From: a virus
Virus record (IMG/VR): IMGVR_UViG_2885686650_000001
Coordinates: 730-64,729 of that record
Strand: one strand, 5' to 3'
DNA length: 64,000 nucleotides
Positions 1 to 64,000 of the stretch are shown here, piece after piece. The notes below the pieces were generated by a model, which worked only from the letters and a program-made list of their open reading frames with translations, was not told the origin of the DNA and searched no databases. Both the position numbers and the translations under genes were made by a program. Position 1 is the stretch's first letter; each line of letters starts with the position of its first letter.

Positions 1-702
1 AGCAATAGCCTCACCACGACGCATGCCAGTTGTTAAAACAAGAAATAGATACGCTCTAGCCATTGACCAATCATGATTGATACTCGTATCCTCGTTTGTA
101 ATTGAGTTTAACGCCTTGATAAAATCAATTAACTCAGTACGTTCATAATAATTTTTAGTAACGACTGGGATAAATTCTTTCTTCTTACGTGGGGGCTCAA
201 CACTATCAAACGGATTGCTAGGCATAAATTTCATCCGTACTGCAAATCTAAACATCATTTCGGCATAAGCTGTTACTTTGCGATAGCTGGACATTTTCTT
301 AGCTAAGCTACTCATCCATTGTTGGCACGTTAATATTTCAATTTCTTTGATATACATTTTGCCAAATTTGGGCAAGATATGATTTCTAAATATTCGCTTA
401 GTTTTTAAGGCGGTACTATCTTCCAAGTCACTAACATATATTGGCCACCAAAGATCATACACTTGTTGGACTGTGTAACCGCGTTTACGTTGGACTTGCT
501 TTTCAACTGACTCTTTCTTTTTGTGAGTACCATGTTTTAACTCGTACTTAGCATCATCAAACGCGGTTTTGGCAGCCGTCTTTGTTTTAAAGCCATTGAG
601 GGATGTGTCAATACGTTTACCTGTGTGTGGATCTAGACCAAGATAGCCCTTAACTTTCCAAAGAGATTTTCCATCTTGTGTTTTATAACTTTCTATTTTC
701 AT
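1..702 (-). CDS. int: Tyrosine integrase of prophage 1, 5' part (runs off the window)
   Basis: Manual translation from ATG at 702 (RBS AAGGAG): MKIESYKTQDGKSLWKVKGYLGLDPHTGKR...YLFLVLTTGMRRGEAIA; arm-binding N-terminus and box I TGMR motif. Not in ORF track because it is truncated. Confidence 0.93.
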   Translation of the reverse strand, partial: MKIESYKTQDGKSLWKVKGYLGLDPHTGKRIDTSLNGFKTKTAAKTAFDDAKYELKHGTHKKKESVEKQVQRKRGYTVQQVYDLWWPIYVSDLEDSTALKTKRIFRNHILPKFGKMYIKEIEILTCQQWMSSLAKKMSSYRKVTAYAEMMFRFAVRMKFMPSNPFDSVEPPRKKKEFIPVVTKNYYERTELIDFIKALNSITNEDTSINHDWSMARAYLFLVLTTGMRRGEAIA

Positions 703-724
703 TTTATATTTCTCCTTTATTCTT

Positions 725-755
725 GCTTGCACGCGCTGAATTTAGAGAAAATCAG
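725..755 (+). repeat. Copy 1 of motif CTTGCACGC(R)(Y)TGAA, in the int leader
   Basis: 27/31 match to 7701-7730; 15/16 match to reverse complement of 32779-32794. Confidence 0.85.
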
Positions 756-774
756 GCATCACCTCCTTAAATTG

Positions 775-872
775 TGTTAAAATTATGTATACAAATAGCG
801 TAGCGTATTGCTATGCTGATTTGTCAGTTGACGTATCCCAAACTTTGGTCGGTGAGGGGATACGTCTTTTTT
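775..872 (+). ncRNA. Candidate antisense sRNA unit in front of int1 (extended -10 plus terminator)
   Basis: TGTTAAAAT at 775-783; stem GACGTATCCC(830-839)/GGGATACGTC(857-866) then T6; homologous unit at 34199-34296. Confidence 0.5.
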
Positions 873-2112
873 ATTTGTAAAGATTTAGAATTGCTTTAGA
901 AAATTTATGTGAGAGATACGGTGGCACAGCGTTACCAATTTGTTTAAAAGCACTGGTACGTGAAGTTTCAAAGTAGAAATTATCAGGAAAAGTTTGAATT
1001 CTGGCCGCCTCACGGACAGTAATGGAACGATTCTGCTTTACATCAGGATGAATATAATAGTGACCGTCTTTGCAAATATGAGCGACTAGTGTATGTGATA
1101 CAGCATTACTGTCTAGTGCCTTATATCTGTCTAAGAATGAGTGCTTATTCTTATGAGTCTGGTACTTTTTATCCAATTCATTATAGTGTAAATTAATACC
1201 CTTATTTTTTGCGTCGGCAATTAACTTATAAATTTCCAAATCATTTGGTTGATTAGGACGAGCAATGTTTTGAGTTAGGGGAACTTCAGCAGTCTTTCGA
1301 ATATTAGCTTGGACAAATTTACTTGGCTTTCTATTACTATATGAATTGACCTCTTGTCCACTATGCAATTCTGGAAGATCCTGGAATAGTTCTCCAACTG
1401 TATTAGGTGTTTCATGCAGTGTGTTGAGCTCTTTAAAGAACTCAGAAGGTTCAATAGACCCGTCTGTCCCAAAAATAATTAAACGTTCACGCTTTTGCGG
1501 TACACCGTATTTTGAAGAATCAATGATTTGCTTTTCAAGATGATAACCAGCTTCATTGAATTCACTAATCATTTTTGGAAGTAATGGTTCATCAAACTGA
1601 TCTTTAAACGATAATAGGCCCTTAACGTTCTCGAAGATAAAGAATTTAGGGCGATATTTCTTCAAGAATTCAATGTAATAGCGATATAAATAGATACGTT
1701 CATCCGAATCTTTCTTACTTTTGTTACGAGCTCTACCAACAGTTGAATATGCCTGGCATGGTGGCCCACCAATAATACCATCAATGTTTTTGATATTATT
1801 TTTAGCAATTTCATCATCAATTGTTGAAAAAATACCTGCAATAGTATCAGAGTTTATTTCTTGGTTCAGTGTTTTATTTTGTTGATCTAAGGGGATGTTA
1901 CTGAATAGTTGATCATGATTAATTTTCTTGGTCAAATATTGGCAGTATAAGTCTAGTTTATTATTATTCTTTAGATAATAGTAAGCATCGCGTAGTTTGA
2001 GCGTTTCTGCTGCTGCAATATCCATCTCAACGTGATTGAGAATGTTAAATTCATTTGTTCTAAATCCCTCAGTAAGCCCGCCGGCTCCCGAAAACAGATC
2101 GATTATGTTCAT
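871..2112 (-). CDS. DNA (cytosine-5)-methyltransferase
   Basis: Motifs I DLFSGAGG, IV GGPPCQ, VI FENV, VIII QKRER, X QIGNAVPP. Confidence 0.96.
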   Translation of the reverse strand: MNIIDLFSGAGGLTEGFRTNEFNILNHVEMDIAAAETLKLRDAYYYLKNNNKLDLYCQYLTKKINHDQLFSNIPLDQQNKTLNQEINSDTIAGIFSTIDDEIAKNNIKNIDGIIGGPPCQAYSTVGRARNKSKKDSDERIYLYRYYIEFLKKYRPKFFIFENVKGLLSFKDQFDEPLLPKMISEFNEAGYHLEKQIIDSSKYGVPQKRERLIIFGTDGSIEPSEFFKELNTLHETPNTVGELFQDLPELHSGQEVNSYSNRKPSKFVQANIRKTAEVPLTQNIARPNQPNDLEIYKLIADAKNKGINLHYNELDKKYQTHKNKHSFLDRYKALDSNAVSHTLVAHICKDGHYYIHPDVKQNRSITVREAARIQTFPDNFYFETSRTSAFKQIGNAVPPYLSHKFSKAILNLYK

Positions 2113-2163
2113 TGTGATTCACCTCTTAGACCAGGATATCAGGTTAGAAGATAAAAGTAAACT

Positions 2164-4347
2164 TTATCTTTTAGGGGAAGAACTCTCGCCTTTCAGCACA
2201 TTAATGAAACCCTCCGATAACTCTAAAAAAAGAATGGTATTCTTTGCAAGGTCCTTAATACGACTCTCTGTTAATGATGCTGGATTATGTGCGCCAGAAT
2301 GTCCTATTTTTAATTGATCCCCGAAAGTTATGCCATCACTCATTGGGATAAAAGCACGGAAAAAGTTATCTTTCCTATCACTGTTGGTTAGGCCCAGTTC
2401 GTTTGAAATTTTATTTTGTAGTTCTTTATCTCCCCTAACTTGACTGATTAGGCTATCAATAGCTTGAAAGCCACTTCCCAGACTTTTGTTTTGAAACTTG
2501 TTTGCTTCACTATTCTCCGGTCGAAGTCTTTCTTCAATTTCAACATCTGTAATTGACCTCATGGCCGCGCTAATTACATAATTAAAACTTGTGTCGTTTG
2601 AAACCCATAGGGCGTTTAGTTGCATCATGATGGTCCGAAAGAAGTCATTAGTTTCATTCGATTGAAGTTTAAAGTACTTACCGTTCTTCAAAGGGAAAAG
2701 CTCTGATTTTGAAGTTTTACCGTTTTTTTCAAAACGAAGTATAAAGGTATCAGACCAATTTCCTTTGGGGTATTTAACAACAATACATGTTGATTGAGGA
2801 ACATCACGTTCAGATAATTGACCGTTTAACACCTCATTTCCTTCCGATTCATAAAAAGTAAAGTCGCTCGAGTCCAGTCTTTCACCTGAACTTGAATGTG
2901 ACCTTTCTAAGTCAATATAGTCGAGTAGGTTAACTGATTTAAAACAAGGGATTGGTTTCGCAATTTTTGAACGCCTCAGTTTTATCTGGAAAGGCAATGT
3001 GTGACCACTTTCTGTTGGTTTAATTGAAGAAGTGAAGGATGGCCCATTGGTTTCTTTACTTGTCTTTTGAGCAATTTCTTTTGTGGATGTACCGACGTCA
3101 GGCTGTGTGGACATAACGGTCTTAGGTTTCAAAGCAATTTTTTCAAGTTTCGCTTTCACTTGTGATCGCTCTAAATTAACTTGGACTATAAATTCGTTAA
3201 TAAGATTTTTAAATTCCTCAAAGGATTTTTTAGTCGTTTGTAAGCCCTCACGATTAGTTTTTTCTGTTAAATATTGACTTGAACTATTTGCAAGGACGAT
3301 TTGTCCGGCAGATCGGGTATTTGATATTTTTTTTGAGTTATTTCGTGCTGCGTTCTCTAGTGCTAGCCAATCCTCGAGTCCGTAACCAAATAGTTTAAAG
3401 TTATTTCGGTAAATATTTATTCCTGCATCGTACGATAAAAAATCCTTGGTGATTTTACTAGGTGTAACAGAGCTGTTTTCGTATTGAAGTTGAAGATTGG
3501 ACGGCTCATAAAAGTTAAATAATTTAAAGGTGATATCACCAATTTTGCGTAGCTCAGCTTGTTGCTTTTTAATATAATTTTTTATTTTGGAGAGAGTTTC
3601 ATTGTAACCAATAATATCTGTCATTGTTTCTTTTTCGTCTAGTATTTTTGCGTATGCTAAATGTTTCAGGGTAAAAGACTGCTCATCCCAAGTTAGGTTA
3701 AATGTTGACTCAAGTGTTGCGTACCTCGTTGCTTCGCTAAAGCTCATAAGGTTAGTCGAATCTTTTTCGGAGTCAGGTGAAAGAATATTAATTTCAAAGT
3801 TTGTATCATCCAATAAAAGATTCGTTAGATTTTTTCTTAGCTCATCTATGTGGATAACCTCTGGTAGTATGTCTTTGATTGTCAAAATAGTACCGTTTTT
3901 TTTATTGCTACTAAACGTTAAGACATGAATATTGGCATTTTCAACACTGGTAGCGGTTTCTAATTCAGATTTTAGTAGTTTAAAGTGAGTTTCTATCCCA
4001 GTGGAAATGGTATGTACTTCGATGCTATTTCCTAGAGCAAATAAAGTGAAACGCCCGATTCCTTTACCACCGAGTAAACTAGGATTGTTAGTTTTAAAAT
4101 TAGTTCCGGCCCTAAACCAAGTTTCACTAATGTCTTCTGGTTTAATTCCTTCACCATCATCTGAAATGGTAATCTGTTCAGGAAATTGCGATAAATCAAT
4201 TGTGATTTCAGAGGCTTTAGCATCCTTAGCGTTTTTAATTTGTTCAGCAAAAACGATTGAAAGGTTCTCAGTTAGATTACTTCCTAAGAGTTCTGTCAGA
4301 ACGTTAGGGGCCACTGAAAAGTTTCTTGTTGATATCTCTGGTGCCAT
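2164..4347 (-). CDS. GHKL (MORC/HATPase_c-like) ATPase with S5 fold, linker and an uncharacterised helical C-terminal domain
   Basis: Bergerat-fold motifs EQIKNAKDA, SDDGEGI, GGKGIGRF, GTILTI; C-terminus SAAMRSITD...GHSGAHNP is loosely HEPN-like. Confidence 0.82.
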   Translation of the reverse strand: MAPEISTRNFSVAPNVLTELLGSNLTENLSIVFAEQIKNAKDAKASEITIDLSQFPEQITISDDGEGIKPEDISETWFRAGTNFKTNNPSLLGGKGIGRFTLFALGNSIEVHTISTGIETHFKLLKSELETATSVENANIHVLTFSSNKKNGTILTIKDILPEVIHIDELRKNLTNLLLDDTNFEINILSPDSEKDSTNLMSFSEATRYATLESTFNLTWDEQSFTLKHLAYAKILDEKETMTDIIGYNETLSKIKNYIKKQQAELRKIGDITFKLFNFYEPSNLQLQYENSSVTPSKITKDFLSYDAGINIYRNNFKLFGYGLEDWLALENAARNNSKKISNTRSAGQIVLANSSSQYLTEKTNREGLQTTKKSFEEFKNLINEFIVQVNLERSQVKAKLEKIALKPKTVMSTQPDVGTSTKEIAQKTSKETNGPSFTSSIKPTESGHTLPFQIKLRRSKIAKPIPCFKSVNLLDYIDLERSHSSSGERLDSSDFTFYESEGNEVLNGQLSERDVPQSTCIVVKYPKGNWSDTFILRFEKNGKTSKSELFPLKNGKYFKLQSNETNDFFRTIMMQLNALWVSNDTSFNYVISAAMRSITDVEIEERLRPENSEANKFQNKSLGSGFQAIDSLISQVRGDKELQNKISNELGLTNSDRKDNFFRAFIPMSDGITFGDQLKIGHSGAHNPASLTESRIKDLAKNTILFLELSEGFINVLKGESSSPKR

Positions 4348-4377
4348 TGTCTATTCCTCCAACCCAGACCCAAAGTC

Positions 4378-4437
4378 TGCTATAATATTTTTGTACTGAA
4401 TTACTACCCAAAGACACTGTGCCCGCAGTGCCTTTTT
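4378..4437 (+). ncRNA. Candidate antisense micro-transcript between cI and the ATPase gene
   Basis: TGCTATAAT at 4378-4386; hairpin CACTG-tgcccg-CAGTG (4415-4430) followed by a T-run. Confidence 0.45.
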
Positions 4438-4451
4438 ATTTACATAAATAT

Positions 4452-5228
4452 TTAGAGAATAACAATTCCGTGAATTTCAAATTCATCATCCTTAGTTATT
4501 TCAATTGGCTCATATTTTGGATTAAGTGAAATTAATTCGCACTTATTATCTTGACACCAAAATTTCTTTACATAAGCTTTTCCATTCAAGTAGCCTATAA
4601 TAATTTGGCCACTGTAAGCCTCGGTAGCACTCTTTACAAAAATAATCTGCTGATCAGCAAAAAGTGGTTCCATTGAATCACCGTTAACTAATAAAGCATA
4701 GTCATGTGCTGGGACGTGGCCATGATAAGAAACAACATTATGCTCCTCATCCATTAAGACTTCACCGACGCCGGCACTAGCGGCACCATAGATAGTTACA
4801 TCAGTATATGTATTACTATCTTCATTGATATGATCAACAAGATTAATTACACCATCTTGCTCCTTCAGCTGATTCTGAGCGTAAGTATAGACTTTGTGCT
4901 TACGATTCTGATCTAATTGCCTAATTATTAGAATGTGATCCGATTCTTCGGAAGATATTTCAGATGGTTTAACGTTTGATTGTTCTAGTTCTTGATTATT
5001 AATATCTGATGATGAATTATTATTGTTTGACCAACCCATTAAGAATTGCGGAGTGGTATGAAGAATTTTTGCTATTTCTGAAATAACTGAAATTGGAACT
5101 TTATCTATATCGCCATTTTCATAGCGAAAAATTGTTGATCGAGAGACGCCTAATTTATCGGCTATTAGGTCTGCACTAATATGAAGTACTTTGCGTCTCT
5201 GCTTAATTCTTTCTCCTACTGTGGTCAT
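4452..5228 (-). CDS. cI: CI-like repressor, XRE HTH plus S24 autopeptidase
   Basis: N-terminal HTH; YGAASAG cleavage region, NGDSM catalytic Ser, YVKK catalytic Lys; start placed at ATG 5228 from GGAGGT spacing. Confidence 0.95.
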   Translation of the reverse strand: MTTVGERIKQRRKVLHISADLIADKLGVSRSTIFRYENGDIDKVPISVISEIAKILHTTPQFLMGWSNNNNSSSDINNQELEQSNVKPSEISSEESDHILIIRQLDQNRKHKVYTYAQNQLKEQDGVINLVDHINEDSNTYTDVTIYGAASAGVGEVLMDEEHNVVSYHGHVPAHDYALLVNGDSMEPLFADQQIIFVKSATEAYSGQIIIGYLNGKAYVKKFWCQDNKCELISLNPKYEPIEITKDDEFEIHGIVIL

Positions 5229-5268
5229 AAGATAACGCACCTCCAACAAAGTTAATTATAGTAATATA

Positions 5269-5370
5269 GTTGCAAAAATGCAACAAGAAAAGTAGCAATA
5301 TTGCGATTTTTATATTGACAAGTAATTATGAATGTTGTAAATTGTATTTGTTGAGTCGCAATAATGCTAC
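5269..5370. promoter_or_regulatory. Genetic switch: three palindromic operators and rightward promoter
   Basis: GTTGCA-N4-TGCAAC 5269-5284, GTAGCA-N4-TGCGAT 5292-5307, GTCGCA-N4-TGCTAC 5355-5370; TTGACA(5315)-17-TAAATT(5338). Confidence 0.85.
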
Positions 5371-5390
5371 AAAATCAAGGAGATGATGAA

Positions 5391-5636
5391 TTGGTTGACG
5401 TTGATAAATTGAAGAAAATAATTAACGAGCGATCATCACAGGAGATAGTTGCAAAAAAAATCGGTGTTGACCGAAGCACTTTTTATAGAAAGTTAAAAAA
5501 GGGTGGCAATTTCAAGGTGAGGGAAGTTCAGCAATTAGTCAGCGTAATTCCTTTGACTGATGATGAAGCAATTTCCATTTTTTTTAAACCTAAAGTCGCA
5601 AAAACGCTACTTAATAAAGGTGGTGAAAAGGGATGA
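5391..5636 (+). CDS. cro: Cro-like HTH protein
   Basis: Divergent from cI; SQEIVAKKIGVDRSTFYRKL HTH; TTG start after AAGGAG. Confidence 0.85.
   Translation: MVDVDKLKKIINERSSQEIVAKKIGVDRSTFYRKLKKGGNFKVREVQQLVSVIPLTDDEAISIFFKPKVAKTLLNKGGEKG
5595..5610. promoter_or_regulatory. Fourth operator-like site within the cro 3' end
   Basis: GTCGCA-AAAA-CGCTAC fits the operator consensus. Confidence 0.6.
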
Positions 5637-5833
5637 ATGAATTGCTTGCAACTATTAATAAAGCAATTGACTGCTACTTGATTGATTTACAAAGTAATAA
5701 AAAAACCTTTGCAGACGTAAGCAGAGAATTACATCAACAAAGGTTTGATCATAGCAAAAGTGATTTAGAGATTGCAGTTTTAAACGAGCTACAAATCAGA
5801 AATCAAGCTAACGCTATGAAGAAAATCATTTAG
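5633..5833 (+). CDS. Hypothetical early protein
   Basis: ORF with RBS AAAGGTGGTGA, overlaps the cro stop. Confidence 0.65.
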   Translation: MNELLATINKAIDCYLIDLQSNKKTFADVSRELHQQRFDHSKSDLEIAVLNELQIRNQANAMKKII

Positions 5834-6146
5834 TTTCTATTCGAACAACGTTATTGCTTGAATAGATTGTTTTCGGATCATCATGAGTAAAGAAAAAGAA
5901 GTAATTTGCTAAGATTTCCGTAAACGCGGGGATAAGTCCTTCTTCCGCATGACGCCAAAGTTCAAACGGTCCGTTATAGCCGGTTGTTTTGGGAAAATTA
6001 TAAAGGTATGCAGTTGCTTCTTGCTCAGTCATATCAACTGGTACCTTGTCATTTTTTCTGGGCCTAATACCAAACAACAATTCATTTTCATGTAACTCGA
6101 TTTTTGATCCATCACTAAAGAATACTAATGTTTGCAATTTATTCAC
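5826..6146 (-). CDS. Hypothetical leftward cargo protein
   Basis: Own GGAGGT RBS (likely TTG start at 6137) and extended -10 TGAGATAAT upstream. Confidence 0.75.
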   Translation of the reverse strand: MNKLQTLVFFSDGSKIELHENELLFGIRPRKNDKVPVDMTEQEATAYLYNFPKTTGYNGPFELWRHAEEGLIPAFTEILANYFFFFTHDDPKTIYSSNNVVRIETK

Positions 6147-6216
6147 CTCCTTTTGGCTTGATTATCTCACTTGGAGGTTGAAAACAAAATAGTGGAAAGG
6201 TGGTGAATAGGGATGA
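6141..6216. repeat. Cassette-boundary repeat, copy 1 (leftward promoter plus rightward RBS)
   Basis: 35/39 identity to 7424-7462; GAAAGGTGGTGAATAGGGATGA identical to 6717-6738. Confidence 0.8.
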
Positions 6217-6326
6217 ATAAAGAACGAATAATACATTCAATTATTATTTCAATTTTTTGCGGAGTAGTAGGAGGAATAATTGGAGCCGCCGTCATACTTG
6301 TACCTTATTATTTTAGCTTCAAGTAG
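6213..6326 (+). CDS. 37-aa membrane peptide
   Basis: MNKERIIHSIIISIFCGVVGGIIGAAVILVPYYFSFK; strong RBS; below the ORF-track length cutoff. Confidence 0.6.
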   Translation: MNKERIIHSIIISIFCGVVGGIIGAAVILVPYYFSFK

Positions 6327-6661
6327 GCGGCTAACCAGCCAAGAGCAAATCCAACTATGGTTCCTATAATTCCAGAAATAACGGATGAGCTTAACGGAAA
6401 CCAAAAATTATTTTTCTTGTCGATTTGCTTGGATTTTTGCTCTAGTTCTAATTCATTCTCACCATCGGCAGTTAAAAATATTCTTTTGATAGTTGTTCCA
6501 TATTGACCGTTGGATGTTTCAATTTCTGTTTCTAGGTCAATTAATTTTAGGTCATAAAGCTTTCGTAATTGTTCATTGTTATTGAAATAATCATTGTTGA
6601 TTGGGATGTTATGTTCTTTAACATCATTTAGTAGTTTTAGTTGAGTATCGGATAAGTTCAT
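6308..6661 (-). CDS. Hypothetical leftward cargo protein with C-terminal TM anchor
   Basis: RBS AAAGGGG; C-terminal ISGIIGTIVGFALGWLAAYL. Confidence 0.75.
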   Translation of the reverse strand: MNLSDTQLKLLNDVKEHNIPINNDYFNNNEQLRKLYDLKLIDLETEIETSNGQYGTTIKRIFLTADGENELELEQKSKQIDKKNNFWFPLSSSVISGIIGTIVGFALGWLAAYLKLK

Positions 6662-6681
6662 TGTGATCGCCCCTTTAATAT

Positions 6682-6738
6682 AAGTATCTCACTTATAGAT
6701 TGAGAGCGAAATACCAGAAAGGTGGTGAATAGGGATGA
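6682..6738. repeat. Cassette-boundary repeat, copy 2
   Basis: AGTATCTCACTT plus the 22-nt RBS block identical to copy 1. Confidence 0.75.
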
Positions 6739-6992
6739 GCGATAAAAGGATGAGTATGTTTCTTAAAGATTATGTTATGGAACCAGTTGCAAATAAATCA
6801 ATTGATGATGAGTTTAATTTTCCAGTCTCAGAACTAGGAATGGAAATTGTTGAATTGATTAATAAAAAAAAGCCCACATATGTAGCAGCATATGCAAGCT
6901 TGCAATGGGCCTATGATTGTTTGAAATATCAGTCTAATTTTGTACAAGTCCCAGATACTCGTATTCTTCCTTCACAAAATGAGGAAGAATAA
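6735..6992 (+). CDS. Hypothetical early protein
   Basis: ORF with strong RBS. Confidence 0.65.
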   Translation: MSDKRMSMFLKDYVMEPVANKSIDDEFNFPVSELGMEIVELINKKKPTYVAAYASLQWAYDCLKYQSNFVQVPDTRILPSQNEEE

Positions 6993-7401
6993 AAGTTTTT
7001 CTCCCATTAAATAGAGAAAAAGCCAGATGAGTTGGCTTGTATGATTCATATTCCGAAATTGGTAATGGGTCGTTTCCATAGGCAACATTATTGTTTATGA
7101 AATTAACTCGAATAAATTCACTAAGAGCTTCTGCAGGGCTAAGATTAGTCCCTAACTCAAATTTATCATGTAATTCTTCGATTGTACTATAAAAAAGAAT
7201 TGGTAAAGTTCCAAAAGTTTTAATTGAACCTACGTGATCTTTATTCGAGGCACTAAAGAAACTCAGCGTATTATCCGAATTTTCTCTAAAAAAATTAACG
7301 GTGAATTCGTTCTTACCATCAGAATACCATGGTGTTGCATCAATTTCGTTATGCTTAATTACAAATTCAATTAATTGCATTTGGGTAATGGATAGTTTCA
7401 T
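6934..7401 (-). CDS. Hypothetical leftward cargo protein
   Basis: ATG at 7401 after GGAGGTGA; promoter in repeat copy 3. Confidence 0.75.
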   Translation of the reverse strand: MKLSITQMQLIEFVIKHNEIDATPWYSDGKNEFTVNFFRENSDNTLSFFSASNKDHVGSIKTFGTLPILFYSTIEELHDKFELGTNLSPAEALSEFIRVNFINNNVAYGNDPLPISEYESYKPTHLAFSLFNGRKTFILPHFVKEEYEYLGLVQN

Positions 7402-7405
7402 TTTT

Positions 7406-7462
7406 ATCACCTCCTTCAAAGCGATTATCTCACTTGGTGGTAAAAAACAAAATAGTTGAAAG
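7406..7462. repeat. Cassette-boundary repeat, copy 3
   Basis: TCACCTCCTT...ATTATCTCACTTGG...AAAACAAAATAG as in copy 1. Confidence 0.8.
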
Positions 7463-7695
7463 AAATGAGAAACATGACTGAAGAAGCATTAAAAGAAATA
7501 CGGTTAATTTTCCGTGATGAATTACTTCATGCGAATGCTCGCTGGCTTGATACCAAAGCAGCTATCGCATATGTGAATGGTGTTCGAGCCTTACAGCACT
7601 TACGTGAATCAGGATTATCTCATTCAAGAGTTGGCGGCAAGCTTCTATATGACCGTCAAGAAATAGATCGATTACTCGAAAAAATGAAAAAATAA
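7456..7695 (+). CDS. xis: Excisionase-like MerR/HTH_17 DNA-binding protein
   Basis: WLDTKAAIAYV...RVGGKLLYDRQEIDRLLE winged-HTH pattern in the early region. Confidence 0.7.
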   Translation: MKEMRNMTEEALKEIRLIFRDELLHANARWLDTKAAIAYVNGVRALQHLRESGLSHSRVGGKLLYDRQEIDRLLEKMKK

Positions 7696-7700
7696 AAAAT

Positions 7701-7730
7701 GCTTGCACGCGTTGAAATTAGAGTAATCAG
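7701..7730 (+). repeat. Copy 2 of the CTTGCACGC motif, just after the xis stop
   Basis: GCTTGCACGCGTTGAAATTAGAGTAATCAG vs 725-755. Confidence 0.85.
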
Positions 7731-7746
7731 AATACGAGGAATGAAA

Positions 7747-7857
7747 ATGTTAGTTCTTGATACAGTATCCGTATTATTTACAGCAATAATTGCAATCCCA
7801 GTCGGTTACATAATTGCAAAGATTGATTGGCACCATTTAAAAAAATATTTTGGTTAG
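7747..7857 (+). CDS. Small membrane peptide
   Basis: MLVLDTVSVLFTAIIAIPVGYIIAKIDWHHLKKYFG; RBS GAGGA. Confidence 0.55.
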   Translation: MLVLDTVSVLFTAIIAIPVGYIIAKIDWHHLKKYFG

Positions 7858-7864
7858 GTGAATT

Positions 7865-8044
7865 ATGAAGCACTTGGATTTAGCAACATTAGAAACAGTC
7901 ATGGCATCAATTGATAACTTAGCAAAAACTCAGCGAATTAAAACGGACAGTGGTGCCTTAAAAGGCGTCTTAGCTGCTTGGGATGAAGTTGAAGGATTAG
8001 CTAATGAAGAAAAAGAATTGAGACGTCAAGAATACGCTAGATAA
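7865..8044 (+). CDS. Hypothetical 59-aa protein
   Basis: Open frame with RBS AGGTG, fills the gap between neighbours. Confidence 0.55.
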   Translation: MKHLDLATLETVMASIDNLAKTQRIKTDSGALKGVLAAWDEVEGLANEEKELRRQEYAR

Positions 8045-8061
8045 GTAAGGAGGAACTATTT

Positions 8062-8310
8062 ATGAAGGCACAACAAAAATTATCATTATCAATTAATGGC
8101 GAGTATGTCAGTTTGATCTTGCCCGAATTACAAATGGCACTTTGGAATAAATTTCAATTACGAGTCAAGTTTGAAAATGGCAATTTTCCTAGTGATCCAG
8201 TTCAAAAGATTCAGCTCTTATTTATGGGCACAAGCGATCTTGCTAAAAAGGTCAAAGAATTCATTGAAACTGATTACGAATTGTATCACGAAGAAACTAA
8301 TGAAAAGTAA
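8062..8310 (+). CDS. Hypothetical protein
   Basis: RBS AAGGAGG. Confidence 0.7.
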   Translation: MKAQQKLSLSINGEYVSLILPELQMALWNKFQLRVKFENGNFPSDPVQKIQLLFMGTSDLAKKVKEFIETDYELYHEETNEK

Positions 8311-8504
8311 AAAAATGACAAAAAAATAGCCGTTGCCAAGGCAACGACCATCCATAACTCTTCCAAGATTCAGTATACACCTGTTGTGGATTTGGTCAAT
8401 AGAAAGCTTGTTCTGCAAGCTTTTTCTTTCGCCCCGGTAACGACTGATGCGAGCTTGTATTGGGTATTAACGTTAGCACGAAACTAAGGCAAGGAATTGA
8501 AATC

Positions 8505-9302
8505 ATGTTATTTTACAGGGAAAAGAAGATTGATACTGGATCGTATAGAGAAGTGGATATCATACCGAGGACTTCAGCAGCAGAAGAAGTAGCCAAGCGT
8601 GGAACTCGTTCGAAGAAGAAAAAGGTTAGTCGTCCACAACAGCAATCTTTGAATGAGAAGAACTCTAAAAGATATTTGCTTGAGTTAGCTAATGGCAATT
8701 TTGGTGAAGGTGATTTGCATGTGACTTGCACTTATTCAGATGAATTTTTACCGAAGACTGTCAAAGATGCTGAACGTGAGATAAACAACTATTTACGTAG
8801 AATTTCCTACCGAAGAAAAAAGCTTGGTTTAGATCCATTGAAATATATTTTAGTAACTGAGTATAAGTTAAGCGATGAAGGTTTCACCAAACGAATTCAT
8901 CATCACATCATTATGTCTGCTGGATTGAATCGGGATGAGGTTGAGTCGATTTGGTCAAAGCGTGGCCAAATGCTTGGTTTTGTAAATGCTGATCGAATTC
9001 AAACTGGTAAGGATGGTTTGGAAGCATTAACACGTTATCTAACAAAAGACCCACAAGGTAGAAAACGTTGGACTTCATCCAGAAATCTTGTTCGACCTGT
9101 TGAGCGAACAAATGATTACAAGTACCGAATTTCCAAAATTGAGAGTTTGGCCAAACAGGTAGATAAATCATGGCAGTATTTTGACGAAAAATATCCTAAG
9201 TATGAAATTACCAAGATTGAGTCAGTCTTTTACGAGGACACTGGCTGGCACATTTATTTGCGCATGTGGAAAAAAGAAAAACCGCGAGGAGATATTAATT
9301 AA
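8505..9302 (+). CDS. HUH-endonuclease (rolling-circle type) replication initiator
   Basis: Motif 1 HVTCTY, motif 2 RIHHHIIM, motif 3 YLTKD; followed by ssb. Confidence 0.75.
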   Translation: MLFYREKKIDTGSYREVDIIPRTSAAEEVAKRGTRSKKKKVSRPQQQSLNEKNSKRYLLELANGNFGEGDLHVTCTYSDEFLPKTVKDAEREINNYLRRISYRRKKLGLDPLKYILVTEYKLSDEGFTKRIHHHIIMSAGLNRDEVESIWSKRGQMLGFVNADRIQTGKDGLEALTRYLTKDPQGRKRWTSSRNLVRPVERTNDYKYRISKIESLAKQVDKSWQYFDEKYPKYEITKIESVFYEDTGWHIYLRMWKKEKPRGDIN

Positions 9303-9529
9303 TGAAAATGGAAGATAAAGATAAGTTGGCTTATTTGAATGAAGACCAAAAAGTCTATTTGCGGCTAGTTAGAAAGTCATTACCAATGCATGATTTTGAT
9401 ATGCAGCGGACTTTGGTTTATTTGGCCAAACATGGGGATGTTATCAAACCGTTTGAGCGTGAGGCAACTAATAATTTATCAGGGTTTCAAAAGAATCAAG
9501 TTTTATGTGAGTTACTTTTGCCATATTAG
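9302..9529 (+). CDS. Hypothetical protein
   Basis: Translationally coupled ORF. Confidence 0.65.
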   Translation: MKMEDKDKLAYLNEDQKVYLRLVRKSLPMHDFDMQRTLVYLAKHGDVIKPFEREATNNLSGFQKNQVLCELLLPY

Positions 9530-9540
9530 GGGATGAGGAA

Positions 9541-10080
9541 TTGATCAACAGTGTTGTTTTAATTGGACGACTGACTAAAGATATTGAACTGAAATATACG
9601 GTCAGTGGCATTGCAGTGGCGACTTTTATACTGGCCGTCAATCGTCAATTTACGAATGCCCAAGGTGAGCGTGAAGCTGACTTTATTCAGTGTGTTCTTT
9701 GGCGTAAGGCGGCGGAGAACTTTGCCAAATTTACACACAAGGGATCATTAGTAGGCATTAATGGCCGGTTTCAGACTAGAAATTATGAGAATAATCAGGG
9801 CAATCGTATTTATGTATCTGAAGTGATGGTTGAAAACTTCAGTTTATTAGAACCCAAAAATAGTAGTGCTAATAATCAACTAGCAAATCAGCAAAATAAT
9901 GTGGCCAATTCGACCGATTCTACAAGTAATCAATTCAGAAATCCTTATCGGGATGAATCTGAGCAGGCCAATAAATCAGCCTCAAAAAGTGATACTGGAA
10001 ATCTTTTTGAAAAGCAAGACGATCCATGGGCCGCTGGTTCTGAACCGATTGATATTTCTGATGATGATTTACCATTTTAG
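9541..10080 (+). CDS. ssb: Single-stranded DNA-binding protein
   Basis: MINSVVLIGRLTKD OB fold; acidic tail DDDLPF. Confidence 0.97.
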   Translation: MINSVVLIGRLTKDIELKYTVSGIAVATFILAVNRQFTNAQGEREADFIQCVLWRKAAENFAKFTHKGSLVGINGRFQTRNYENNQGNRIYVSEVMVENFSLLEPKNSSANNQLANQQNNVANSTDSTSNQFRNPYRDESEQANKSASKSDTGNLFEKQDDPWAAGSEPIDISDDDLPF

Positions 10081-10095
10081 GGAGGTAGTAGACAA

Positions 10096-10386
10096 ATGAC
10101 ATTACATGATAGTTGGAAAGGTGGTTTCACCTTAAATTTTAGTGGCGATTCAATGTTTGATGAGGAGTGGCTACTAGATGAGCGCAATAAAGAACCAGAT
10201 GAATTACATTTTATGGGCTATGATGCCAATTTATATCCGTTACCGAATCTTTCTAAAATTCCATCACAGCATCGGCAAGAAGTAATTAATCAAGCATTAT
10301 CTCGATTTAGAAAAGTGAATGCAGATGTTTGGTTAGACGATTGTCAAATCAAGAATAGGGTCAAGGAAAGTGCGATTGATGATTAA
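10096..10386 (+). CDS. Hypothetical protein
   Basis: RBS GGAGGT. Confidence 0.7.
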   Translation: MTLHDSWKGGFTLNFSGDSMFDEEWLLDERNKEPDELHFMGYDANLYPLPNLSKIPSQHRQEVINQALSRFRKVNADVWLDDCQIKNRVKESAIDD

Positions 10387-10762
10387 GACGGATAGAGTAC
10401 CAGATATTACAGCCTCGCCCTATGAAGATGAAAATCTCTTTACCTATCAGGAAAAGCAATGTGATCGTTTTTGGTGGCAGATTTTAAGTAAAGAAATTCA
10501 TTTTGCTGTTTATTATAAAATTAAAAATAAAGGGTCAATGATTCTGAAATATCGCTATACAAAGAGTCCGAGATATCATATGCTATTTCAGCTAACAAGC
10601 TATGACACCAATGAACTACCAATCAGTCATTTTGACATTACCAGAAGTATTCTTGATGGCAATCTTTTACACGAGTCTGAAGAGATTATGATGAGAATGC
10701 CTTATAGCGATAATTTCTTAACTTATTATGTAAAACTCTATTTACCGGAGGAAAATAAATGA
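10370..10762 (+). CDS. Hypothetical protein
   Basis: Coupled ORF in the early operon. Confidence 0.65.
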   Translation: MRLMIKTDRVPDITASPYEDENLFTYQEKQCDRFWWQILSKEIHFAVYYKIKNKGSMILKYRYTKSPRYHMLFQLTSYDTNELPISHFDITRSILDGNLLHESEEIMMRMPYSDNFLTYYVKLYLPEENK

Positions 10763-11070
10763 CAAAAATTGCTTGGCATTGTGCGACACAGAAAGACTTG
10801 ACCGATTTGACAAAAAAATTAACTCAAAGGGACTTCATTATGTTTGGTGGTGTTCTACCTACTACATTAGTGATGGATAGAGAGTTCAAACTAGGAAAAC
10901 GGACAATGAAGCTTCATACCGATATGGTAATCAATAATACTATGGGACTTGAGAATATTCTTTCCACAAGTCGCATGGATGAATGGGTGAAACATAAAGG
11001 TGATCCAGATTACGATTGCTATACAGTTGTCGAATTTGTGGCTGGAGATAATCCGGAAACATCACATTAA
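10759..11070 (+). CDS. Hypothetical protein
   Basis: RBS GGAGG, ATGA overlap. Confidence 0.7.
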   Translation: MTKIAWHCATQKDLTDLTKKLTQRDFIMFGGVLPTTLVMDREFKLGKRTMKLHTDMVINNTMGLENILSTSRMDEWVKHKGDPDYDCYTVVEFVAGDNPETSH

Positions 11071-11170
11071 GGTCATATAGTTATTGTTTAAGTAAATAAC
11101 ATAAAAAAGCCCGCACTAGGCGGACTACTCAACAACTTATCAAAACTTATTATATCATGGGAGTGGTCTC

Positions 11171-11578
11171 TTGGAGCGAGTAATATTTAATCATATCGTA
11201 AGTATTTTACGTGACTATCCTTATATTGATAGTTATGTGAAAGACCGCGAGGATGAACTAATGCATCCTTGGAAGGAATCAGATAGGAATGTTGGCGGCG
11301 GGCGTTCTAATATTCCTGGTAAGCCAGTTGAAGCAATGGCAATTACGATTGCAGATGATCGCCGCTTATCGAACTTAGAAAGAAATAAAAAGATTGTAAC
11401 AAGATGTTTGGAAAGTTCCGATAGTTCGACCCAAACAATCATTCATGAGTTGTATATTAAGCAGCACCCAACACTAACAATTCAAGGTGTGGCCAACAAA
11501 GTGAGCCTCTCATTATCGGCAGTAAAAAAACGGCGTGAGCATTTCTTTGAAGATGTTAGGCAACAATTAGGCTGGTAA
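11171..11578 (+). CDS. ArpU/RinA-family late transcription activator
   Basis: LRDYP...NVGGGRSN...DDRRLSNLERNK and C-terminal HTH; position at end of early region. Confidence 0.88.
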   Translation: MERVIFNHIVSILRDYPYIDSYVKDREDELMHPWKESDRNVGGGRSNIPGKPVEAMAITIADDRRLSNLERNKKIVTRCLESSDSSTQTIIHELYIKQHPTLTIQGVANKVSLSLSAVKKRREHFFEDVRQQLGW

Positions 11579-11644
11579 GTAGAAGTGTCCAAATTGTATC
11601 CTAATTGGCTATAGTAAGGGACTATTATTGTATTGTTGATAGTT

Positions 11645-11698
11645 GAGACGTGAGTTGGTGTTTACAAACATCTTGGTTCGATTCCAAGACGCGTTTTA
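11645..11698 (+). ncRNA. tRNA-like mini-element (acceptor-like stem plus T-arm, no full cloverleaf)
   Basis: CTTGG-TTCGATT-CCAAG T-arm at 11672-11688; flanks GAGACGTG/CGCGTTTT can pair. Confidence 0.4.
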
Positions 11699-11771
11699 GC
11701 CATGCGATGACCTCCTTTAAAAAATAAATCTAATTGCCTTAGTTTTAACAGCGAGCGTGGCAAGTGACGGT

Positions 11772-11805
11772 AAAACTTCATCTCATTATTGGGATGAAGT
11801 TTTTT
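11772..11805. terminator. Bidirectional terminator downstream of hicB
   Basis: AAAACTTCATCTC-attatt-GGGATGAAGTTTTT. Confidence 0.75.
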
Positions 11806-11824
11806 ATACATAAAAAAGCTAGGC

Positions 11825-12217
11825 TTAAACACCTAGCTTTTCCTTTAATGCTTCAGTTAAAGTTGCACTGAAATTAATACCTTGCTTATTTCCTAGTTCA
11901 TTTAAGTAATTCGGAATGGTCAAGGTTTTCTTTATCACACTGTTATCGTGGCGCCGTTGATAGTCTGATACGTTGACTCTAACAAAGCTGGCTGATTGAT
12001 TAGTGTTAACAGCCGGAAGTGAGTCATCATCAGCTGGTAAATCGCTTTCTAGACTAAAAGTGCCGATATAATCTTCTGCCATTTCTAAAGCGTCAGCAAC
12101 AGATTTACCCTCAGTCAAACCATCAAGAGCGGGAATGCTAACAGTATAGGGATAATTTTCATCATTATCTTTGGTTAATATTACGGCGTAAACAACGATC
12201 TTATCTTTGGTTTTCAT
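11825..12217 (-). CDS. hicB: HicB antitoxin
   Basis: YTVSIPALDGLTEGKS...AEDYIG N-terminus; KKTLTIP...NFSATLTEAL RHH C-terminus. Confidence 0.93.
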   Translation of the reverse strand: MKTKDKIVVYAVILTKDNDENYPYTVSIPALDGLTEGKSVADALEMAEDYIGTFSLESDLPADDDSLPAVNTNQSASFVRVNVSDYQRRHDNSVIKKTLTIPNYLNELGNKQGINFSATLTEALKEKLGV

Positions 12218-12273
12218 AATAAAACTCCTTTTCAAAATAAGTTAGTGCAAAGATTGGATAACAAAGCAAGGGC

Positions 12274-12447
12274 TCATTTGAGCCCGTGCTTTTTGATTAG
12301 TGCTTTGGCAAGTGATTCTTTGATTTCAGGATGTCGGGGAATTTGTTCTTTAAGTTTTCCGTTTGTCCAAATATCATGATTACCACCGTGGTTTAACAAG
12401 TACCAACCAGCTTTTTTAAACTTCTTTTCCAACTTGAACCTTTGCAT
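12274..12447 (-). CDS. hicA: HicA mRNA interferase toxin
   Basis: GWYLLNHGGNHDIW...IPRHPEI motif. Confidence 0.93.
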   Translation of the reverse strand: MQRFKLEKKFKKAGWYLLNHGGNHDIWTNGKLKEQIPRHPEIKESLAKALIKKHGLK

Positions 12448-12477
12448 TTCTAACTCCTTTCCCTTACCACACTTATT

Positions 12478-12520
12478 ATAATACACGTATTTAATACATA
12501 TGTCAACGTATTTAATACGT
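12478..12520 (-). promoter_or_regulatory. hicAB promoter with two palindromic operators
   Basis: TTGACA-17-TATTAT on the minus strand; ACGTATTTAATACAT(12486) and ACGTATTTAATACGT(12506). Confidence 0.75.
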
Positions 12521-12553
12521 ATGATTAAACTTTTTTAGTTAGGAAGTGCTGCC

Positions 12554-13072
12554 TTGCCAAGGGTTCACAGATGTCGGGCAATGGGTTGCCATGTGATGGT
12601 TCAGTGGCCAGCTCATTATTGTCAGCAACATAAATCATTAGAAGTTAAGTTAGAACAACGTGACCGCAGTTTTTATAATCATGTCACGAGAAATAGAACT
12701 GTTAGTAAGCGTGAGCAGTATCAGTTTTATAAAACAAGACTGTGGCGCTCGTTGCGTCTGTCAATTCTTGCTAGGGACTTACACTTATGTCAGTACTGCA
12801 AAGCCATGGGAGTTATCACAGTGGGCAATACTGTGGACCATGTAGTGCCGTTTGAAGTTAAGACTGAATGGAAAGACAAAGAGGACAATTTGCTAACGTG
12901 TTGCCCTGATTGTCATAAATTTAAGACACGTTGGGAACAAAGTTACTATGGCACAGGCCAAGGCAATGCTATCAGGGATGTTGAGCCAGTGACCGACGTA
13001 AAACGGGTAGCAAGTATTATTTTTGGAATGAAATCAGCTAAAAATGATTTTGATACCCCCCCTCAAAGCTAA
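12554..13072 (+). CDS. Packaging-associated HNH endonuclease
   Basis: CQYC...TVDHVVP...NLLTCCPDCHKFK; directly before terS. Confidence 0.92.
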   Translation: MPRVHRCRAMGCHVMVQWPAHYCQQHKSLEVKLEQRDRSFYNHVTRNRTVSKREQYQFYKTRLWRSLRLSILARDLHLCQYCKAMGVITVGNTVDHVVPFEVKTEWKDKEDNLLTCCPDCHKFKTRWEQSYYGTGQGNAIRDVEPVTDVKRVASIIFGMKSAKNDFDTPPQS

Positions 13073-13144
13073 TCTAAGGGGAGCCACACCGAGCTGTAGT
13101 CTCGTAAGTTTTGCCAATTTTGAATTTTTTTACCCCGGGGGGTG
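13056..13144. other. Probable cos region
   Basis: C7 run...GGGGAGCCACACCGAGC...CCCCGGGGGG between HNH and terS, the usual cos position. Confidence 0.55.
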
Positions 13145-13161
13145 TTAGAAAATGAAGGGAG

Positions 13162-13641
13162 GTGGGTGCAATTGTAAAAAAGTCATTCAAAGACCAAGAC
13201 AATGGGATGTTACCAAAACGCCCACCGTCTTATTTAGGAAAAATCGCGGCGGCAATGTGGCGGAAAGTTGTTCCCGTTTTAGAGAGTCAATCAGCAGTTC
13301 AGCGAATTGATGCCAACTTAGTGGAAACTTACTGCAGTGCGTATGAAATTTATCGTGAGTCTTATCAGTCTATCAAAGAAGATGGCATTCAAACTGAAAT
13401 TTATGTCAGCCTGCAAAATAATAAAGGCGAAATTGTTGGTAGTGAATTTAGAGGTTACAAAAAGAATCCAGCTACTGGAATTTTTAACGATGCTAGCAAG
13501 CAATTGACTCTGATTGGGACTCAATTAGGATTGTCACCTAAGAGCCGCGCCGAATTAACTAATCTTAGAGGCGTAAAGACTAAGAATAGTTCGGGTAACG
13601 TTAAGCAAATGAATGCTGAAAAGGCTAAGTTCTTTGGTTAG
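13162..13641 (+). CDS. terS: Terminase small subunit (P27 family)
   Basis: PPSYLGKIAAAMWRKVVP...KKNPA...LGLSPKSR. Confidence 0.92.
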   Translation: MGAIVKKSFKDQDNGMLPKRPPSYLGKIAAAMWRKVVPVLESQSAVQRIDANLVETYCSAYEIYRESYQSIKEDGIQTEIYVSLQNNKGEIVGSEFRGYKKNPATGIFNDASKQLTLIGTQLGLSPKSRAELTNLRGVKTKNSSGNVKQMNAEKAKFFG

Positions 13642-13654
13642 GTGGTGAGATACG

Positions 13655-15532
13655 ATAGATAAAATAGATTTAACTCAGTCAAAAGATGTTATTGGCGCTT
13701 TTAAGTCACAGGATTACAGTCAAATTTTAAAGAAATATGATGATCCAGGTACTCAATATGCTTTAAGCGTACTAATGGGCAAGCAAATTGCTGGTTATAA
13801 AATGCAACTGGCCTGTTTTCGTCACTTGCAAGACTTGCGCCGAGTTGAAAATAAACTTGATAATTTTAAATATGAGTATGACTTGAAAAAGGTCGATTCT
13901 ATTTTAAACTTTGCTGCTGTTTGTCCTGATGTTGATGCTGGTGAGCCGTTACCTTTAATGCCATGGCAAAAGTTTATGCTGCTTCAAGTCATTGCTTGGC
14001 GGGATCAATACAACAATAAGCGATTTACCGAAGGCTATATTAGTGTTGGCCGTAAGCAAGGTAAAACATATTTGATGGCGATTATTAGTTCATACTCCTT
14101 TTTTGTTGAAGGATATGGGCTGTTTAATCAAGATTATTTATTGGCGTCTAATACCGCCGACCAAAGCACTAAATTATTTAGTTATGTTTCGTTTATGATG
14201 CAATATTTGATTGACACAAATGATTTCTTTGGCCAAATTGCACTTGATGAAAATATTGAGGTTCAAGCCAATCGTGTTATTGCTAAGAATCAAGTTAATA
14301 GGCTAGTAAAAATCTCCAATGAGTCTGGTAAGTATGATAGTTATCACTTTACGAATGCTATTTATGACGAATCTGGGGATGAAAAAGCTGGTAAATATAC
14401 TTCAAGAATTATTACTGGTCAAGCTGATGTTAAAAATCATCAATTTTTAAAGATTTCAACTGCTTATGAGTTTCTAAATACAGAATTTTATAATGATATT
14501 AAGCGCAGCGTTGAGAATATGGAACGCGATTATGACCGTACTTCGGAAAATGAACTTTGTTTGGTTTGGAGTCAGGATAATGAAAATGAGGTTTATCAAC
14601 CTGAAACTTGGGTTAAATCTAATCCATTAATGGATTTGCCGGGTAAAAAAGCAAAAAAGACGAGTGATCTGATCACACTTCGCGACACAATGATTAACAA
14701 GGGCAAGCTTAATGAGTTTCAAAATAAGAATATGAATATCTATTTGCAGGTAAATACGGATAGCTATTTGAAGTTGAATGATGTTGAGAAAGCAATAATC
14801 CCAAAATTTACGTTAGCAGCGCGTCCGGTTTATATCGGGTTTGACTATTCTTTATTTAGCGACAATACGGCCTTGGCCTTTTTATTCCCGTATCTTGACG
14901 GTGATAAAAGAAGATGGTTCATTTATCAACATTCCTTTATTCCATGGCAAAAGGCCGGTTCAATTGACGCTAAAGAGAAACAGGATGGTATTAATTATCG
15001 TGAATTGGAGAAGCAAGGCTATTGTTCGATTACACGGCACCCACAAGGAATTATTAATGGTGATCAGGTCTATAGCTGGTTAACTAATTTTGTTGAGGAT
15101 AATCAACTGGACGTTTTGTGCTTCGGCTATGATGCCATGGGAGCAACCACATTTACAAAGCGCCTCGAGCAAAACACAGAATGGAATATTTTACCGGTTA
15201 AACAGCGGACTGGTGAGCTTAAAGATCCAACTAAGTTTCTACAAACCGGATTTATTGAGGGCTCGATAAAAAGATTTGACGATAAGATTATGGAAAAGGC
15301 CTTATTAAACGCCCAAATTTATGAAGATAAAGTTGGTATTCAAGTTGATAAGGCCAAGGCCACTCTAAAGATTGATGTTGTTGATGCCTTAATTGATGCA
15401 TTATATCAGGGGATGTACCATTTTGAAGATTTTGCTGAAGTAAACGATCCGTCCAAACAGGTTGAGCGAATGTCAGCTGAGCAAGTAGCTGAATATATTA
15501 AGTCAGGAAAATTTGGGTTTGGAGGTGATTAA
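13655..15532 (+). CDS. terL: Terminase large subunit (probable ATA start at 13655; first ATG at 13775)
   Basis: Walker A GRKQGKT, Walker B IYDES, nuclease KIDVVDA; frame open from 13649 after an in-frame TGA. Confidence 0.95.
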   Translation: MDKIDLTQSKDVIGAFKSQDYSQILKKYDDPGTQYALSVLMGKQIAGYKMQLACFRHLQDLRRVENKLDNFKYEYDLKKVDSILNFAAVCPDVDAGEPLPLMPWQKFMLLQVIAWRDQYNNKRFTEGYISVGRKQGKTYLMAIISSYSFFVEGYGLFNQDYLLASNTADQSTKLFSYVSFMMQYLIDTNDFFGQIALDENIEVQANRVIAKNQVNRLVKISNESGKYDSYHFTNAIYDESGDEKAGKYTSRIITGQADVKNHQFLKISTAYEFLNTEFYNDIKRSVENMERDYDRTSENELCLVWSQDNENEVYQPETWVKSNPLMDLPGKKAKKTSDLITLRDTMINKGKLNEFQNKNMNIYLQVNTDSYLKLNDVEKAIIPKFTLAARPVYIGFDYSLFSDNTALAFLFPYLDGDKRRWFIYQHSFIPWQKAGSIDAKEKQDGINYRELEKQGYCSITRHPQGIINGDQVYSWLTNFVEDNQLDVLCFGYDAMGATTFTKRLEQNTEWNILPVKQRTGELKDPTKFLQTGFIEGSIKRFDDKIMEKALLNAQIYEDKVGIQVDKAKATLKIDVVDALIDALYQGMYHFEDFAEVNDPSKQVERMSAEQVAEYIKSGKFGFGGD

Positions 15533-15737
15533 ACTGGTGAAACAAGTAAATAAAGCAATAAAAGTGTTGGTGAGTTATCTGCCAACACTTTTATTTTTGG
15601 CCGGAATTTTGGCACTAGTCATTAGTGTATGGTTATGGAAACCGATTGTTGGTGGCCTTGCCTTGGGCGTTGCCTTAATTGTTTTAGGGTTAATGTGGGA
15701 TCGTGCTGCTGACTTGAAGCAGAAAGGGGGTGATTAA
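15513..15737 (+). CDS. Small membrane protein between terL and portal
   Basis: Two hydrophobic segments; typical position in cos-type LAB phages. Confidence 0.75.
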   Translation: MGLEVIKLVKQVNKAIKVLVSYLPTLLFLAGILALVISVWLWKPIVGGLALGVALIVLGLMWDRAADLKQKGGD

Positions 15738-16909
15738 TGATGTTATTTCGCCCTGCTACGCGCCTTAATAGTTTGTCACTTGATAGTGGTGATGAAATTG
15801 ACTTTACTGATCCACGAATTGTTGATTTTTTACATGCCAATGATTATACAAGTGCTGATGAAGCATTGAAGAATAGTGATTTGTATGCATTGGTGGCCAG
15901 AGTGTCAGCGGATGTGGCGACGTCACAATTTATGGCTAATATGCCACGTGCTCAGACACTTTTAGATAATCCGACACCAACGGCTAACAAACATGCTTTC
16001 TGGCAGTCAGTAGCTGCCCAATTGTTATTAGATGGCAATGCTTACGCTTATATGTGGCGGAATGTGAATGGTATTGTGGCGAGATTGGAATATTTAAGAC
16101 CTTCTCAGGTATCAGCGTTTTTATTGGATGACGGTTCTGGACTAACCTACAACATTACATTTGATGAGCCCTCAATTGGTATTCTTAATAATGTGCCGCA
16201 AGGAGATGTCCTGCACTTTCGACTATTATCGACTAATGGTGGCAAAACTGGTCGAAGTCCACTACTTTCGTTACAAAATGAATTAAATATTAAGCACAAT
16301 AGCAATAAATTGACGTTAGAAGCACTTGGTAAAGCAATCATGCCTAATGGTATTTTGCATATTAAGGGTATGGGTTTACTTGATAATAAACGAAAAATCG
16401 CTTTGTCCAAGGGATTTGAGAAACAAGCAAATGGTTCTAGTGGCCCAGTAGTCCTAGATGACCTTTCAACTTATGATCCACTAGAAATTAAATCTGATGT
16501 TTCCAGTCTATTGTCATCAACCGATTGGACTTCACGACAAATTGCTAAAGTTTATGGCATTCCTGACAGTTATTTAAATGGGCAAGGTGATCAGCAGTCA
16601 AGTATTGTCATGATTGGCGAATATTATGCCAACGCACTGCATCAATACACAGCTGCAGTTGAATCTGAATTAACTCAGAAATTGAATGTGACGGTTTCAA
16701 TCGACTTGATGCCTGCAATTGACCAAGACTTAAGTTCATATGCAGCTACCGTCGGTGATGCGGCCTCTAAGAAAGTTATCACTACAGAGCAAGCCAATTT
16801 CATGCTACGAAAGAAAGGCTTCATTCCATCGGATGCGCCTGATTATGATCAAGGGCAACTTGCTAGTACAACTTTGAAAGGTGGTGATAATAAAGATGAC
16901 AGTAATTAA
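15737..16909 (+). CDS. Portal protein (HK97 family)
   Basis: LLLDGNAY, VLHFR...GRSPL, IAKVYGIP. Confidence 0.95.
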   Translation: MMLFRPATRLNSLSLDSGDEIDFTDPRIVDFLHANDYTSADEALKNSDLYALVARVSADVATSQFMANMPRAQTLLDNPTPTANKHAFWQSVAAQLLLDGNAYAYMWRNVNGIVARLEYLRPSQVSAFLLDDGSGLTYNITFDEPSIGILNNVPQGDVLHFRLLSTNGGKTGRSPLLSLQNELNIKHNSNKLTLEALGKAIMPNGILHIKGMGLLDNKRKIALSKGFEKQANGSSGPVVLDDLSTYDPLEIKSDVSSLLSSTDWTSRQIAKVYGIPDSYLNGQGDQQSSIVMIGEYYANALHQYTAAVESELTQKLNVTVSIDLMPAIDQDLSSYAATVGDAASKKVITTEQANFMLRKKGFIPSDAPDYDQGQLASTTLKGGDNKDDSN

Positions 16910-17594
16910 TATTAAAGGTGATGTAGTTGACAATTTAACTGGTCAAATCTATTCTTATTTACAAATTCCTGCGGTTTATCCAGCAACGGTTCAGCAAGGT
17001 TTGACTGATGCGAATGGGGATGACGTGACTTTACAAATTGCTAGTAATGGTGGTGATGTTTTCGCTGCCAGTGAAATTTATACGATGCTACGCCAGTATA
17101 GTGGCAAGGTTAATGTTGAAATTCAGGGTCTAGCGGCGTCAGCAGCTTCGGTAATTGCAATGGCCGGCGATAATATCAAAATGGCGCCGACAGCGTTATT
17201 GATGATTCATCGGGCTTGGTCAGTGTCACAAGGTAATACTGATGATATGCAACATGAAGCTGCAGTTCTCAACAAAATCGACCAATCAATTGTTGGTGTT
17301 TACGAAGCAAAAACGGGGATGGATGAACAGAAACTACTTGATTTGATGACTCAAGAAACTTGGTTAACAGCAGATGATGCAACCAAACAAGGATTTGCTG
17401 ATGAAATCATGTTTGTTGATGAAAACAAACCCCAGGTGCTTAACAGTGTTAGCCCGGTTGCTAGTAAGAACGCTGTTAATAAATTATTAAATTTAATCAA
17501 TAAAGCCAGTTCTTCGGAGAAGAATTCAACTCATAAACATGAGAAGAATCTTCAACAAAGTAAACTGGCTATTTTAATGTCAAAAAAGGAGTAA
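16896..17594 (+). CDS. ClpP-like head maturation protease
   Basis: IASNGGDVF, GLAASAASVIAMAG, MIHRA, ETWLTADDA. Confidence 0.95.
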   Translation: MTVINIKGDVVDNLTGQIYSYLQIPAVYPATVQQGLTDANGDDVTLQIASNGGDVFAASEIYTMLRQYSGKVNVEIQGLAASAASVIAMAGDNIKMAPTALLMIHRAWSVSQGNTDDMQHEAAVLNKIDQSIVGVYEAKTGMDEQKLLDLMTQETWLTADDATKQGFADEIMFVDENKPQVLNSVSPVASKNAVNKLLNLINKASSSEKNSTHKHEKNLQQSKLAILMSKKE

Positions 17595-17598
17595 TGAA

Positions 17599-18837
17599 AT
17601 GAACAATATTAACAAAATTAATGATGCTTGGATTGCATCAGGACAAAAGGTATCTGATTTAAATGCCAAACTAAATGCCGCTGTTTTAGATGACAAATTT
17701 GACGAAAAAACATTCACGGAAATGAAGAACCAACGTGATCAAGAAAAGGCTCATCGTGACGCACTTAAAGACCAACTCGATGAAGCACGAGCTCAAGATG
17801 TTTTGGCAATGGATGATAAGGATAAAAAGCCACTGACGCCAGTTGAGAAAAATCTTAAAGATAAGTTTGTTTCTAACTTTAAGGCCATGATGCGTGGCGA
17901 TGCTAAAGTTTTAAATTTAGCCACTTCTTCAACAGATGCTGAAGGCAATGCTATTGGTTTAGTCATTCCTTCAGATATTCAGACGGCTATTCACACTTTA
18001 GTTCGCCAAATGGCCAGTTTGGAACAATATGTAAACGTCGAAAACGTGACGACAGCAAACGGTTCTCGTGTGTATGAAAAAATGTCAACAATTACGCCAC
18101 TTACTGCGCTTGATGACGAAGATGCTGAAATTAAGGATAATGATGATCCTAAATTACAGTTGGTTAAGTATGTTATTAAACGGTTCGCTGGGATCACAAC
18201 GGCCACTAATTCGTTATTGAAAGATACAACTGAAAACATTCTAGCTTGGTTGGAAGGTTGGATTGCAAAAAAGGTAGTCGTTACTCGTAATAGCGAAATT
18301 ACTAAGGTGCTTAATAATGCTCCCAAGAAGGCCTCAATCAAGAGCTTTGATGATGTGAAGGACTTGAACTTAAACGGCGTTGATCCTGCTATTGCCGCGA
18401 CATCATTTTATTTAACAAATCAAACTGGTTACAGCATTTTGTCAAAGGTCAAAGATGCTATGGGTCGTTATATTATGCAGCCAACAATTGCAGATCCCAC
18501 CATTAAGCAAATCGATGGTAAACAAGTACTGTGTATCGCCGATCGTTGGTTAGCCGATCCTGCTAAGGATACACACCCGCTTTACTTTGGTGATTTAAAG
18601 CAGGCTATTACATTGTTTGACCGGGAACAGATGTCAATTTTAGTAACTAATATTGGCGCCGGTGCGTTTGAAAAAGACCAAACAAAAGTTCGAGTAATTG
18701 ATCGCTTTGACGTTCAACCAACCGATACTGATGCAGTTGCGGTTGGTTCGTTCAGCACTATTGCTGACCAAAAAGCTAATTTTGCTGCTGCAGCAGCTAC
18801 TACGGACGCAACTACGACTGATACAACAAAAGCCTAG
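17599..18837 (+). CDS. Major capsid protein (HK97 fold)
   Basis: N-terminal coiled delta domain; GLVIPSDIQT; LYFGDLK; RVIDRFD. Confidence 0.95.
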   Translation: MNNINKINDAWIASGQKVSDLNAKLNAAVLDDKFDEKTFTEMKNQRDQEKAHRDALKDQLDEARAQDVLAMDDKDKKPLTPVEKNLKDKFVSNFKAMMRGDAKVLNLATSSTDAEGNAIGLVIPSDIQTAIHTLVRQMASLEQYVNVENVTTANGSRVYEKMSTITPLTALDDEDAEIKDNDDPKLQLVKYVIKRFAGITTATNSLLKDTTENILAWLEGWIAKKVVVTRNSEITKVLNNAPKKASIKSFDDVKDLNLNGVDPAIAATSFYLTNQTGYSILSKVKDAMGRYIMQPTIADPTIKQIDGKQVLCIADRWLADPAKDTHPLYFGDLKQAITLFDREQMSILVTNIGAGAFEKDQTKVRVIDRFDVQPTDTDAVAVGSFSTIADQKANFAAAAATTDATTTDTTKA

Positions 18838-18902
18838 ATTAAATAATAGTCGCTAATAAATAAACAATTCGCTAGGCGGGCGGCTATTAAGGAGGTGGTT
18901 GA

Positions 18903-19280
18903 GTGCCACAATATCTAAAGATTGATGGACTAAAAACATCTTTACGTATTGTTGATACTGGTGATGAAGTAATTGATAAAAGTGTTGATGATCGCTTGGC
19001 TAGCTGTTTGGGTGCTGCAGAAATCTATGTTCAACATTCAGTTGGGGAAGATGTTACTGATTTCTTCAATGATGATGGTGTTAAGGAACTATATGAGATT
19101 GCAGCATATGCCTTGGCCACTACCTACTATCAAAACCCAGCAACGATTACCACAGGCCAACAAACTAATGTTGATCCAGTAATGAACAGTATCATTGGCC
19201 AATTGCGTGGCGATTATGCTTTACGGAAGGATAGTGTTGCTGATGATGGTTCAATTAACCAACCCAGCACGTTTGGATAA
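18903..19280 (+). CDS. Head-tail connector (gp6-like)
   Basis: LKTSLRI...AAEIYV...ATTYYQNP. Confidence 0.85.
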   Translation: MPQYLKIDGLKTSLRIVDTGDEVIDKSVDDRLASCLGAAEIYVQHSVGEDVTDFFNDDGVKELYEIAAYALATTYYQNPATITTGQQTNVDPVMNSIIGQLRGDYALRKDSVADDGSINQPSTFG

Positions 19281-19593
19281 ACTGATTCATTTTGGCAAGC
19301 AAGATAGTTCAAAAATGAATCAGAATGGTATTCCTATTTTAGGCTTTGTTGAATCCTTTAAAGCATGGGGTGGTGTTTGGCAACTAACGACAACACAATT
19401 ACTACAGATTTCAGGGATGAACCTTAGTGATAATCAAATTTTTGTGGTTCGACACCGTGAATCTTGGACAGATGTAATTGATGCCAAGATTGGAACTAAG
19501 GTATATCACGTCAAGAGTATTGTCCCTGATGTGGCTGATACACCCACTAGTTATGATCTGGTTACTTTGGAGAAGGTGATTAAGAATGGCTGA
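19246..19593 (+). CDS. Head closure / head-tail adaptor
   Basis: Synteny; FVVRH...YHVKSI...YDLVTL. Confidence 0.8.
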   Translation: MVQLTNPARLDKLIHFGKQDSSKMNQNGIPILGFVESFKAWGGVWQLTTTQLLQISGMNLSDNQIFVVRHRESWTDVIDAKIGTKVYHVKSIVPDVADTPTSYDLVTLEKVIKNG

Positions 19594-20056
19594 TGAATTT
19601 GCTTCTTCAATTGAAGAATGGATGAATCAGGTTGATTTTGCTATAACTCTAACAAATGAGGATAAGGCAAAAATTACTGGTGCTGGTGCTGAAGCATTTA
19701 CTGAGGTACTGAAAAAGAATACGCCAAGGTCAGACGTAAATTATAATGCTAAAGGTAAATCAGCAGGTCACGCCAATGCTAAACATGGAAACAGCCACAG
19801 AAAGAAGCAGCACTTGGCCGATTCGATTACTTACAAAAGTGGTCATACTGCTGATAACTTAGCAACTGGTGATACTGATGTTGGTTATAGCGAACACTAT
19901 TACGATTTTTTGGCACGAATTATCAATAATGGTAAAAAGAAAATGTCGCCAAAAGAAATGGCCAATATGTATTACTCAGATAAGTCTCAGCAAGAGGCAC
20001 AAAAACCAGTAGAAGAGGCCATGCTGAAAGCCTATAAAGAGGTGCGGGGTCAATGA
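19586..20056 (+). CDS. HK97-gp10-like neck protein
   Basis: KAKITGAGA...HLADSI...ARIINNG. Confidence 0.8.
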   Translation: MADEFASSIEEWMNQVDFAITLTNEDKAKITGAGAEAFTEVLKKNTPRSDVNYNAKGKSAGHANAKHGNSHRKKQHLADSITYKSGHTADNLATGDTDVGYSEHYYDFLARIINNGKKKMSPKEMANMYYSDKSQQEAQKPVEEAMLKAYKEVRGQ

Positions 20057-20424
20057 CAGCGGTAATGGATGCAACGAATTTACTGAAATCAGCGTCTGTC
20101 AATGATATTGATGGTGTTTATCCCAATTTATTGTCAGCTGATATTCAGGCCGATACTTCAAAAACAGTAATTCTAGTTACGGATGTTAATGAACGATACG
20201 GCAGCTTTGGTTCAAATCGCAGTACAACCAAGGATTCAACGATTGCACTCAATATTTTTTATGGCATTAACTCAAACGCAAGTAGAGACACAGTGGAAGA
20301 AACCATTGTGTCTCTTTTTGAAGACAATGACTGGCGAATTATTTATTCGCCTGGTCAGACAATCGATCCAGACACACAGCAAATTACCAAAATAATGCAA
20401 TTTTCAAAGACGAAAGGACGTTAA
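20053..20424 (+). CDS. Tail completion protein (DUF806-like)
   Basis: Synteny; QTIDPDTQQI motif. Confidence 0.75.
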   Translation: MTAVMDATNLLKSASVNDIDGVYPNLLSADIQADTSKTVILVTDVNERYGSFGSNRSTTKDSTIALNIFYGINSNASRDTVEETIVSLFEDNDWRIIYSPGQTIDPDTQQITKIMQFSKTKGR

Positions 20425-20427
20425 AAA

Positions 20428-21105
20428 ATGGAATTAAAAGGTTTAGCAGATTTTATCATTGGGCTTTATGGGCCAGACGGAACTTTATTAAAGGATAAAG
20501 ACAAGGGATTAAGTGAAACGGGTCTTTATAAAGTTGATTTAAATAGTTCAAAAGGTGCAACACAGGCCAATATGACTGGATTAGCGCCAACAGTGACCAA
20601 GGTTTATGGTTCCAATGCAGTTGCAGAACAAAATATTGGGACACCAAGTCCTGCTATCGCTTTAGCAGCTAATGATATTCCACACACTATCTACGATAAA
20701 ACAGTTGGACTGGAGAAGGATGAGGTTAATACAGGTTATGCTGCCAGACCCGGTCAAACTTCCATGGGTGGTGTTATTGTTCACTCACAAAGCGCCGATG
20801 GTACCGTGGATGCATATATGGCATTTCCACAAGGGACTATCACACCTGGCGAAATGAATTTGCAAACTAATACAGAAAACCCAGTTAGTGTTCATGATGC
20901 GCTAACACTTTCAACGCAGGCGCGGGGATCAGATAAGTTAATGTATCAAAAATTTTATTCGGATGAGCCCAATTTTGATTATGAAAAAATGCTGGCGTTT
21001 ATTTTTCCAGGTTATGTTGCTAAAACAACATCTGAAGCAGCTCAAACTAGTGGCTCCAGTGAAGCAGCTGGCTCAACACCAAAAACTGATAGTACTACAG
21101 CATAG
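20428..21105 (+). CDS. Major tail protein
   Basis: Synteny; GATQANMTGL...LQTNTE...DALT. Confidence 0.88.
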   Translation: MELKGLADFIIGLYGPDGTLLKDKDKGLSETGLYKVDLNSSKGATQANMTGLAPTVTKVYGSNAVAEQNIGTPSPAIALAANDIPHTIYDKTVGLEKDEVNTGYAARPGQTSMGGVIVHSQSADGTVDAYMAFPQGTITPGEMNLQTNTENPVSVHDALTLSTQARGSDKLMYQKFYSDEPNFDYEKMLAFIFPGYVAKTTSEAAQTSGSSEAAGSTPKTDSTTA

Positions 21106-21204
21106 TTAGTGCTGAGAAGTGAATTCTAAGTAAATTTCAGACAGAACGATGAGTAACTAATCGTTTGGGTGGGTGTGGTGGCATGTCTAAAAGGAGATTT
21201 TTTA

Positions 21205-21603
21205 ATGAATTACGCAAAAGTAGATGTAACACGAATCGGTATCAAAGAACCAATCTCAGTTCCACAGACAAAAGGGAATTTTCGTCGTTGTTTAGTTGCA
21301 CTTCGTGACTTGGCACAGACAGACGTTGATCAAATCAAACGTGATCACGAAAGTAATTCAATTGAAGTTGATGATGATTCATTTGCGATTTCGATGCTTG
21401 ATGAATTCCAAAAGCAGTTGGATCATCTTGATAATATGAGTGATTTTATTATTAAAATTTTGCATTTGAAGAAAAAAGATGTCGAAAAACTGGATGATTT
21501 AAGCGCCGATGAGATGGGCGAATTTGTGGGCGAAATTGCCAGTACTGTGATTGGGATTAATAGTCAGGAACCCACAGAAGCTGATTTAAAAAGTAACGCC
21601 TAG
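21205..21603 (+). CDS. Tail assembly chaperone (gpG-like)
   Basis: Between MTP and TMP; acidic. Confidence 0.82.
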   Translation: MNYAKVDVTRIGIKEPISVPQTKGNFRRCLVALRDLAQTDVDQIKRDHESNSIEVDDDSFAISMLDEFQKQLDHLDNMSDFIIKILHLKKKDVEKLDDLSADEMGEFVGEIASTVIGINSQEPTEADLKSNA

Positions 21604-21808
21604 TCAATATGTTAATGAATTGAATGGTGCCATTGAAGATGCCGACTATTTGGAGCAGCAGGCGTTAGTTGATTTTGGTATTTTACCTGAGGATTTTGAA
21701 AAATCTGATCATATCAGAATGAATGAAATTCTGAGTGCAAAGCCTAAAGATAAACGTGCCGTTGATGCTTTTGAATTTATGAATTCATTAAGAAAGGGAG
21801 GAAGATAA
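21590..21808 (+). CDS. gpT-like chaperone extension in the +1 frame
   Basis: Frame opens at 21590 within TTA AAA AGT; no RBS-linked ATG. Confidence 0.6.
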   Translation, partial: KVTPSQYVNELNGAIEDADYLEQQALVDFGILPEDFEKSDHIRMNEILSAKPKDKRAVDAFEFMNSLRKGGR

Positions 21809-21811
21809 TAA

Positions 21812-24800
21812 ATGGCAGGTAAAATTCCAGCTGGTGAATTTAATACTCGTGTAAGTCTTGATGGTGAGCAACCTGTCAAAACACTGAAGCAAATGCGTTC
21901 AGAGGTCTCCTCTTTGACAGCATCTTGGCGAGCCCAATCTGCTGAGCTAAAAACTGCAGGTGACATGGTTGGTTCTGCAAAAACAAAGTTTGAAGGTTTA
22001 TCAAATGCAGTTTCTAAGCAGAAGGATTATGTTGCACGTTTAAAAAAAGAGCAGGATGCTTTAGACACTTCAACTAATAAAGGTGCCGAAGAGTCGGCAA
22101 AATTAGAAAAGCAGATTTCATCAGCAACCATTAAACTTTCTTCATTGACCACGCAGCAATCTAAGGCCAAAGATTCATTGAAGTATTATGAGTCCGGATT
22201 AGCTAGCGCCCAGACCGAATTACGCAGCATTAGTGAAACCTCACGTTCTTATGTGACTCGATTACAGGCTGAGGGTAAACAAACTGCTGCTAATAAGGCT
22301 GAAATGAGTGGCTTACGTGGCTCTTATGAAAAGATGTCATCAATTTATAAGATTCAGTCTGAGGAACTTGCTAAGATTGAACGCGAGTCCGGTAAAACGA
22401 GTGAAGCTTACTCAAAGCAGTCAGTTCGTGTTAATCAAACTGCCACTGATATGGCCAAAGCTAAAACTCGAATGTCTGAACTTGATAGCGAGATGCGAAA
22501 GGCTAATCCATCAGTTTTTGATAAGTTACGTTCGCATTTGAAGAGTGTTAATAGCGAAGCTGATAAGACGCCGGGACTTTTTAAGAAGATCGTTGCTGGT
22601 GGTGTTGTTAGTAATGCAATTACCAGTGGCTGGCAGGCATTATCTGGTAGCATCAAATCTACTGTTAAATCAGGGCTGGCATTGAATGAGGCCGGCGAAG
22701 AGCTTGGTAATACTTGGAAAAACATGGGTAAGTCCAGCAATGATATTGGTATTATGGGTGACCAACTTGGTTATTTACGGTCTCAAACAGGTGCAACTGG
22801 TATTGAAATTAATACTTTGCAGAAGACAGTTGATACTTTTACTGGTGGTGTTACTGAAAAGACAGTAGTTATTAGTGCCGGACTTGCTGGTATTGCGACG
22901 GCTAGTCATATTGGCGGCGAAGGTATGGACGGCTTGTCCAAATCTTTGGCCCGTGTATTAGCTTCTGGTAATTTAACGACTTCTGGCTTGGCCAAACTTG
23001 AAAAATTAGCCCCAACTTTAGGCGAGCAGTTATCAAAGGCAGCGGGCGTTAGTCAGACTGCTTTTAATGACATGGTTGCTAAGGGAAAGATTAACGCTAA
23101 TGATTTAAAAGATTTACTGTATAAGATTGGTACTACCAGCAGCAAGACTTTTGATGAGTATGGCAAGACCTCTAAAGGTGCCATGGCTCAAATTCAAGGC
23201 GGCTGGACAACTTTAAAAGCAAATATGACTAAACCACTGTTGGATGTTAAGAATAGTGGGATGACCAATTTAGCTTCTTTGGTGAATAGCCCGGTACTTC
23301 AAAAAGCGGCCACTAGTTTAGGTGTTGGTGTCGCAAATATAGCAGCCAAAGGTGAAGCATTCTTAGCTTATATTGCCAAACATAAAAGTGATGTGACTGG
23401 TATTGCCGGCGATATTTTCAAAATTGGCAAAATTGCTGGTGAAGAAGTTTGGTCAATCTTTAAAGACGTAATCAAGGAAGCCGCCGGTTGGCTTGGTGTT
23501 GGTGGTAAAAATGCTAAGACCATGAAAGATCCTTTGGAGGCTATTCACGATGTTCTTGATGCGATTGTTAAGAATAAATCTGGCATTGAAACGACTACTA
23601 AAGTTGTGATGAGCCTTTTTGCAATTAAAAAGGCATTAGGTTTTGCTTCGGCTCTGAGTCATGTAACAGGCGGGCTAGAAAAGCTAGGTAGCTCCAAAAT
23701 TGTTGGTGGAATTCTGAACCTTAACAAAAGCCTTGTCAATGGCAGCAAATTAGGTGGCGTCGGCCAATCAATCAAGTCGGCTGGTGGTTTAAAAGGTTTA
23801 TCAACAGCTGGCAAAGTTAGTACTGGTCTGGCCGGGGCCGGAGTTGCCTTGGATGCCGGAATTGATATCTACTCAGCCATCAAAGAAAAAAATCCAACCA
23901 AGAAATTTGAAGATTTTGGCTCTGGTGCCGGTAAAGCAATTGGTGGTGGACTTGGCCTGTTTTTTGGCGGCCCGCTTGGTGCTGCTGTTGGTGCCAAAAT
24001 TGGTGGTGTTATCGGTAAATGGGGCGGCTTAGGTACTAAAAAATTTATGGATGGCTGGAATAAAGCGGGTTCTAAGAAGAAACCGGATGACTGGCTTGAA
24101 GGAATTGGCTGGAACGCCCATAAGATGTCGACCAAAATTGGCAAGTGGTGGAATGATAACCAAAAAGCCAATGAGAAGGCCCAAAAGAAACAACAAAAGG
24201 CCCAAGATAAAGCTAACAAGGCTGCTCAAAAGAAATGGAATTCCTATTGGTCTAATGTTAGCAAGGGTTGGACTAAATTCTGGGGTAATGTTGGTAAGAA
24301 TGATGATAAGTCAGTTGCTAAACGTAAAAAAGCCCAAGAAAAAGTCAATAAAACACTTCAAAAAAATTGGAATTCTTACTGGTCTAATGTTGGCAAAGGT
24401 TGGAACAAACATTGGAGTAGCGTCGGAAAAGCCAATGATAAGGCCTTTGCCAAACGGAAACGTGATCAAGCTGCGACTAATAAAGCTATCTCAAAGTCAA
24501 TGAGTGCCTGGTGGTCAGGTATTCAAAAAAATTGGAATAGTTTTTGGTCTAGTGTCGGTAAAAAAGGTAGTTCGGGGATGAATTCACTTCATTCCACAAT
24601 TACTAGGCGAAATAACCAGATAGGCAAGAGTTGGCGTGAGATGTGGTCAGGTCTTGCAAGTTGGTTCGGTGGTATTTGGTCAGGAATAAAGAAACATGCA
24701 AAGTCTGGTATGAATGGTGTAATTGATATTATCAATGGCGCAATTGGTGGTATCAACTTTGTTTGGGAGAAATTCACCGGTAAGAATGCTATAAAGAAAT

Positions 24801-26023
24801 TACAAAGGCTATCAACTGGTGGTGTCGTTGGGTCAATGCAGAAAGTCATGTTAAATGATGGCGTTGGCTCCAATTGGAAAGAATTATTTGTCACGCCTAG
24901 TGGTCATGCTGGAATGTTTAAAGAGCGCAATAAGATTAGCTATTTGCCTAGGGGGACCCGTGTTTTCAACGGCGACGAAAGCAAGTCAATTATGTCATCA
25001 ATCGGTATAGAACACTTTGCAAACGGTGGTGTTATTGGCGATATTGGCAACTTCTTTAAATCTGGTTGGGACAAACTAGAAATGGTTGGTAAGTGGCTGT
25101 CAGCACCACAAAAGTATGTTTCAAGCATGATCAATAATGCCGTTAATGGCGCCTTTGCAGATGTACAAATGTTTACTGACTTAGGAAGAGGTATTGGACA
25201 TCAAATGATTGGTGGCGTTGCCGACTGGTTCAAGAAACAGTTAAAAGGTATAGAGGATAAACTCCAAGAATCATCTGCTGGCAGTGGGGCCGCCTATAGT
25301 CCTTCGTTAATCAAAAAGGCTGCGGCACAAATGCATGCAAATCCAACTGATGCTTATATTAAGATGCTTGGCCAAGTTATTATGAGTGAATCTGGTGGCA
25401 AAAGTGTTGTCCAGCAAATTCATGATGTGAACTCCGGCGGTAATGAAGCTAGAGGTATCTTGCAATACACACCACCAACCTTTGGCTATTATGCCGTCAA
25501 AGGTCATAAGAATATTATGAGTCCTTTTGATCAGTTACTCGCTTTTTTCAATAATTCTGACTGGAAGAATGCCATTGGTTGGACGACGATTTGGGGTAAG
25601 CGCAAGGTTGATTGGTTACATTCAGGGCCTCAAGGACACAGAAGATTTGCAAATGGTGGTTTTACTAATAAACCGGCTATATTTGGTGACCAGGGGCTTG
25701 AAGCAGCAATTCCAATGTCTGCCTTAAAGTCTAGTCGCGGCTATGAAATGCTTGGTAAGACAGCTGCTGCCATGGCTGCCCGCGACAATATTTCGGACAA
25801 TTCAGAAAATAATAAAGAGTTAAATAACAAGTTGGATGATGTTATTTTGCTTATGAAACAAATGATAAAGGGACAGAATGAATTGCTTACTGCTTTGGTT
25901 GAAAAGAATTTGACGATTAATACTAAAACCTTAAATAAGGTAATGGCTCCAGAACAGTCATTTACTAATCGTCAACGTCAAGTCTTGGCTCAAAGGGGGA
26001 TTGCAATTGACACAAGAATCTAA
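21812..26023 (+). CDS. Tape measure protein with C-terminal lytic transglycosylase (SLT) domain
   Basis: 1403 aa, W-periodic repeats; MSESGG...ARGILQY...FDQLLAFFN. Confidence 0.95.
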   Translation: MAGKIPAGEFNTRVSLDGEQPVKTLKQMRSEVSSLTASWRAQSAELKTAGDMVGSAKTKFEGLSNAVSKQKDYVARLKKEQDALDTSTNKGAEESAKLEKQISSATIKLSSLTTQQSKAKDSLKYYESGLASAQTELRSISETSRSYVTRLQAEGKQTAANKAEMSGLRGSYEKMSSIYKIQSEELAKIERESGKTSEAYSKQSVRVNQTATDMAKAKTRMSELDSEMRKANPSVFDKLRSHLKSVNSEADKTPGLFKKIVAGGVVSNAITSGWQALSGSIKSTVKSGLALNEAGEELGNTWKNMGKSSNDIGIMGDQLGYLRSQTGATGIEINTLQKTVDTFTGGVTEKTVVISAGLAGIATASHIGGEGMDGLSKSLARVLASGNLTTSGLAKLEKLAPTLGEQLSKAAGVSQTAFNDMVAKGKINANDLKDLLYKIGTTSSKTFDEYGKTSKGAMAQIQGGWTTLKANMTKPLLDVKNSGMTNLASLVNSPVLQKAATSLGVGVANIAAKGEAFLAYIAKHKSDVTGIAGDIFKIGKIAGEEVWSIFKDVIKEAAGWLGVGGKNAKTMKDPLEAIHDVLDAIVKNKSGIETTTKVVMSLFAIKKALGFASALSHVTGGLEKLGSSKIVGGILNLNKSLVNGSKLGGVGQSIKSAGGLKGLSTAGKVSTGLAGAGVALDAGIDIYSAIKEKNPTKKFEDFGSGAGKAIGGGLGLFFGGPLGAAVGAKIGGVIGKWGGLGTKKFMDGWNKAGSKKKPDDWLEGIGWNAHKMSTKIGKWWNDNQKANEKAQKKQQKAQDKANKAAQKKWNSYWSNVSKGWTKFWGNVGKNDDKSVAKRKKAQEKVNKTLQKNWNSYWSNVGKGWNKHWSSVGKANDKAFAKRKRDQAATNKAISKSMSAWWSGIQKNWNSFWSSVGKKGSSGMNSLHSTITRRNNQIGKSWREMWSGLASWFGGIWSGIKKHAKSGMNGVIDIINGAIGGINFVWEKFTGKNAIKKLQRLSTGGVVGSMQKVMLNDGVGSNWKELFVTPSGHAGMFKERNKISYLPRGTRVFNGDESKSIMSSIGIEHFANGGVIGDIGNFFKSGWDKLEMVGKWLSAPQKYVSSMINNAVNGAFADVQMFTDLGRGIGHQMIGGVADWFKKQLKGIEDKLQESSAGSGAAYSPSLIKKAAAQMHANPTDAYIKMLGQVIMSESGGKSVVQQIHDVNSGGNEARGILQYTPPTFGYYAVKGHKNIMSPFDQLLAFFNNSDWKNAIGWTTIWGKRKVDWLHSGPQGHRRFANGGFTNKPAIFGDQGLEAAIPMSALKSSRGYEMLGKTAAAMAARDNISDNSENNKELNNKLDDVILLMKQMIKGQNELLTALVEKNLTINTKTLNKVMAPEQSFTNRQRQVLAQRGIAIDTRI

Positions 26024-26741
26024 TCAATATGGGTTTAGATTTAATGGCCATCATTCAAGTGAATTCTCAGTTTATGTTGTTTACGGCTCAGAAACTGAAG
26101 GCTATCCTGCCAAGACTAAGGATTTGGTAACATTACCAGGATCAAGTCAGGTTCTTGATTTGTCTAATCTATATGGTCCTGTTTACGGAGAAAGGACTAA
26201 ATCTTTAACGCTGGTGCTTGCAGGTGAAGCATTACTTGGCCGTGAACAGATGACTCAAGCATGGACACGAGTGATTAACTGGTTAATGAAACCAGACCAT
26301 AAGGTGGTTTATCAGAGTGATTTAATGCCTGAATATCATTATTTGGCCGAGGTACAGAATGCACCTTCATTAAGTGAAGTGAATGATGCCGGGCAGTTAA
26401 CGATTGAATTTCAATGCTACTCTTTCCGAATCAAAAACAAACCTGAATTTGATGATATATGGGATGATTTCAACTTTGATACTGGTGTGGCACAAGAAAC
26501 TCATTATATTGGTTCAACCTCAACTCCTGGTGTTTTAATTAATACTGGTGTTGCCGAAGTGCCGACTACCGTTAAAGCTAGCGAAGCAGTCACTTTAATT
26601 ATCAATAGTGAACAATATGAACTACAAGTCGGTGACAATTCTTCAACAGAGTTAGTCCTAATGCCGGGTGAGAATGACATTACGATTAGGGGAAGCACTA
26701 CTGCGAAGGTAGATTTCAGCTGGTATCAAGAGGTGATTTAA
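26001..26741 (+). CDS. Distal tail protein (Dit)
   Basis: Follows TMP; FNGHHS, YHYLAEV, DDIWDDFNF. Confidence 0.85.
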   Translation: MQLTQESNQYGFRFNGHHSSEFSVYVVYGSETEGYPAKTKDLVTLPGSSQVLDLSNLYGPVYGERTKSLTLVLAGEALLGREQMTQAWTRVINWLMKPDHKVVYQSDLMPEYHYLAEVQNAPSLSEVNDAGQLTIEFQCYSFRIKNKPEFDDIWDDFNFDTGVAQETHYIGSTSTPGVLINTGVAEVPTTVKASEAVTLIINSEQYELQVGDNSSTELVLMPGENDITIRGSTTAKVDFSWYQEVI

Positions 26742-28678
26742 TGTATCAAGTCTTTATTAAGCAATCGTGGAATGGTAAAGAACTATTAATTCATAGTGCG
26801 CATAATAATATGTTAAAAGTGGCTAATGGTGTTGTTACTCTGGATGTCGCTGCTATTCCATCTTTTACTTTTACTATTTACGCAAATAATCCTGGTTATG
26901 ATCAGCTGCATTATTTAACGACATTTGTTAGAGTGTTTGATACAAGAAATCAAAGAAATATCTTTGAGGGCCGCATTTTAGTTCCCAGTGAGCCCTTGGA
27001 AAGCAATGGCCAAATTTATAAGGAATATACCTGCGAGGGCTACGAAGCATTTCTGCATGACAGCAGGCCTGATTTTGTAGATTTTACAAATCAAACACGA
27101 GCACAAATTCTTACCACGCTAATTAATAAGCATAATCAACAAATGAAGGATGGCGGTAATGATTTTAAATGCATTAAGCTGGGAAATATTGATTTGGGAA
27201 GTTCCGCCATCTCTTACCGATATACTGATGACAATGTTGATACCTTTGAAAATATTAGCAATCTAATTCTTGCTGATGGCTTTGAAATGGCGCTTCGGGT
27301 AGTCAATGGTGATTTATATCTTGATGCCGCTAAATCAATTGGTGGCAAAGGACAGCAAAAAATTGAATTAAAAAAGAATTTATTATCATTTACCAGAAGT
27401 ATTGATCCTACTTCCTTGGTGACCGCATTTAAGCCGTTGGGGAATGTAATTGATACTAATGATGATAATACTGACAAAGGGACTGCCAGACTGACAATTG
27501 CATCAGTCAATAATGGCAGTCCTTTAATTCGTAACGAAAAATTGATTAGTGAATTTGGCTTAATAGTTGGTAGTAACACTTGGGATGATATTACAGATGC
27601 AAATTTATTAAAAAGTACTGGGATTAGTTACTTTAACGGTCTATCAGTGGCTAGTGTCACCACTCAAATACAAGCAGTTGATTTATCCCTCGTTGATCAG
27701 AGTAAAAAGCAAGACCCGTTATTGTGTGGTTGGTCTTATCGGACTGTAATTTCGGTAAAAGGGATTGATGCAGTTTTTCGAATCACTCAGCAAACTTTAA
27801 ATCTTAATAATGTCGAGCAAAATACTATTACAATTGGTGATCGGGTTGTCGGTCAGGAGAGTTATGATGCTTTATTTGCTGCTGATGTAAAAGCAATGGC
27901 AGATATCAAAGCAAAAGTCGATTATCAGAACAAAAAATTAGCTGAAATGAAACAGTTGTCCACTGATTATCGAACTGCCAATGATAAACAGATTGCTTCG
28001 CTGCTTGAAAAAATCAAAGAGCTAGAATCAACAGGTGCCAGTTACTTTGAGGGCTCAATTATTGACGTCTCTGAATTTCAGGGTTCAATAAACTGGAATC
28101 AAGTTGTTAGTGGTGGCTTAGCACTAGGGATTATTAGAATTCAAGACGGTAGCGACTATCAGGATAAAACCTATCAAGTGAATGTACCAGGGGCTATTGC
28201 AGCAGGCGCTAATTATGCGGTTTATGCTTATTTTCACGCCTTGAATCCAAGCGATGCGGTAACTGAAGCAACGGATTTCTATAATCGAACCCAAAAAGTA
28301 ATTACTGGAAATGTTCAACCGCGTTTCTATGCAATTGACGTTGAGGCGCCAACTGTCACTAACGGAACCATGAGGGATGCTGTTAATTCTTATATGAATG
28401 CACTGAACAATCTTGGCGTAAGTGATGCTAAGATTGTTCTTTACATTTCTAATAATTTATACAGCAGCTTCAATCTTGATGTTTCGCGAGCAGGGGCAGT
28501 TTGGCTGCCAACATACGGCGCCAATGATGGAAATATTCCAACTAATTACAAACCGAATTTTGCTTATGACCTTTGGCAGTATACCAGTGTTGGCAAAGTT
28601 TCTGGTATTAATGCCAATGTTGACATGAACACTAGCCCAAGCAGTCGCTTTAAAGAAAATTATCTAAAAAAGGGGTGA
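26741..28678 (+). CDS. Tail-associated lysin (Tal) hub with C-terminal GH25 muramidase
   Basis: Prophage tail endopeptidase-type N-terminus; IIDVSEFQG...YAYF...IDVE...LWQYTS. Confidence 0.88.
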   Translation: MYQVFIKQSWNGKELLIHSAHNNMLKVANGVVTLDVAAIPSFTFTIYANNPGYDQLHYLTTFVRVFDTRNQRNIFEGRILVPSEPLESNGQIYKEYTCEGYEAFLHDSRPDFVDFTNQTRAQILTTLINKHNQQMKDGGNDFKCIKLGNIDLGSSAISYRYTDDNVDTFENISNLILADGFEMALRVVNGDLYLDAAKSIGGKGQQKIELKKNLLSFTRSIDPTSLVTAFKPLGNVIDTNDDNTDKGTARLTIASVNNGSPLIRNEKLISEFGLIVGSNTWDDITDANLLKSTGISYFNGLSVASVTTQIQAVDLSLVDQSKKQDPLLCGWSYRTVISVKGIDAVFRITQQTLNLNNVEQNTITIGDRVVGQESYDALFAADVKAMADIKAKVDYQNKKLAEMKQLSTDYRTANDKQIASLLEKIKELESTGASYFEGSIIDVSEFQGSINWNQVVSGGLALGIIRIQDGSDYQDKTYQVNVPGAIAAGANYAVYAYFHALNPSDAVTEATDFYNRTQKVITGNVQPRFYAIDVEAPTVTNGTMRDAVNSYMNALNNLGVSDAKIVLYISNNLYSSFNLDVSRAGAVWLPTYGANDGNIPTNYKPNFAYDLWQYTSVGKVSGINANVDMNTSPSSRFKENYLKKG

Positions 28679-28679
28679 G

Positions 28680-29276
28680 ATGATGGCAGAAGTAAGTGGA
28701 AAAACTGAGTATCAGGATCCAAGTTCAATACCAGAAAAACAAACTTTTTCACCTGATAATATTGATCCAATTGCTTTAGATATTGCACGTTTTATTAGAA
28801 CAAAAATGTATGGTGCAGATGTCCGTGAATCGTTAGCGCGTTGGGTTGAAATTACCCAAGCTGTTTTGGATTACTATGGTGTCGATTCCATTAAGTTTAA
28901 AAATGACTTAATGGTTCAACAAAACAAAGTCACTCAGCGGCAAGATGATGTTACCAATCAATTTACTCAGATTCTAGCAAATATTACCTCGGACAGTGAA
29001 CTGATAAATGCTAGAACCGACGTAACTGGCAAAAACTATCAAACGCTAAAAAAGCGATTAGATACTATGCAACTTGAAACAGCAATTTTGTTAGATGCTG
29101 AGGGAGTAACTGAAATCAGAACGCTGCAGCTAACTGGGTTAACTACCACAAGCACTCCGTATAAGTATGAACTAATTAGTACTGTAATCGGTGACAGCTT
29201 TAACAAAAATAATCGTGGATTGATTATCAAGAACTTGTCTAATATTAATTTTGAGAAAGTAAGTGATATTGCATGA
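28680..29276 (+). CDS. Baseplate upper protein-like
   Basis: IRTKMYGADVRESLA, SELINAR; homologous to 58582-59361. Confidence 0.7.
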   Translation: MMAEVSGKTEYQDPSSIPEKQTFSPDNIDPIALDIARFIRTKMYGADVRESLARWVEITQAVLDYYGVDSIKFKNDLMVQQNKVTQRQDDVTNQFTQILANITSDSELINARTDVTGKNYQTLKKRLDTMQLETAILLDAEGVTEIRTLQLTGLTTTSTPYKYELISTVIGDSFNKNNRGLIIKNLSNINFEKVSDIA

Positions 29277-29620
29277 CAGAAATCGTTAAGGTAATGCAGA
29301 CGGATACGACCGGTAATCAGACGCAAGTTTATCCACAAACTCATGTGGATGCAATTGTTGGGCTGGATGATGAAATTAAAAATCATATTACAGCACCGAC
29401 AGCTGGAAATGACGGATTATCGGCCTATGAAATTGCAGTTAAAGATGGTTTTAGTGGAACAGAGGTTCAATGGTTAGCAAGCCTAAAAGGGACTAACGGT
29501 ACGAATGCTACTACAACCAGTGCTGCTACTTCGGCTGCTAACGGCCTAATGAGCGCCGCTGACAAAAAGAAACTTGATTCTGTACCGGTAATTTCTTTTG
29601 TAAAGGTAAAGGATGTGTAA
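29273..29620 (+). CDS. Tail fibre-like protein
   Basis: QVYPQTHVDAIVGL; GLSAYEIAV...QWLASLKG; GLMSAADKKKLD fibre repeat. Confidence 0.72.
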   Translation: MTEIVKVMQTDTTGNQTQVYPQTHVDAIVGLDDEIKNHITAPTAGNDGLSAYEIAVKDGFSGTEVQWLASLKGTNGTNATTTSAATSAANGLMSAADKKKLDSVPVISFVKVKDV

Positions 29621-30049
29621 TTGATGGCTAGTTATGTAGCAAATATGAAAGATGAGCAAAACAATATTATTTATCCAGTTGCGCGATATGATGATCTGAT
29701 TAATCGCCCAGCAGCGCCAATTGATACTGGTTGGGTTGCATTGGCAATTACTAATGCTACTGGTAATCTATGGATTCGTAGAATTGGTAGTCGCGTAATC
29801 GTCAATGGTAAAATTCATTTCTCAAAGGATGCGATTCCAACATCTCCAGTAAATTTATGTACAACTATCCCAGACAATATGGTTTGGCACGACACTAACA
29901 AAACAGGGCGCTATAGCTTTTTCTCGGCATTTTCTCCGTTGACAGAAAATATGGCCCGGTTACAACTAAATGCTGCTACAATTGCAATTTTGAATTGTAC
30001 GGCATCAGCAAATGATTATCAGATCGATATGGAATGGGAGGTAGATTAA
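29621..30049 (+). CDS. Receptor-binding protein candidate
   Basis: DTGWVAL...WIRRIGSRVIVNG head-domain pattern. Confidence 0.65.
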   Translation: MMASYVANMKDEQNNIIYPVARYDDLINRPAAPIDTGWVALAITNATGNLWIRRIGSRVIVNGKIHFSKDAIPTSPVNLCTTIPDNMVWHDTNKTGRYSFFSAFSPLTENMARLQLNAATIAILNCTASANDYQIDMEWEVD

Positions 30050-30372
30050 TAATGAAAATTCAATATGAAATTGATCCTAATGGCGCATTAACTGGGCATA
30101 CTCGTTTAGTTAGTTTAGATACTGATTCCACAGAGAATTGGCATGATGGCTGGGTGAGTGACGGATTTAGTCAGCATAAATTTATTAATGGTAATTGGGT
30201 AGGCAGTGATGATGATTATGAAAAGCCTGTACCAGTATTAACTGATCAGGAAAAAGTCAATATCGCACTAACCAAGGAACTAGCTGATACTAAATTACAA
30301 TTGGAAACCGCCAATAATGGTTTAATCGCCTTAAAAAAAGAAGTTGCTGAAATGAAAGGAGCGCAAGCATAA
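30034..30372 (+). CDS. Tail fibre assembly chaperone-like
   Basis: HKFINGNWV plus C-terminal coiled coil before XkdX. Confidence 0.6.
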   Translation: MGGRLIMKIQYEIDPNGALTGHTRLVSLDTDSTENWHDGWVSDGFSQHKFINGNWVGSDDDYEKPVPVLTDQEKVNIALTKELADTKLQLETANNGLIALKKEVAEMKGAQA

Positions 30373-30485
30373 TGGCTTATCTTTTAACTTATTACCAGAT
30401 GAAGAAATTTAATGATGATGATATGAAGTTGTTCGTGACTATTGGCTGGATTACTCAAGAACAATATGATTCTGTTAAAGCCTAA
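30372..30485 (+). CDS. XkdX-family peptide
   Basis: MAYLLTYYQMKKFNDDDMKLFVTIGWITQEQYDSVKA. Confidence 0.7.
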   Translation: MAYLLTYYQMKKFNDDDMKLFVTIGWITQEQYDSVKA

Positions 30486-30511
30486 ATTATTAAGAATAAG
30501 CCAAGGGAGGA

Positions 30512-30841
30512 ATGCAAATGCCACCGCACCAAATATTTGGCCTATCATGGGCTGAAATGCTTTCCATTCTTAGCATTCTTGGCATAATTTATGCTGGAAT
30601 TAAGGGACTTTTAAGAAATTTTAGAAATACTATTATGGATCCGCTCAATCGGCAAATGAAGCAGCTATCAGATGCTATCAAAGAGCTATCAAAAAATTCT
30701 ATTTCTGAACACCAAAAGTTGGAAAACCATTTGAATGCGCATGATATTCATTTTGCCAAGAATGATGAGGATATTAATCTTTTAAAACAAACAGTAGGTA
30801 TCAAGAAAAGGAATAGGGATGAAACTAATGAAGAAAATTGA
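30512..30841 (+). CDS. Membrane/coiled-coil protein of the lysis cassette
   Basis: One N-terminal TM then coiled coil, upstream of holin. Confidence 0.7.
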   Translation: MQMPPHQIFGLSWAEMLSILSILGIIYAGIKGLLRNFRNTIMDPLNRQMKQLSDAIKELSKNSISEHQKLENHLNAHDIHFAKNDEDINLLKQTVGIKKRNRDETNEEN

Positions 30842-31076
30842 TTGGGCATCAAGAATTAAGAATAAAACTTTTTGGCTGGCGTTAGTGCCGGCTATTTTAT
30901 TGCTCGTTCAAACTGTTTTGACTCCATTTGGGTATAAGTGGGATTTTGGTGTATTAAATGCAGAATTAGCCGCAATTATTAACGCTGCTTTTGCAGTATT
31001 AACTATTTTAGGTGTTGTCAATGATCCAACTAGTTTGGGCTTTACTGATAAGGAGGGAAAGAATGAAGTTAAATAA
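30819..31076 (+). CDS. Holin (phiLC3 family)
   Basis: IDWASRIKNKTFWLALVPA...GVVNDPTSLG. Confidence 0.92.
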   Translation: MKLMKKIDWASRIKNKTFWLALVPAILLLVQTVLTPFGYKWDFGVLNAELAAIINAAFAVLTILGVVNDPTSLGFTDKEGKNEVK

Positions 31077-32355
31077 AAAAGTTGTTACTATGATGACCGC
31101 TGCTGCAGTGGTTATTTTTATGTCTGCACCAATTAATCAGGTAGCAGCTGCCAAGGGTGATCATGGTGTTGATTGGTCAAAGTATCAGGGCTCACATGGT
31201 GTATATGGCTATCAGCAAGATAAATTCGTAATCAGCCAAGTTGGCGGCTATTACAATGGTCAGTTTATTGACCAACTGACCTACCAAACCCAAGTCAGTT
31301 CAGCAATTGCGGCCGGGAAGCGTGCTCACACCTATATTTATTCTCAATTCTCAGGTCGTGAACAGGCTGATGCAATGCTAAATTATTATCTACCAAAAAT
31401 CCAGACGCCAAAGGGCTCAATTGTTGCTTTAGATGTTGAGAGTGGCCAACCAGACACTGATTCAGTTATTTATGCCCTGAATCGTATTAAGGCGGCTGGA
31501 TATACTGCAGTATTATATGGCTACAAAAATTTCTTAGTTAGTCACATTAATTTGAGCACAGTAGCAGCACAATACCCGCTTTGGTTAGCCGAATATCCAG
31601 ACTATAATGTTACACCTGACCCAAATTATAATTATTTTCCTAGTTATGATAATGTGGGTATTTTTCAATTCACTAGCACCTATATTGGTGGCGGTTTGGA
31701 CGGCAATATTGATTTAACCGGCGTTACTGATAATGGCTATGGCGGTAATATTAAAACCAATTCAGGAAAAGTCGTTGTTAAACCAAATTCAACGACTTCT
31801 GCAATTAATGTGGGGCAATCTGCAAATAATACTGCTAAAGCAAACATCAAGTCGGGTGATACTGTAAAAGTTAACTTAACTGCCACTAAATGGGCTAACG
31901 GTGTTGGGATGCCAGCTTGGGTTCGCGGCAAGACGTATCAAGTTCAGCAAGTTAGTGGTAACAAAGTTTTACTTGCCGGCATCATGAGCTGGGCCAATAA
32001 ATCTGACGTTGAGTTGTTGAGCGTTGGCAGCACAAGTACACCAGCAACTAACTCTGCAAATAGTTATACCGTGCAATATGGTGACAGTTGGTGGGCAATT
32101 GCTAATAAGTTTGGAATTAATATGTATTCGTTAGCGGCAGTCAACGGCAAAACCATTAACACAGTGATTTATCCTGGGCAGCGTTTAACTATCGGCTCAG
32201 CCACTGTAAGCTCTGCACGAACATACACTGTCAAATACGGAGATAGTTGGTGGCTGATTGGCTCTAAGCTTGGTATTAGCATGTATACACTAGCTGCCAA
32301 AAATGGTAAAACCATTAACTCAATGATCCATCCTAATCAAATATTGATGTATTAA
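31063..32355 (+). CDS. Endolysin: signal peptide, GH25 muramidase, SH3-like domain, two LysM
   Basis: GVDWSKYQG, ALDVE, FQFTS; two YTVxYGDSWW repeats; N-terminal basic-hydrophobic-AAA signal. Confidence 0.95.
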   Translation: MKLNKKVVTMMTAAAVVIFMSAPINQVAAAKGDHGVDWSKYQGSHGVYGYQQDKFVISQVGGYYNGQFIDQLTYQTQVSSAIAAGKRAHTYIYSQFSGREQADAMLNYYLPKIQTPKGSIVALDVESGQPDTDSVIYALNRIKAAGYTAVLYGYKNFLVSHINLSTVAAQYPLWLAEYPDYNVTPDPNYNYFPSYDNVGIFQFTSTYIGGGLDGNIDLTGVTDNGYGGNIKTNSGKVVVKPNSTTSAINVGQSANNTAKANIKSGDTVKVNLTATKWANGVGMPAWVRGKTYQVQQVSGNKVLLAGIMSWANKSDVELLSVGSTSTPATNSANSYTVQYGDSWWAIANKFGINMYSLAAVNGKTINTVIYPGQRLTIGSATVSSARTYTVKYGDSWWLIGSKLGISMYTLAAKNGKTINSMIHPNQILMY

Positions 32356-32357
32356 AA

Positions 32358-32398
32358 TAAGCCTACTTCCTAAATTGGAGGTAGGCTTATTTTTTATT
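32358..32398 (+). terminator. Rho-independent terminator after lysin
   Basis: AAGCCTACTTCC-taaatt-GGAGGTAGGCTT then T-run. Confidence 0.85.
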
Positions 32399-32507
32399 TG
32401 AAATTGGATTACTTAGGGGATTATAGAGCTCTTTTTCAGTTATATGAATTCGATTTTTCATACTGATTGACCTGGAATATCCTTATTTTCATTTCCAATC
32501 AGTGGTG

Positions 32508-32627
32508 TTGACATTTTTACGAAAAAAAAGGTAATCTATTAACATTGCACCGCCTATGTAAACACCAAAAGTACGAGCTAATCCATTTAACAATTAAAGC
32601 CTATCTCATAGTTGAGGTAGGCTTTTT
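32508..32627 (+). ncRNA. Candidate ~85-nt sRNA A
   Basis: TTGACA-18-TAATCT promoter and terminator 32596-32627 with no ORF between. Confidence 0.45.
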
Positions 32628-32655
32628 ATTTGCAAACTCAATCTAACATCTCACT

Positions 32656-32767
32656 TAGACTTTGCAAATTTCGGCGATATTCTAAAAGTTTGCGTATATG
32701 TATGTGAGCGCCTGATTAACGCTCAGATTTTTGGTGGCCATCTTTTAGGGCAAGGGTGGCTGTTTTT
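32656..32767 (+). ncRNA. Candidate ~80-nt sRNA B
   Basis: TAGACT-16-TATTCT; hairpin TGAGCG/CGCTCA; 10-bp terminator stem plus T-run. Confidence 0.4.
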
Positions 32768-32778
32768 ATATGTAAAAT

Positions 32779-32794
32779 ATTCAGTGCGTGCAAG
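32779..32794 (-). repeat. Copy 3 of the CTTGCACGC motif, in the att arm
   Basis: Reverse complement CTTGCACGCACTGAAT. Confidence 0.75.
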
Positions 32795-32813
32795 ACTAAT
32801 TTTTGGTCTGTTT

Positions 32814-32833
32814 TATGTGGCAAATATGTGGCA
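32814..32833. repeat. Integrase arm-type direct repeat (prophage 1 side)
   Basis: TATGTGGCA twice with 11-bp period. Confidence 0.7.
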
Positions 32834-32888
32834 CATAAATGACATTTTTTTCACTATCCTATTATATAGCGGGTTGCAGAATTTCCAC

Positions 32889-32906
32889 CGACTCCCCTCA
32901 CCTCCA
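32889..32906 (+). other. att core: 3' end of a tmRNA/tRNA-like gene
   Basis: CGACTCCCCTCACCTCCA = part of T-loop, T-stem and acceptor strand ending CUCCA (compatible with G3:U70 of tmRNA); the 5' part is absent. Confidence 0.7.
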
Positions 32907-33004
32907 TAATAATAGTTTTATCCGTTTCGATTAAGACCATGAATGCTGATTTAATAACATTTATGGCCTTTTTGTTTTTATTAATTTTGATTGGTTTTTG
33001 AACC

Positions 33005-33026
33005 GATGTGTACAAGATGTGTACAA
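33005..33026. repeat. Integrase arm-type direct repeat (prophage 2 side)
   Basis: GATGTGTACAA twice in perfect tandem. Confidence 0.75.
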
Positions 33027-33028
33027 AT

Positions 33029-34180
33029 TCAAAGTGCAGATAGCGCGTCAACAGTGGCTTTTACCTCGGTGTCTTCCAAACTCTTTAATAGATGAGTGTA
33101 CACATTCTGAGTCATGGTAACATTACTATGACCTAACCGCCGAGAAATATAATTAATGTTGATGTGTTTGTAAATCAAGAACGAAACATGAGTGTGTCTT
33201 AAGCCGTGGAAAGTGATTGGGTCAGATATACCTAGCTCTTTTTCTAGTGCCTTGAGACTGCGATTTATTGACGAATTAGAGGGTACCTCGTGTCTGGCAT
33301 TACGAAAAACCAAATTATACTTATCACGGTATCCCTGATACAGATAAACCTCAGACTGTTCTTTTTTTAACCGATGTAGCGCAATTAAAAGATTGTCGGA
33401 AACATCAATTATTCGAACGCTTGATTTATTTTTTGTTTTGGTGAATCCAGACCTAAATTGGTAATCCCAAGTCTTGTTAATATTGATTTGCTTATTCTTA
33501 AAATCGACATCTTTCCAAGTTAATCCAAGAATTTCGGAATATCTTGCGCCCGTCAGTGCACCGGTTGCAATCAGATAATAGGGGAAATGCTCAGAATAAT
33601 TGGCAAACTCAGTTGTAGTGTTGATTAGCTTCTTAAAATCATTCAATTCTAAATACTTAATTTTACTTTCTGTCTGATCATCAGGTATGCTAACGCCATT
33701 GGTAAAATTGGAGTAAACAATCTGGTCATCAATTGCGTTATTGACCATGCTGCGAACGTAGCCATTAAGCTTGCTAATTGTATCTTTTGAGCGCCGTTTT
33801 GGAATACGGCGGTCCTTACCAGTAGAAAAGTCATTGATAAATTCTTGCCAATCGCTTTTGGTGATGGTCTTTAATTCCCGAAGTGGACCAAAGTATTTCA
33901 TTAATTGGCCACGAATAATGGTATAGCGTTTTTCTGTTATTTCTGCATGCTTGCCAGCCTTAAATAATTCTATCCAGCGGTCCCAATAATCCATAAAAGT
34001 AATTGTGCTATTATCTAATGTCGCGCCGTGGGCATATTTAGTTTCAATTTCTAGGCTGGCATTTTCGGCTGACCGTTTTGTTTTAAAACCCGACTTACTT
34101 ACATATTTACGCTTGCCGTCTTTATCGATATAACTAACTCGATATTGCCAAGACTTTCCACGTTTCATAATATTTGCCAT
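33029..34180 (-). CDS. int: Tyrosine integrase of prophage 2
   Basis: TGARYSE, KTK, HGLRHTH, RLGH...TQNVYTH catalytic set. Confidence 0.97.
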   Translation of the reverse strand: MANIMKRGKSWQYRVSYIDKDGKRKYVSKSGFKTKRSAENASLEIETKYAHGATLDNSTITFMDYWDRWIELFKAGKHAEITEKRYTIIRGQLMKYFGPLRELKTITKSDWQEFINDFSTGKDRRIPKRRSKDTISKLNGYVRSMVNNAIDDQIVYSNFTNGVSIPDDQTESKIKYLELNDFKKLINTTTEFANYSEHFPYYLIATGALTGARYSEILGLTWKDVDFKNKQININKTWDYQFRSGFTKTKNKSSVRIIDVSDNLLIALHRLKKEQSEVYLYQGYRDKYNLVFRNARHEVPSNSSINRSLKALEKELGISDPITFHGLRHTHVSFLIYKHININYISRRLGHSNVTMTQNVYTHLLKSLEDTEVKATVDALSAL

Positions 34181-34198
34181 AGCGTTTCCTCCAAATTA

Positions 34199-34296
34199 TG
34201 TTAAAATTGAGTACAGAAAGAGCCTATACCCTATGTATAGTTTTTTTCGTGGTTGACGTATCCCAACTTTGCACGGTGGGGGATGCGTCTTTTTTT
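34199..34296 (+). ncRNA. Candidate antisense sRNA unit in front of int2
   Basis: TGTTAAAAT at 34199; GACGTATCCC/GGGATGCGTC stem plus T-run; homologous to 775-872. Confidence 0.5.
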
Positions 34297-34419
34297 ATTA
34301 TCTAATTTTATACTGACCAGGACTTAGAGTTTTACTAATAGCAAATTCCTGACCATTTTCAAATCTGAAGGAAACAGTTATAGGTGCAACATCACTGTTA
34401 CCAGCGGTGTGGGGCTTTT

Positions 34420-34908
34420 TTATGCCCAAGCGTATTCTTCTGATATTTTAACGCCATCAGTTAGGTCAAACATAAAGCCCTTGTGCCAAAATTTTTCGCC
34501 AAATGTTTTGCGAAAATAGTCAAAGGCTGACTCCAGAATCCATGGTTGCACATCCATCTCACGAGCAACATCATCCAGTGTCATAGAATCACCACCTAAT
34601 GAGTTTACAACGTCATCCAGGGTAACAATGCGGCCACCAGCTATCATGCGAGCACGGCGCTCAGATTGAGCTGTTTGTGAGTCGTCATAATCCATTTGAA
34701 TACCGACCGACGTTAGATAATGGCCATATTCTTCATTGATAATTGACACTTTTTCTTTTTGTGTCAGCTTGGGATTGATAAAAATATAATCCTCGCCATC
34801 TGTGTTTTTCCAGAGACCGTCAACACCAAATTCAGTAATTCTTTCCGTTTCAATAACAGAGATATGATCAGTCTCAATTTCTTCAACTAAGGTATCATAT
34901 TCGTTCAT
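34420..34908 (-). CDS. ImmA/IrrE-family metallopeptidase
   Basis: IFINPKL...INEEYGHYLTS...ERRAR; adjacent to an XRE repressor. Confidence 0.9.
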   Translation of the reverse strand: MNEYDTLVEEIETDHISVIETERITEFGVDGLWKNTDGEDYIFINPKLTQKEKVSIINEEYGHYLTSVGIQMDYDDSQTAQSERRARMIAGGRIVTLDDVVNSLGGDSMTLDDVAREMDVQPWILESAFDYFRKTFGEKFWHKGFMFDLTDGVKISEEYAWA

Positions 34909-34911
34909 AGA

Positions 34912-35265
34912 CTATTCGTCGTCCTTTTTATTCTGAGCTTTGAACCCAGCAATTAGAGCGTTAGTCATTTCATCTAGCTGTTGGATTTGTTCCTTGGTCA
35001 ATTGGCGAGTTCCTTCAGCATAGTGAGCCGCCATTGCATTTGTATGCATCTTTTTGCCTGCTATTTCGGGGTTGTCGGTGCGACCTAAAAGATAGTCGGT
35101 AGACACGTTAAAGTAATCAGCAACCTTAGTTAAATTTTGCCCGCTTGGAATTTTCTTTTTCCACGAATAAAGAGTATTCGTTCCTAATCCTATTTTTGTT
35201 TCTACTGCATTTACAGATAATCCTTGTTTGTCAGCCAATTTTTTTAGTCTATCAAAAGGCGTCAT
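34912..35265 (-). CDS. XRE-family repressor lacking a protease domain (ImmR-like)
   Basis: FDRLKKLA...KVADYFNVSTDYLLGRTD. Confidence 0.92.
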   Translation of the reverse strand: MTPFDRLKKLADKQGLSVNAVETKIGLGTNTLYSWKKKIPSGQNLTKVADYFNVSTDYLLGRTDNPEIAGKKMHTNAMAAHYAEGTRQLTKEQIQQLDEMTNALIAGFKAQNKKDDE

Positions 35266-35295
35266 TAAAGCATTCCTCCTGATACAGAAACAGCA

Positions 35296-35485
35296 TTTTA
35301 AATAAAAGTCTAAAACAGAGTTGACTTTTAAAACAAAGACTAATATACTGTTTTTGTAAGCTAATTTGATAGCTAATTAAACCATTAAAAAGTAAGCTAT
35401 AAAACCGTTCCCCAACGTCCTTTTAGTTTAAAAGTGGCTTATTTAACTATGCTTTGATTTTAAATCAAAGACTAAAATAAGTCAA
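35296..35485. promoter_or_regulatory. Face-to-face promoters with three 18-bp operator-like repeats
   Basis: TTGACT(35321)-17-TATACT rightward; TTGACT-17-TAAAAT leftward (35485-35457); TTTTAAAwmAAAGwCTAA at 35296, 35326, 35458. Confidence 0.8.
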
Positions 35486-35547
35486 CTATCTTTTAATTTG
35501 GCTGTCGTTTTAGCTTACATACATAAATAGCGAAAGGAGGTAATGAG

Positions 35548-35694
35548 ATGAGTGAGGATTTAAGTGAACTTGAACTATTAAAAAAAGAAGTTAAACAGTT
35601 AAGAGCAACTGTCAACTTCTTAGTTGGATATATGAATGCAAAAGACCCTGATTTTACTTATCTTCCGAAGTTAAATCAACACCGAACATTTTAG
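35548..35694 (+). CDS. 48-aa hypothetical protein
   Basis: RBS AAAGGAGG; MSEDLSELELLKKEVKQLRATVNFLVGY. Confidence 0.6.
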   Translation: MSEDLSELELLKKEVKQLRATVNFLVGYMNAKDPDFTYLPKLNQHRTF

Positions 35695-36220
35695 CTAATT
35701 CTGCTACCTTTTCTAATTTAGAAAGATCACCAGTTGCGATAGCGTTCATAAGTAATTCAGCCCCCATTTTTTCTCCCAAATTATTTAAATCGTTGTTTGT
35801 ATCTAACTGTGTTTCAGCAATAACTTTAATCATTTGTTCCAAACGTAATTGAAAATCATCGATGTCTGGTGCAGTAACTGTATATTCAAGAGCACGTATT
35901 CCTTTAATGTCGAACGGAATTTCCTTAATCGACTGGGTCAGTATTAAGTAGGGTTTTTTAGTTGAGAATCGATATCCAAGTTCAAACATGACATTGGGAT
36001 TGGCGTTCGTGATATCAGCAATTACCAAATCCGAATTATCTAATTGTTCGAGAATGGAGTCACTAATATCAGTTACAGATTGGATCAAGTCAGCACGTAG
36101 AACATCGTAATCGAGCTTTTTTGCAACAGGATTAATAAAGGTATTCATAACAAAATCTGCATCACGACGTTCATTTGAATTTTTGTCACCAATTGGTGTT
36201 ACAAAAAATATTTTCTTCAT
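35654..36220 (-). CDS. Nucleoside 2-deoxyribosyltransferase-like (NDT fold) protein, leftward cargo
   Basis: IFFVTPIG...DLVIADITNANPNVMFELGYR...IPFDIKGIRALEY. Confidence 0.85.
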   Translation of the reverse strand: MKKIFFVTPIGDKNSNERRDADFVMNTFINPVAKKLDYDVLRADLIQSVTDISDSILEQLDNSDLVIADITNANPNVMFELGYRFSTKKPYLILTQSIKEIPFDIKGIRALEYTVTAPDIDDFQLRLEQMIKVIAETQLDTNNDLNNLGEKMGAELLMNAIATGDLSKLEKVAELAKMFGVDLTSEDK

Positions 36221-36295
36221 TAATTTTTCTCCCTTGATTTGATGAGTTAATTATCTCATGAGGAAAATTAAAAACAATACGAAAGGAGGAATAAC

Positions 36296-36493
36296 ATGCC
36301 AACAACATTACCCGGTCGAGAGTTGATCAAGAAATATATCGACCAAAATAGCATCAGCGTTGCCAGTCTGGGTCGCATGTATGGCGTCGGAAAGATGTAC
36401 ATGGGTGAAGTGTTATCGGGAAAGAAATCCGGGCCATCTGCCAATGCTTTGATTTTAAAGATTATTGATGACCTGAAAATTGTTGATAAATAA
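36296..36493 (+). CDS. Cro-like HTH protein
   Basis: SVASLGRMYGVGKMYMGEVLSGKK. Confidence 0.8.
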   Translation: MPTTLPGRELIKKYIDQNSISVASLGRMYGVGKMYMGEVLSGKKSGPSANALILKIIDDLKIVDK

Positions 36494-36507
36494 AAGGAGA
36501 AAAAACA

Positions 36508-36651
36508 ATGATACATCACTATTTGACGAAATATGTAGATGAGCATGACCGATTTATTGCCGAATCTTGGATACAGTTTAATCTTTTTAAATGGTCATTC
36601 TGCTTTTCAAAGCGACAAATGATATTAAAAAAGCCGTCCGAAGACGACTAA
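36508..36651 (+). CDS. 47-aa phage protein
   Basis: MIHHYLTKYVDEHDRFIAESWIQFNLFKWSFCFSKR; RBS AAGGAG. Confidence 0.65.
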   Translation: MIHHYLTKYVDEHDRFIAESWIQFNLFKWSFCFSKRQMILKKPSEDD

Positions 36652-36656
36652 TTGGA

Positions 36657-36821
36657 TTACTTCTTTTCCCAGCCATTGCCGGGTTCTGTGGTTGGTGGTA
36701 ATCGGTCACCTTTACCAATGGTTGCATTGTGACCACCAGAGACTTTTCCGCCACGGGGACCAACTTCCGTATATTTGCCAGGGCTTTGATTATCAGTACC
36801 TGGCTTGATAGGTTTTGTCAT
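36657..36821 (-). CDS. YjzC-like protein
   Basis: MTKPIKPGTDNQSPGKYTEVGPRGGKV...GDRLPPTTEPGNGWEKK. Confidence 0.82.
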   Translation of the reverse strand: MTKPIKPGTDNQSPGKYTEVGPRGGKVSGGHNATIGKGDRLPPTTEPGNGWEKK

Positions 36822-36977
36822 TTAACCACTCCATTCTACTTTGAAATGTGTTTTAAGAACGACCGGCGAAGGCGTGTTCTTAATACGTCCTAATTATATA
36901 ACTAACATAATTAAAACGCAACATGTTGCGCAATTGTACTTGATAATAAACTGTATGGTGTGCTTGGAGGTAATTAA

Positions 36978-37169
36978 ATGTGGGATAAAGTGCAAGTGAT
37001 TTTGAACGATAAAGATATGACAATTAATCAGTTGTCAAAGTTGATTGGCTATAAGAGCAACTCTATTTTGTACTCATTCAAGCACGGGAAAATTAAGAAG
37101 CCAAGTTTTGAATTGATGGAAAAAATAGCCGACGCCTTAGATGTCAGCTTGGACATATTTAGAGAGTAA
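36978..37169 (+). CDS. XRE HTH protein
   Basis: MTINQLSKLIG...KKPSFELMEKIADALDVSLDIFR. Confidence 0.88.
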   Translation: MWDKVQVILNDKDMTINQLSKLIGYKSNSILYSFKHGKIKKPSFELMEKIADALDVSLDIFRE

Positions 37170-37183
37170 AAGGAGGAAAAGTA

Positions 37184-37945
37184 ATGAACGAATTAATTAA
37201 AACCATCAAAAAAGAGGATGGGACGATTGCAGTAAGCGGTCGAGATCTACACGAGTTTTTAAAAATCGCAACTGAATTCAAGAAATGGTTCGGTCGAATG
37301 ACAGAATACGGATTTAATGAGAACCAGGATTATATAAGGGTAACCCAAAAATGTCCTACCCCTGGTGGAGTCCAAGATGTTACAGATTTTGTCATGACAA
37401 TCGATATGGCGAAAGAAATTTCAATGATTCAACGAAATGAAAAAGGTAAGCGAGCACGTCAATATTTTATCGAAGTCGAAAAGAGATATAAGCAAGGTCA
37501 GATTGATATGACTGGCCTAAGTCCTGAAACGCGAATGGCAATGGCAACAGCTCAAGCATTGGCCAATCAAGAATTGAAACTCAAAAGTATGGATACAAAG
37601 CTAGATAGCATTGCGGATATCGTCGGCACGTCAACAATGGATTGGCGCAAATCAACTCAACATCTGATTAACCGCATTGTCCAAATTCAGGGCGGTGAAG
37701 TCGAGAATTGGAAGTCAGTCCGCAATGACATTTATGACGAAGTTGATCGTCGTGCCGGTTCATCGCTCAGCATTCGATTAACTAATCTCAAACGGCGAAT
37801 GGCTGAAGAGGGCGTCACTAAATCTAAGCGAGATAAAACGACCAAGGTCGACGTGATCGGTAACGACAAGAAATTAATTGAAATCTATATGGCAGTGGTC
37901 AAAGATTTCGCAATCAAATACAGCATCTGGAAAGAGGAATACTAA
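37184..37945 (+). CDS. Antirepressor (AntA-type N-terminus)
   Basis: VSGRDLHEFL...MTIDMAKEISMIQRNEKGKRARQYFIEVE. Confidence 0.92.
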   Translation: MNELIKTIKKEDGTIAVSGRDLHEFLKIATEFKKWFGRMTEYGFNENQDYIRVTQKCPTPGGVQDVTDFVMTIDMAKEISMIQRNEKGKRARQYFIEVEKRYKQGQIDMTGLSPETRMAMATAQALANQELKLKSMDTKLDSIADIVGTSTMDWRKSTQHLINRIVQIQGGEVENWKSVRNDIYDEVDRRAGSSLSIRLTNLKRRMAEEGVTKSKRDKTTKVDVIGNDKKLIEIYMAVVKDFAIKYSIWKEEY

Positions 37946-38163
37946 TGGCTAAGGATAAAGAAACAATTCGTAATGTGCTATATATGCTTGAAGAAATCCA
38001 AAAAATCGACCCAAACAAGGTTTATACAATCGAATATATCGACGCTCCATCTGAGCAAGTAACACCGTTGGGGCGCGCCAAAGATTTAGCGGAAACAGCC
38101 GTCGATATGCTTGGAAACAGTGAAGAATACGGCGACATTACTACTTATCCAACGGTTGATTAG
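37945..38163 (+). CDS. Hypothetical protein
   Basis: Coupled ORF. Confidence 0.65.
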   Translation: MAKDKETIRNVLYMLEEIQKIDPNKVYTIEYIDAPSEQVTPLGRAKDLAETAVDMLGNSEEYGDITTYPTVD

Positions 38164-38175
38164 GAGATGATCTAA

Positions 38176-38520
38176 ATGCCATTAAACAAGATACACGTCA
38201 CAATCAGCGACTTAGCAGTTTCACTGCCAGAAGGTTTCGAAATCATTGAAACTAAGCGTCGAGAAGAGCTTGAACGCAAAGCAGATATGGACGGTTGGTG
38301 GACGACAGCTGATGTGGTTGAACGATATAAGCGGGCACCAACTTGGTTCACTGATCACGTTTTAAAAGTTCCACGGTTCGAAAAAATCTTGCGCAACAAC
38401 GTGGTCATCTATGCGGATACAGGTGGCAGTTATCTTTTTGAGCCAACAAGCTTTGCAAGGTTCATGCGAGATTATTTCCCGGAAATTTCGTCAAATCTAG
38501 AAAAACAGAAGGTGCGGTAG
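38176..38520 (+). CDS. DUF771-like DNA-binding protein (possible excisionase)
   Basis: WWTTADV...WFTDHVL...SYLFEPTSFARFM. Confidence 0.7.
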   Translation: MPLNKIHVTISDLAVSLPEGFEIIETKRREELERKADMDGWWTTADVVERYKRAPTWFTDHVLKVPRFEKILRNNVVIYADTGGSYLFEPTSFARFMRDYFPEISSNLEKQKVR

Positions 38521-38628
38521 TGGATGTTTTAGTTTTTATGGCCGTGGTTTTCGGTGGTCTCTATGTATATGACGCCATCAAAACACATTCAGTGAAGAAG
38601 GCCGCTCATATGATGTTTGAGTTAGGAG

Positions 38629-38907
38629 ATGAAACCAATGAAGCTAACCAAAATTGAAGAAGAGGTAATCAAGTTAATGCGCCAAGGTGCTGACGTTGAG
38701 TTATATCTTACTAATTGTGAAACAGAAACCGAAGCTAAAGAATTTGTAAAGCCGATTGCTGATTTGGTAAACGAAGATGTTCGGCGAATTCACGCAAAGT
38801 CTGATATTGTCGGTGATTACTTTAAAACTGGCGGAATCATATCAGATGAATCATATGGCTCGGTAAGTGTTATGGCTTTCCTGGTAAATCGAGATGACCG
38901 CCTATGA
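38629..38907 (+). CDS. Hypothetical protein
   Basis: RBS AGGAG. Confidence 0.65.
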   Translation: MKPMKLTKIEEEVIKLMRQGADVELYLTNCETETEAKEFVKPIADLVNEDVRRIHAKSDIVGDYFKTGGIISDESYGSVSVMAFLVNRDDRL

Positions 38908-39086
38908 CACAATCCTTAGAACGTTTGAACACGTTGCAAGACGTATACAACTGTCTCTGGAATTTATCTAAAACCAGTGGAATTAAGCGCAACTGCGATA
39001 AATATAAAGGTGTTTGCCTATCAATCGCTGAAGTCAGAGGCCTAATTGAAGAAGAAAGGCGGCGGTTGAGTGTTTACTCAGGATAA
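38904..39086 (+). CDS. Hypothetical protein
   Basis: ATGA overlap. Confidence 0.55.
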   Translation: MTQSLERLNTLQDVYNCLWNLSKTSGIKRNCDKYKGVCLSIAEVRGLIEEERRRLSVYSG

Positions 39087-39271
39087 TTTTTCAGCAGCAG
39101 AACGTCTCTGGGAACGTCAAGAAATGGAAATGGCTGAGAACGGTGAGTCAGGGCCTTTCCCGCTTGGTGATTATGATGAAGATTAGCCAACAAAAAAGCT
39201 AACTACGGTCGCACCCGAAGTTAGCCATGACAAAATTATGCAAGCTCATTGTAACAGATTGAGGTTAAAAA

Positions 39272-40135
39272 ATGAAATTTATTAGAACAACAAATATGAG
39301 CCGCCTTGATTGGCTAAAGCTCAGGACTCAAGGAATTGGCGGTTCAGATGTTTCCGCAATTCTAGGAATGAATAATTGGCGGTCGCCGTATCAAGTATGG
39401 GCCGAGAAAACTGGCCGATTGATTCTCGATGACACGGAAGACAATGAGTTCATTCACTGGGGAAACATCATGGAACCAATCTTGGCCAAAGAATTCGAGG
39501 ACCAAACAGGAAAGAAAGTGTTCCGGCCTAACAAAGAATTTATCCACCCTAAATATGATTTTCTCCGTGCCAATATTGACCGAGATATTGCCAAAGAACC
39601 GGGCTTTCTCGAAATTAAAACGGCTATGGAATACAAGTCATCAGAGTGGGATGGAGATGAAGTTCCAGTCCCTTATATCCTACAGGTCCAGCATTACATG
39701 AATGTTTTAAATCGCCCTTACGTTTACTTTTGCGCCTTGATTGGCGGACACAAAACGGTCATCAAAGAAGTTGAACGTGATCAGGAATTGATTGATACAT
39801 TTACGCCGAAGCTTGTTGATTGGTGGCAAGAATATGTGGTCGCTGATAAAAAACCGCCAGTAGACGGAAGCAACTCCACGACTCAAACACTACGCGAGCT
39901 CTTTAAGACAGACGACGGTGAGACCATCAAATTAACGGAGTCGCTGAATGGCCAGCTCAGAATCAGAAAGCAATTAAAGCAATCTGGGGATGAGTTATCG
40001 AGCCAAGTATCGTTAATCGACAACCAGATTAGAGAAGCAATGGGGACGGCGAGTGAAGCTGAGAACGACAGCTTTAAAATCACTTATCGTGCCAACAAAA
40101 AAGGCACTCGAATTTTAAGAATAAAGGAGAAATAA
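39272..40135 (+). CDS. yqaJ: YqaJ-family 5'-3' exonuclease
   Basis: WLKLRTQGIGGSDV, ANIDR, LEIKT, QVQHYM. Confidence 0.95.
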   Translation: MKFIRTTNMSRLDWLKLRTQGIGGSDVSAILGMNNWRSPYQVWAEKTGRLILDDTEDNEFIHWGNIMEPILAKEFEDQTGKKVFRPNKEFIHPKYDFLRANIDRDIAKEPGFLEIKTAMEYKSSEWDGDEVPVPYILQVQHYMNVLNRPYVYFCALIGGHKTVIKEVERDQELIDTFTPKLVDWWQEYVVADKKPPVDGSNSTTQTLRELFKTDDGETIKLTESLNGQLRIRKQLKQSGDELSSQVSLIDNQIREAMGTASEAENDSFKITYRANKKGTRILRIKEK

Positions 40136-40137
40136 AA

Positions 40138-41022
40138 ATGGCAGTCAGCAAAGATATTACAAAGGCGATTAAAAATGAGCCACAAAAAGTAGATCCAAAC
40201 ACGCTAGGCATCAAATCGTTGATGGGTATGCCATCGATGAAATCTAAGTTTGAAAGTGTCCTCAAGGAAAAATCAAACGGCTTTATCACATCAGTTTTAA
40301 ATTTGGTCAATAACGATACCTATTTGGCCCAAAGCAATGCGATGTCAATCGTCACATCTGCAATGGTAGCAGCAACTTTAGATTTGCCAATTGATAAAAA
40401 TTTGGGATATGCATGGATTGTGCCATTTAAGGATAAGAGTCATGGTTTCCAGCAATATGCCCAATTCCAGATTGGCTACAAAGGCTATATTCAATTAGCC
40501 TTACGGACCGGCCTTTATAAGCACATCACCGCCACCGTGGTTTATGAGGGTGAAATCAAGAACTGGGATCGCCTCAAGGAGAGCTACGAGCGTGGAGAAC
40601 GAACGAGTGACGAGGTGGTCGGTTATCTAGGCTATTTTGAGACAATCAACGGTTTCCAAAAAACGGTTTATTGGACAAAAGATGAGATGGAAGCTCACCG
40701 GGTCAAGTTTAACAAGGCTAAGAACAAGAACCAGTTGACAGGCGTTTGGGCGTCAAACTACGACGCGATGGCAATCAAAACCGTGCTGAGAAATATGCTA
40801 AGCAAGTGGGGGATTTTATCAATCGAAATGCAAAAAGCTCAAGGCGCTGACGGCCAAGTCATTGATGATGCTAATGATATTGACGACTCAGGAAACATCT
40901 TAAAAGATGTTACTCCAGAAGACGCTGCCACGGAACCAGAAGAATTAGATGAACCAACCGGAACTGCTACACCTGAGCAAATGGATTTCAGCGATGTTGA
41001 TAAGCAGCTTGGCACGAAGTAG
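40138..41022 (+). CDS. recT: RecT-family recombinase
   Basis: LGYAWIVPF, QFQIGYKGYIQLA, MAIKTVLR. Confidence 0.96.
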   Translation: MAVSKDITKAIKNEPQKVDPNTLGIKSLMGMPSMKSKFESVLKEKSNGFITSVLNLVNNDTYLAQSNAMSIVTSAMVAATLDLPIDKNLGYAWIVPFKDKSHGFQQYAQFQIGYKGYIQLALRTGLYKHITATVVYEGEIKNWDRLKESYERGERTSDEVVGYLGYFETINGFQKTVYWTKDEMEAHRVKFNKAKNKNQLTGVWASNYDAMAIKTVLRNMLSKWGILSIEMQKAQGADGQVIDDANDIDDSGNILKDVTPEDAATEPEELDEPTGTATPEQMDFSDVDKQLGTK

Positions 41023-41030
41023 GCGATCAC

Positions 41031-41144
41031 ATGGATGATGAATTATACGTATGGTGCGAAATCTGCGGTAAGCACGATGCCATGTATATCGGCGAAGGCG
41101 ACTTTTTATGTGATAGCACCGGTCAAGTTTATAACGCTTGGTAA
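41031..41144 (+). CDS. 37-aa Cys-rich peptide
   Basis: CEICGK...C motif; short ORF between recT and the initiator. Confidence 0.45.
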   Translation: MDDELYVWCEICGKHDAMYIGEGDFLCDSTGQVYNAW

Positions 41145-41156
41145 GGAGTGATCTGA

Positions 41157-41978
41157 TTGGCCAACCAAGACGGATTTATCAAATCCTATCGGAAGAATGT
41201 TGGTTCGCTTGCTTGGTCGAGTGGAGATTTATTTAAACTTTGGCATCTATGTTTATACAAGGCTAACTTTAAAAATCGAGTCATTACTTTTAACGGTCAG
41301 CAGATACCGTTGAACAGGGGTCAATTCGTCACAGGGCGCAATGCACTGCGGGATGAGATGAACGTCGGAGTTAAACCTGAACAGCAAGTGAACAGCAGTT
41401 TTGTATGGAGAGGGCTAAAGAAATTTGAAAAAGCCGAAATGTTGCACATCAACTCAACTCACCAATACAGCGTCGTGACGGTCTTAAACTGGGATACCTA
41501 TCAGCAAAGTGAACAGCTACCGAACAGCTATCGGACAGCTACCGAACAGCAAACCGACACAGACAAGAACGTAAAGAATGATAAGAATGAAAAGAATATA
41601 ACAACAACATCATTAAGCGAGAAAAATTTGAAATCAGTTTTCGATTTTTGGGAACAAAGTGGCTTTGGATTATTATCGCCAACCACGATGCAAAACTTTG
41701 AATATTGGGTTGATGACTTTACGAAATTGGGAGCCACTGAATCAGACTCTTTCCAGTTGCTCAAAAAAGCAATCCAGGTATCTGATCAGAATGGCGTTAA
41801 AAAGTACGCCTATGTAAATTCAATACTCAAGAATTGGCGAGAAAAAGGATTCAAGCAAGTAGCTGATGTGGATGCAGCGGAGGCTCAAAGAAATTCTCAA
41901 AAATCGAAGAATACTCGTCAGCCGACTGAGGCGGTTGGCAAGTATTTACAAGGTGATGATGATGACCTGCCATTTTAA
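41157..41978 (+). CDS. Replication initiator with DnaD-like domain
   Basis: RGQFVTG...VVTVLNWDTYQ; YVNSILKNW. Confidence 0.9.
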   Translation: MANQDGFIKSYRKNVGSLAWSSGDLFKLWHLCLYKANFKNRVITFNGQQIPLNRGQFVTGRNALRDEMNVGVKPEQQVNSSFVWRGLKKFEKAEMLHINSTHQYSVVTVLNWDTYQQSEQLPNSYRTATEQQTDTDKNVKNDKNEKNITTTSLSEKNLKSVFDFWEQSGFGLLSPTTMQNFEYWVDDFTKLGATESDSFQLLKKAIQVSDQNGVKKYAYVNSILKNWREKGFKQVADVDAAEAQRNSQKSKNTRQPTEAVGKYLQGDDDDLPF

Positions 41979-41992
41979 GAGGTGGTGAATGA

Positions 41993-42913
41993 ATGGATAG
42001 CGTTGAAGAGGCTCAAAAAGAGCTTGAATACAATCGAAAGATTAATGACGGAAAAACCAAAATTAAAAGTGATGTCGGTCGTGCAATGGAAGCAGCCATG
42101 AGAAGGCTGTTTGAACACTACGGCGCGAAATGTCCTGAATGTGGTGCGTTAATGTGGCGGCCAAAGCAAAGACATCCTGATGGCAGTCCAAGGCCTGGTG
42201 CTTGCGGAGTATGTGGCTATATGGAGCCGATTAACGGCAAGAGTGAAACAAAAGAGCAACGTGAGAAACGATTGAAGTTTCAGGCCGAGAAAAAGAGCAC
42301 CAAAATTACGGCAATTGCCTATTATGGAGCTTACTCTTGCTTTGCTACAGAATTACCACAAACTGCCCGATTTACAAATTTTATTGTTAAAACCGATCAA
42401 CAGCGGCGAGCTTTTAATCAGGCGCAAGCTGTCGCCAATAAGTTGATTCACGGCGAATTAATTCACAGTTTTATCGTCGGGACTACTGGAGCTGGTAAAA
42501 CTCACTTGGCCAGTGCAATTGCTTGGCAAACCTTAATGGCAAAGCAGTACCGCTACAAGATGATATTCATTGACTGGCCAGGATGGATTGGCAAGGTAAA
42601 AAAGGCAATGAACGACCCGAAAACGCAAGTAGAAGTCGATAAGACACTCAGTGAAATCAGCCTTGCTGACCTAGTGATTATTGATGATATCGGCGCCGAA
42701 AGAAAGACCGATTACACCGTGGAACAAATCGAAAAGATTAGTCGTAAACGGGAAGATAAAAGATTGCTTTTAACGACAAATCTTGCTGCCAAAGAACTGA
42801 AAGAAAAATATGGCCAGAGAATTTGGTCGAGATTTAGAGTTTTTCTTGGTGATAACACTATTCTGATGAACGATATTCCTGATTATCGAGTACACCAGAC
42901 GAAAATTATGTAG
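41993..42913 (+). CDS. DnaC/IstB-like helicase loader ATPase
   Basis: Zn fingers; GTTGAGKTHLA; LVIIDDIGAE; TTN; RIWSR. Confidence 0.92.
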   Translation: MDSVEEAQKELEYNRKINDGKTKIKSDVGRAMEAAMRRLFEHYGAKCPECGALMWRPKQRHPDGSPRPGACGVCGYMEPINGKSETKEQREKRLKFQAEKKSTKITAIAYYGAYSCFATELPQTARFTNFIVKTDQQRRAFNQAQAVANKLIHGELIHSFIVGTTGAGKTHLASAIAWQTLMAKQYRYKMIFIDWPGWIGKVKKAMNDPKTQVEVDKTLSEISLADLVIIDDIGAERKTDYTVEQIEKISRKREDKRLLLTTNLAAKELKEKYGQRIWSRFRVFLGDNTILMNDIPDYRVHQTKIM

Positions 42914-42929
42914 ATTTGGGGTTGAGCAG

Positions 42930-43403
42930 ATGATGAAAAATAGTTCGCCGACGGCCTTAAATAAACGAGGAATCAAGGTCAGCTTTGACGGATACAAGTT
43001 TGATTCCCAAAAGGAATACTTGTTTTACTCGAAGTTCGTTAAAGATTCAGGTTATAAATTCGACGTTCATCCAGCCTATGAGTTGGTCGCGACGACACCG
43101 ATTGAGCAGGCTAAAATTGGCTCAGCAAGATATACGCCTGATTTCGTGATCTATGATAATGAGGGCAAAATTAAGCACGTTTACGATGTCAAAAACAGTT
43201 TGACTGTTTATGGTATCGATGCATCTGCTAAGCTCAGATTCCGATTGTTTGCTGCTAAGTACGGTATTCCCGTTGAGGCAGTTGTGGTCAGGGCTAATGA
43301 TTTTAAGACAATTGCACAATGTGTGACTAAACCGCTCAACGAGAAACAACCATTAATCAAAAAAGATTTTAACTATAACTGGCTTGAGGCCACTAATTAT
43401 TAG
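42930..43403 (+). CDS. DUF1064-like PD-(D/E)xK endonuclease
   Basis: FDGYKFDSQKE...YTPDFVI...DVK. Confidence 0.8.
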   Translation: MMKNSSPTALNKRGIKVSFDGYKFDSQKEYLFYSKFVKDSGYKFDVHPAYELVATTPIEQAKIGSARYTPDFVIYDNEGKIKHVYDVKNSLTVYGIDASAKLRFRLFAAKYGIPVEAVVVRANDFKTIAQCVTKPLNEKQPLIKKDFNYNWLEATNY

Positions 43404-43416
43404 GAGGGAATAAATT

Positions 43417-43977
43417 ATGTCATTAAACTTTTATTCAGATATCGACGCACTATCAATCGACGGCAAGGACAATCTTGCTATCAAGCTCAAGACACCAAGT
43501 GTTCGGTTGCAAGACAAACTGGACGAGTTAAACGCCTTAAAATCAGGCGGTTCAGTAAATATCTTAATTGAATCAGCAGTTGTCACATTCGAAGAAGAAA
43601 CACTCGCTGGCTCAGATGATAAACGGTTTGAATATTACCAAAATGACGATGGCTTATGGGTACGCAAAGAGAATGCCCAGACCGACTTAGAACTTGAAGG
43701 CGTCGACCAATATGATACTCACAAAGTTGAAATAACGGCTGATGTTATTGATCAATTTATCCTATCTCAGAAGGTCGAATATCTTGAAGACAAGAAGTTT
43801 AATCCTAAAGAAATTCTTGCCAAAATCTCAGAAGGCGAAGAGATTGATGAAATCTCTCAAAGTATGAAACTTGCAACCATTGACTTAGTTAAGAAACTCA
43901 ATAAGGCCCGCAACTACTTTGCACCATTTGCCGCTCAATGGATGAGCGACAAGGAAAGCAAAGAGGATAACGGCTAA
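43417..43977 (+). CDS. Hypothetical phage protein
   Basis: RBS AGGAGG; acidic. Confidence 0.8.
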   Translation: MSLNFYSDIDALSIDGKDNLAIKLKTPSVRLQDKLDELNALKSGGSVNILIESAVVTFEEETLAGSDDKRFEYYQNDDGLWVRKENAQTDLELEGVDQYDTHKVEITADVIDQFILSQKVEYLEDKKFNPKEILAKISEGEEIDEISQSMKLATIDLVKKLNKARNYFAPFAAQWMSDKESKEDNG

Positions 43978-44216
43978 TGACATGGAAAGCGGTAGTTTTA
44001 ATTATCTTTGGATTCTGTATGTTGGTTGCAGTTATTGCAGCTATTGCTGGAGTGATCATGGCTCATAAAGTGTCGAAGCGAATCAATGATGAAGTTGACG
44101 AGTTTGACTGGTCAGATCGGCACAACCGACTAGAAAAATAGGCAACAAAAAAGCCCACCTCGCAAGGCAGGCATTGGTTTAATCGCGTTAAATCAATTAT
44201 AACACGGGGTGGCGTA

Positions 44217-44657
44217 ATGAAGTATAGCGTTAAAAGGTTTAGTTGGTTGGAAAGTTACCTCGAAAATGAGGAAGAGATCGCCAGTCTGCAGATCAGTTTG
44301 AATCGTAGTCGAATTGAGTTAACTCGTTGGGTTGAGGGTGACTTGGCCAAAGTACGACTTGAAAAAGGATCCCGGGCTTCAAGACTCGAAGAGATTATCA
44401 GTGAGAACGAACGACTGCTGAGGGAAGACATATCGCTCCGTGAGCAAACACTCGATCTGATCAATCACTTTGATGGTATTGAGAATGAGATTCTCAAACG
44501 CAAATACGTTAAGGGTATGTCATTGATTGAAATTGCTGACTGTGATGATATCGGATATTCTTATTCGACGGTCAAGAAGATTCACGCCGAACTCAAGCGA
44601 ACACTGAGATTCTTGGACAAATGGGACCTGCCGGAAAAAAGTTCCAAAAAAGAGTAA
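44217..44657 (+). CDS. Late transcription activator (DUF1492/sigma-region-4-like)
   Basis: ILKRKYVKGMSLIEIA...YSTVKKIH; last early gene. Confidence 0.8.
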   Translation: MKYSVKRFSWLESYLENEEEIASLQISLNRSRIELTRWVEGDLAKVRLEKGSRASRLEEIISENERLLREDISLREQTLDLINHFDGIENEILKRKYVKGMSLIEIADCDDIGYSYSTVKKIHAELKRTLRFLDKWDLPEKSSKKE

Positions 44658-44782
44658 CCAAAAAGGTGCCGACAGATTGAAATAGGCGTGTTATGGTTAT
44701 AGCATGATAAATTTAAGTGAGAGCAACTGTTTCCGATTTGGAAATGGTTGCTCTTCTTATGTTGTTAAGGGAGGTGATAGCC

Positions 44783-45118
44783 ATTGCAGAACTAAGAGCT
44801 GACAGACAAGGACCACACCGTGTTGCTTTCAATAAGAACAAGAAGATTATACTCAAGACTCAATCAGTCTGTGGCATCTGTGGTAGGCCAGTTGATAAGA
44901 CGTTGAAGGCGCCTGACCCAATGAGTCCAGTCATTGATCACATCATACCGATTAATAAGGGCGGACATCCAAGTGACATTAACAATCTGCAGCTGGCTCA
45001 CTGGAGTTGCAACCGACAGAAGTCTGACAAGTTGTTCAACGTCGTCAAGGAAGAGCCGAAAGTTCTTGGCAATCGAAACCTTCCACAAAGCTGTGATTGG
45101 TCGTCTTACAAGGGATAA
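44783..45118 (+). CDS. HNH endonuclease (probable ATT start)
   Basis: RADRQGPHR...CGICG...IDHIIP...NLQLAHWSCN. Confidence 0.9.
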   Translation: MAELRADRQGPHRVAFNKNKKIILKTQSVCGICGRPVDKTLKAPDPMSPVIDHIIPINKGGHPSDINNLQLAHWSCNRQKSDKLFNVVKEEPKVLGNRNLPQSCDWSSYKG

Positions 45119-45176
45119 AGAATAGTTAATATTATTTATCCAATTGTTTTTAGAACGTTTCTGACGATAGATTAGA

Positions 45177-45240
45177 GGGGGGATACCTCCACCTCCTCAG
45201 CGACACGCGACCTTCACGCTGTCACTGTACATATTTTCTC
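45177..45240. other. Probable packaging-site region
   Basis: G6...ACCTCC...CCTTCACGCTGTCACTGTAC between HNH and portal. Confidence 0.35.
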
Positions 45241-45264
45241 TTGAGTGAGAAAGGAGTTGGTAAA

Positions 45265-46539
45265 TTGAGTTATCGAGGTATGAATTATTTAAGAAATAAG
45301 CTTAATAGCAGGCGTTCGCGTGTTAATATGCGCTATCGCCAATATGCAATGAAATATCAGGATGCGGAGGTTGGTGTCACGATTCCGACACAACTTCGCG
45401 GTCGCTATCGCTCAGTTTTAGGTTGGTGTGCGAAGGGCGTCGATTCACTTGCTGATCGTTTGGTTTTTCGAGAGTTTGATCATGATGATTTCGAAGTAAA
45501 CGAAATTTTTCAGCAAAATAATCCGGATGTTTTCTTTGACAGTGCGGTATTATCCGCTTTGATTGCCTCATGCGCCTTTATTTATCTGTCAAAAGATGAA
45601 AATAACCAGGTTCGGCTGCAGGTTATCGAAGCTAGTAATGCGACTGGCATTATTGATCCAATTACTGGACTGCTGACCGAGGGTTACGCCGTTTTGAGTC
45701 GTGACGATTATGGCAATCCTACTTTGGAAGCTTATTTTATTCCTGGCATTACATGGTTTTATCCAAAAGATGCGAGTCCGTTCTCAGTTACAAATAATGT
45801 TAGCTCGCCACTGCTTGTTCCAATTATCCATCGACCTGACGCCGTTCGCCCCTTTGGCCGTTCGCGCATTACGCGTTCGGGGATGTATTATCAACGATAT
45901 GCGAAGCGAACACTTGAACGTGCTGATATCACGGCCGAGTTTTATAGTTTTCCGCAAAAATATGTTACTGGTATTAGCAATGAAGCAGAGCCACTTGATG
46001 GTTGGAAGGCGACTGTTTCTAGTATGCTTCAATTTACTAAAGACGGTGATGGCGATAGACCGACGCTGGGACAGTTCACGACGCCGGCGATGACGCCGTT
46101 TACCGAACAATTGAAAACTGCAGCAGCTGGTTTTGCTGGTGAAACTGGATTGACAATGGACGACTTAGGATTTGTGTCAGAAAATCCGTCAAGTGTTGAG
46201 GCAATTAAGGCAAGTCATGAGAACTTGCGATTGGCCGGCCGTAAAGCGCAGCGCTCATTTGGTTCCGGATTACTTAACGTAGCGTACTTGGCAGCTTGTT
46301 TGCGAGATGATTATCCATATTTGCGGAATCAGTTCGCATTAACTTTACCAACTTGGGAGCCATTATTTGAAGCTGATGCTAGTATGCTGAGTCTAATCGG
46401 CGATGGTGTTGTTAAGCTAAACCAAGCAATTCCAGGATTCATTGATAAGAACGTAATTCGAGATTTAACCGGCGTGAATGGTTCAGCAGCTGCTGGACAG
46501 CCAGCAGCTAATTTAGGAGCTGATGCGAATGGACAATGA
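45265..46539 (+). CDS. Portal protein (SPP1 gp6-like)
   Basis: GWCAKGVDSLADRL, PFGRSRI, AEFYSFPQKY. Confidence 0.92.
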   Translation: MSYRGMNYLRNKLNSRRSRVNMRYRQYAMKYQDAEVGVTIPTQLRGRYRSVLGWCAKGVDSLADRLVFREFDHDDFEVNEIFQQNNPDVFFDSAVLSALIASCAFIYLSKDENNQVRLQVIEASNATGIIDPITGLLTEGYAVLSRDDYGNPTLEAYFIPGITWFYPKDASPFSVTNNVSSPLLVPIIHRPDAVRPFGRSRITRSGMYYQRYAKRTLERADITAEFYSFPQKYVTGISNEAEPLDGWKATVSSMLQFTKDGDGDRPTLGQFTTPAMTPFTEQLKTAAAGFAGETGLTMDDLGFVSENPSSVEAIKASHENLRLAGRKAQRSFGSGLLNVAYLAACLRDDYPYLRNQFALTLPTWEPLFEADASMLSLIGDGVVKLNQAIPGFIDKNVIRDLTGVNGSAAAGQPAANLGADANGQ

Positions 46540-47746
46540 TATTGTTCCTGGGCTATTAGCAGATATTCAGAAGCAATTTTACCTCGAGACAACTCAGTCA
46601 AAAAAGTTGAAGGCTGCATTATTAAAACTAGAAAAAAATAAGGCTACTTATCAGGATGTCAATGAATTTGCTATTGAGGTTGGAGAAACTTTATCAAAAG
46701 TTCTAAGCGACAATATTTATAGTGAGATCCTACCTGATCAAAAAATGTATTATAATATCGCTCAAAGAATTTTAGAGCCAACCTTGAAGAATAATTATGA
46801 TCTGATTTCTGGCTATGCTGCAGACGTACAAAAAAGTCTGAATCAAGCAGCAAATCTCAATTTAAAAGCCCAGGTGCCAGAATATAATCAAGATCGTACG
46901 AATGGCATTATCAACAGAGTTTCATCAGAAGAAAATTTTGACGATATTAAATGGATTCTTGATGATCCTATTGTCAATTTCTCTCAGAGTGTGGTTGATG
47001 ATTCGATTAGGGAGAATAGTGAATTTCAGGCGAAAGCAGGGTTAAGACCAAAATTAATTCGTAGGGTATCAGGACATGGTTGCGCATGGTGTCGTAATTT
47101 ATCGGGATCATATGATTATGGAGATGCCCCTGAAGATATTTATCGACGCCATGATAATTGCAGGTGCACAGTTGATTTTCAACCTAGTAGTGGCCGCCGA
47201 CAAAATGTTTGGTCGAAGAAGTGGTATAAATCACAAAATGATGCTAAAATCGAAGTAAGAAAGAATATTGGCGTCTTAGTTGAAAGCGGCGCTAAAAATT
47301 ATGCGCGGGACGAGAGTACAGATTTTCTTTTTTCAAAAGAACATGTTCGAAGGCAAAAGTATGCCTTTACTCAATACGACGAAATTAAAAATAGTGATCA
47401 GAATTTAGAAAAGAGAAAAATCTATTCAAACATTAGGAAGTATAAGTCCATGAGTGATTTCTCTAAGCGTGATGTGGATATTGCGTTTGATCATGTTTTT
47501 AATGACATTCATGATTTAGAAAATGGTAAGGGGCTTTTTACTCCGGACCCTGATATGGCATATTCTTGGACCCGCTTAATAAATGATGAGTCAATACGAG
47601 AGCACGATTTAATTCTGTTAAGACATGAGCGCTGTGAGAGAGATTACATGAAAAAAGGCATGGACTATCATAAGGCGCATGTTGAAACGGATAGTAAGTT
47701 TGATTATGCTGGAGCATTGAAAAAATATAAAGAAGGGAGAAAATGA
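46523..47746 (+). CDS. Minor head (MuF-like) protein with C-terminal toxin-like extension
   Basis: CAWC...HDNCRC at ~aa 190-215; ~150-aa extension with PDPDMAYSWTRL...HERCE...YHKAH. Confidence 0.8.
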   Translation: MRMDNDIVPGLLADIQKQFYLETTQSKKLKAALLKLEKNKATYQDVNEFAIEVGETLSKVLSDNIYSEILPDQKMYYNIAQRILEPTLKNNYDLISGYAADVQKSLNQAANLNLKAQVPEYNQDRTNGIINRVSSEENFDDIKWILDDPIVNFSQSVVDDSIRENSEFQAKAGLRPKLIRRVSGHGCAWCRNLSGSYDYGDAPEDIYRRHDNCRCTVDFQPSSGRRQNVWSKKWYKSQNDAKIEVRKNIGVLVESGAKNYARDESTDFLFSKEHVRRQKYAFTQYDEIKNSDQNLEKRKIYSNIRKYKSMSDFSKRDVDIAFDHVFNDIHDLENGKGLFTPDPDMAYSWTRLINDESIREHDLILLRHERCERDYMKKGMDYHKAHVETDSKFDYAGALKKYKEGRK

Positions 47747-47973
47747 TGCTTACCTATAAATTGATTGATATTGTTGACGGCTTTTATCATTATGAGATTT
47801 ATCCTGAAGGTAAAGTTGCCGACAAGGGAACGCTTATTTTTAATCCCCTCACTAAAGTTGTAAAAACACTAATTGAACCTAATAGCCCATTTGATTGTTT
47901 GGGTCATTTTGCACAAGATTTTGTTGGCAAAAATGGTGAGTTTAAGGAATCAGGAATGGTAGCGTGGTATTGA
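47743..47973 (+). CDS. Putative immunity protein
   Basis: Small ORF coupled (ATGA) to the toxin-like gene; YEIYPEG...G motif; ends AWY. Confidence 0.65.
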   Translation: MMLTYKLIDIVDGFYHYEIYPEGKVADKGTLIFNPLTKVVKTLIEPNSPFDCLGHFAQDFVGKNGEFKESGMVAWY

Positions 47974-48043
47974 ATATCTATTAAGTAATTCAACAATGGA
48001 ACGTGTTAAAGACACGTTGAAAGATATTAAGGAAATGATTCTT
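47966..48043 (+). pseudogene. 3' remnant of a YjcQ-like gene
   Basis: GIEYLLSNSTMERVKDTLKDIKEMIL with no start, overlapping the immunity stop. Confidence 0.55.
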
Positions 48044-48049
48044 GAATGT

Positions 48050-48081
48050 AGCACTCGACAAAATATTGAGTGCTATTTTTG
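48050..48081 (+). terminator. Terminator after the toxin/immunity cassette
   Basis: TAGCACTC-gacaaaatatt-GAGTGCTA then T-run. Confidence 0.75.
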
Positions 48082-48148
48082 TACCATAAATTTTTGACCC
48101 AAGCATGTCATTAAACTGCGGTGGAAACATGATTGAAGGGGGATTTGT

Positions 48149-49546
48149 ATGACTACTAAAGCAAGACTTGGTAATCAGCATCCTACTCAATCGGTGATTT
48201 TACCATTTACTAATTCTTTATATGAAACTGCAATTGAGACTTACGAGAAATCGGGTCGCAAAGCCCAGGAGTGGCAGGTTGAATTAACCAAAGATATTTT
48301 TGCGGTGAATGATGAAAATTTGTGGACGCACACAAAATTTGGTTACAGCTTGCCGCGGCGAAATGGGAAAAATGAAGTTGTGGCAATCCGTGAAATGCAA
48401 GGCTTACAAAATGGCGAACAAATGCTTCATACGGCACACCGAACGACTACTAGTCATTCGGCTTGGGAACGTCTACTGAGGTTACTTGATAAGGCAGGCA
48501 TTTATTATGAGTCGTTACGCGCAACTGGACGAGAAAAAATTGAAATACCTGATACTGGTGGTCGAGTTGAATTTCGAACGAGAACTTCAACTGGCGGTTT
48601 AGGTGAAGGTTTTGATTTATTGGTAATTGATGAAGCTCAGGAGTATACAGCTGATCAAGAATCATCGTTAAAATACGTTGTAACCGACTCAGATAATCCT
48701 CAAACGATTTTTTGCGGGACACCGCCAACGCCTTTATCTTCTGGAACTGTTTTTGTAAACTTTCGGAATGAAGTGTTAAGCGGAAAATTGCAAAATGCGG
48801 GTTGGGCTGAATGGGGCGTTTCAAAGCAATCTGATGTGAGAGACCGTGCACTTTGGTATGAATGTAATCCTTCTTTAGGAACGGTTTTTACAGAACGTTC
48901 GATTCAAGACGAAATCGGCTCTGATGTGATTGATTTTAATATCCAGCGGCTTGGTCTTTGGATTAAATACAATCAAAAGTCAGCAATTTCTGAAAATGAA
49001 TGGGATGAATTGCAAGTGAAGTCATTACCAATATTAAGAGGACCGTTGTTTGTTGGTATCAAGTATGGCAATGACAATGCAAATGTGGCCATGAGCGTGG
49101 CCGTTAAAACTTTATCCGGAAGAATTTTTGTTGAGGTCATTGATTGTCAGTCGATTAGAAACGGTAATCAATGGATCATCAACTTTTTGAAGAAAGCTAA
49201 CGTTGCTAAAGTTGTTGTTGATGGTGCCAGTGGCCAAAATATTTTATCAGGCGAAATGAAGGACTTTGGAATAAAAGAACCTTTATTACCGACTGTTAAA
49301 GAAGTGATTATGGCCAATTCGTTGTGGGAGCAAGGTATTTACGGAGAAAGTATTTGTCACGCTGATCAACCGTCGTTAAAAACCGTTGTTACTAATTGCG
49401 CCAAGCGAAATATTGGCAGTAACGGCGGTTTTGGGTATAAGTCGCAGTTTGATGATATGGATATTAGTTTAATGGATAGTGCGCTGTTAGCGCATTGGGC
49501 TTGTGTAACGCTCAAACCCAAGAAGAAACAACAAATCAGGTATTAA
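48149..49546 (+). CDS. terL: Terminase large subunit
   Basis: PRRNGKN Walker A, LLVIDEAQ Walker B, GTPP. Confidence 0.95.
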   Translation: MTTKARLGNQHPTQSVILPFTNSLYETAIETYEKSGRKAQEWQVELTKDIFAVNDENLWTHTKFGYSLPRRNGKNEVVAIREMQGLQNGEQMLHTAHRTTTSHSAWERLLRLLDKAGIYYESLRATGREKIEIPDTGGRVEFRTRTSTGGLGEGFDLLVIDEAQEYTADQESSLKYVVTDSDNPQTIFCGTPPTPLSSGTVFVNFRNEVLSGKLQNAGWAEWGVSKQSDVRDRALWYECNPSLGTVFTERSIQDEIGSDVIDFNIQRLGLWIKYNQKSAISENEWDELQVKSLPILRGPLFVGIKYGNDNANVAMSVAVKTLSGRIFVEVIDCQSIRNGNQWIINFLKKANVAKVVVDGASGQNILSGEMKDFGIKEPLLPTVKEVIMANSLWEQGIYGESICHADQPSLKTVVTNCAKRNIGSNGGFGYKSQFDDMDISLMDSALLAHWACVTLKPKKKQQIRY

Positions 49547-49626
49547 ACGACTCTTTAATTGGAGTCGTTTTTTAATACCAAAATTACCGAGACAGCCGGG
49601 TAAGCTGGAGAAAGGATTGACAAATT

Positions 49627-50079
49627 ATGGCAGATTTTAAAGCAATTGAATCACAGGAAGAATTAGACAAGATTGTACAGGAGCGTTTAGCACGTCAAAA
49701 AGAAAGTCTTGAGAAGAAGTTTGGTGATTACGACAAAATTAAGGCTGAAAATGCGACATTACACCAATCTTTAGAGGAATCTAAGGTAAAGACTGCTGGC
49801 TTTGAGAAGAATATTGGCGAATTGAATAGTAAAGTTGCTGGCTTCGAAACGGCCAATTTACGAACCAAAGTTGCCTTGGAACACGGCCTACCTTACGATC
49901 TCGCCAGCCGTTTAGTCGGGGATGACGAAGAAAGTATTTCTGCTGACGCTGAACGTTTATCTGGTTTAATTGGGAAACAGCAACCGGTACCACCACTTAG
50001 AGATTCAGAAGGTACTGGCGATGATAAAAATGGCGCCTACGAATCATTAATTCAAGGGCTTAAATCAGAAGGAGAGTAA
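49627..50079 (+). CDS. Scaffolding protein (DUF4355-like)
   Basis: SQEELDKIVQERLARQK; precedes capsid. Confidence 0.85.
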   Translation: MADFKAIESQEELDKIVQERLARQKESLEKKFGDYDKIKAENATLHQSLEESKVKTAGFEKNIGELNSKVAGFETANLRTKVALEHGLPYDLASRLVGDDEESISADAERLSGLIGKQQPVPPLRDSEGTGDDKNGAYESLIQGLKSEGE

Positions 50080-50084
50080 TAAAA

Positions 50085-50984
50085 ATGACAGTTCAAAGTA
50101 AAGCAAACTTATTTGATCCAACATTAGTTACAGATTTAATTAATAAAGTAAAAGGGAAGAGCTCATTAGCAATTCTTTCTCAGCAAGTACCAATTCCTTT
50201 TAATGGCCAAAAAGAATTTACATTTACGATGGATTCCGACATTGATGTTGTCGCTGAAAATGGCAAGAAATCGCATGGTGGGATTAGCGTTGAACCAAAA
50301 ACAATTGTGCCAATCAAGGTAGAATATGGTGCGCGTATCAGTGATGAGTTTCTAATTGCAACGGATGAAGAAAAAATCGATATTATCAAAGGATTTAATG
50401 AAGGCTATGCGAAAAAGCTTGCCCGCGGTCTTGATATCATGGCTTTTCACGGCCTAAATCCACGTTCAGCTACTGCATCAACAGTAATTGGCGATAATCA
50501 TTTCGATAGTAAAGTTGATCAGACGGTTGAATTTTCAAAGGATGATCCAGACGCTAACATTGAGGCAGCCGTTGCCATGATTCAAGCTAATAGCGAAACG
50601 GTCTCTGGCTTAGCAATGAACACGGCCTTTTCAGCTGCTTTAGCTGGGATGCGCACTGGTGGTACGACTAACATTCGCCTATTCCCAGAACTTGCTTGGG
50701 GTGCTAATCCTGGTAGTATTAATGGCTTGCCTGCCGATATCAATACAACCGTGGGTGTCGGTCAAAAAGATGAGGCAATTATCGGTGATTTCGTCAATAA
50801 CTTTAAGTGGGGCTACGCTAAAGAGATTCCGATGGAAATCATCAAATATGGTGATCCGGACAACTCTGGCCAAGATTTACGCGGGTATAATCAGGTTTAT
50901 TTACGGTCAGAAACTTATCTTGGCTGGGGAATTATGGACCCTAAAGCATTTGCTCGTGTCATTCAACCCGCAGCTGAGGCCTAA
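50085..50984 (+). CDS. Major capsid protein
   Basis: LFDPTLVTDLINKVKG...PIKVEYGARISDEF...YNQVYLRSE. Confidence 0.92.
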   Translation: MTVQSKANLFDPTLVTDLINKVKGKSSLAILSQQVPIPFNGQKEFTFTMDSDIDVVAENGKKSHGGISVEPKTIVPIKVEYGARISDEFLIATDEEKIDIIKGFNEGYAKKLARGLDIMAFHGLNPRSATASTVIGDNHFDSKVDQTVEFSKDDPDANIEAAVAMIQANSETVSGLAMNTAFSAALAGMRTGGTTNIRLFPELAWGANPGSINGLPADINTTVGVGQKDEAIIGDFVNNFKWGYAKEIPMEIIKYGDPDNSGQDLRGYNQVYLRSETYLGWGIMDPKAFARVIQPAAEA

Positions 50985-50986
50985 CT

Positions 50987-51313
50987 ATGGAATATCGTAA
51001 TAAGCACACTGGCATCACTATCAATACGAATTGCAAAATTGCGGGAAATGATTGGGAGTTGGTCGATAAGCAAAATTCGGCTAATCAGCAGGTGACTGTG
51101 AAGCAAGAAAATGTTACTAAACCAGCTGATCAGCCAGATCAAACTGAAACCGATGAGATCCGTGATGAAGAACTGGATGCGGCTAATGCAGCTGGTATTG
51201 AGGATGTAACAGTTAAAGAAATCAAGGCGGAACTTGATGCCCTTGGTGTTGAATATGACCCTAAGGCTAAAAAGCCGGCCCTATATGCTTTGATGATGAA
51301 ACACGGGAAGTGA
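50987..51313 (+). CDS. Head-associated protein with C-terminal HeH/LEM-like domain
   Basis: YRNKHTG N-terminus; TVKEIKAELDALGVEY...KKPALY C-terminus. Confidence 0.65.
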   Translation: MEYRNKHTGITINTNCKIAGNDWELVDKQNSANQQVTVKQENVTKPADQPDQTETDEIRDEELDAANAAGIEDVTVKEIKAELDALGVEYDPKAKKPALYALMMKHGK

Positions 51314-51317
51314 TCTG

Positions 51318-51713
51318 ATGACAAGTTTTGCCACAACTGATGATGTAACCAAACTTTGGCGGTCTCTGACAGCTGATGAAATGGTTCGGGCCAAATCATT
51401 GCTTGAAGTGATCTCTGATTCATTGCGTGAAGAGGCCAAAAAAGTTGGTAAAGACATCGATACAATGGTTAAGGATAGCCCATCGTATGCTAATGTTGCC
51501 AAATCCGTCACGGTTGATGTTGTGGCCCGAACTTTAATGACATCAACCGACCAGGAACCAATGACCCAGACGACTGAGAGCGCCCTGGGTTATTCTTTTT
51601 CTGGATCCTATTTGATTCCTGGTGGCGGCTTATTTATCAAAAATTCTGAGTTAGAGCGTCTAGGCTTACGTCGGCAAAGATATGGGGCGATTGATTTCTA
51701 TGACACGAATTAA
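51318..51713 (+). CDS. Head-tail connector (gp15/gp19-like)
   Basis: FATTDDV...TESALGYSFSGSY...GGLFI. Confidence 0.85.
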   Translation: MTSFATTDDVTKLWRSLTADEMVRAKSLLEVISDSLREEAKKVGKDIDTMVKDSPSYANVAKSVTVDVVARTLMTSTDQEPMTQTTESALGYSFSGSYLIPGGGLFIKNSELERLGLRRQRYGAIDFYDTN

Positions 51714-52038
51714 AGGAATCACGGTTACGTTAGTCGACAAAGTGAAAACGGGAACTGATCCATTTGGCGCTTCCACATATGATGATGTAGAAGTTTCAAT
51801 TGATAATGTTCTTGTCAGCCCAACATCATCTGCTGATGTGACTAATCAATTGAGCCTCACAGGTCGTAAAGCAGTTTATGACTTGGCGATTCCAAAAGGC
51901 GATAAGCATACCTGGGAAGGACGTAAAGTAAAGTTCTTTGGCCAGACTTGGCGCGTGATTGGCATACCGCTTGAAGGAATCGAAGCGATGATTCCATTAG
52001 ACTGGAATAAGAAAGTTCAGGTGGAGCGCTATGAGTAA
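51682..52038 (+). CDS. Head-tail adaptor
   Basis: Synteny; DPFG...NVLVSP...YDLAIPKGD. Confidence 0.8.
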   Translation: MGRLISMTRIKGITVTLVDKVKTGTDPFGASTYDDVEVSIDNVLVSPTSSADVTNQLSLTGRKAVYDLAIPKGDKHTWEGRKVKFFGQTWRVIGIPLEGIEAMIPLDWNKKVQVERYE

Positions 52039-52264
52039 AGTCTTTAAATTAAATCGTCAAGGTATCGCTGATCTAATGAAGTCGCCATCGATGCAGCAGG
52101 TTTTACGAAACAAAGCAACTGAAATTCGTGGCCGTTGTGGTGATGGCTACGAACAAGATATCTTTGTTGGGAAGAACCGCGCCAATGCGATGGTGTCGGC
52201 TACTAGCTTTAAAGCCAAAAGAGATAACTTAAAAAATAACACGTTATTAAAGGCGGTGCGTTAG
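52031..52264 (+). CDS. Neck protein
   Basis: Synteny; LMKSPSM...RANAMV. Confidence 0.75.
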   Translation: MSKVFKLNRQGIADLMKSPSMQQVLRNKATEIRGRCGDGYEQDIFVGKNRANAMVSATSFKAKRDNLKNNTLLKAVR

Positions 52265-52600
52265 TTGATTGAAATAATTGTTCAAGAATATTTGGCTGAA
52301 CAGCTATCGGTTCCAGTGGTTTTATCACACGAAACTGGTTTGCCGGATAGTTATGTTATTCTTGAGAAAACTAGTAGTACTAAGGTCGATCAGGTCAAAT
52401 CAGCAACCTTTGCCTTTCAGTCATATGCGCCATCTTTATATGAAGCGGTTAAATTAAATGAACTCGTTAAGTCAGCTGTTGAGTCGTTGATCGAATTGAA
52501 TGAAATATCTGGCGTGCATTTCAACAGTGATTATAACTATACAGATACAGAAACCAAACAATACCGATATCAAGCTGTTTTTGATATCGGTTTTTTTTAG
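52265..52600 (+). CDS. Tail terminator-like protein
   Basis: ATFAFQSYA...YRYQAVFD. Confidence 0.78.
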   Translation: MIEIIVQEYLAEQLSVPVVLSHETGLPDSYVILEKTSSTKVDQVKSATFAFQSYAPSLYEAVKLNELVKSAVESLIELNEISGVHFNSDYNYTDTETKQYRYQAVFDIGFF

Positions 52601-52614
52601 GAGGATGAACAACA

Positions 52615-53190
52615 ATGGCAGATGCAAAAAATGTTTCCACTGCTAAACCACGAGTTGGCGGGGCTGCGTTTACAGCACCTTTGGGGACCAAATTACCAAT
52701 TGATGCAGTTGATACCTTGGACCCAGCTTTTAAGGAGCTGGGCTATATTTCAGAGGACGGTCTAGTTAACACGAATACGCCATCCAGTGAAACTATCAAA
52801 GCCTGGGGTGGCGATGTGGTGGATTCCGTTGAAACAGAAAAGGAAGATACCTTTAAATATACATTAATTGAAGCATTGAATATTGCGGTATTAAAGGAAA
52901 TTTACGGTGAAGACAATGTCACAGGTGACTTGAAAACCGTCGTTAAAATCAAGGCTAATGCAATTCCGTTACAAGCACATGTTTTAGTTTTTGATATGAT
53001 TTTGAAAGACGGTATTGTGAAGCGGATTGTCGTGCCAATGGGCAAGGTCTCAGAAGTAGGCGACATTACTTATGCCGATGGGGATGCACTTGGTTATGAA
53101 ACTACTTTAACCGCCATACCAGATGATACTAAAAACACTCATTATGAATATATCCAAAAGCCTCAAGCTGATGCGGGAACGGAGGAATAA
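52615..53190 (+). CDS. Major tail protein
   Basis: APLGTKLP...LGYISEDG...AWGGD. Confidence 0.9.
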   Translation: MADAKNVSTAKPRVGGAAFTAPLGTKLPIDAVDTLDPAFKELGYISEDGLVNTNTPSSETIKAWGGDVVDSVETEKEDTFKYTLIEALNIAVLKEIYGEDNVTGDLKTVVKIKANAIPLQAHVLVFDMILKDGIVKRIVVPMGKVSEVGDITYADGDALGYETTLTAIPDDTKNTHYEYIQKPQADAGTEE

Positions 53191-53457
53191 TTGATGTTAA
53201 AAGGAAAAACAAAATCCGGATTTGTATATCAAATTGCCGACGCTAGATTGCAAAATTATGAATTGGTTGAAAAAATCAGTGCTTATGAGGATAACCCTTT
53301 GGAACTGCCAAAAGTGGTTAACCTTCTATTAGGCGAAGAGCAAACTAAAAAGTTAAAAGACCATCTGCGGACTAAAGATGGGTTAGTACCAGTTGATGCA
53401 ATTGGTAAAGAAATTGCAGAAATTTTCCAGGAGCAAGCTAAGTTAAAAAAATCTTAA
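53191..53457 (+). CDS. Tail assembly chaperone with -1 slippery site
   Basis: A AAA AAA at 53445-53451; the -1 frame runs directly into 53469-53837. Confidence 0.85.
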   Translation: MMLKGKTKSGFVYQIADARLQNYELVEKISAYEDNPLELPKVVNLLLGEEQTKKLKDHLRTKDGLVPVDAIGKEIAEIFQEQAKLKKS

Positions 53458-53468
53458 GCCTTGTTGAG

Positions 53469-53837
53469 ATGATCAAGACTGATGAGGATGCCTTAGTTTG
53501 CGACTTAGCAGAAACATATCATATTTTTGATTACCGACAGCTACCTTTAGTAAAGGTGGCTGTTTTTGCATATGGCCTGCCAGATAAATCGAGAATTAAA
53601 CTAAAACTAAATAATTTGAAAGTTGATCTAGATACTTTGTTACTTGCAACCGCGGTTGATCGTCTGAGCCTTTTGGTCTGGAGCAAAACCGTTGACGGTC
53701 AAAAGGGTCGCCGGCAGCCTAAATCATTGGCACAATTATTGCAGACGACAGAAGTTGATCGGCAAAAATTATCATTTGCGAGTGGTCAAGAATATGAGGC
53801 CGTTAGGGCACGGCTAATTCAAGGAGGTGGTAAGTAA
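53469..53837 (+). CDS. gpT-like chaperone extension (DUF5361-like)
   Basis: DALVCDLAETYHI; reached by -1 frameshift. Confidence 0.82.
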   Translation: MIKTDEDALVCDLAETYHIFDYRQLPLVKVAVFAYGLPDKSRIKLKLNNLKVDLDTLLLATAVDRLSLLVWSKTVDGQKGRRQPKSLAQLLQTTEVDRQKLSFASGQEYEAVRARLIQGGGK

Positions 53838-55909
53838 TGGCAACAGAGTTAGGACAAGCCTATGTTCAAATTATGCCTTCTGCTAAGGGAATTTCTGGTG
53901 CAATTTCGCGGCAACTTAATCCAGAAGCATCAGCTGCTGGCCAAAGTGCCGGCGGTTTATTAGGTGGTAAGCTAGTGACTGTCTTGAAAGGCGCGGTTGC
54001 AACAGCTGCAATTGGTAAAGCCATCGCCACTTCGATTTCTGCTGGCGCTGATTTACAACAATCCCTTGGTGGTATTGAGACCTTATTTAAGGGTAGTGCT
54101 GACAAGGTTAAGAAATATGCCAACGAGGCCTATAAAACTTCTGGACTATCCGCTAATGATTATATGGAAAATGTCACTAGTTTTAGTGCGTCATTGTTAC
54201 AGTCGTTGGGCGGTAATACTGCCAAAGCTGCTGATCAAGCTAATACCGCGATGGTCGATATGGCCGATAACTCAAATAAAATGGGCACGTCCTTGGACTT
54301 GATTCAAAACGCTTATCAAGGCTTTGCAAAGCAAAATTACACCATGTTAGATAACTTAAAACTAGGTTACGGTGGTACTAAGACCGAAATGGAACGTCTG
54401 TTAAAAGATGCGACGAAACTAACTGGTGTGAAGTACGACATTAACAATCTTAGTGATGTCTACAGTGCAATTCACGCAGTTCAAGGGCAATTGGGAATTA
54501 CTGGTACGACAGCCAAAGAAGCGGCCTCGACCCTGAGCGGATCCTTAGCTTCAATGAAATCTGCTGCATCAAATGTACTTGCTGGTCTTTCTTTGGGCCA
54601 GGATATTACACCGGCCTTACAGTCCTTAATTTCAACAACATCGACATTTCTGTTTGATAATTTGATACCAATGATTGGTAATATTATTAAAGGTTTACCA
54701 ACGGTTATTTCCACGTTCCTAACTGAGGGTGTTCCACAGTTGTTGGAATCGGTGATGAATTTGATTACACAGGTTGGTGCCGGAATTTCTGAGAGCATAC
54801 CAACTTTTATCAGTAAGTTTAGTCAGCTGATTCCAGCAATCACAACTTGGCTATCAACTAATCTACCGACTTTCCTAAATACTGGCGTGCAAATACTGAC
54901 CAATATTGGAAATGGTATCATTCAGGGATTACCACAATTAATTGGTGTTGCTAGTTCCTTAATTGATACCTTCGTCAGTTTTTTGTTCGAGAATTGGCCT
55001 AAAATTCTAAATTCAGGGGCGACGCTATTAGTCAATTTGATTAGTGGCATTGTCCAGAATTTACCAGCCATTGGTACCAGCGCTATCCAAGCGGCAGGTA
55101 AGTTCATTGATACGATTGTCCAAAAAGCACCAACTTACGTGCAAACTGGTTTTAATATTTTGGCAAAGTTAGTTTCTGGTATTTTGAACAACTTGCCGTC
55201 GCTCATTTCAACAGCATTTTCCCTGGTAACAAAATTTGCTGGGATGATTATCCAAAAACTACCGAGTATCATTGCTGCCGGTGTTGAAATCTTGCTAAGT
55301 CTGATTGGCGGAATTTTAAAATCTTTACCTAGTCTGTTAAAGGCGGTCGGCAGAATTGGTAGTACGATCATCGACAATGTGACAAAAATTGATTTACTAG
55401 GTGCTGGCAAAGCCATCATGGAGTCCTTACTTGAAGGTTTACAAAAAGCTTGGGGTAAAGTGAAAGAGTTTGTCGGCGGAATCGCTGACTGGATCAAGAA
55501 ACATAAAGGCCCAATCAGTTATGACCGTAAATTATTGGTACCTGCTGGTAATGCTATTATGTCAGGACTTAATAGTGGCTTGATCGATGAATTTAAAAAT
55601 GTTAAGCGGACAGTTGCCGGTATGGGATCACAGCTTGGTGTTGAACTACAACCACAAATCGCAACAACTGCCGGCCAATTAACCGCCCAGTTAAATGCTG
55701 ATACAACCAGATTTAACAATTTAGGGAGAGATGATTTTTCTGATACCAATAGTACTAAGGCTTTAGAATTACTGCAGGCGATTGCTGATAAGCGCACAGT
55801 AATTGATGGCTCAAGCGTTAGCAGTGGTTTATCTCCATATATTAGCCAGAAATCCGTATCACGGACACAAACAGTAGAAAGAGGTGGCGCGGTTGAGGTC
55901 AGATTCTAG
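53837..55909 (+). CDS. Tape measure protein (690 aa)
   Basis: ATELGQAYVQIMPS...LDNLKLGYGGTK; hydrophobic repeats. Confidence 0.93.
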   Translation: MATELGQAYVQIMPSAKGISGAISRQLNPEASAAGQSAGGLLGGKLVTVLKGAVATAAIGKAIATSISAGADLQQSLGGIETLFKGSADKVKKYANEAYKTSGLSANDYMENVTSFSASLLQSLGGNTAKAADQANTAMVDMADNSNKMGTSLDLIQNAYQGFAKQNYTMLDNLKLGYGGTKTEMERLLKDATKLTGVKYDINNLSDVYSAIHAVQGQLGITGTTAKEAASTLSGSLASMKSAASNVLAGLSLGQDITPALQSLISTTSTFLFDNLIPMIGNIIKGLPTVISTFLTEGVPQLLESVMNLITQVGAGISESIPTFISKFSQLIPAITTWLSTNLPTFLNTGVQILTNIGNGIIQGLPQLIGVASSLIDTFVSFLFENWPKILNSGATLLVNLISGIVQNLPAIGTSAIQAAGKFIDTIVQKAPTYVQTGFNILAKLVSGILNNLPSLISTAFSLVTKFAGMIIQKLPSIIAAGVEILLSLIGGILKSLPSLLKAVGRIGSTIIDNVTKIDLLGAGKAIMESLLEGLQKAWGKVKEFVGGIADWIKKHKGPISYDRKLLVPAGNAIMSGLNSGLIDEFKNVKRTVAGMGSQLGVELQPQIATTAGQLTAQLNADTTRFNNLGRDDFSDTNSTKALELLQAIADKRTVIDGSSVSSGLSPYISQKSVSRTQTVERGGAVEVRF

Positions 55910-56633
55910 GCAATACGGAGTAACTTTTTGTGGCCAGCATACTTGGAATGATTTAGGTTTGGTGGTTCTGGACAAAAAGATTACTTTTCCTAAAAGAGAC
56001 AAGGCTCAAATAGCGCTACCTTATTCAAGTAAGATTATTGATTTGAGCACACTTTATGGATTACAGCCTTATGTAGAACGAACCATTGAATTAACTTTTT
56101 TGATCATCGACCAGGAAACTTTATCGAAGGATGCTTTGTATAACCGCTGGACTAAAGTAATTAATTTATTTGAATCGCCTGAAGGCAAGTCACCACTGAT
56201 TGATGATATTATGCCGGAGTATTACTATCTGGCCGAACTGGTAGATCCGCCGACGTGGGATGAATACCGATATCATGGCAAGTTCACGTTAAAGTTTGAC
56301 GCGTATCCATTTCGAATTCATGTCAAGCCTGAGGGCGATGATATTTGGGACACATTTAATTTTGAGAGCGACGTGGCACAAATAACCAAGTATGAAGTTA
56401 ATGGTTCTAAGGATATCGAACTAATCAATATCGGTACAAATGAGGTGCAACCAACAATTGTTGCTAATGCGAATTTTGTTTTGATTACTTCTACTAAGAC
56501 AATCAATATTTCAGCTGGCACTACGAACCCTGATCTAGTCCCTTATCCCTTTGTTTTGCCAGTCGGTGAAAGCAAGATTCAGATTCAGGGCACTGGGACA
56601 ATTGAATTTCAATGGCAGAAGGAGTTGATCTAA
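55884..56633 (+). CDS. Distal tail protein (Dit)
   Basis: YYYLAE, DDIWDTFNF; homologous to 26001-26741. Confidence 0.85.
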   Translation: MARLRSDSRQYGVTFCGQHTWNDLGLVVLDKKITFPKRDKAQIALPYSSKIIDLSTLYGLQPYVERTIELTFLIIDQETLSKDALYNRWTKVINLFESPEGKSPLIDDIMPEYYYLAELVDPPTWDEYRYHGKFTLKFDAYPFRIHVKPEGDDIWDTFNFESDVAQITKYEVNGSKDIELINIGTNEVQPTIVANANFVLITSTKTINISAGTTNPDLVPYPFVLPVGESKIQIQGTGTIEFQWQKELI

Positions 56634-58573
56634 TGTACGAGGTGACACTCAGAAATGGGTGGAATGGCGAAGAGATATTAATTCATTCTGGTCACAGTGG
56701 CCGACGACTCCTTAAAGGTCAAATTGTTAAAGCAGTTGGATCATATGATTCTTTCAGTGGAGCCGTCGATCCTACAAACATTGGATACAATCTACTTCGT
56801 CCAATGCAAACTTTTATTAAAGTGACTCGCACTGACAAAGAGCGAGTTTTGTTTGAGGGACGGTTGCTTGATACTCAGCCAGCGATGAGTTCTGAGGGGA
56901 TAGTTAACCAAGACTTTTCTTGTGAGGGTTTAGAGAGCTTTTTACATGATTCCGTTCAACCCTGGGCGGAGTTCCATAACATTTCACCGAAAGATTTCCT
57001 TCAGTCACTGATTACTGAGCATAACAAGCAAGTTGAATCATATAAGCAGATTAAGCTTGGTAATGTTACTGTCACCAATTCAACTGATAACGTTTATCGT
57101 TTTAGTGATGATACCAAGGATACGTACGATAACATCAAGGAAAAGCTACTTGACAAACTTGGCGGGGAAATCCGTATTAGACACGAATTAGATGGCCTAT
57201 ATCTGGACTATGAACCGGTGATTGGAGAGCAATCTAACCAGGTCATCAGGCTTCAGTCTAATTTGATTTCCATTACACAAAAATTAGACCCAACGCCAGT
57301 TATTACAGTATTGAAACCATTAGGAAAGGCCGAAGAACGAACCACAACCGATACCGACACGACTCAGGCCGTCTCAACGCCCAGATTAACTATTGCGACG
57401 GCTAATAGTGGCAGTGAATTTTTACGAGATGAAAACCTCATTAGTCAGTTTGGTATTCTGATCAGGAGCAAGACCTGGGACGATGTGACCAATGCGACAA
57501 TTCTCAAGACTAAGGGTCTAGCGTTTATGAACAGTCAGGAGCCTGTTAAACAGCAAGTCCAAATTAAGGCCGTTGATTTATCGTTAATTGACAAACGGAT
57601 TGATGATTTTATTTGTGGAAATTACTATCACATCATCAACCCAATTATGGCGTTTGATCAGGTACTACGAATTGTCAGTCAGACGATTGATATTTGCGAC
57701 GCTAATAACTCAGTCATTGGTGCCGGCGACGTTCTAATGAGTCAGGAATCTTATAATTTGCAATTAAAACAGAATGCAGAGAACGCTGCTAGAATTGCTG
57801 AAAACTTAAGGCTGACAAATTCGTTGCAGGCTTCTGAGTTAGCTAAACTACAGGCCACGGCGAAGACGCAATCCGAAAAGATTGATTCGCTTGATAAGGC
57901 CGTTAAAGAACTGCAAACACCGGTCGATAAAGGCTATTACGAAGGCTCGATTATCGATGTTAGTTATTACCAGGGATCAATTAATTGGACATCGGTTAAA
58001 AGCGCAGGCCTTGCCCTGGGAATCGTTAGGGTTCAGGACGGCACGACAACGATCGATGCCAACTATAAAACGTATCTTGCTGATATTACTAATCTTGGCC
58101 TTAATTACGCCGTTTATGCGTTCTTCCGTGGCCAGTCTGTTAGTGATTCTGAGCAAGAGGCGGTGAACTTTTACAATCGAACTCAATTGGCAGTCGCTGG
58201 AAAAACGCAGCCAAGATTTTACGCTATCGACGTCGAAACAATTGAAATGGGCGGCAGCGCAAGCTTGATGCGTTCTGGAGTTGAGGCATACATGAATAAG
58301 CTCAACGAGTTAGGTATCCCAGATAGCAAGATTGTCCTGTATATCGCAAACAACCTATACGCTAGCCTGAATCTTAATGTCAGCCGCGCCGGATCAGTTT
58401 GGTTGCCAACTTATGGAGCAAATGATGGGTCGATTCCGACTGATTACAAGCCAAGTTATCCCTATGACCTGTGGCAATACACGAGTAAGGGAACTATTGC
58501 TGGTATATCAGGAAATGTCGATATGAGCACGAATCCAAGCAGTCGATTTAAAGAAGCATATCTTAAAAAGTAA
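56612..58573 (+). CDS. Tal hub with C-terminal GH25 muramidase
   Basis: Colinear with 26741-28678; IIDVSYYQG...IDVE...LWQYTS. Confidence 0.88.
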   Translation: MAEGVDLMYEVTLRNGWNGEEILIHSGHSGRRLLKGQIVKAVGSYDSFSGAVDPTNIGYNLLRPMQTFIKVTRTDKERVLFEGRLLDTQPAMSSEGIVNQDFSCEGLESFLHDSVQPWAEFHNISPKDFLQSLITEHNKQVESYKQIKLGNVTVTNSTDNVYRFSDDTKDTYDNIKEKLLDKLGGEIRIRHELDGLYLDYEPVIGEQSNQVIRLQSNLISITQKLDPTPVITVLKPLGKAEERTTTDTDTTQAVSTPRLTIATANSGSEFLRDENLISQFGILIRSKTWDDVTNATILKTKGLAFMNSQEPVKQQVQIKAVDLSLIDKRIDDFICGNYYHIINPIMAFDQVLRIVSQTIDICDANNSVIGAGDVLMSQESYNLQLKQNAENAARIAENLRLTNSLQASELAKLQATAKTQSEKIDSLDKAVKELQTPVDKGYYEGSIIDVSYYQGSINWTSVKSAGLALGIVRVQDGTTTIDANYKTYLADITNLGLNYAVYAFFRGQSVSDSEQEAVNFYNRTQLAVAGKTQPRFYAIDVETIEMGGSASLMRSGVEAYMNKLNELGIPDSKIVLYIANNLYASLNLNVSRAGSVWLPTYGANDGSIPTDYKPSYPYDLWQYTSKGTIAGISGNVDMSTNPSSRFKEAYLKK

Positions 58574-58581
58574 GGGGTGAG

Positions 58582-59361
58582 ATGATGGCAGAAGGTAAAG
58601 GTGAAGCAGAATATCGCGACCCTGAACACGTTCCGGAAAAACAACAATATGATCCAGACAATGTTAAGCCGCTAGCCCAACAGTTAGCGGCTTTTCTGCG
58701 AACTAAAATGTATGGCAAAGATGTTCGGGAAACACTAGCGCGTTGGATAGAAATAAACTTGGCAGCACTTGAATTTTTGCGAGATGATCAGCAAACGTTT
58801 AAAGTTGATTTAACTGGCAAACAAACGGCCGTAACCAATCGTCAAACGGAAGTTGAGAAGCGACAAACTAATCTCGAAGGACGTTTTACTAATGTTATTG
58901 CTAATGCCACTAAAGACAGCGAAGTAATTGATGCTAGAAGTTCCGCTATTTATGGCTCATTTGGTGTGCTAGATCAGCGGCTAGAAAATATCGAACAGGC
59001 ACTAGCATTATTAGCACCGACTGGTTACACAGTAACGATTAACCACGGCCTAGGTCGCAATCCGACAGTAACGGTTGTCTATTATGAGTATGCGCTGGGC
59101 ACTGAGCCAAACGGCCTGGGAACTGGCCCTGAAGGCACGTTCGGCGGCACACCAAGTAAGACGCTTGAATCGACAGTCAGCTATCCGGACGCCAATACAG
59201 CCAAGATTGATTTGCCAGTTGGTTTTAAATTGACAGGTGATCCGGTATTTCAGCCGGCGGATAATCGCTGGTATATCATTGACGGCTATCGAACGTTAAG
59301 ATTTGACCTGGGAGTTACTGCAGACGACACGCCAAACACTGGTGACCAAAGCCAACTGTGA
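58582..59361 (+). CDS. Baseplate upper protein-like
   Basis: LRTKMYGKDVRETLA; SEVIDAR; INHGLGRNP C-terminal domain. Confidence 0.75.
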   Translation: MMAEGKGEAEYRDPEHVPEKQQYDPDNVKPLAQQLAAFLRTKMYGKDVRETLARWIEINLAALEFLRDDQQTFKVDLTGKQTAVTNRQTEVEKRQTNLEGRFTNVIANATKDSEVIDARSSAIYGSFGVLDQRLENIEQALALLAPTGYTVTINHGLGRNPTVTVVYYEYALGTEPNGLGTGPEGTFGGTPSKTLESTVSYPDANTAKIDLPVGFKLTGDPVFQPADNRWYIIDGYRTLRFDLGVTADDTPNTGDQSQL

Positions 59362-59423
59362 CGGCGCCTAGCAATCTAGTGGTAAGCCCGGATGAAGACA
59401 GTGTCAAACTAGAATGGGAGTGA
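59358..59423 (+). CDS. 21-codon micro-ORF encoding Fn3 strands A-B
   Basis: GTG overlapping the upstream TGA; TAPSNLVVSPDEDSVKLEWE. Confidence 0.55.
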   Translation: MTAPSNLVVSPDEDSVKLEWE

Positions 59424-59427
59424 TGGA

Positions 59428-59916
59428 ATGATTTATTATATTTATCAGAATAATGAAAAAGTGAAAGAAGTCGAAAATGCTAAGACAGTAACCATTACCG
59501 GATTGGCGCCGAATACCAAGTATACTTTTGCAGTCAGCGCATGGAATGGTATTCGCGAAAGTGCTAAGTCTAACGTTGTCACTATTACGACTGCAGCTAT
59601 CCCTGTAACAGCCATTACGTTAACCATTGACAAGACAATGGAAGTTGGCCAAACAGTTAAGGCTGCTATCACATTGACACCAACTAACGCAACTGATAAG
59701 ACGGTCACTTATAAGACGAGTGATACATTAATTGCGACAGTTGGGACTGACGGGTCGGTTAAGGCAATTAAACCGGGAACTGTAACGCTGACAGCCACAG
59801 CTTCGAGCGGCAAAACGGCCACGGCGTCGATTACGATTTACGAAGCCTTAGTGACAGTTACTAATTTGGCCAGTTCGGCCGTTACTTCCAGCGGCGTAAC
59901 ATTAACTTGGTCGTAA
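59428..59916 (+). CDS. Fn3 (strands C-G) + Big_2 Ig domain + Fn3 strands A-B
   Basis: YYIYQN...TITGLAPNTKYTFAVSA; PVTAITL...TPTNATDKTVTY; TNLASSAVTSSGVTLTWS-stop. Confidence 0.85.
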   Translation: MIYYIYQNNEKVKEVENAKTVTITGLAPNTKYTFAVSAWNGIRESAKSNVVTITTAAIPVTAITLTIDKTMEVGQTVKAAITLTPTNATDKTVTYKTSDTLIATVGTDGSVKAIKPGTVTLTATASSGKTATASITIYEALVTVTNLASSAVTSSGVTLTWS

Positions 59917-59933
59917 AGTGAGGTGAGAGCCTC

Positions 59934-60383
59934 ATGCAATATAAGGTTTATCAGGGCACGGTGCTGAAAACTACCGTCACTAGCAAGACTGCTAATATCA
60001 CAGGACTGGCGCCACTGACCAGTTACACATTTGGCGTTGTGGCTAATAATGGGTTGAGAGATAGCGCTAAGGCTAGTCTGACCGTTAAGACACGTGGTGT
60101 TAGGTTTGTTATTCCAACAACGTTAACAGTCGGTGCTACTATTACATTGCGCTATCAGGAGTATTCACTGGGACTAGTTCCGCTGGGTAACGAACCAGCG
60201 GGGATGTTTGGTGGTGGCAATAATGCCAATCTATTGGCTAAAGTTATTTCGACCGCCAGTGGATCAAGTACGGTCGAGTTAACAGTATCAAATGCAAGTT
60301 TTGCGGACGGCACTAAATTAAATAAGTTAGAAGACGGTAGCTTTGGGGCCTTTAACGGTGCTAAAGCTATTTATTTTGGATAG
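59934..60383 (+). CDS. Fn3 (strands C-G) plus a domain shared with the BppU-like protein
   Basis: YKVYQG...NITGLAPLTSYTFGVVA; RBS GAGGTGA. Confidence 0.8.
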   Translation: MQYKVYQGTVLKTTVTSKTANITGLAPLTSYTFGVVANNGLRDSAKASLTVKTRGVRFVIPTTLTVGATITLRYQEYSLGLVPLGNEPAGMFGGGNNANLLAKVISTASGSSTVELTVSNASFADGTKLNKLEDGSFGAFNGAKAIYFG

Positions 60384-60392
60384 AGGTGATCT

Positions 60393-60546
60393 TATGGATA
60401 CCAGTGATTTAAATGTTATTGCCAAAAATCAAACGAAGTTAGCAAAAGCTACTTTAACAGCCATGCTGATTTGCTTACAGCCAACTGATACAATGTCAGT
60501 GAGGAGCGTGAGAAGAAATGAAAGCAAAAAGCGAAAAGAAAATTAG
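60393..60546 (+). CDS. Short tail-region ORF, possibly truncated by the following insert
   Basis: RBS AGAGGTGA; MDTSDLNVIAKNQTKLAKA. Confidence 0.5.
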
Positions 60547-61219
60547 TCTGTTTTTAAGGATAATTGGAACTTCTATTTTGGCAGTTTTACCATTAGTAGC
60601 ATTTTTACTAACTAAGGAATCGGCAGTTTTATGGCCGGTTACAGTTTTATCTGTGATTGGGATCATTGGAATTGATATTAATTGGTACTCGTTATCATTG
60701 CGATATGGTGATGCTGGTGTGGTTATTGTCAAACAATTGGCTGAAGCACAGAAAACTGCAGATCAGATTAATGTTTCTCTGGATAAATTCAACAAAACGG
60801 TATCTTTATTCTTAGATACTAATATGGCCGAGATTGAGGCAACGAATAGATTTGCCACTGGACCAAGACCTGATTATCTGATGAAATTTATTAAATCCGC
60901 AGAAGAAATGATGGTGGACTTTGGTGGTGGCGATTCAGAACAGCAAACCTTATTAGAGGGGGTTAAGGCAAACCTGATCAACTCATATGATGCTGAACTC
61001 AATGTCGCATTTCCAGAGATTGCCCAGGAAGCCAAACAGTACTTTTTTGATGGTTCCGTGAGAACAGATGATTTTTCAGAATACAATTCTAAAAGAGCGG
61101 TTGTTGATTTTGATAGATTACGCAAGATAGATTTAAGTTCGTTAACCTGGCAGAAACAGATTGCTTACAAAAAAATGTTAGATAAACTTGAAACATTCAT
61201 GGAACATTATTTTAATTAA
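60518..61219 (+). CDS. Membrane protein (two N-terminal TMs), moron-like
   Basis: Hydrophobic aa 8-55, soluble acidic remainder; followed by a terminator. Confidence 0.8.
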   Translation: MKAKSEKKISLFLRIIGTSILAVLPLVAFLLTKESAVLWPVTVLSVIGIIGIDINWYSLSLRYGDAGVVIVKQLAEAQKTADQINVSLDKFNKTVSLFLDTNMAEIEATNRFATGPRPDYLMKFIKSAEEMMVDFGGGDSEQQTLLEGVKANLINSYDAELNVAFPEIAQEAKQYFFDGSVRTDDFSEYNSKRAVVDFDRLRKIDLSSLTWQKQIAYKKMLDKLETFMEHYFN

Positions 61220-61227
61220 TTATTTTT

Positions 61228-61254
61228 AAAGACGCCTAATCAGCGTCTTTTTTG
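61228..61254 (+). terminator. Terminator before RBP cassette 1
   Basis: AAAGACGC-ctaatca-GCGTCTTT then T-run. Confidence 0.75.
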
Positions 61255-61276
61255 ATACAGAAAAGGAGAGGTAACT

Positions 61277-61669
61277 ATGGCAGAGTTATCACCGATTTTT
61301 AACGGAATGGAAAACGGCCCGACAGCTATTGATACGAATTTTAAAAATATCAATACTGTTTTGGCCACGTTGAGCGCGACAAGTTCGATGCAAGAAATTA
61401 AAGGAGTTAACGGTGCGGCAAAGTCCGCTTGGCTAACGGTGGATAAGGTATCTCATATCTGTGTACTTGTTATCTGGTCTAAATTGCCCAAAAAAACTAC
61501 TACCATGTATTGGATCCCAGCAGAATATGCGGCACACGCTGATAGAATTCCAGTGATTAAATGCGGGGATCAGGCGACGTTATCAATTAACGGTAATGGG
61601 AACGTTCAACTTTTAGGTAATACAAGCGATTCAGCAGATGCAATCGGTTTTGCGGTTTGGGGGTATTAG
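61277..61669 (+). CDS. Receptor-binding/fibre protein, cassette 1
   Basis: IFNGMENGPTAIDTNF N-terminus; beta-rich head. Confidence 0.7.
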   Translation: MAELSPIFNGMENGPTAIDTNFKNINTVLATLSATSSMQEIKGVNGAAKSAWLTVDKVSHICVLVIWSKLPKKTTTMYWIPAEYAAHADRIPVIKCGDQATLSINGNGNVQLLGNTSDSADAIGFAVWGY

Positions 61670-61670
61670 G

Positions 61671-61943
61671 ATGGACAAATTAATTTATTTTTACAAAGAT
61701 GATTTAAGTTTTGATCATGTTGGTGTGATTGTAAAAGGTGAAAAGGTTCCTGAAAATGCTACTTTAGCGGCACCACAAGGATATGAACCTTTTACTTATG
61801 ATCAGGCAACAGATACTTGGTCAGGAATTGATGAAAAGACTTGGAATGCAAGTCATCCTGATATTAGTCCGGAACCAACCGAACAAGATAAAATCAACGC
61901 GATGGTTTTCGAACAAATCGCAGCACTTCAAACTGAAAAATAA
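61671..61943 (+). CDS. Fibre chaperone-like protein, cassette 1
   Basis: PENATLAAP...YDQATDTW...PEPTEQDKINA. Confidence 0.65.
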   Translation: MDKLIYFYKDDLSFDHVGVIVKGEKVPENATLAAPQGYEPFTYDQATDTWSGIDEKTWNASHPDISPEPTEQDKINAMVFEQIAALQTEK

Positions 61944-61956
61944 GGAGAATATTAAT

Positions 61957-61995
61957 ATGAATATTTTAACCGTCCAAAAAGTCGGGGGGGGGTAA
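61957..61995 (+). other. 12-codon leader ORF ending in a G9 tract
   Basis: RBS AAGGAG; MNILTVQKVGGG-TAA; G run 61984-61992. Confidence 0.6.
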
Positions 61996-62050
61996 AAATA
62001 CCCTAACCACGGGCTTTATAGCTTGTATAAAAAATAAATATCGTTCGGGA

Positions 62051-62086
62051 TAGCACTGATTAACTGCCATAGTCAGTGCTATTTTT
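62051..62086 (+). terminator. Terminator-like hairpin before RBP cassette 2
   Basis: TAGCACTGA...TCAGTGCTA then T5. Confidence 0.7.
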
Positions 62087-62110
62087 GAACTCAAAAAAGG
62101 AGAAAAAATA

Positions 62111-62569
62111 ATGGCACTGATTAAAATTTTCAAGGGCATAGAAAATGGTCCTGAGGCAATTGATGATAATTTCAATTTTCTAGATCAAAACAAACCTAAT
62201 AAGACCGACGTCGAGTCAAAGGTAGATATCAGTATTTGGCATAATGAGCCAATGCGTAATGGTTTTACAGGAAGCGTTCACTGGCGAGTAATGAAGTTTG
62301 CATCATCGGATGCAAAATTAGTTGAAATTATTGCAACTGTGGGTAATTTGGCTGGTAATTCGGGGAAATATTTGTGTGACTTTCCTGCAGAGTTAGTACC
62401 CGCCAGAGAGATTCCGTTGAATTGGGCGCAATCTCGTAACAATGACTTTGATAAGGTCGGAGTGAGTCTAGGGGGAGAAAAAACCAGTTTACGTTTAAAT
62501 TTTACTGTTGGCGGCCCTAGCAATCTTTCTGTTGATATCCATCAGATGTATTGGACTGATCTTATTTAG
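62111..62569 (+). CDS. Receptor-binding/fibre protein, cassette 2
   Basis: IFKGIENGPEAIDDNF N-terminus; different head. Confidence 0.7.
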   Translation: MALIKIFKGIENGPEAIDDNFNFLDQNKPNKTDVESKVDISIWHNEPMRNGFTGSVHWRVMKFASSDAKLVEIIATVGNLAGNSGKYLCDFPAELVPAREIPLNWAQSRNNDFDKVGVSLGGEKTSLRLNFTVGGPSNLSVDIHQMYWTDLI

Positions 62570-62582
62570 GAGGAATCTAGAA

Positions 62583-62870
62583 ATGAATAAATGGTATTTA
62601 TTTGATAAAAGCACTGGAGCATATGAGTTTAATTATTTGGAAGCTACTAAACAGCCTGAAAATTCGACGGACGTTGATCCTGGTGATCTAACGAATCCTG
62701 TTTGGGATGGAAATCAATGGGTTGCTGGGCAAAGTGAAGTGCCAGAAGAACAGCCTACTCAGCAGGAACAGCTAAATGCTAGTGTGCTGGCTCAGATTGC
62801 CCAGAACAAGGCTGACCAGGATAAATTCAATGCTCAAATTCTACTGGCAATGGCCAAAGGAGGAAATTAA
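62583..62870 (+). CDS. Fibre chaperone-like protein, cassette 2
   Basis: PENSTDVDP...PVWDGNQWV...PTQQEQLNA. Confidence 0.7.
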   Translation: MNKWYLFDKSTGAYEFNYLEATKQPENSTDVDPGDLTNPVWDGNQWVAGQSEVPEEQPTQQEQLNASVLAQIAQNKADQDKFNAQILLAMAKGGN

Positions 62871-62871
62871 T

Positions 62872-62997
62872 ATGTATCAATACATTGTTAAGTATTACAA
62901 GATGGGTCTTTACGAAGACTCACAGTTAGATATTTTTGTATCAGCAGGGATGATGACTGCAGACCAAAAAGAAGAGTTAATTACTGAAAAATCATAA
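62872..62997 (+). CDS. XkdX-family peptide
   Basis: MYQYIVKYYKMGLYEDSQLDIFVSAGMMTADQKEELI. Confidence 0.8.
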   Translation: MYQYIVKYYKMGLYEDSQLDIFVSAGMMTADQKEELITEKS

Positions 62998-63031
62998 GTT
63001 TATTTTTGCAAACGAAAAGAGGTGAGGGACT

Positions 63032-63409
63032 TTGTTTGCAAAATGTAAAAAGAGTCCGATGCACGTTGCGCTTGGATTAGGAATGATTGCAATTGGGATT
63101 TGGCTGATCATGAATGACCGCTTCTTCATTTGGCCGCCTGAAGCAGTTGAAGTTGTAAATGATGATATCTGGGGATTCATGTTTGCTTTAGTTGGTGTTG
63201 GCCACCTTATCTGGGTGTATGACTCAGGCAAATCCGTAAAGTGGAACAGGGTTTTGCTCACATTGACTGGTGGTCTTATGGGCTTTCTGACTGTATATCA
63301 ATTCTTAATATGGAACGCAACAGGGCATTACATGAGCTGGATTAGCAATGCCATAATCACAGCCTTTGTGCTGATCTTAGCGCGAAGGAGTGATTCGGGT
63401 AATGCATGA
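63032..63409 (+). CDS. Four-TM membrane protein of the lysis cassette
   Basis: Four hydrophobic segments; precedes holin. Confidence 0.75.
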   Translation: MFAKCKKSPMHVALGLGMIAIGIWLIMNDRFFIWPPEAVEVVNDDIWGFMFALVGVGHLIWVYDSGKSVKWNRVLLTLTGGLMGFLTVYQFLIWNATGHYMSWISNAIITAFVLILARRSDSGNA

Positions 63410-63593
63410 GTTATTGATTACTTACGCACCGTATATTAGTGGCATTATGGGTGCAGTATTAGCATTTTTAACCTATCGGGAATCAAAACGAAAATCGCAG
63501 CATGACGAACTTCATGAGTTATATGAGGAAATGAAGAAACAGCGTGATGATGCGCTAAAACAACTAGATGAAATGAGGAAAAAGAATGATTGA
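63402..63593 (+). CDS. Single-TM coiled-coil lysis-cassette protein
   Basis: TM followed by charged coiled coil. Confidence 0.7.
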   Translation: MHELLITYAPYISGIMGAVLAFLTYRESKRKSQHDELHELYEEMKKQRDDALKQLDEMRKKND

Positions 63594-63864
63594 AATTATC
63601 CAAACAGCCAATGCCAGCGCAATTGTAATGATTGCGTTACTGGTAGTCCTGATCACTTGGGCAATTAAACAAACTCAGATTGATAATCGCTGGTTGCCAT
63701 TGTTAGACATGGCAGTCGGCTTTTTAATTGGAGTCGTAGTTTACTTTGCTTGGCGAGCAGCCTTTGACAGTATGTTAGTTGCTGGCTTAGACGGAGCAAT
63801 TGCTGGGCTGGTAGCCGCTGGTGGCTATGATGCTGTCAAATCACTTTTAGGAGGTAGTAAATAA
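63586..63864 (+). CDS. Holin
   Basis: IKQTQIDNRWLPLL...GAIAGLVAAGGYD. Confidence 0.85.
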   Translation: MIEIIQTANASAIVMIALLVVLITWAIKQTQIDNRWLPLLDMAVGFLIGVVVYFAWRAAFDSMLVAGLDGAIAGLVAAGGYDAVKSLLGGSK

Positions 63865-64000
63865 ATGAACGCAGATGAATTTTTCGAAAAAGGTAAAAAA
63901 ATGGTGGCTGATTATGCCAACAAACATTTGGATAAATCAGATGAAAAGCAGATCACTACTGATGATGTTTACGTGGTTTGGTCATCTAAGGTGTTGCAAA
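63865..64000 (+). CDS. DUF6275-like protein, truncated by window end
   Basis: MNADEFFEKGKKMVADYAN...DDVYVVWSSKVLQ. Confidence 0.6.
   Translation, partial: MNADEFFEKGKKMVADYANKHLDKSDEKQITTDDVYVVWSSKVLQ

Follow-up and report, generated by a model that had tools for sequence, protein, structure and literature searches.

Two consecutive gene boundaries downstream of a BppU-like baseplate gene fall inside fibronectin type III (Fn3) folds, each at the same loop. This was seen in the window, the whole stretch of viral DNA analyzed here (64,000 nucleotides). The arrangement raises the question of whether one multi-domain gene is broken or recoded at these points, or whether separately made proteins complete each other's Fn3 domains. 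We examined the locus, its relatives and the known structures of phage baseplates.

Layout of the locus

The features of the locus are listed in Table 1. The Dit/Tal/BppU gene order recurs in relatives. A megablast search of phage records gave no match. In a separate scan of genome contigs, L. dextrinicus was the sole return.

Table 1. Coordinates of the adhesion-device features in the window.
Feature	Coordinates	Strand	Description
Dit	55884-56633		Upstream of Tal
Tal, tail-associated lysin	56612-58573	+	Prophage_tail and GH25 (Pfam)
BppU-like baseplate upper protein	58582-59361	+	259 aa; N-terminal helical part and BppU_IgG (residues 148-243); end ..PNTGDQSQL-TGA
Candidate -1 recoding site	59341-59361	+	GGTGA 59341-59345 (anti-SD-like, holds the -1-frame stop), C_CAA 59352-59355, CTG, 0-frame TGA 59359-59361
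A-B tag 1, Fn3 strands A and B	59355-59423	+	-1 frame of BppU; 22 codons; reads TVTAPSNLVVSPDEDSVKLEWE, then stop 59421-59423
SD and start of ORF2	59416-59430	+	GGGAG 59416-59420, spacer 7 nt, ATG 59428; read from the sequence
ORF2, putative adaptor	59428-59916	+	162 aa; Fn3 C-G 59428-59598, Big_2 59599-59838, tag 2 (Fn3 A-B) 59836-59913
SD and start of ORF3	59920-59936	+	GAGGTGA 59920-59926, spacer 7 nt, ATG 59934
ORF3, putative end piece	59934-60383	+	149 aa; Fn3 C-G 59934-60101, second BppU_IgG 60102-60377 with conserved G.EP.G.FGG loop
BppL-like receptor-binding protein 1	61277-61669	+	130 aa; N-terminal motif shared with Tuc2009 BppL; PHROG 35784 'baseplate protein'
BppL-like receptor-binding protein 2	62111-62569	+	152 aa; paralogue of protein 1, N-terminal motif common to both

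The BppU-like gene contains a strong BppU_IgG match (Pfam, E 3.6e-36). Its product matches the C-terminal part of Tuc2009 BppU in PDB 5e7t_A (E 5.9e-10), TP901-1 BppU (4v96) was also matched, and its homologues form 107 clusters. The N-terminal motif of BppL-like protein 1 is conserved in an alignment with Tuc2009 BppL (L129:1880-2398), and on this alignment the N-terminus of protein 1 resembles the Tuc2009 BppL stem that docks on the BppU_IgG loop. The locus is the adhesion-device module of a Lactobacillaceae siphophage prophage, and the host genome is probably that of a Lapidilactobacillus.

Two Fn3 domains are cut at the same loop

The -1 frame of BppU is open from 59346, and a GTG at 59358 overlaps the BppU TGA. 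After the stop of the A-B frame, ORF2 starts with a gap of 4 nt, in the +1 frame relative to it. ORF2 carries Big_2 (Pfam, E 6e-11) and ends in ..VTLTWS-TAA, with the TAA at 59914-59916. ORF3 starts 17 nt after this stop in the -1 frame relative to ORF2, and its BppU_IgG is matched with E 1e-18 (Pfam).

By itself, ORF2 matches fn3 only at profile positions 39-82 of 84 (Pfam). When the A-B frame is joined to ORF2, the match covers positions 2-82 (E 8e-8), and in ORF2 plus ORF3 the fn3 profile is matched in two stretches (E 5e-12). The full seven-strand fn3 (PF00041) is not found in any one polypeptide here; single ORFs cover only positions 39-82 or 42-76. The original prediction, that two Fn3 domains are cut at the same loop across gene boundaries and that both downstream ORFs have their own SD, was confirmed in these respects. 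All its coordinates were reproduced, a full fn3 appeared only after joining, and GGGAG and GAGGTGA were both read in the sequence.

The split is kept across relatives

A stop after strand B and a restart at strand C are found in all 43 distinct related loci. In the junction survey, the spacers measure 4-17 nt, all three relative frames occur, and the starts are ATG, GTG or TTG. In every relative strand C opens at a start codon, and the SD is strong at the downstream ORFs of all junctions read. The ORF2 family comprises 57 clusters of 160-176 aa. All 57 have the N-terminus M.YYIYQ and the C-terminus ..LTW, which lies 1-5 residues past the strand-B Trp. The ORF3 family begins at strand C in 56 of 56 clusters. 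The recurrence of the cut in these clusters and loci is far beyond chance. The stop and restart in the B-C loop, proposed earlier as something to look for among homologues, are kept family-wide. Searches for ORF2, ORF3 and BppU homologues found no uninterrupted relative, close ones included; an exhaustive representative search with ORF2 was dominated by giant multi-Big_2 proteins and is uninformative on this point.

These observations bear on two alternatives. According to the first, the window holds a decaying or mis-sequenced single BppU-Fn3-Big_2-Fn3-IgG gene, and the domain order of the joined ORFs does read as one sensible multi-domain protein. However, the same cuts are present in dozens of independent assemblies from at least 5 genera, with 43-92% protein identity, and in TMW 1.1381 P1, an induced phage whose virions were purified. 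All parts are under purifying selection, and intact versions of the gene were not found. Decay or sequencing error can in practice be set aside. The paper on phage TMW 1.1381 P1 contains no mention of proteomics, mass spectrometry, baseplate or frameshifting.

According to the second, all parts form one polyprotein by read-through or serial frameshifts at both junctions, and the stops tune the amounts. Phage Ig-like extensions are often added by frameshift (PMC5009743), and in some relatives, such as a Brochothrix phage, the two ORFs share a frame and only one stop separates them. Against this, the relative frames 0/1/2 at junction 2 are found in 24/7/6 loci, several with two or three stops in a row, and the downstream ORFs have the start codons and SDs described above. 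In L060-L063, BppU is separated from ORF2/ORF3 by three other genes, about 1 kb. In Tuc2009 a different protein carries the socket, at its C-terminal end. We consider a polyprotein highly improbable. The variable frames and repeated stops agree with the earlier statement that read-through, a single frameshift or one sequencing error cannot explain both breaks.

The relatives also differ in which parts they have. In a L. paracasei locus (L035), the gene next after a tagged BppU encodes a protein of C-G and BppU_IgG, and ORF2 is absent. Proteins composed of C-G and Big_2 without a tag of their own exist in a Brochothrix phage (ORF40) and in L125, and PHROG 341 spans only the C-G and Big_2 part of ORF2. 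In a 92%-complete provirus without ORF2, the Trp of the tag is changed to Arg, which is a natural loss. A longer ORF3 in one relative has a weak, sub-threshold CBM_4_9 match.

Both halves match a solved joint in Tuc2009

In the crystal structure of the Tuc2009 tripod (5E7T), a hairpin formed by BppU residues 296-321 completes the sheet of BppA domain 2 (PMC4742702). This BppU/BppA joint was described as a titin-like composite domain (Legrand et al. 2016, PMC4742702). Our A-B profile matches Tuc2009 BppU at residues 301-319 (E 1e-7), and the AB1 profile matches the tag 1 frame of the window (E 0.001). The C-G profiles match Tuc2009 BppA at residues 229-283 (E 1.6e-10 and 3.4e-9). The ORF3 family profile matches 5e7t_B at 229-282, and the C-G half of the ORF3 model aligns with the same chain (BppA domain 2) over 55 columns with an rmsd of 1.3 Å (Foldseek). 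The IgG part of ORF3 matches 3u6x_S, 4v96 and 5e7t_A (Foldseek). By these profile matches, both halves of the window joint are homologous to the solved Tuc2009 pair. A literature search for a split Fn3 or a donor strand in phage baseplates gave the Tuc2009 paper only. Elsewhere in the window, a weak C-G profile match at 43143-43241 sits in a replication-module gene and was discarded as spurious.

Tag 1 is likely added by a -1 frameshift

Tag 1 differs from tag 2 in its position outside the reading frame of the protein that would carry it. We compared codons in the 9 loci of the -1 type. In the -1 frame there are 183 synonymous and 261 non-synonymous differences, compared to 81/352 and 22/385 in the other frames, and an indel of 3 nt leaves the -1 frame intact. 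This pattern indicates that the -1 frame continuing past the 0-frame BppU stop is under coding selection. Selection acts on the 0 frame as far as a Q/K/E codon and on the -1 frame from ACY onward. The base before the Q/K/E codon co-varies with the first base of the codon, giving C_CAA, A_AAA, G_GAA and G_GGA (an X_XRA pattern). In the window, C_CAA would be the P-site slip of the candidate recoding site. GGTGA is located 7-10 nt upstream in most relatives; some have lost this element, as in L131, which has GGTAA.

The canonical slippery heptamer X_XXY_YYZ is absent at the window site, where the sequence is C_CAA_CTG. A canonical -1 site, G_GGA_AAG, is present in a relative, in the Brochothrix tail tube gene. 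Alignment folding found no conserved RNA structure 3' of the shift site (-5.3 kcal/mol, with a covariation term of almost nil). The placement of the tag on BppU varies among protein clusters: 54 have it in frame, 28 (the window type) use the -1 frame and 3 the +1 frame. The +1 clusters have the site ACC_CCC_TGA, with the canonical CCC_TGA in L036 and L037. CCC_TGA is a documented +1 site in Listeria phage tail genes (PMC5009743).

Because the -1 frame shows a coding signature, tag 1 is likely joined to BppU by a -1 frameshift at a non-canonical site. In the frameshift product, FDLGVTADDTPNTGDQSQ would be followed by T or L and then by VTAPSNLVVSPDEDSVK (..TGDQSQ-T/L-VTAPSNLVVSPDEDSVK). Contigs of four runs were compared with the shift site, and an RNA-library contig that crosses it has no indel, which argues weakly, and against transcript slippage only; such contigs cannot prove expression. 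Two further routes to the tag were considered and rejected. Ribosome hopping over TVTAP is contradicted by selection on the TVTAP codons in the -1 frame. A start within the frame, at the conserved LVVSP GTG, has no SD and would leave out strand A.

The tag could also be made as a free peptide of 21 residues in the -1-type lineage. Reinitiation at the GTG on the BppU stop would then yield a tag 1 that caps the ORF2 socket and is untethered from BppU. The start-stop overlap GTGA that this calls for is present in the window, L010, L123 and L124. However, GTG is replaced by GTA in 5 of the 9 relatives of the -1 type (GTA is read in L003, L008, L012, L121, L122 and L131), and an SD is missing at a suitable distance from the GTG. 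The conserved Thr codon ACY, upstream of the GTG, is under -1-frame selection, and homologues of these strands lie in the BppU frame itself in the 54 clusters noted above. A free tag is very unlikely. The original prediction had located the A-B peptide in the open -1 frame and had proposed either frameshifting or a coupled 21-mer. The frame was confirmed, and the frameshift route is favored by the coding signature; the 21-mer is unlikely, given the unconserved GTG and the in-frame tags on BppU.

A proposed tag-and-socket chain

The analysis suggested that the split Fn3 domains are plug-and-socket joints that would fasten separately made tail-tip proteins. We estimate a probability of about 0.6 for this reading of the whole chain. 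BppU would bear a two-strand Fn3 tag (A-B) at its C-terminus. Only a fraction of BppU chains would gain this tag, through the non-canonical -1 slip at C_CAA before the stop. ORF2 and ORF3 are separate translation units, with an SD and a start codon apiece, and both open with the five-strand C-G remainder, the 'socket'. Inserted in the socket of another chain, the tag would close the beta-sandwich non-covalently, in the manner of the BppU hairpin and BppA domain 2 in Tuc2009. ORF2, in which a Big_2 spacer separates the N-terminal socket from a new C-terminal tag, would be an adaptor. The likeliest assembly would be BppU-tag1 : ORF2 : tag2 : ORF3.

The daisy chain from BppU to the Big_2 protein to a terminal protein, as first predicted, holds up in part. 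Halves on separate polypeptides that complete each other between molecules are supported by the conserved split and by the homologous Tuc2009 joint. From that analogy we infer binding between tag and socket in the window phage; the order BppU, ORF2, ORF3 is likewise our deduction.

Through ORF3, the arm would give one of the two downstream BppL-like proteins a further place to dock. In TP901-1 and Tuc2009, the Ig-like domain of BppU holds the receptor-binding protein trimer (PMC4742702). The most conserved residues of ORF3, which are invariant, are located in the loop homologous to this holding loop of BppU. By this homology, the BppU_IgG domain of ORF3 probably presents an extra receptor-binding protein docking site. 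Most relatives have one BppL-like gene, compared to two here.

ORF2, which has both a socket and a tag, could instead close on itself. Its own C-G and A-B strands would form a circularly permuted Fn3 with Big_2 inserted, the BppU tag would pair with the ORF3 socket, and ORF2 would be free or otherwise attached; in a variant, ORF2 would form head-to-tail polymers. AF2 modeled ORF2 alone with a pLDDT of 97. All 162 residues are at 90 or above, including strands 148-150 and 158-160, and the C-terminal A-B strands are above 94. With its linkers, about 7 and 9 residues long, Big_2 may be able to lie antiparallel to Fn3. In the two-gene L. paracasei locus, the obligate pair is a BppU-type tag and an ORF3-type socket. 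However, the pTM of the ORF2 model is just 0.73, and AF2 confidence does not discriminate here because the orphan half-domain of ORF3, modeled alone, scores equally high (pLDDT 91-95). On these models, pLDDT fails to separate the chain from self-closure or from head-to-tail polymers. Foldseek returned Big_2 and tandem-Ig matches only for the ORF2 model, which cannot tell closure in cis.

Because tagless C-G and Big_2 proteins exist (the PHROG 341 span, Brochothrix ORF40, L125), the socket of this pair of domains must be completed in trans, which points to an ancestral use in trans. The termini of ORF2 are located at the same loop as the trans-split sites; the chain accounts for this, and a permutation leaves it unexplained. 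If self-closed, ORF2 would lack an evident route into the virion, yet it is retained between BppU and ORF3 in 43 loci. We regard self-closure as unlikely, and favor the chain of tags and sockets.

The joint may be used more widely. In such a general tag-and-socket system of Firmicute phages, the tag would be added in frame or, sub-stoichiometrically, by a +1 or -1 shift, and the sockets would be located on separate proteins. Adaptors would chain arms of variable length and cargo, including Big_2, carbohydrate-binding modules (CBMs) and a second BppU_IgG that docks receptor-binding proteins. It would serve on baseplates, as in the window, on the tail tube of Brochothrix phage BtpYZU02 and, in L125, close to capsid genes. 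We consider such generality about as likely as not.

If the model is correct, it would account for the attachment of accessory modules for host binding to a conserved baseplate in many phages of lactic acid bacteria, with no need for gene fusion. Recombination at gene boundaries could exchange the modules, and frameshift efficiency could determine their copy number. It would also provide an annotation rule: short ORFs labeled 'major tail protein' or 'hypothetical' that start at Fn3 strand C should be read as sockets rather than as fragments. A natural, small and non-covalent pair of tag and socket (about 22 and 55 residues) would be a candidate tool for protein assembly or for the display of cargo on phages.

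Comparison with known systems

Ig-like or Fn3 extensions are added to the C-termini of phage capsid and tail proteins by programmed frameshift, +1 at CCC_UGA in tsh of Listeria PSA/A118/A500 and -1 in Lactobacillus A2 (PMC5009743). As in the window, a virion protein has a C-terminal extension in another frame at or near its stop, and +1, -1 and in-frame versions vary among relatives. Unlike the window, these known extensions add a whole Ig-like domain; here two strands would be added, and the remainder is from another gene. The shift site in the window is also not a canonical slippery sequence, in contrast to theirs.

Chaperone-usher pili provide a second comparison. In these pili, an incomplete Ig-like fold is filled by a strand of the neighboring subunit, which creates non-covalent chains. 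A pilin is short of one strand at its C-terminus, and one N-terminal strand fills the gap with the help of a chaperone and an usher. The completion of an incomplete Ig-like fold by another subunit is common to both. However, the fold in the window is without the N-terminal strands A-B, and the donor would be a C-terminal hairpin. The pilus proteins have no homology to the window proteins, and a chaperone is not evident in the window. Neither the missing C-terminal G strand nor the periplasmic chaperone of the pilus system is found; these are virion proteins of a phage with a Gram-positive host. As an engineered laboratory construct, the tenth Fn3 of fibronectin was reportedly rebuilt from two fragments by Dutta, Batori, Koide and Koide in 2005 (Protein Sci 14:2838).

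The closest likeness is with Tuc2009. Its BppU is homologous and has a C-terminal extension of about 25 residues with the same motif, ..PPTNLIVSDVTSTSAKISWE. Its partner has a half sandwich of five strands, about 55 residues long, that is homologous as well, and the accessory genes fill the same slot between BppU and BppL. The differences are in how the joint is used. Tuc2009 has one joint, whose socket forms the C-terminal end of BppA and comes after a carbohydrate-binding module, whereas the window has two, with N-terminal sockets at the start codon. Tag 1 of the window uses the -1 frame, and the Tuc2009 tag is in frame. A second BppU_IgG domain forms the end piece in the window, in place of the CBM of Tuc2009. 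A BppA-like partner with a CBM is not found in the window; ORF2 has Big_2 and ORF3 has BppU_IgG. The window has an adaptor, ORF2, with both a socket and a tag. The Tuc2009 authors described a titin-like composite domain and not a general split-Fn3 system. One joint was known already from Tuc2009; the proposed chaining, the adaptor and the tag controlled by recoding are new.

Two fibronectin-III domains are divided by gene boundaries

The region is the adhesion-device module of a siphophage prophage. ORF calls and Pfam place a tape measure gene, Dit and Tal with a GH25 lysin upstream of the BppU-like gene. Downstream are two proteins with N-termini similar to BppL, the receptor-binding protein of Tuc2009. 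The host genome is from the same genus as Lapidilactobacillus dextrinicus.

Pfam matches ORF2 to positions 39-82 only of the fn3 profile, plus Big_2, and ORF3 to positions 42-76 plus a second BppU_IgG. Joining the -1 frame of the BppU-like ORF, which is open from 59346, to ORF2 extends the fn3 match to positions 2-82 of 84. The gene boundaries thus cut two Fn3 domains, each between strands B and C. Strands A-B are called tags here (tag 1 after BppU, tag 2 at the ORF2 C-terminus), and strands C-G at the N-termini of ORF2 and ORF3 are called sockets. The original prediction described the -1 frame, gaps of 4 and 17 bases and the SDs, all of which match the sequence.

Genes and reading frame of the split Fn3 region
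Feature	Position	Length	Sequence	Remarks
BppU-like ORF	58582-59361	259 aa	C-terminal end ..PNTGDQSQL-TGA	Pfam BppU_IgG
A-B frame (tag 1)	59355-59423	22 codons	TVTAPSNLVVSPDEDSVKLEWE then stop	-1 frame of BppU
ORF2	59428-59916	162 aa	MIYYIYQN...VTLTWS	starts 4 bases after A-B frame stop, behind GGGAG
ORF3	59934-60383	149 aa	MQYKVYQG...	starts 17 bases after ORF2 TAA, behind GAGGTGA

An ORF of 233 aa (60518-61219), hydrophobic in segments of its N-terminal part, separates ORF3 from the BppL-like genes. Neither Pfam nor PHROG gave a match, and the ORF is also found in relative locus L010; a membrane-like protein is odd at such a site. A two-gene cassette is present twice (61277-61943 and 62111-62870). 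Each copy encodes a BppL-like protein, of 130 or 152 aa, and then a ~100-aa member of PHROG 1766 ('tail fiber protein'); the two copies may provide alternative receptor-binding proteins.

The split is conserved among relatives

The window shares its three-gene layout with two further species (L003, a second of the genus, and L002, a third) and with TMW 1.1381 P1 (L008), an induced phage of Latilactobacillus. In protein searches, relatives of ORF2 (160-176 aa, 43-92% identity) have their start at strand C and their stop one to five residues beyond the strand-B Trp in 57/57 clusters. Relatives of ORF3 start at strand C in 56/56 clusters. We scanned ~120 fetched loci with profiles of the four half-domains. 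The order tag, socket, Big_2, tag, socket, IgG was found in 43/43 distinct ORF2-bearing loci, all of which keep the stop and the restart at strand C. Protein searches returned no uninterrupted relative; one exhaustive search was dominated by multi-Big_2 giants and uninformative.

The second junction is variable in detail. Its spacer is 4-17 nt, its relative frame is 0, +1 or -1 in 24, 7 and 6 loci, two or three stops are frequent, and the start codon is ATG, GTG or TTG. Three unrelated genes keep BppU and the ORF2/ORF3 pair apart in L060-L063. This variation excludes read-through, a single frameshift, sequencing error and pseudogenisation at this junction, bearing out the earlier claim against the first three. 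In the L060 type (L060:2616-4260; also L058, L061-L063), the ORF2/ORF3 cassette is ~1 kb downstream of BppU, separated from it by a BppL-like gene and two small genes. Adjacency of the partner genes is therefore unnecessary.

Three metagenomic viral contigs contain extra frame breaks. L019 (2900-3010 and 3600-3900) has a broken ORF3 and carries tag 2 in the +1 frame relative to ORF2, and L015/L091 (2150-2240) have a broken BppU. Assembly errors or decay are the probable causes, rather than recoding.

Related arrangements occur outside the adhesion device. In Brochothrix phage BtpYZU02 (OQ863044; L127:1380-1500), the tail tube gene has a canonical -1 slippery heptamer at its end, G_GGA_AAG-TAA. 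A-B-like strands ..IPLVGAVNATSTGANVNLT and a stop follow in the -1 frame, and then come an SD and a strand-C-starting ORF with Big_2 (ORF40), annotated 'major tail protein'. The tail tube thus has the same split. In the head module of a Logan contig (L125:1770-2718), a 61-aa ORF beside a capsid-like gene ends in A-B-like strands ..PIEPTVTDVTPTIDGATVKVE. The next ORF (249 aa) opens with strand C, contains two Big_2 domains and lacks its own tag.

Encoding of tag 1

Tag 1 is encoded in several ways. The A-B strands are in frame at the extreme C-terminus of BppU in 54 of 107 clusters. Another 28 are of the window type, ending G[D/N/E]QS[Q/E/K][L/P]-stop with the strands in the -1 frame. In three (L036, L037), the strands are in the +1 frame after a ..TP-stop end at ACC_CCC_TGA, two carry Arg for the conserved Trp, and the remaining 20 have no recognisable in-frame C-terminal A-B strands. 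One lineage among these 20 (L038:3400-3501) has the strands in the +1 frame after an end in ..CCC_AGC_TAA, a third arrangement with a possible +1 slip at CCC_A and no stop codon in the A site. CCC_UGA is a documented +1 site in Listeria phage tail genes, and phages are seemingly indifferent to whether Ig-like extensions are made by a +1 shift, a -1 shift or in frame (PMC5009743).

At nine distinct window-type loci, the -1 frame has 183 synonymous and 261 non-synonymous codon differences, compared with 81/352 and 22/385 in the other two frames, and contains an in-frame 3-nt indel. This pattern argues that the -1 frame holding the A-B strands is translated. The switch in the frame under selection falls after the [Q/K/E] codon and before the Thr codon ACY, in which T/C variation is silent in the -1 frame but replaces Leu by Pro in the 0 frame. 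Aligned with in-frame relatives (L013), the sequences are one base short at the switch site. The base preceding the [Q/K/E] codon is always its first base (AGC_CAA, TCA_AAA, TCG_GAA, TCG_GGA), suggesting that the P-site tRNA slips -1 at this codon. An anti-SD-like GGTGA is located 7-10 nt upstream at most loci, not all, and no conserved RNA structure was found downstream of the site. We consider -1 frameshifting the probable route to tag 1, with the slip as a candidate mechanism. An RNA-library contig spans the site without an indel, which is weak evidence against transcript slippage. The suggestion that tag 1 is a free 21-mer started at GTG is unlikely, as the codon is GTA in most relatives.

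Proposed complementation between chains

In Tuc2009, a 25-residue C-terminal β-hairpin of BppU (residues 296-321) 'completes one of the beta-sheets' of BppA domain 2 (residues 230-286), forming a titin-domain-like composite (PDB 5E7T; PMC4742702). Our profiles match the same parts: A-B matches Tuc2009 BppU 301-319 (E 1e-7), C-G matches BppA 229-283 (E 1.6e-10), and the ORF3 family profile matches 5e7t_B 229-282. The window BppU matches 5e7t_A (E 5.9e-10). In an AlphaFold2 model of ORF3, 55 columns superpose on 5e7t_B at 1.3 Å, and the second half superposes on 3u6x_S, 4v96 and 5e7t_A, all C-terminal domains of BppU. For a homologous tag and socket, complementation between chains has therefore been shown by experiment. 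The conserved split and this structure support the inter-molecular Fn3 completion of the original prediction.

We propose that BppU, ORF2 and ORF3 form a chain through their tags and sockets, with ORF2 as the adaptor; we put this, including the inferred order, at roughly 60%. ORF2 could instead fill its own socket with its own tag. AlphaFold2 models ORF2 alone with a pLDDT of 97 (pTM 0.73), terminal A-B strands included, and the socket may thus be closed. However, the half-domain of ORF3 modeled alone, lacking A-B strands, still reaches 91-95, so the confidence values leave the two readings unsettled. Relatives with C-G and Big_2 but no own tag (ORF40 and L125) must be completed in trans, and PHROG 341 covers the C-G and Big_2 part only. 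In L. paracasei (L035), a tagged BppU directly precedes an ORF3-like protein, so ORF2 appears to be an optional extender whose ends match. The constant gene order also favors the chain, and a self-closed ORF2 has no evident route into the virion. Self-closure is unlikely.

Predicted cargo of the proposed chain and possible loss of partners

The BppL trimer of TP901-1 and Tuc2009 forms a cup from its N-terminal stems, which holds a loop of the Ig-like domain of BppU (PMC4742702). The invariant ORF3 residues Y77, G80, G85, E87, P88, G90, F92, G93 and G94 are in the homologous loop. This conservation and the two BppL-like genes downstream suggest that a receptor-binding trimer may dock on ORF3 as well. 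ORF3 is enlarged in relatives, one with a weak, sub-threshold CBM_4_9 match that recalls BppA of Tuc2009.

The BppU tag with Trp replaced by Arg (..RLDRNE) is found in L064:1711-2616 and in a provirus record (G061). The provirus, 92% complete, lacks an ORF2 homologue, and no ORF3-like socket was detected downstream in the fetched L064 locus. This single lineage may represent natural partner loss followed by tag decay, which fits a tag being useless without its socket.

Comparison with Tuc2009

The literature searched contained no description of a double joint, an adaptor, a recoding-controlled tag or their breadth across phages. The joint itself is already known from Tuc2009, though not presented there as a split Fn3. 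Tuc2009 has a single joint, with the socket C-terminal on a CBM protein, whereas the window has two joints and its sockets are N-terminal.
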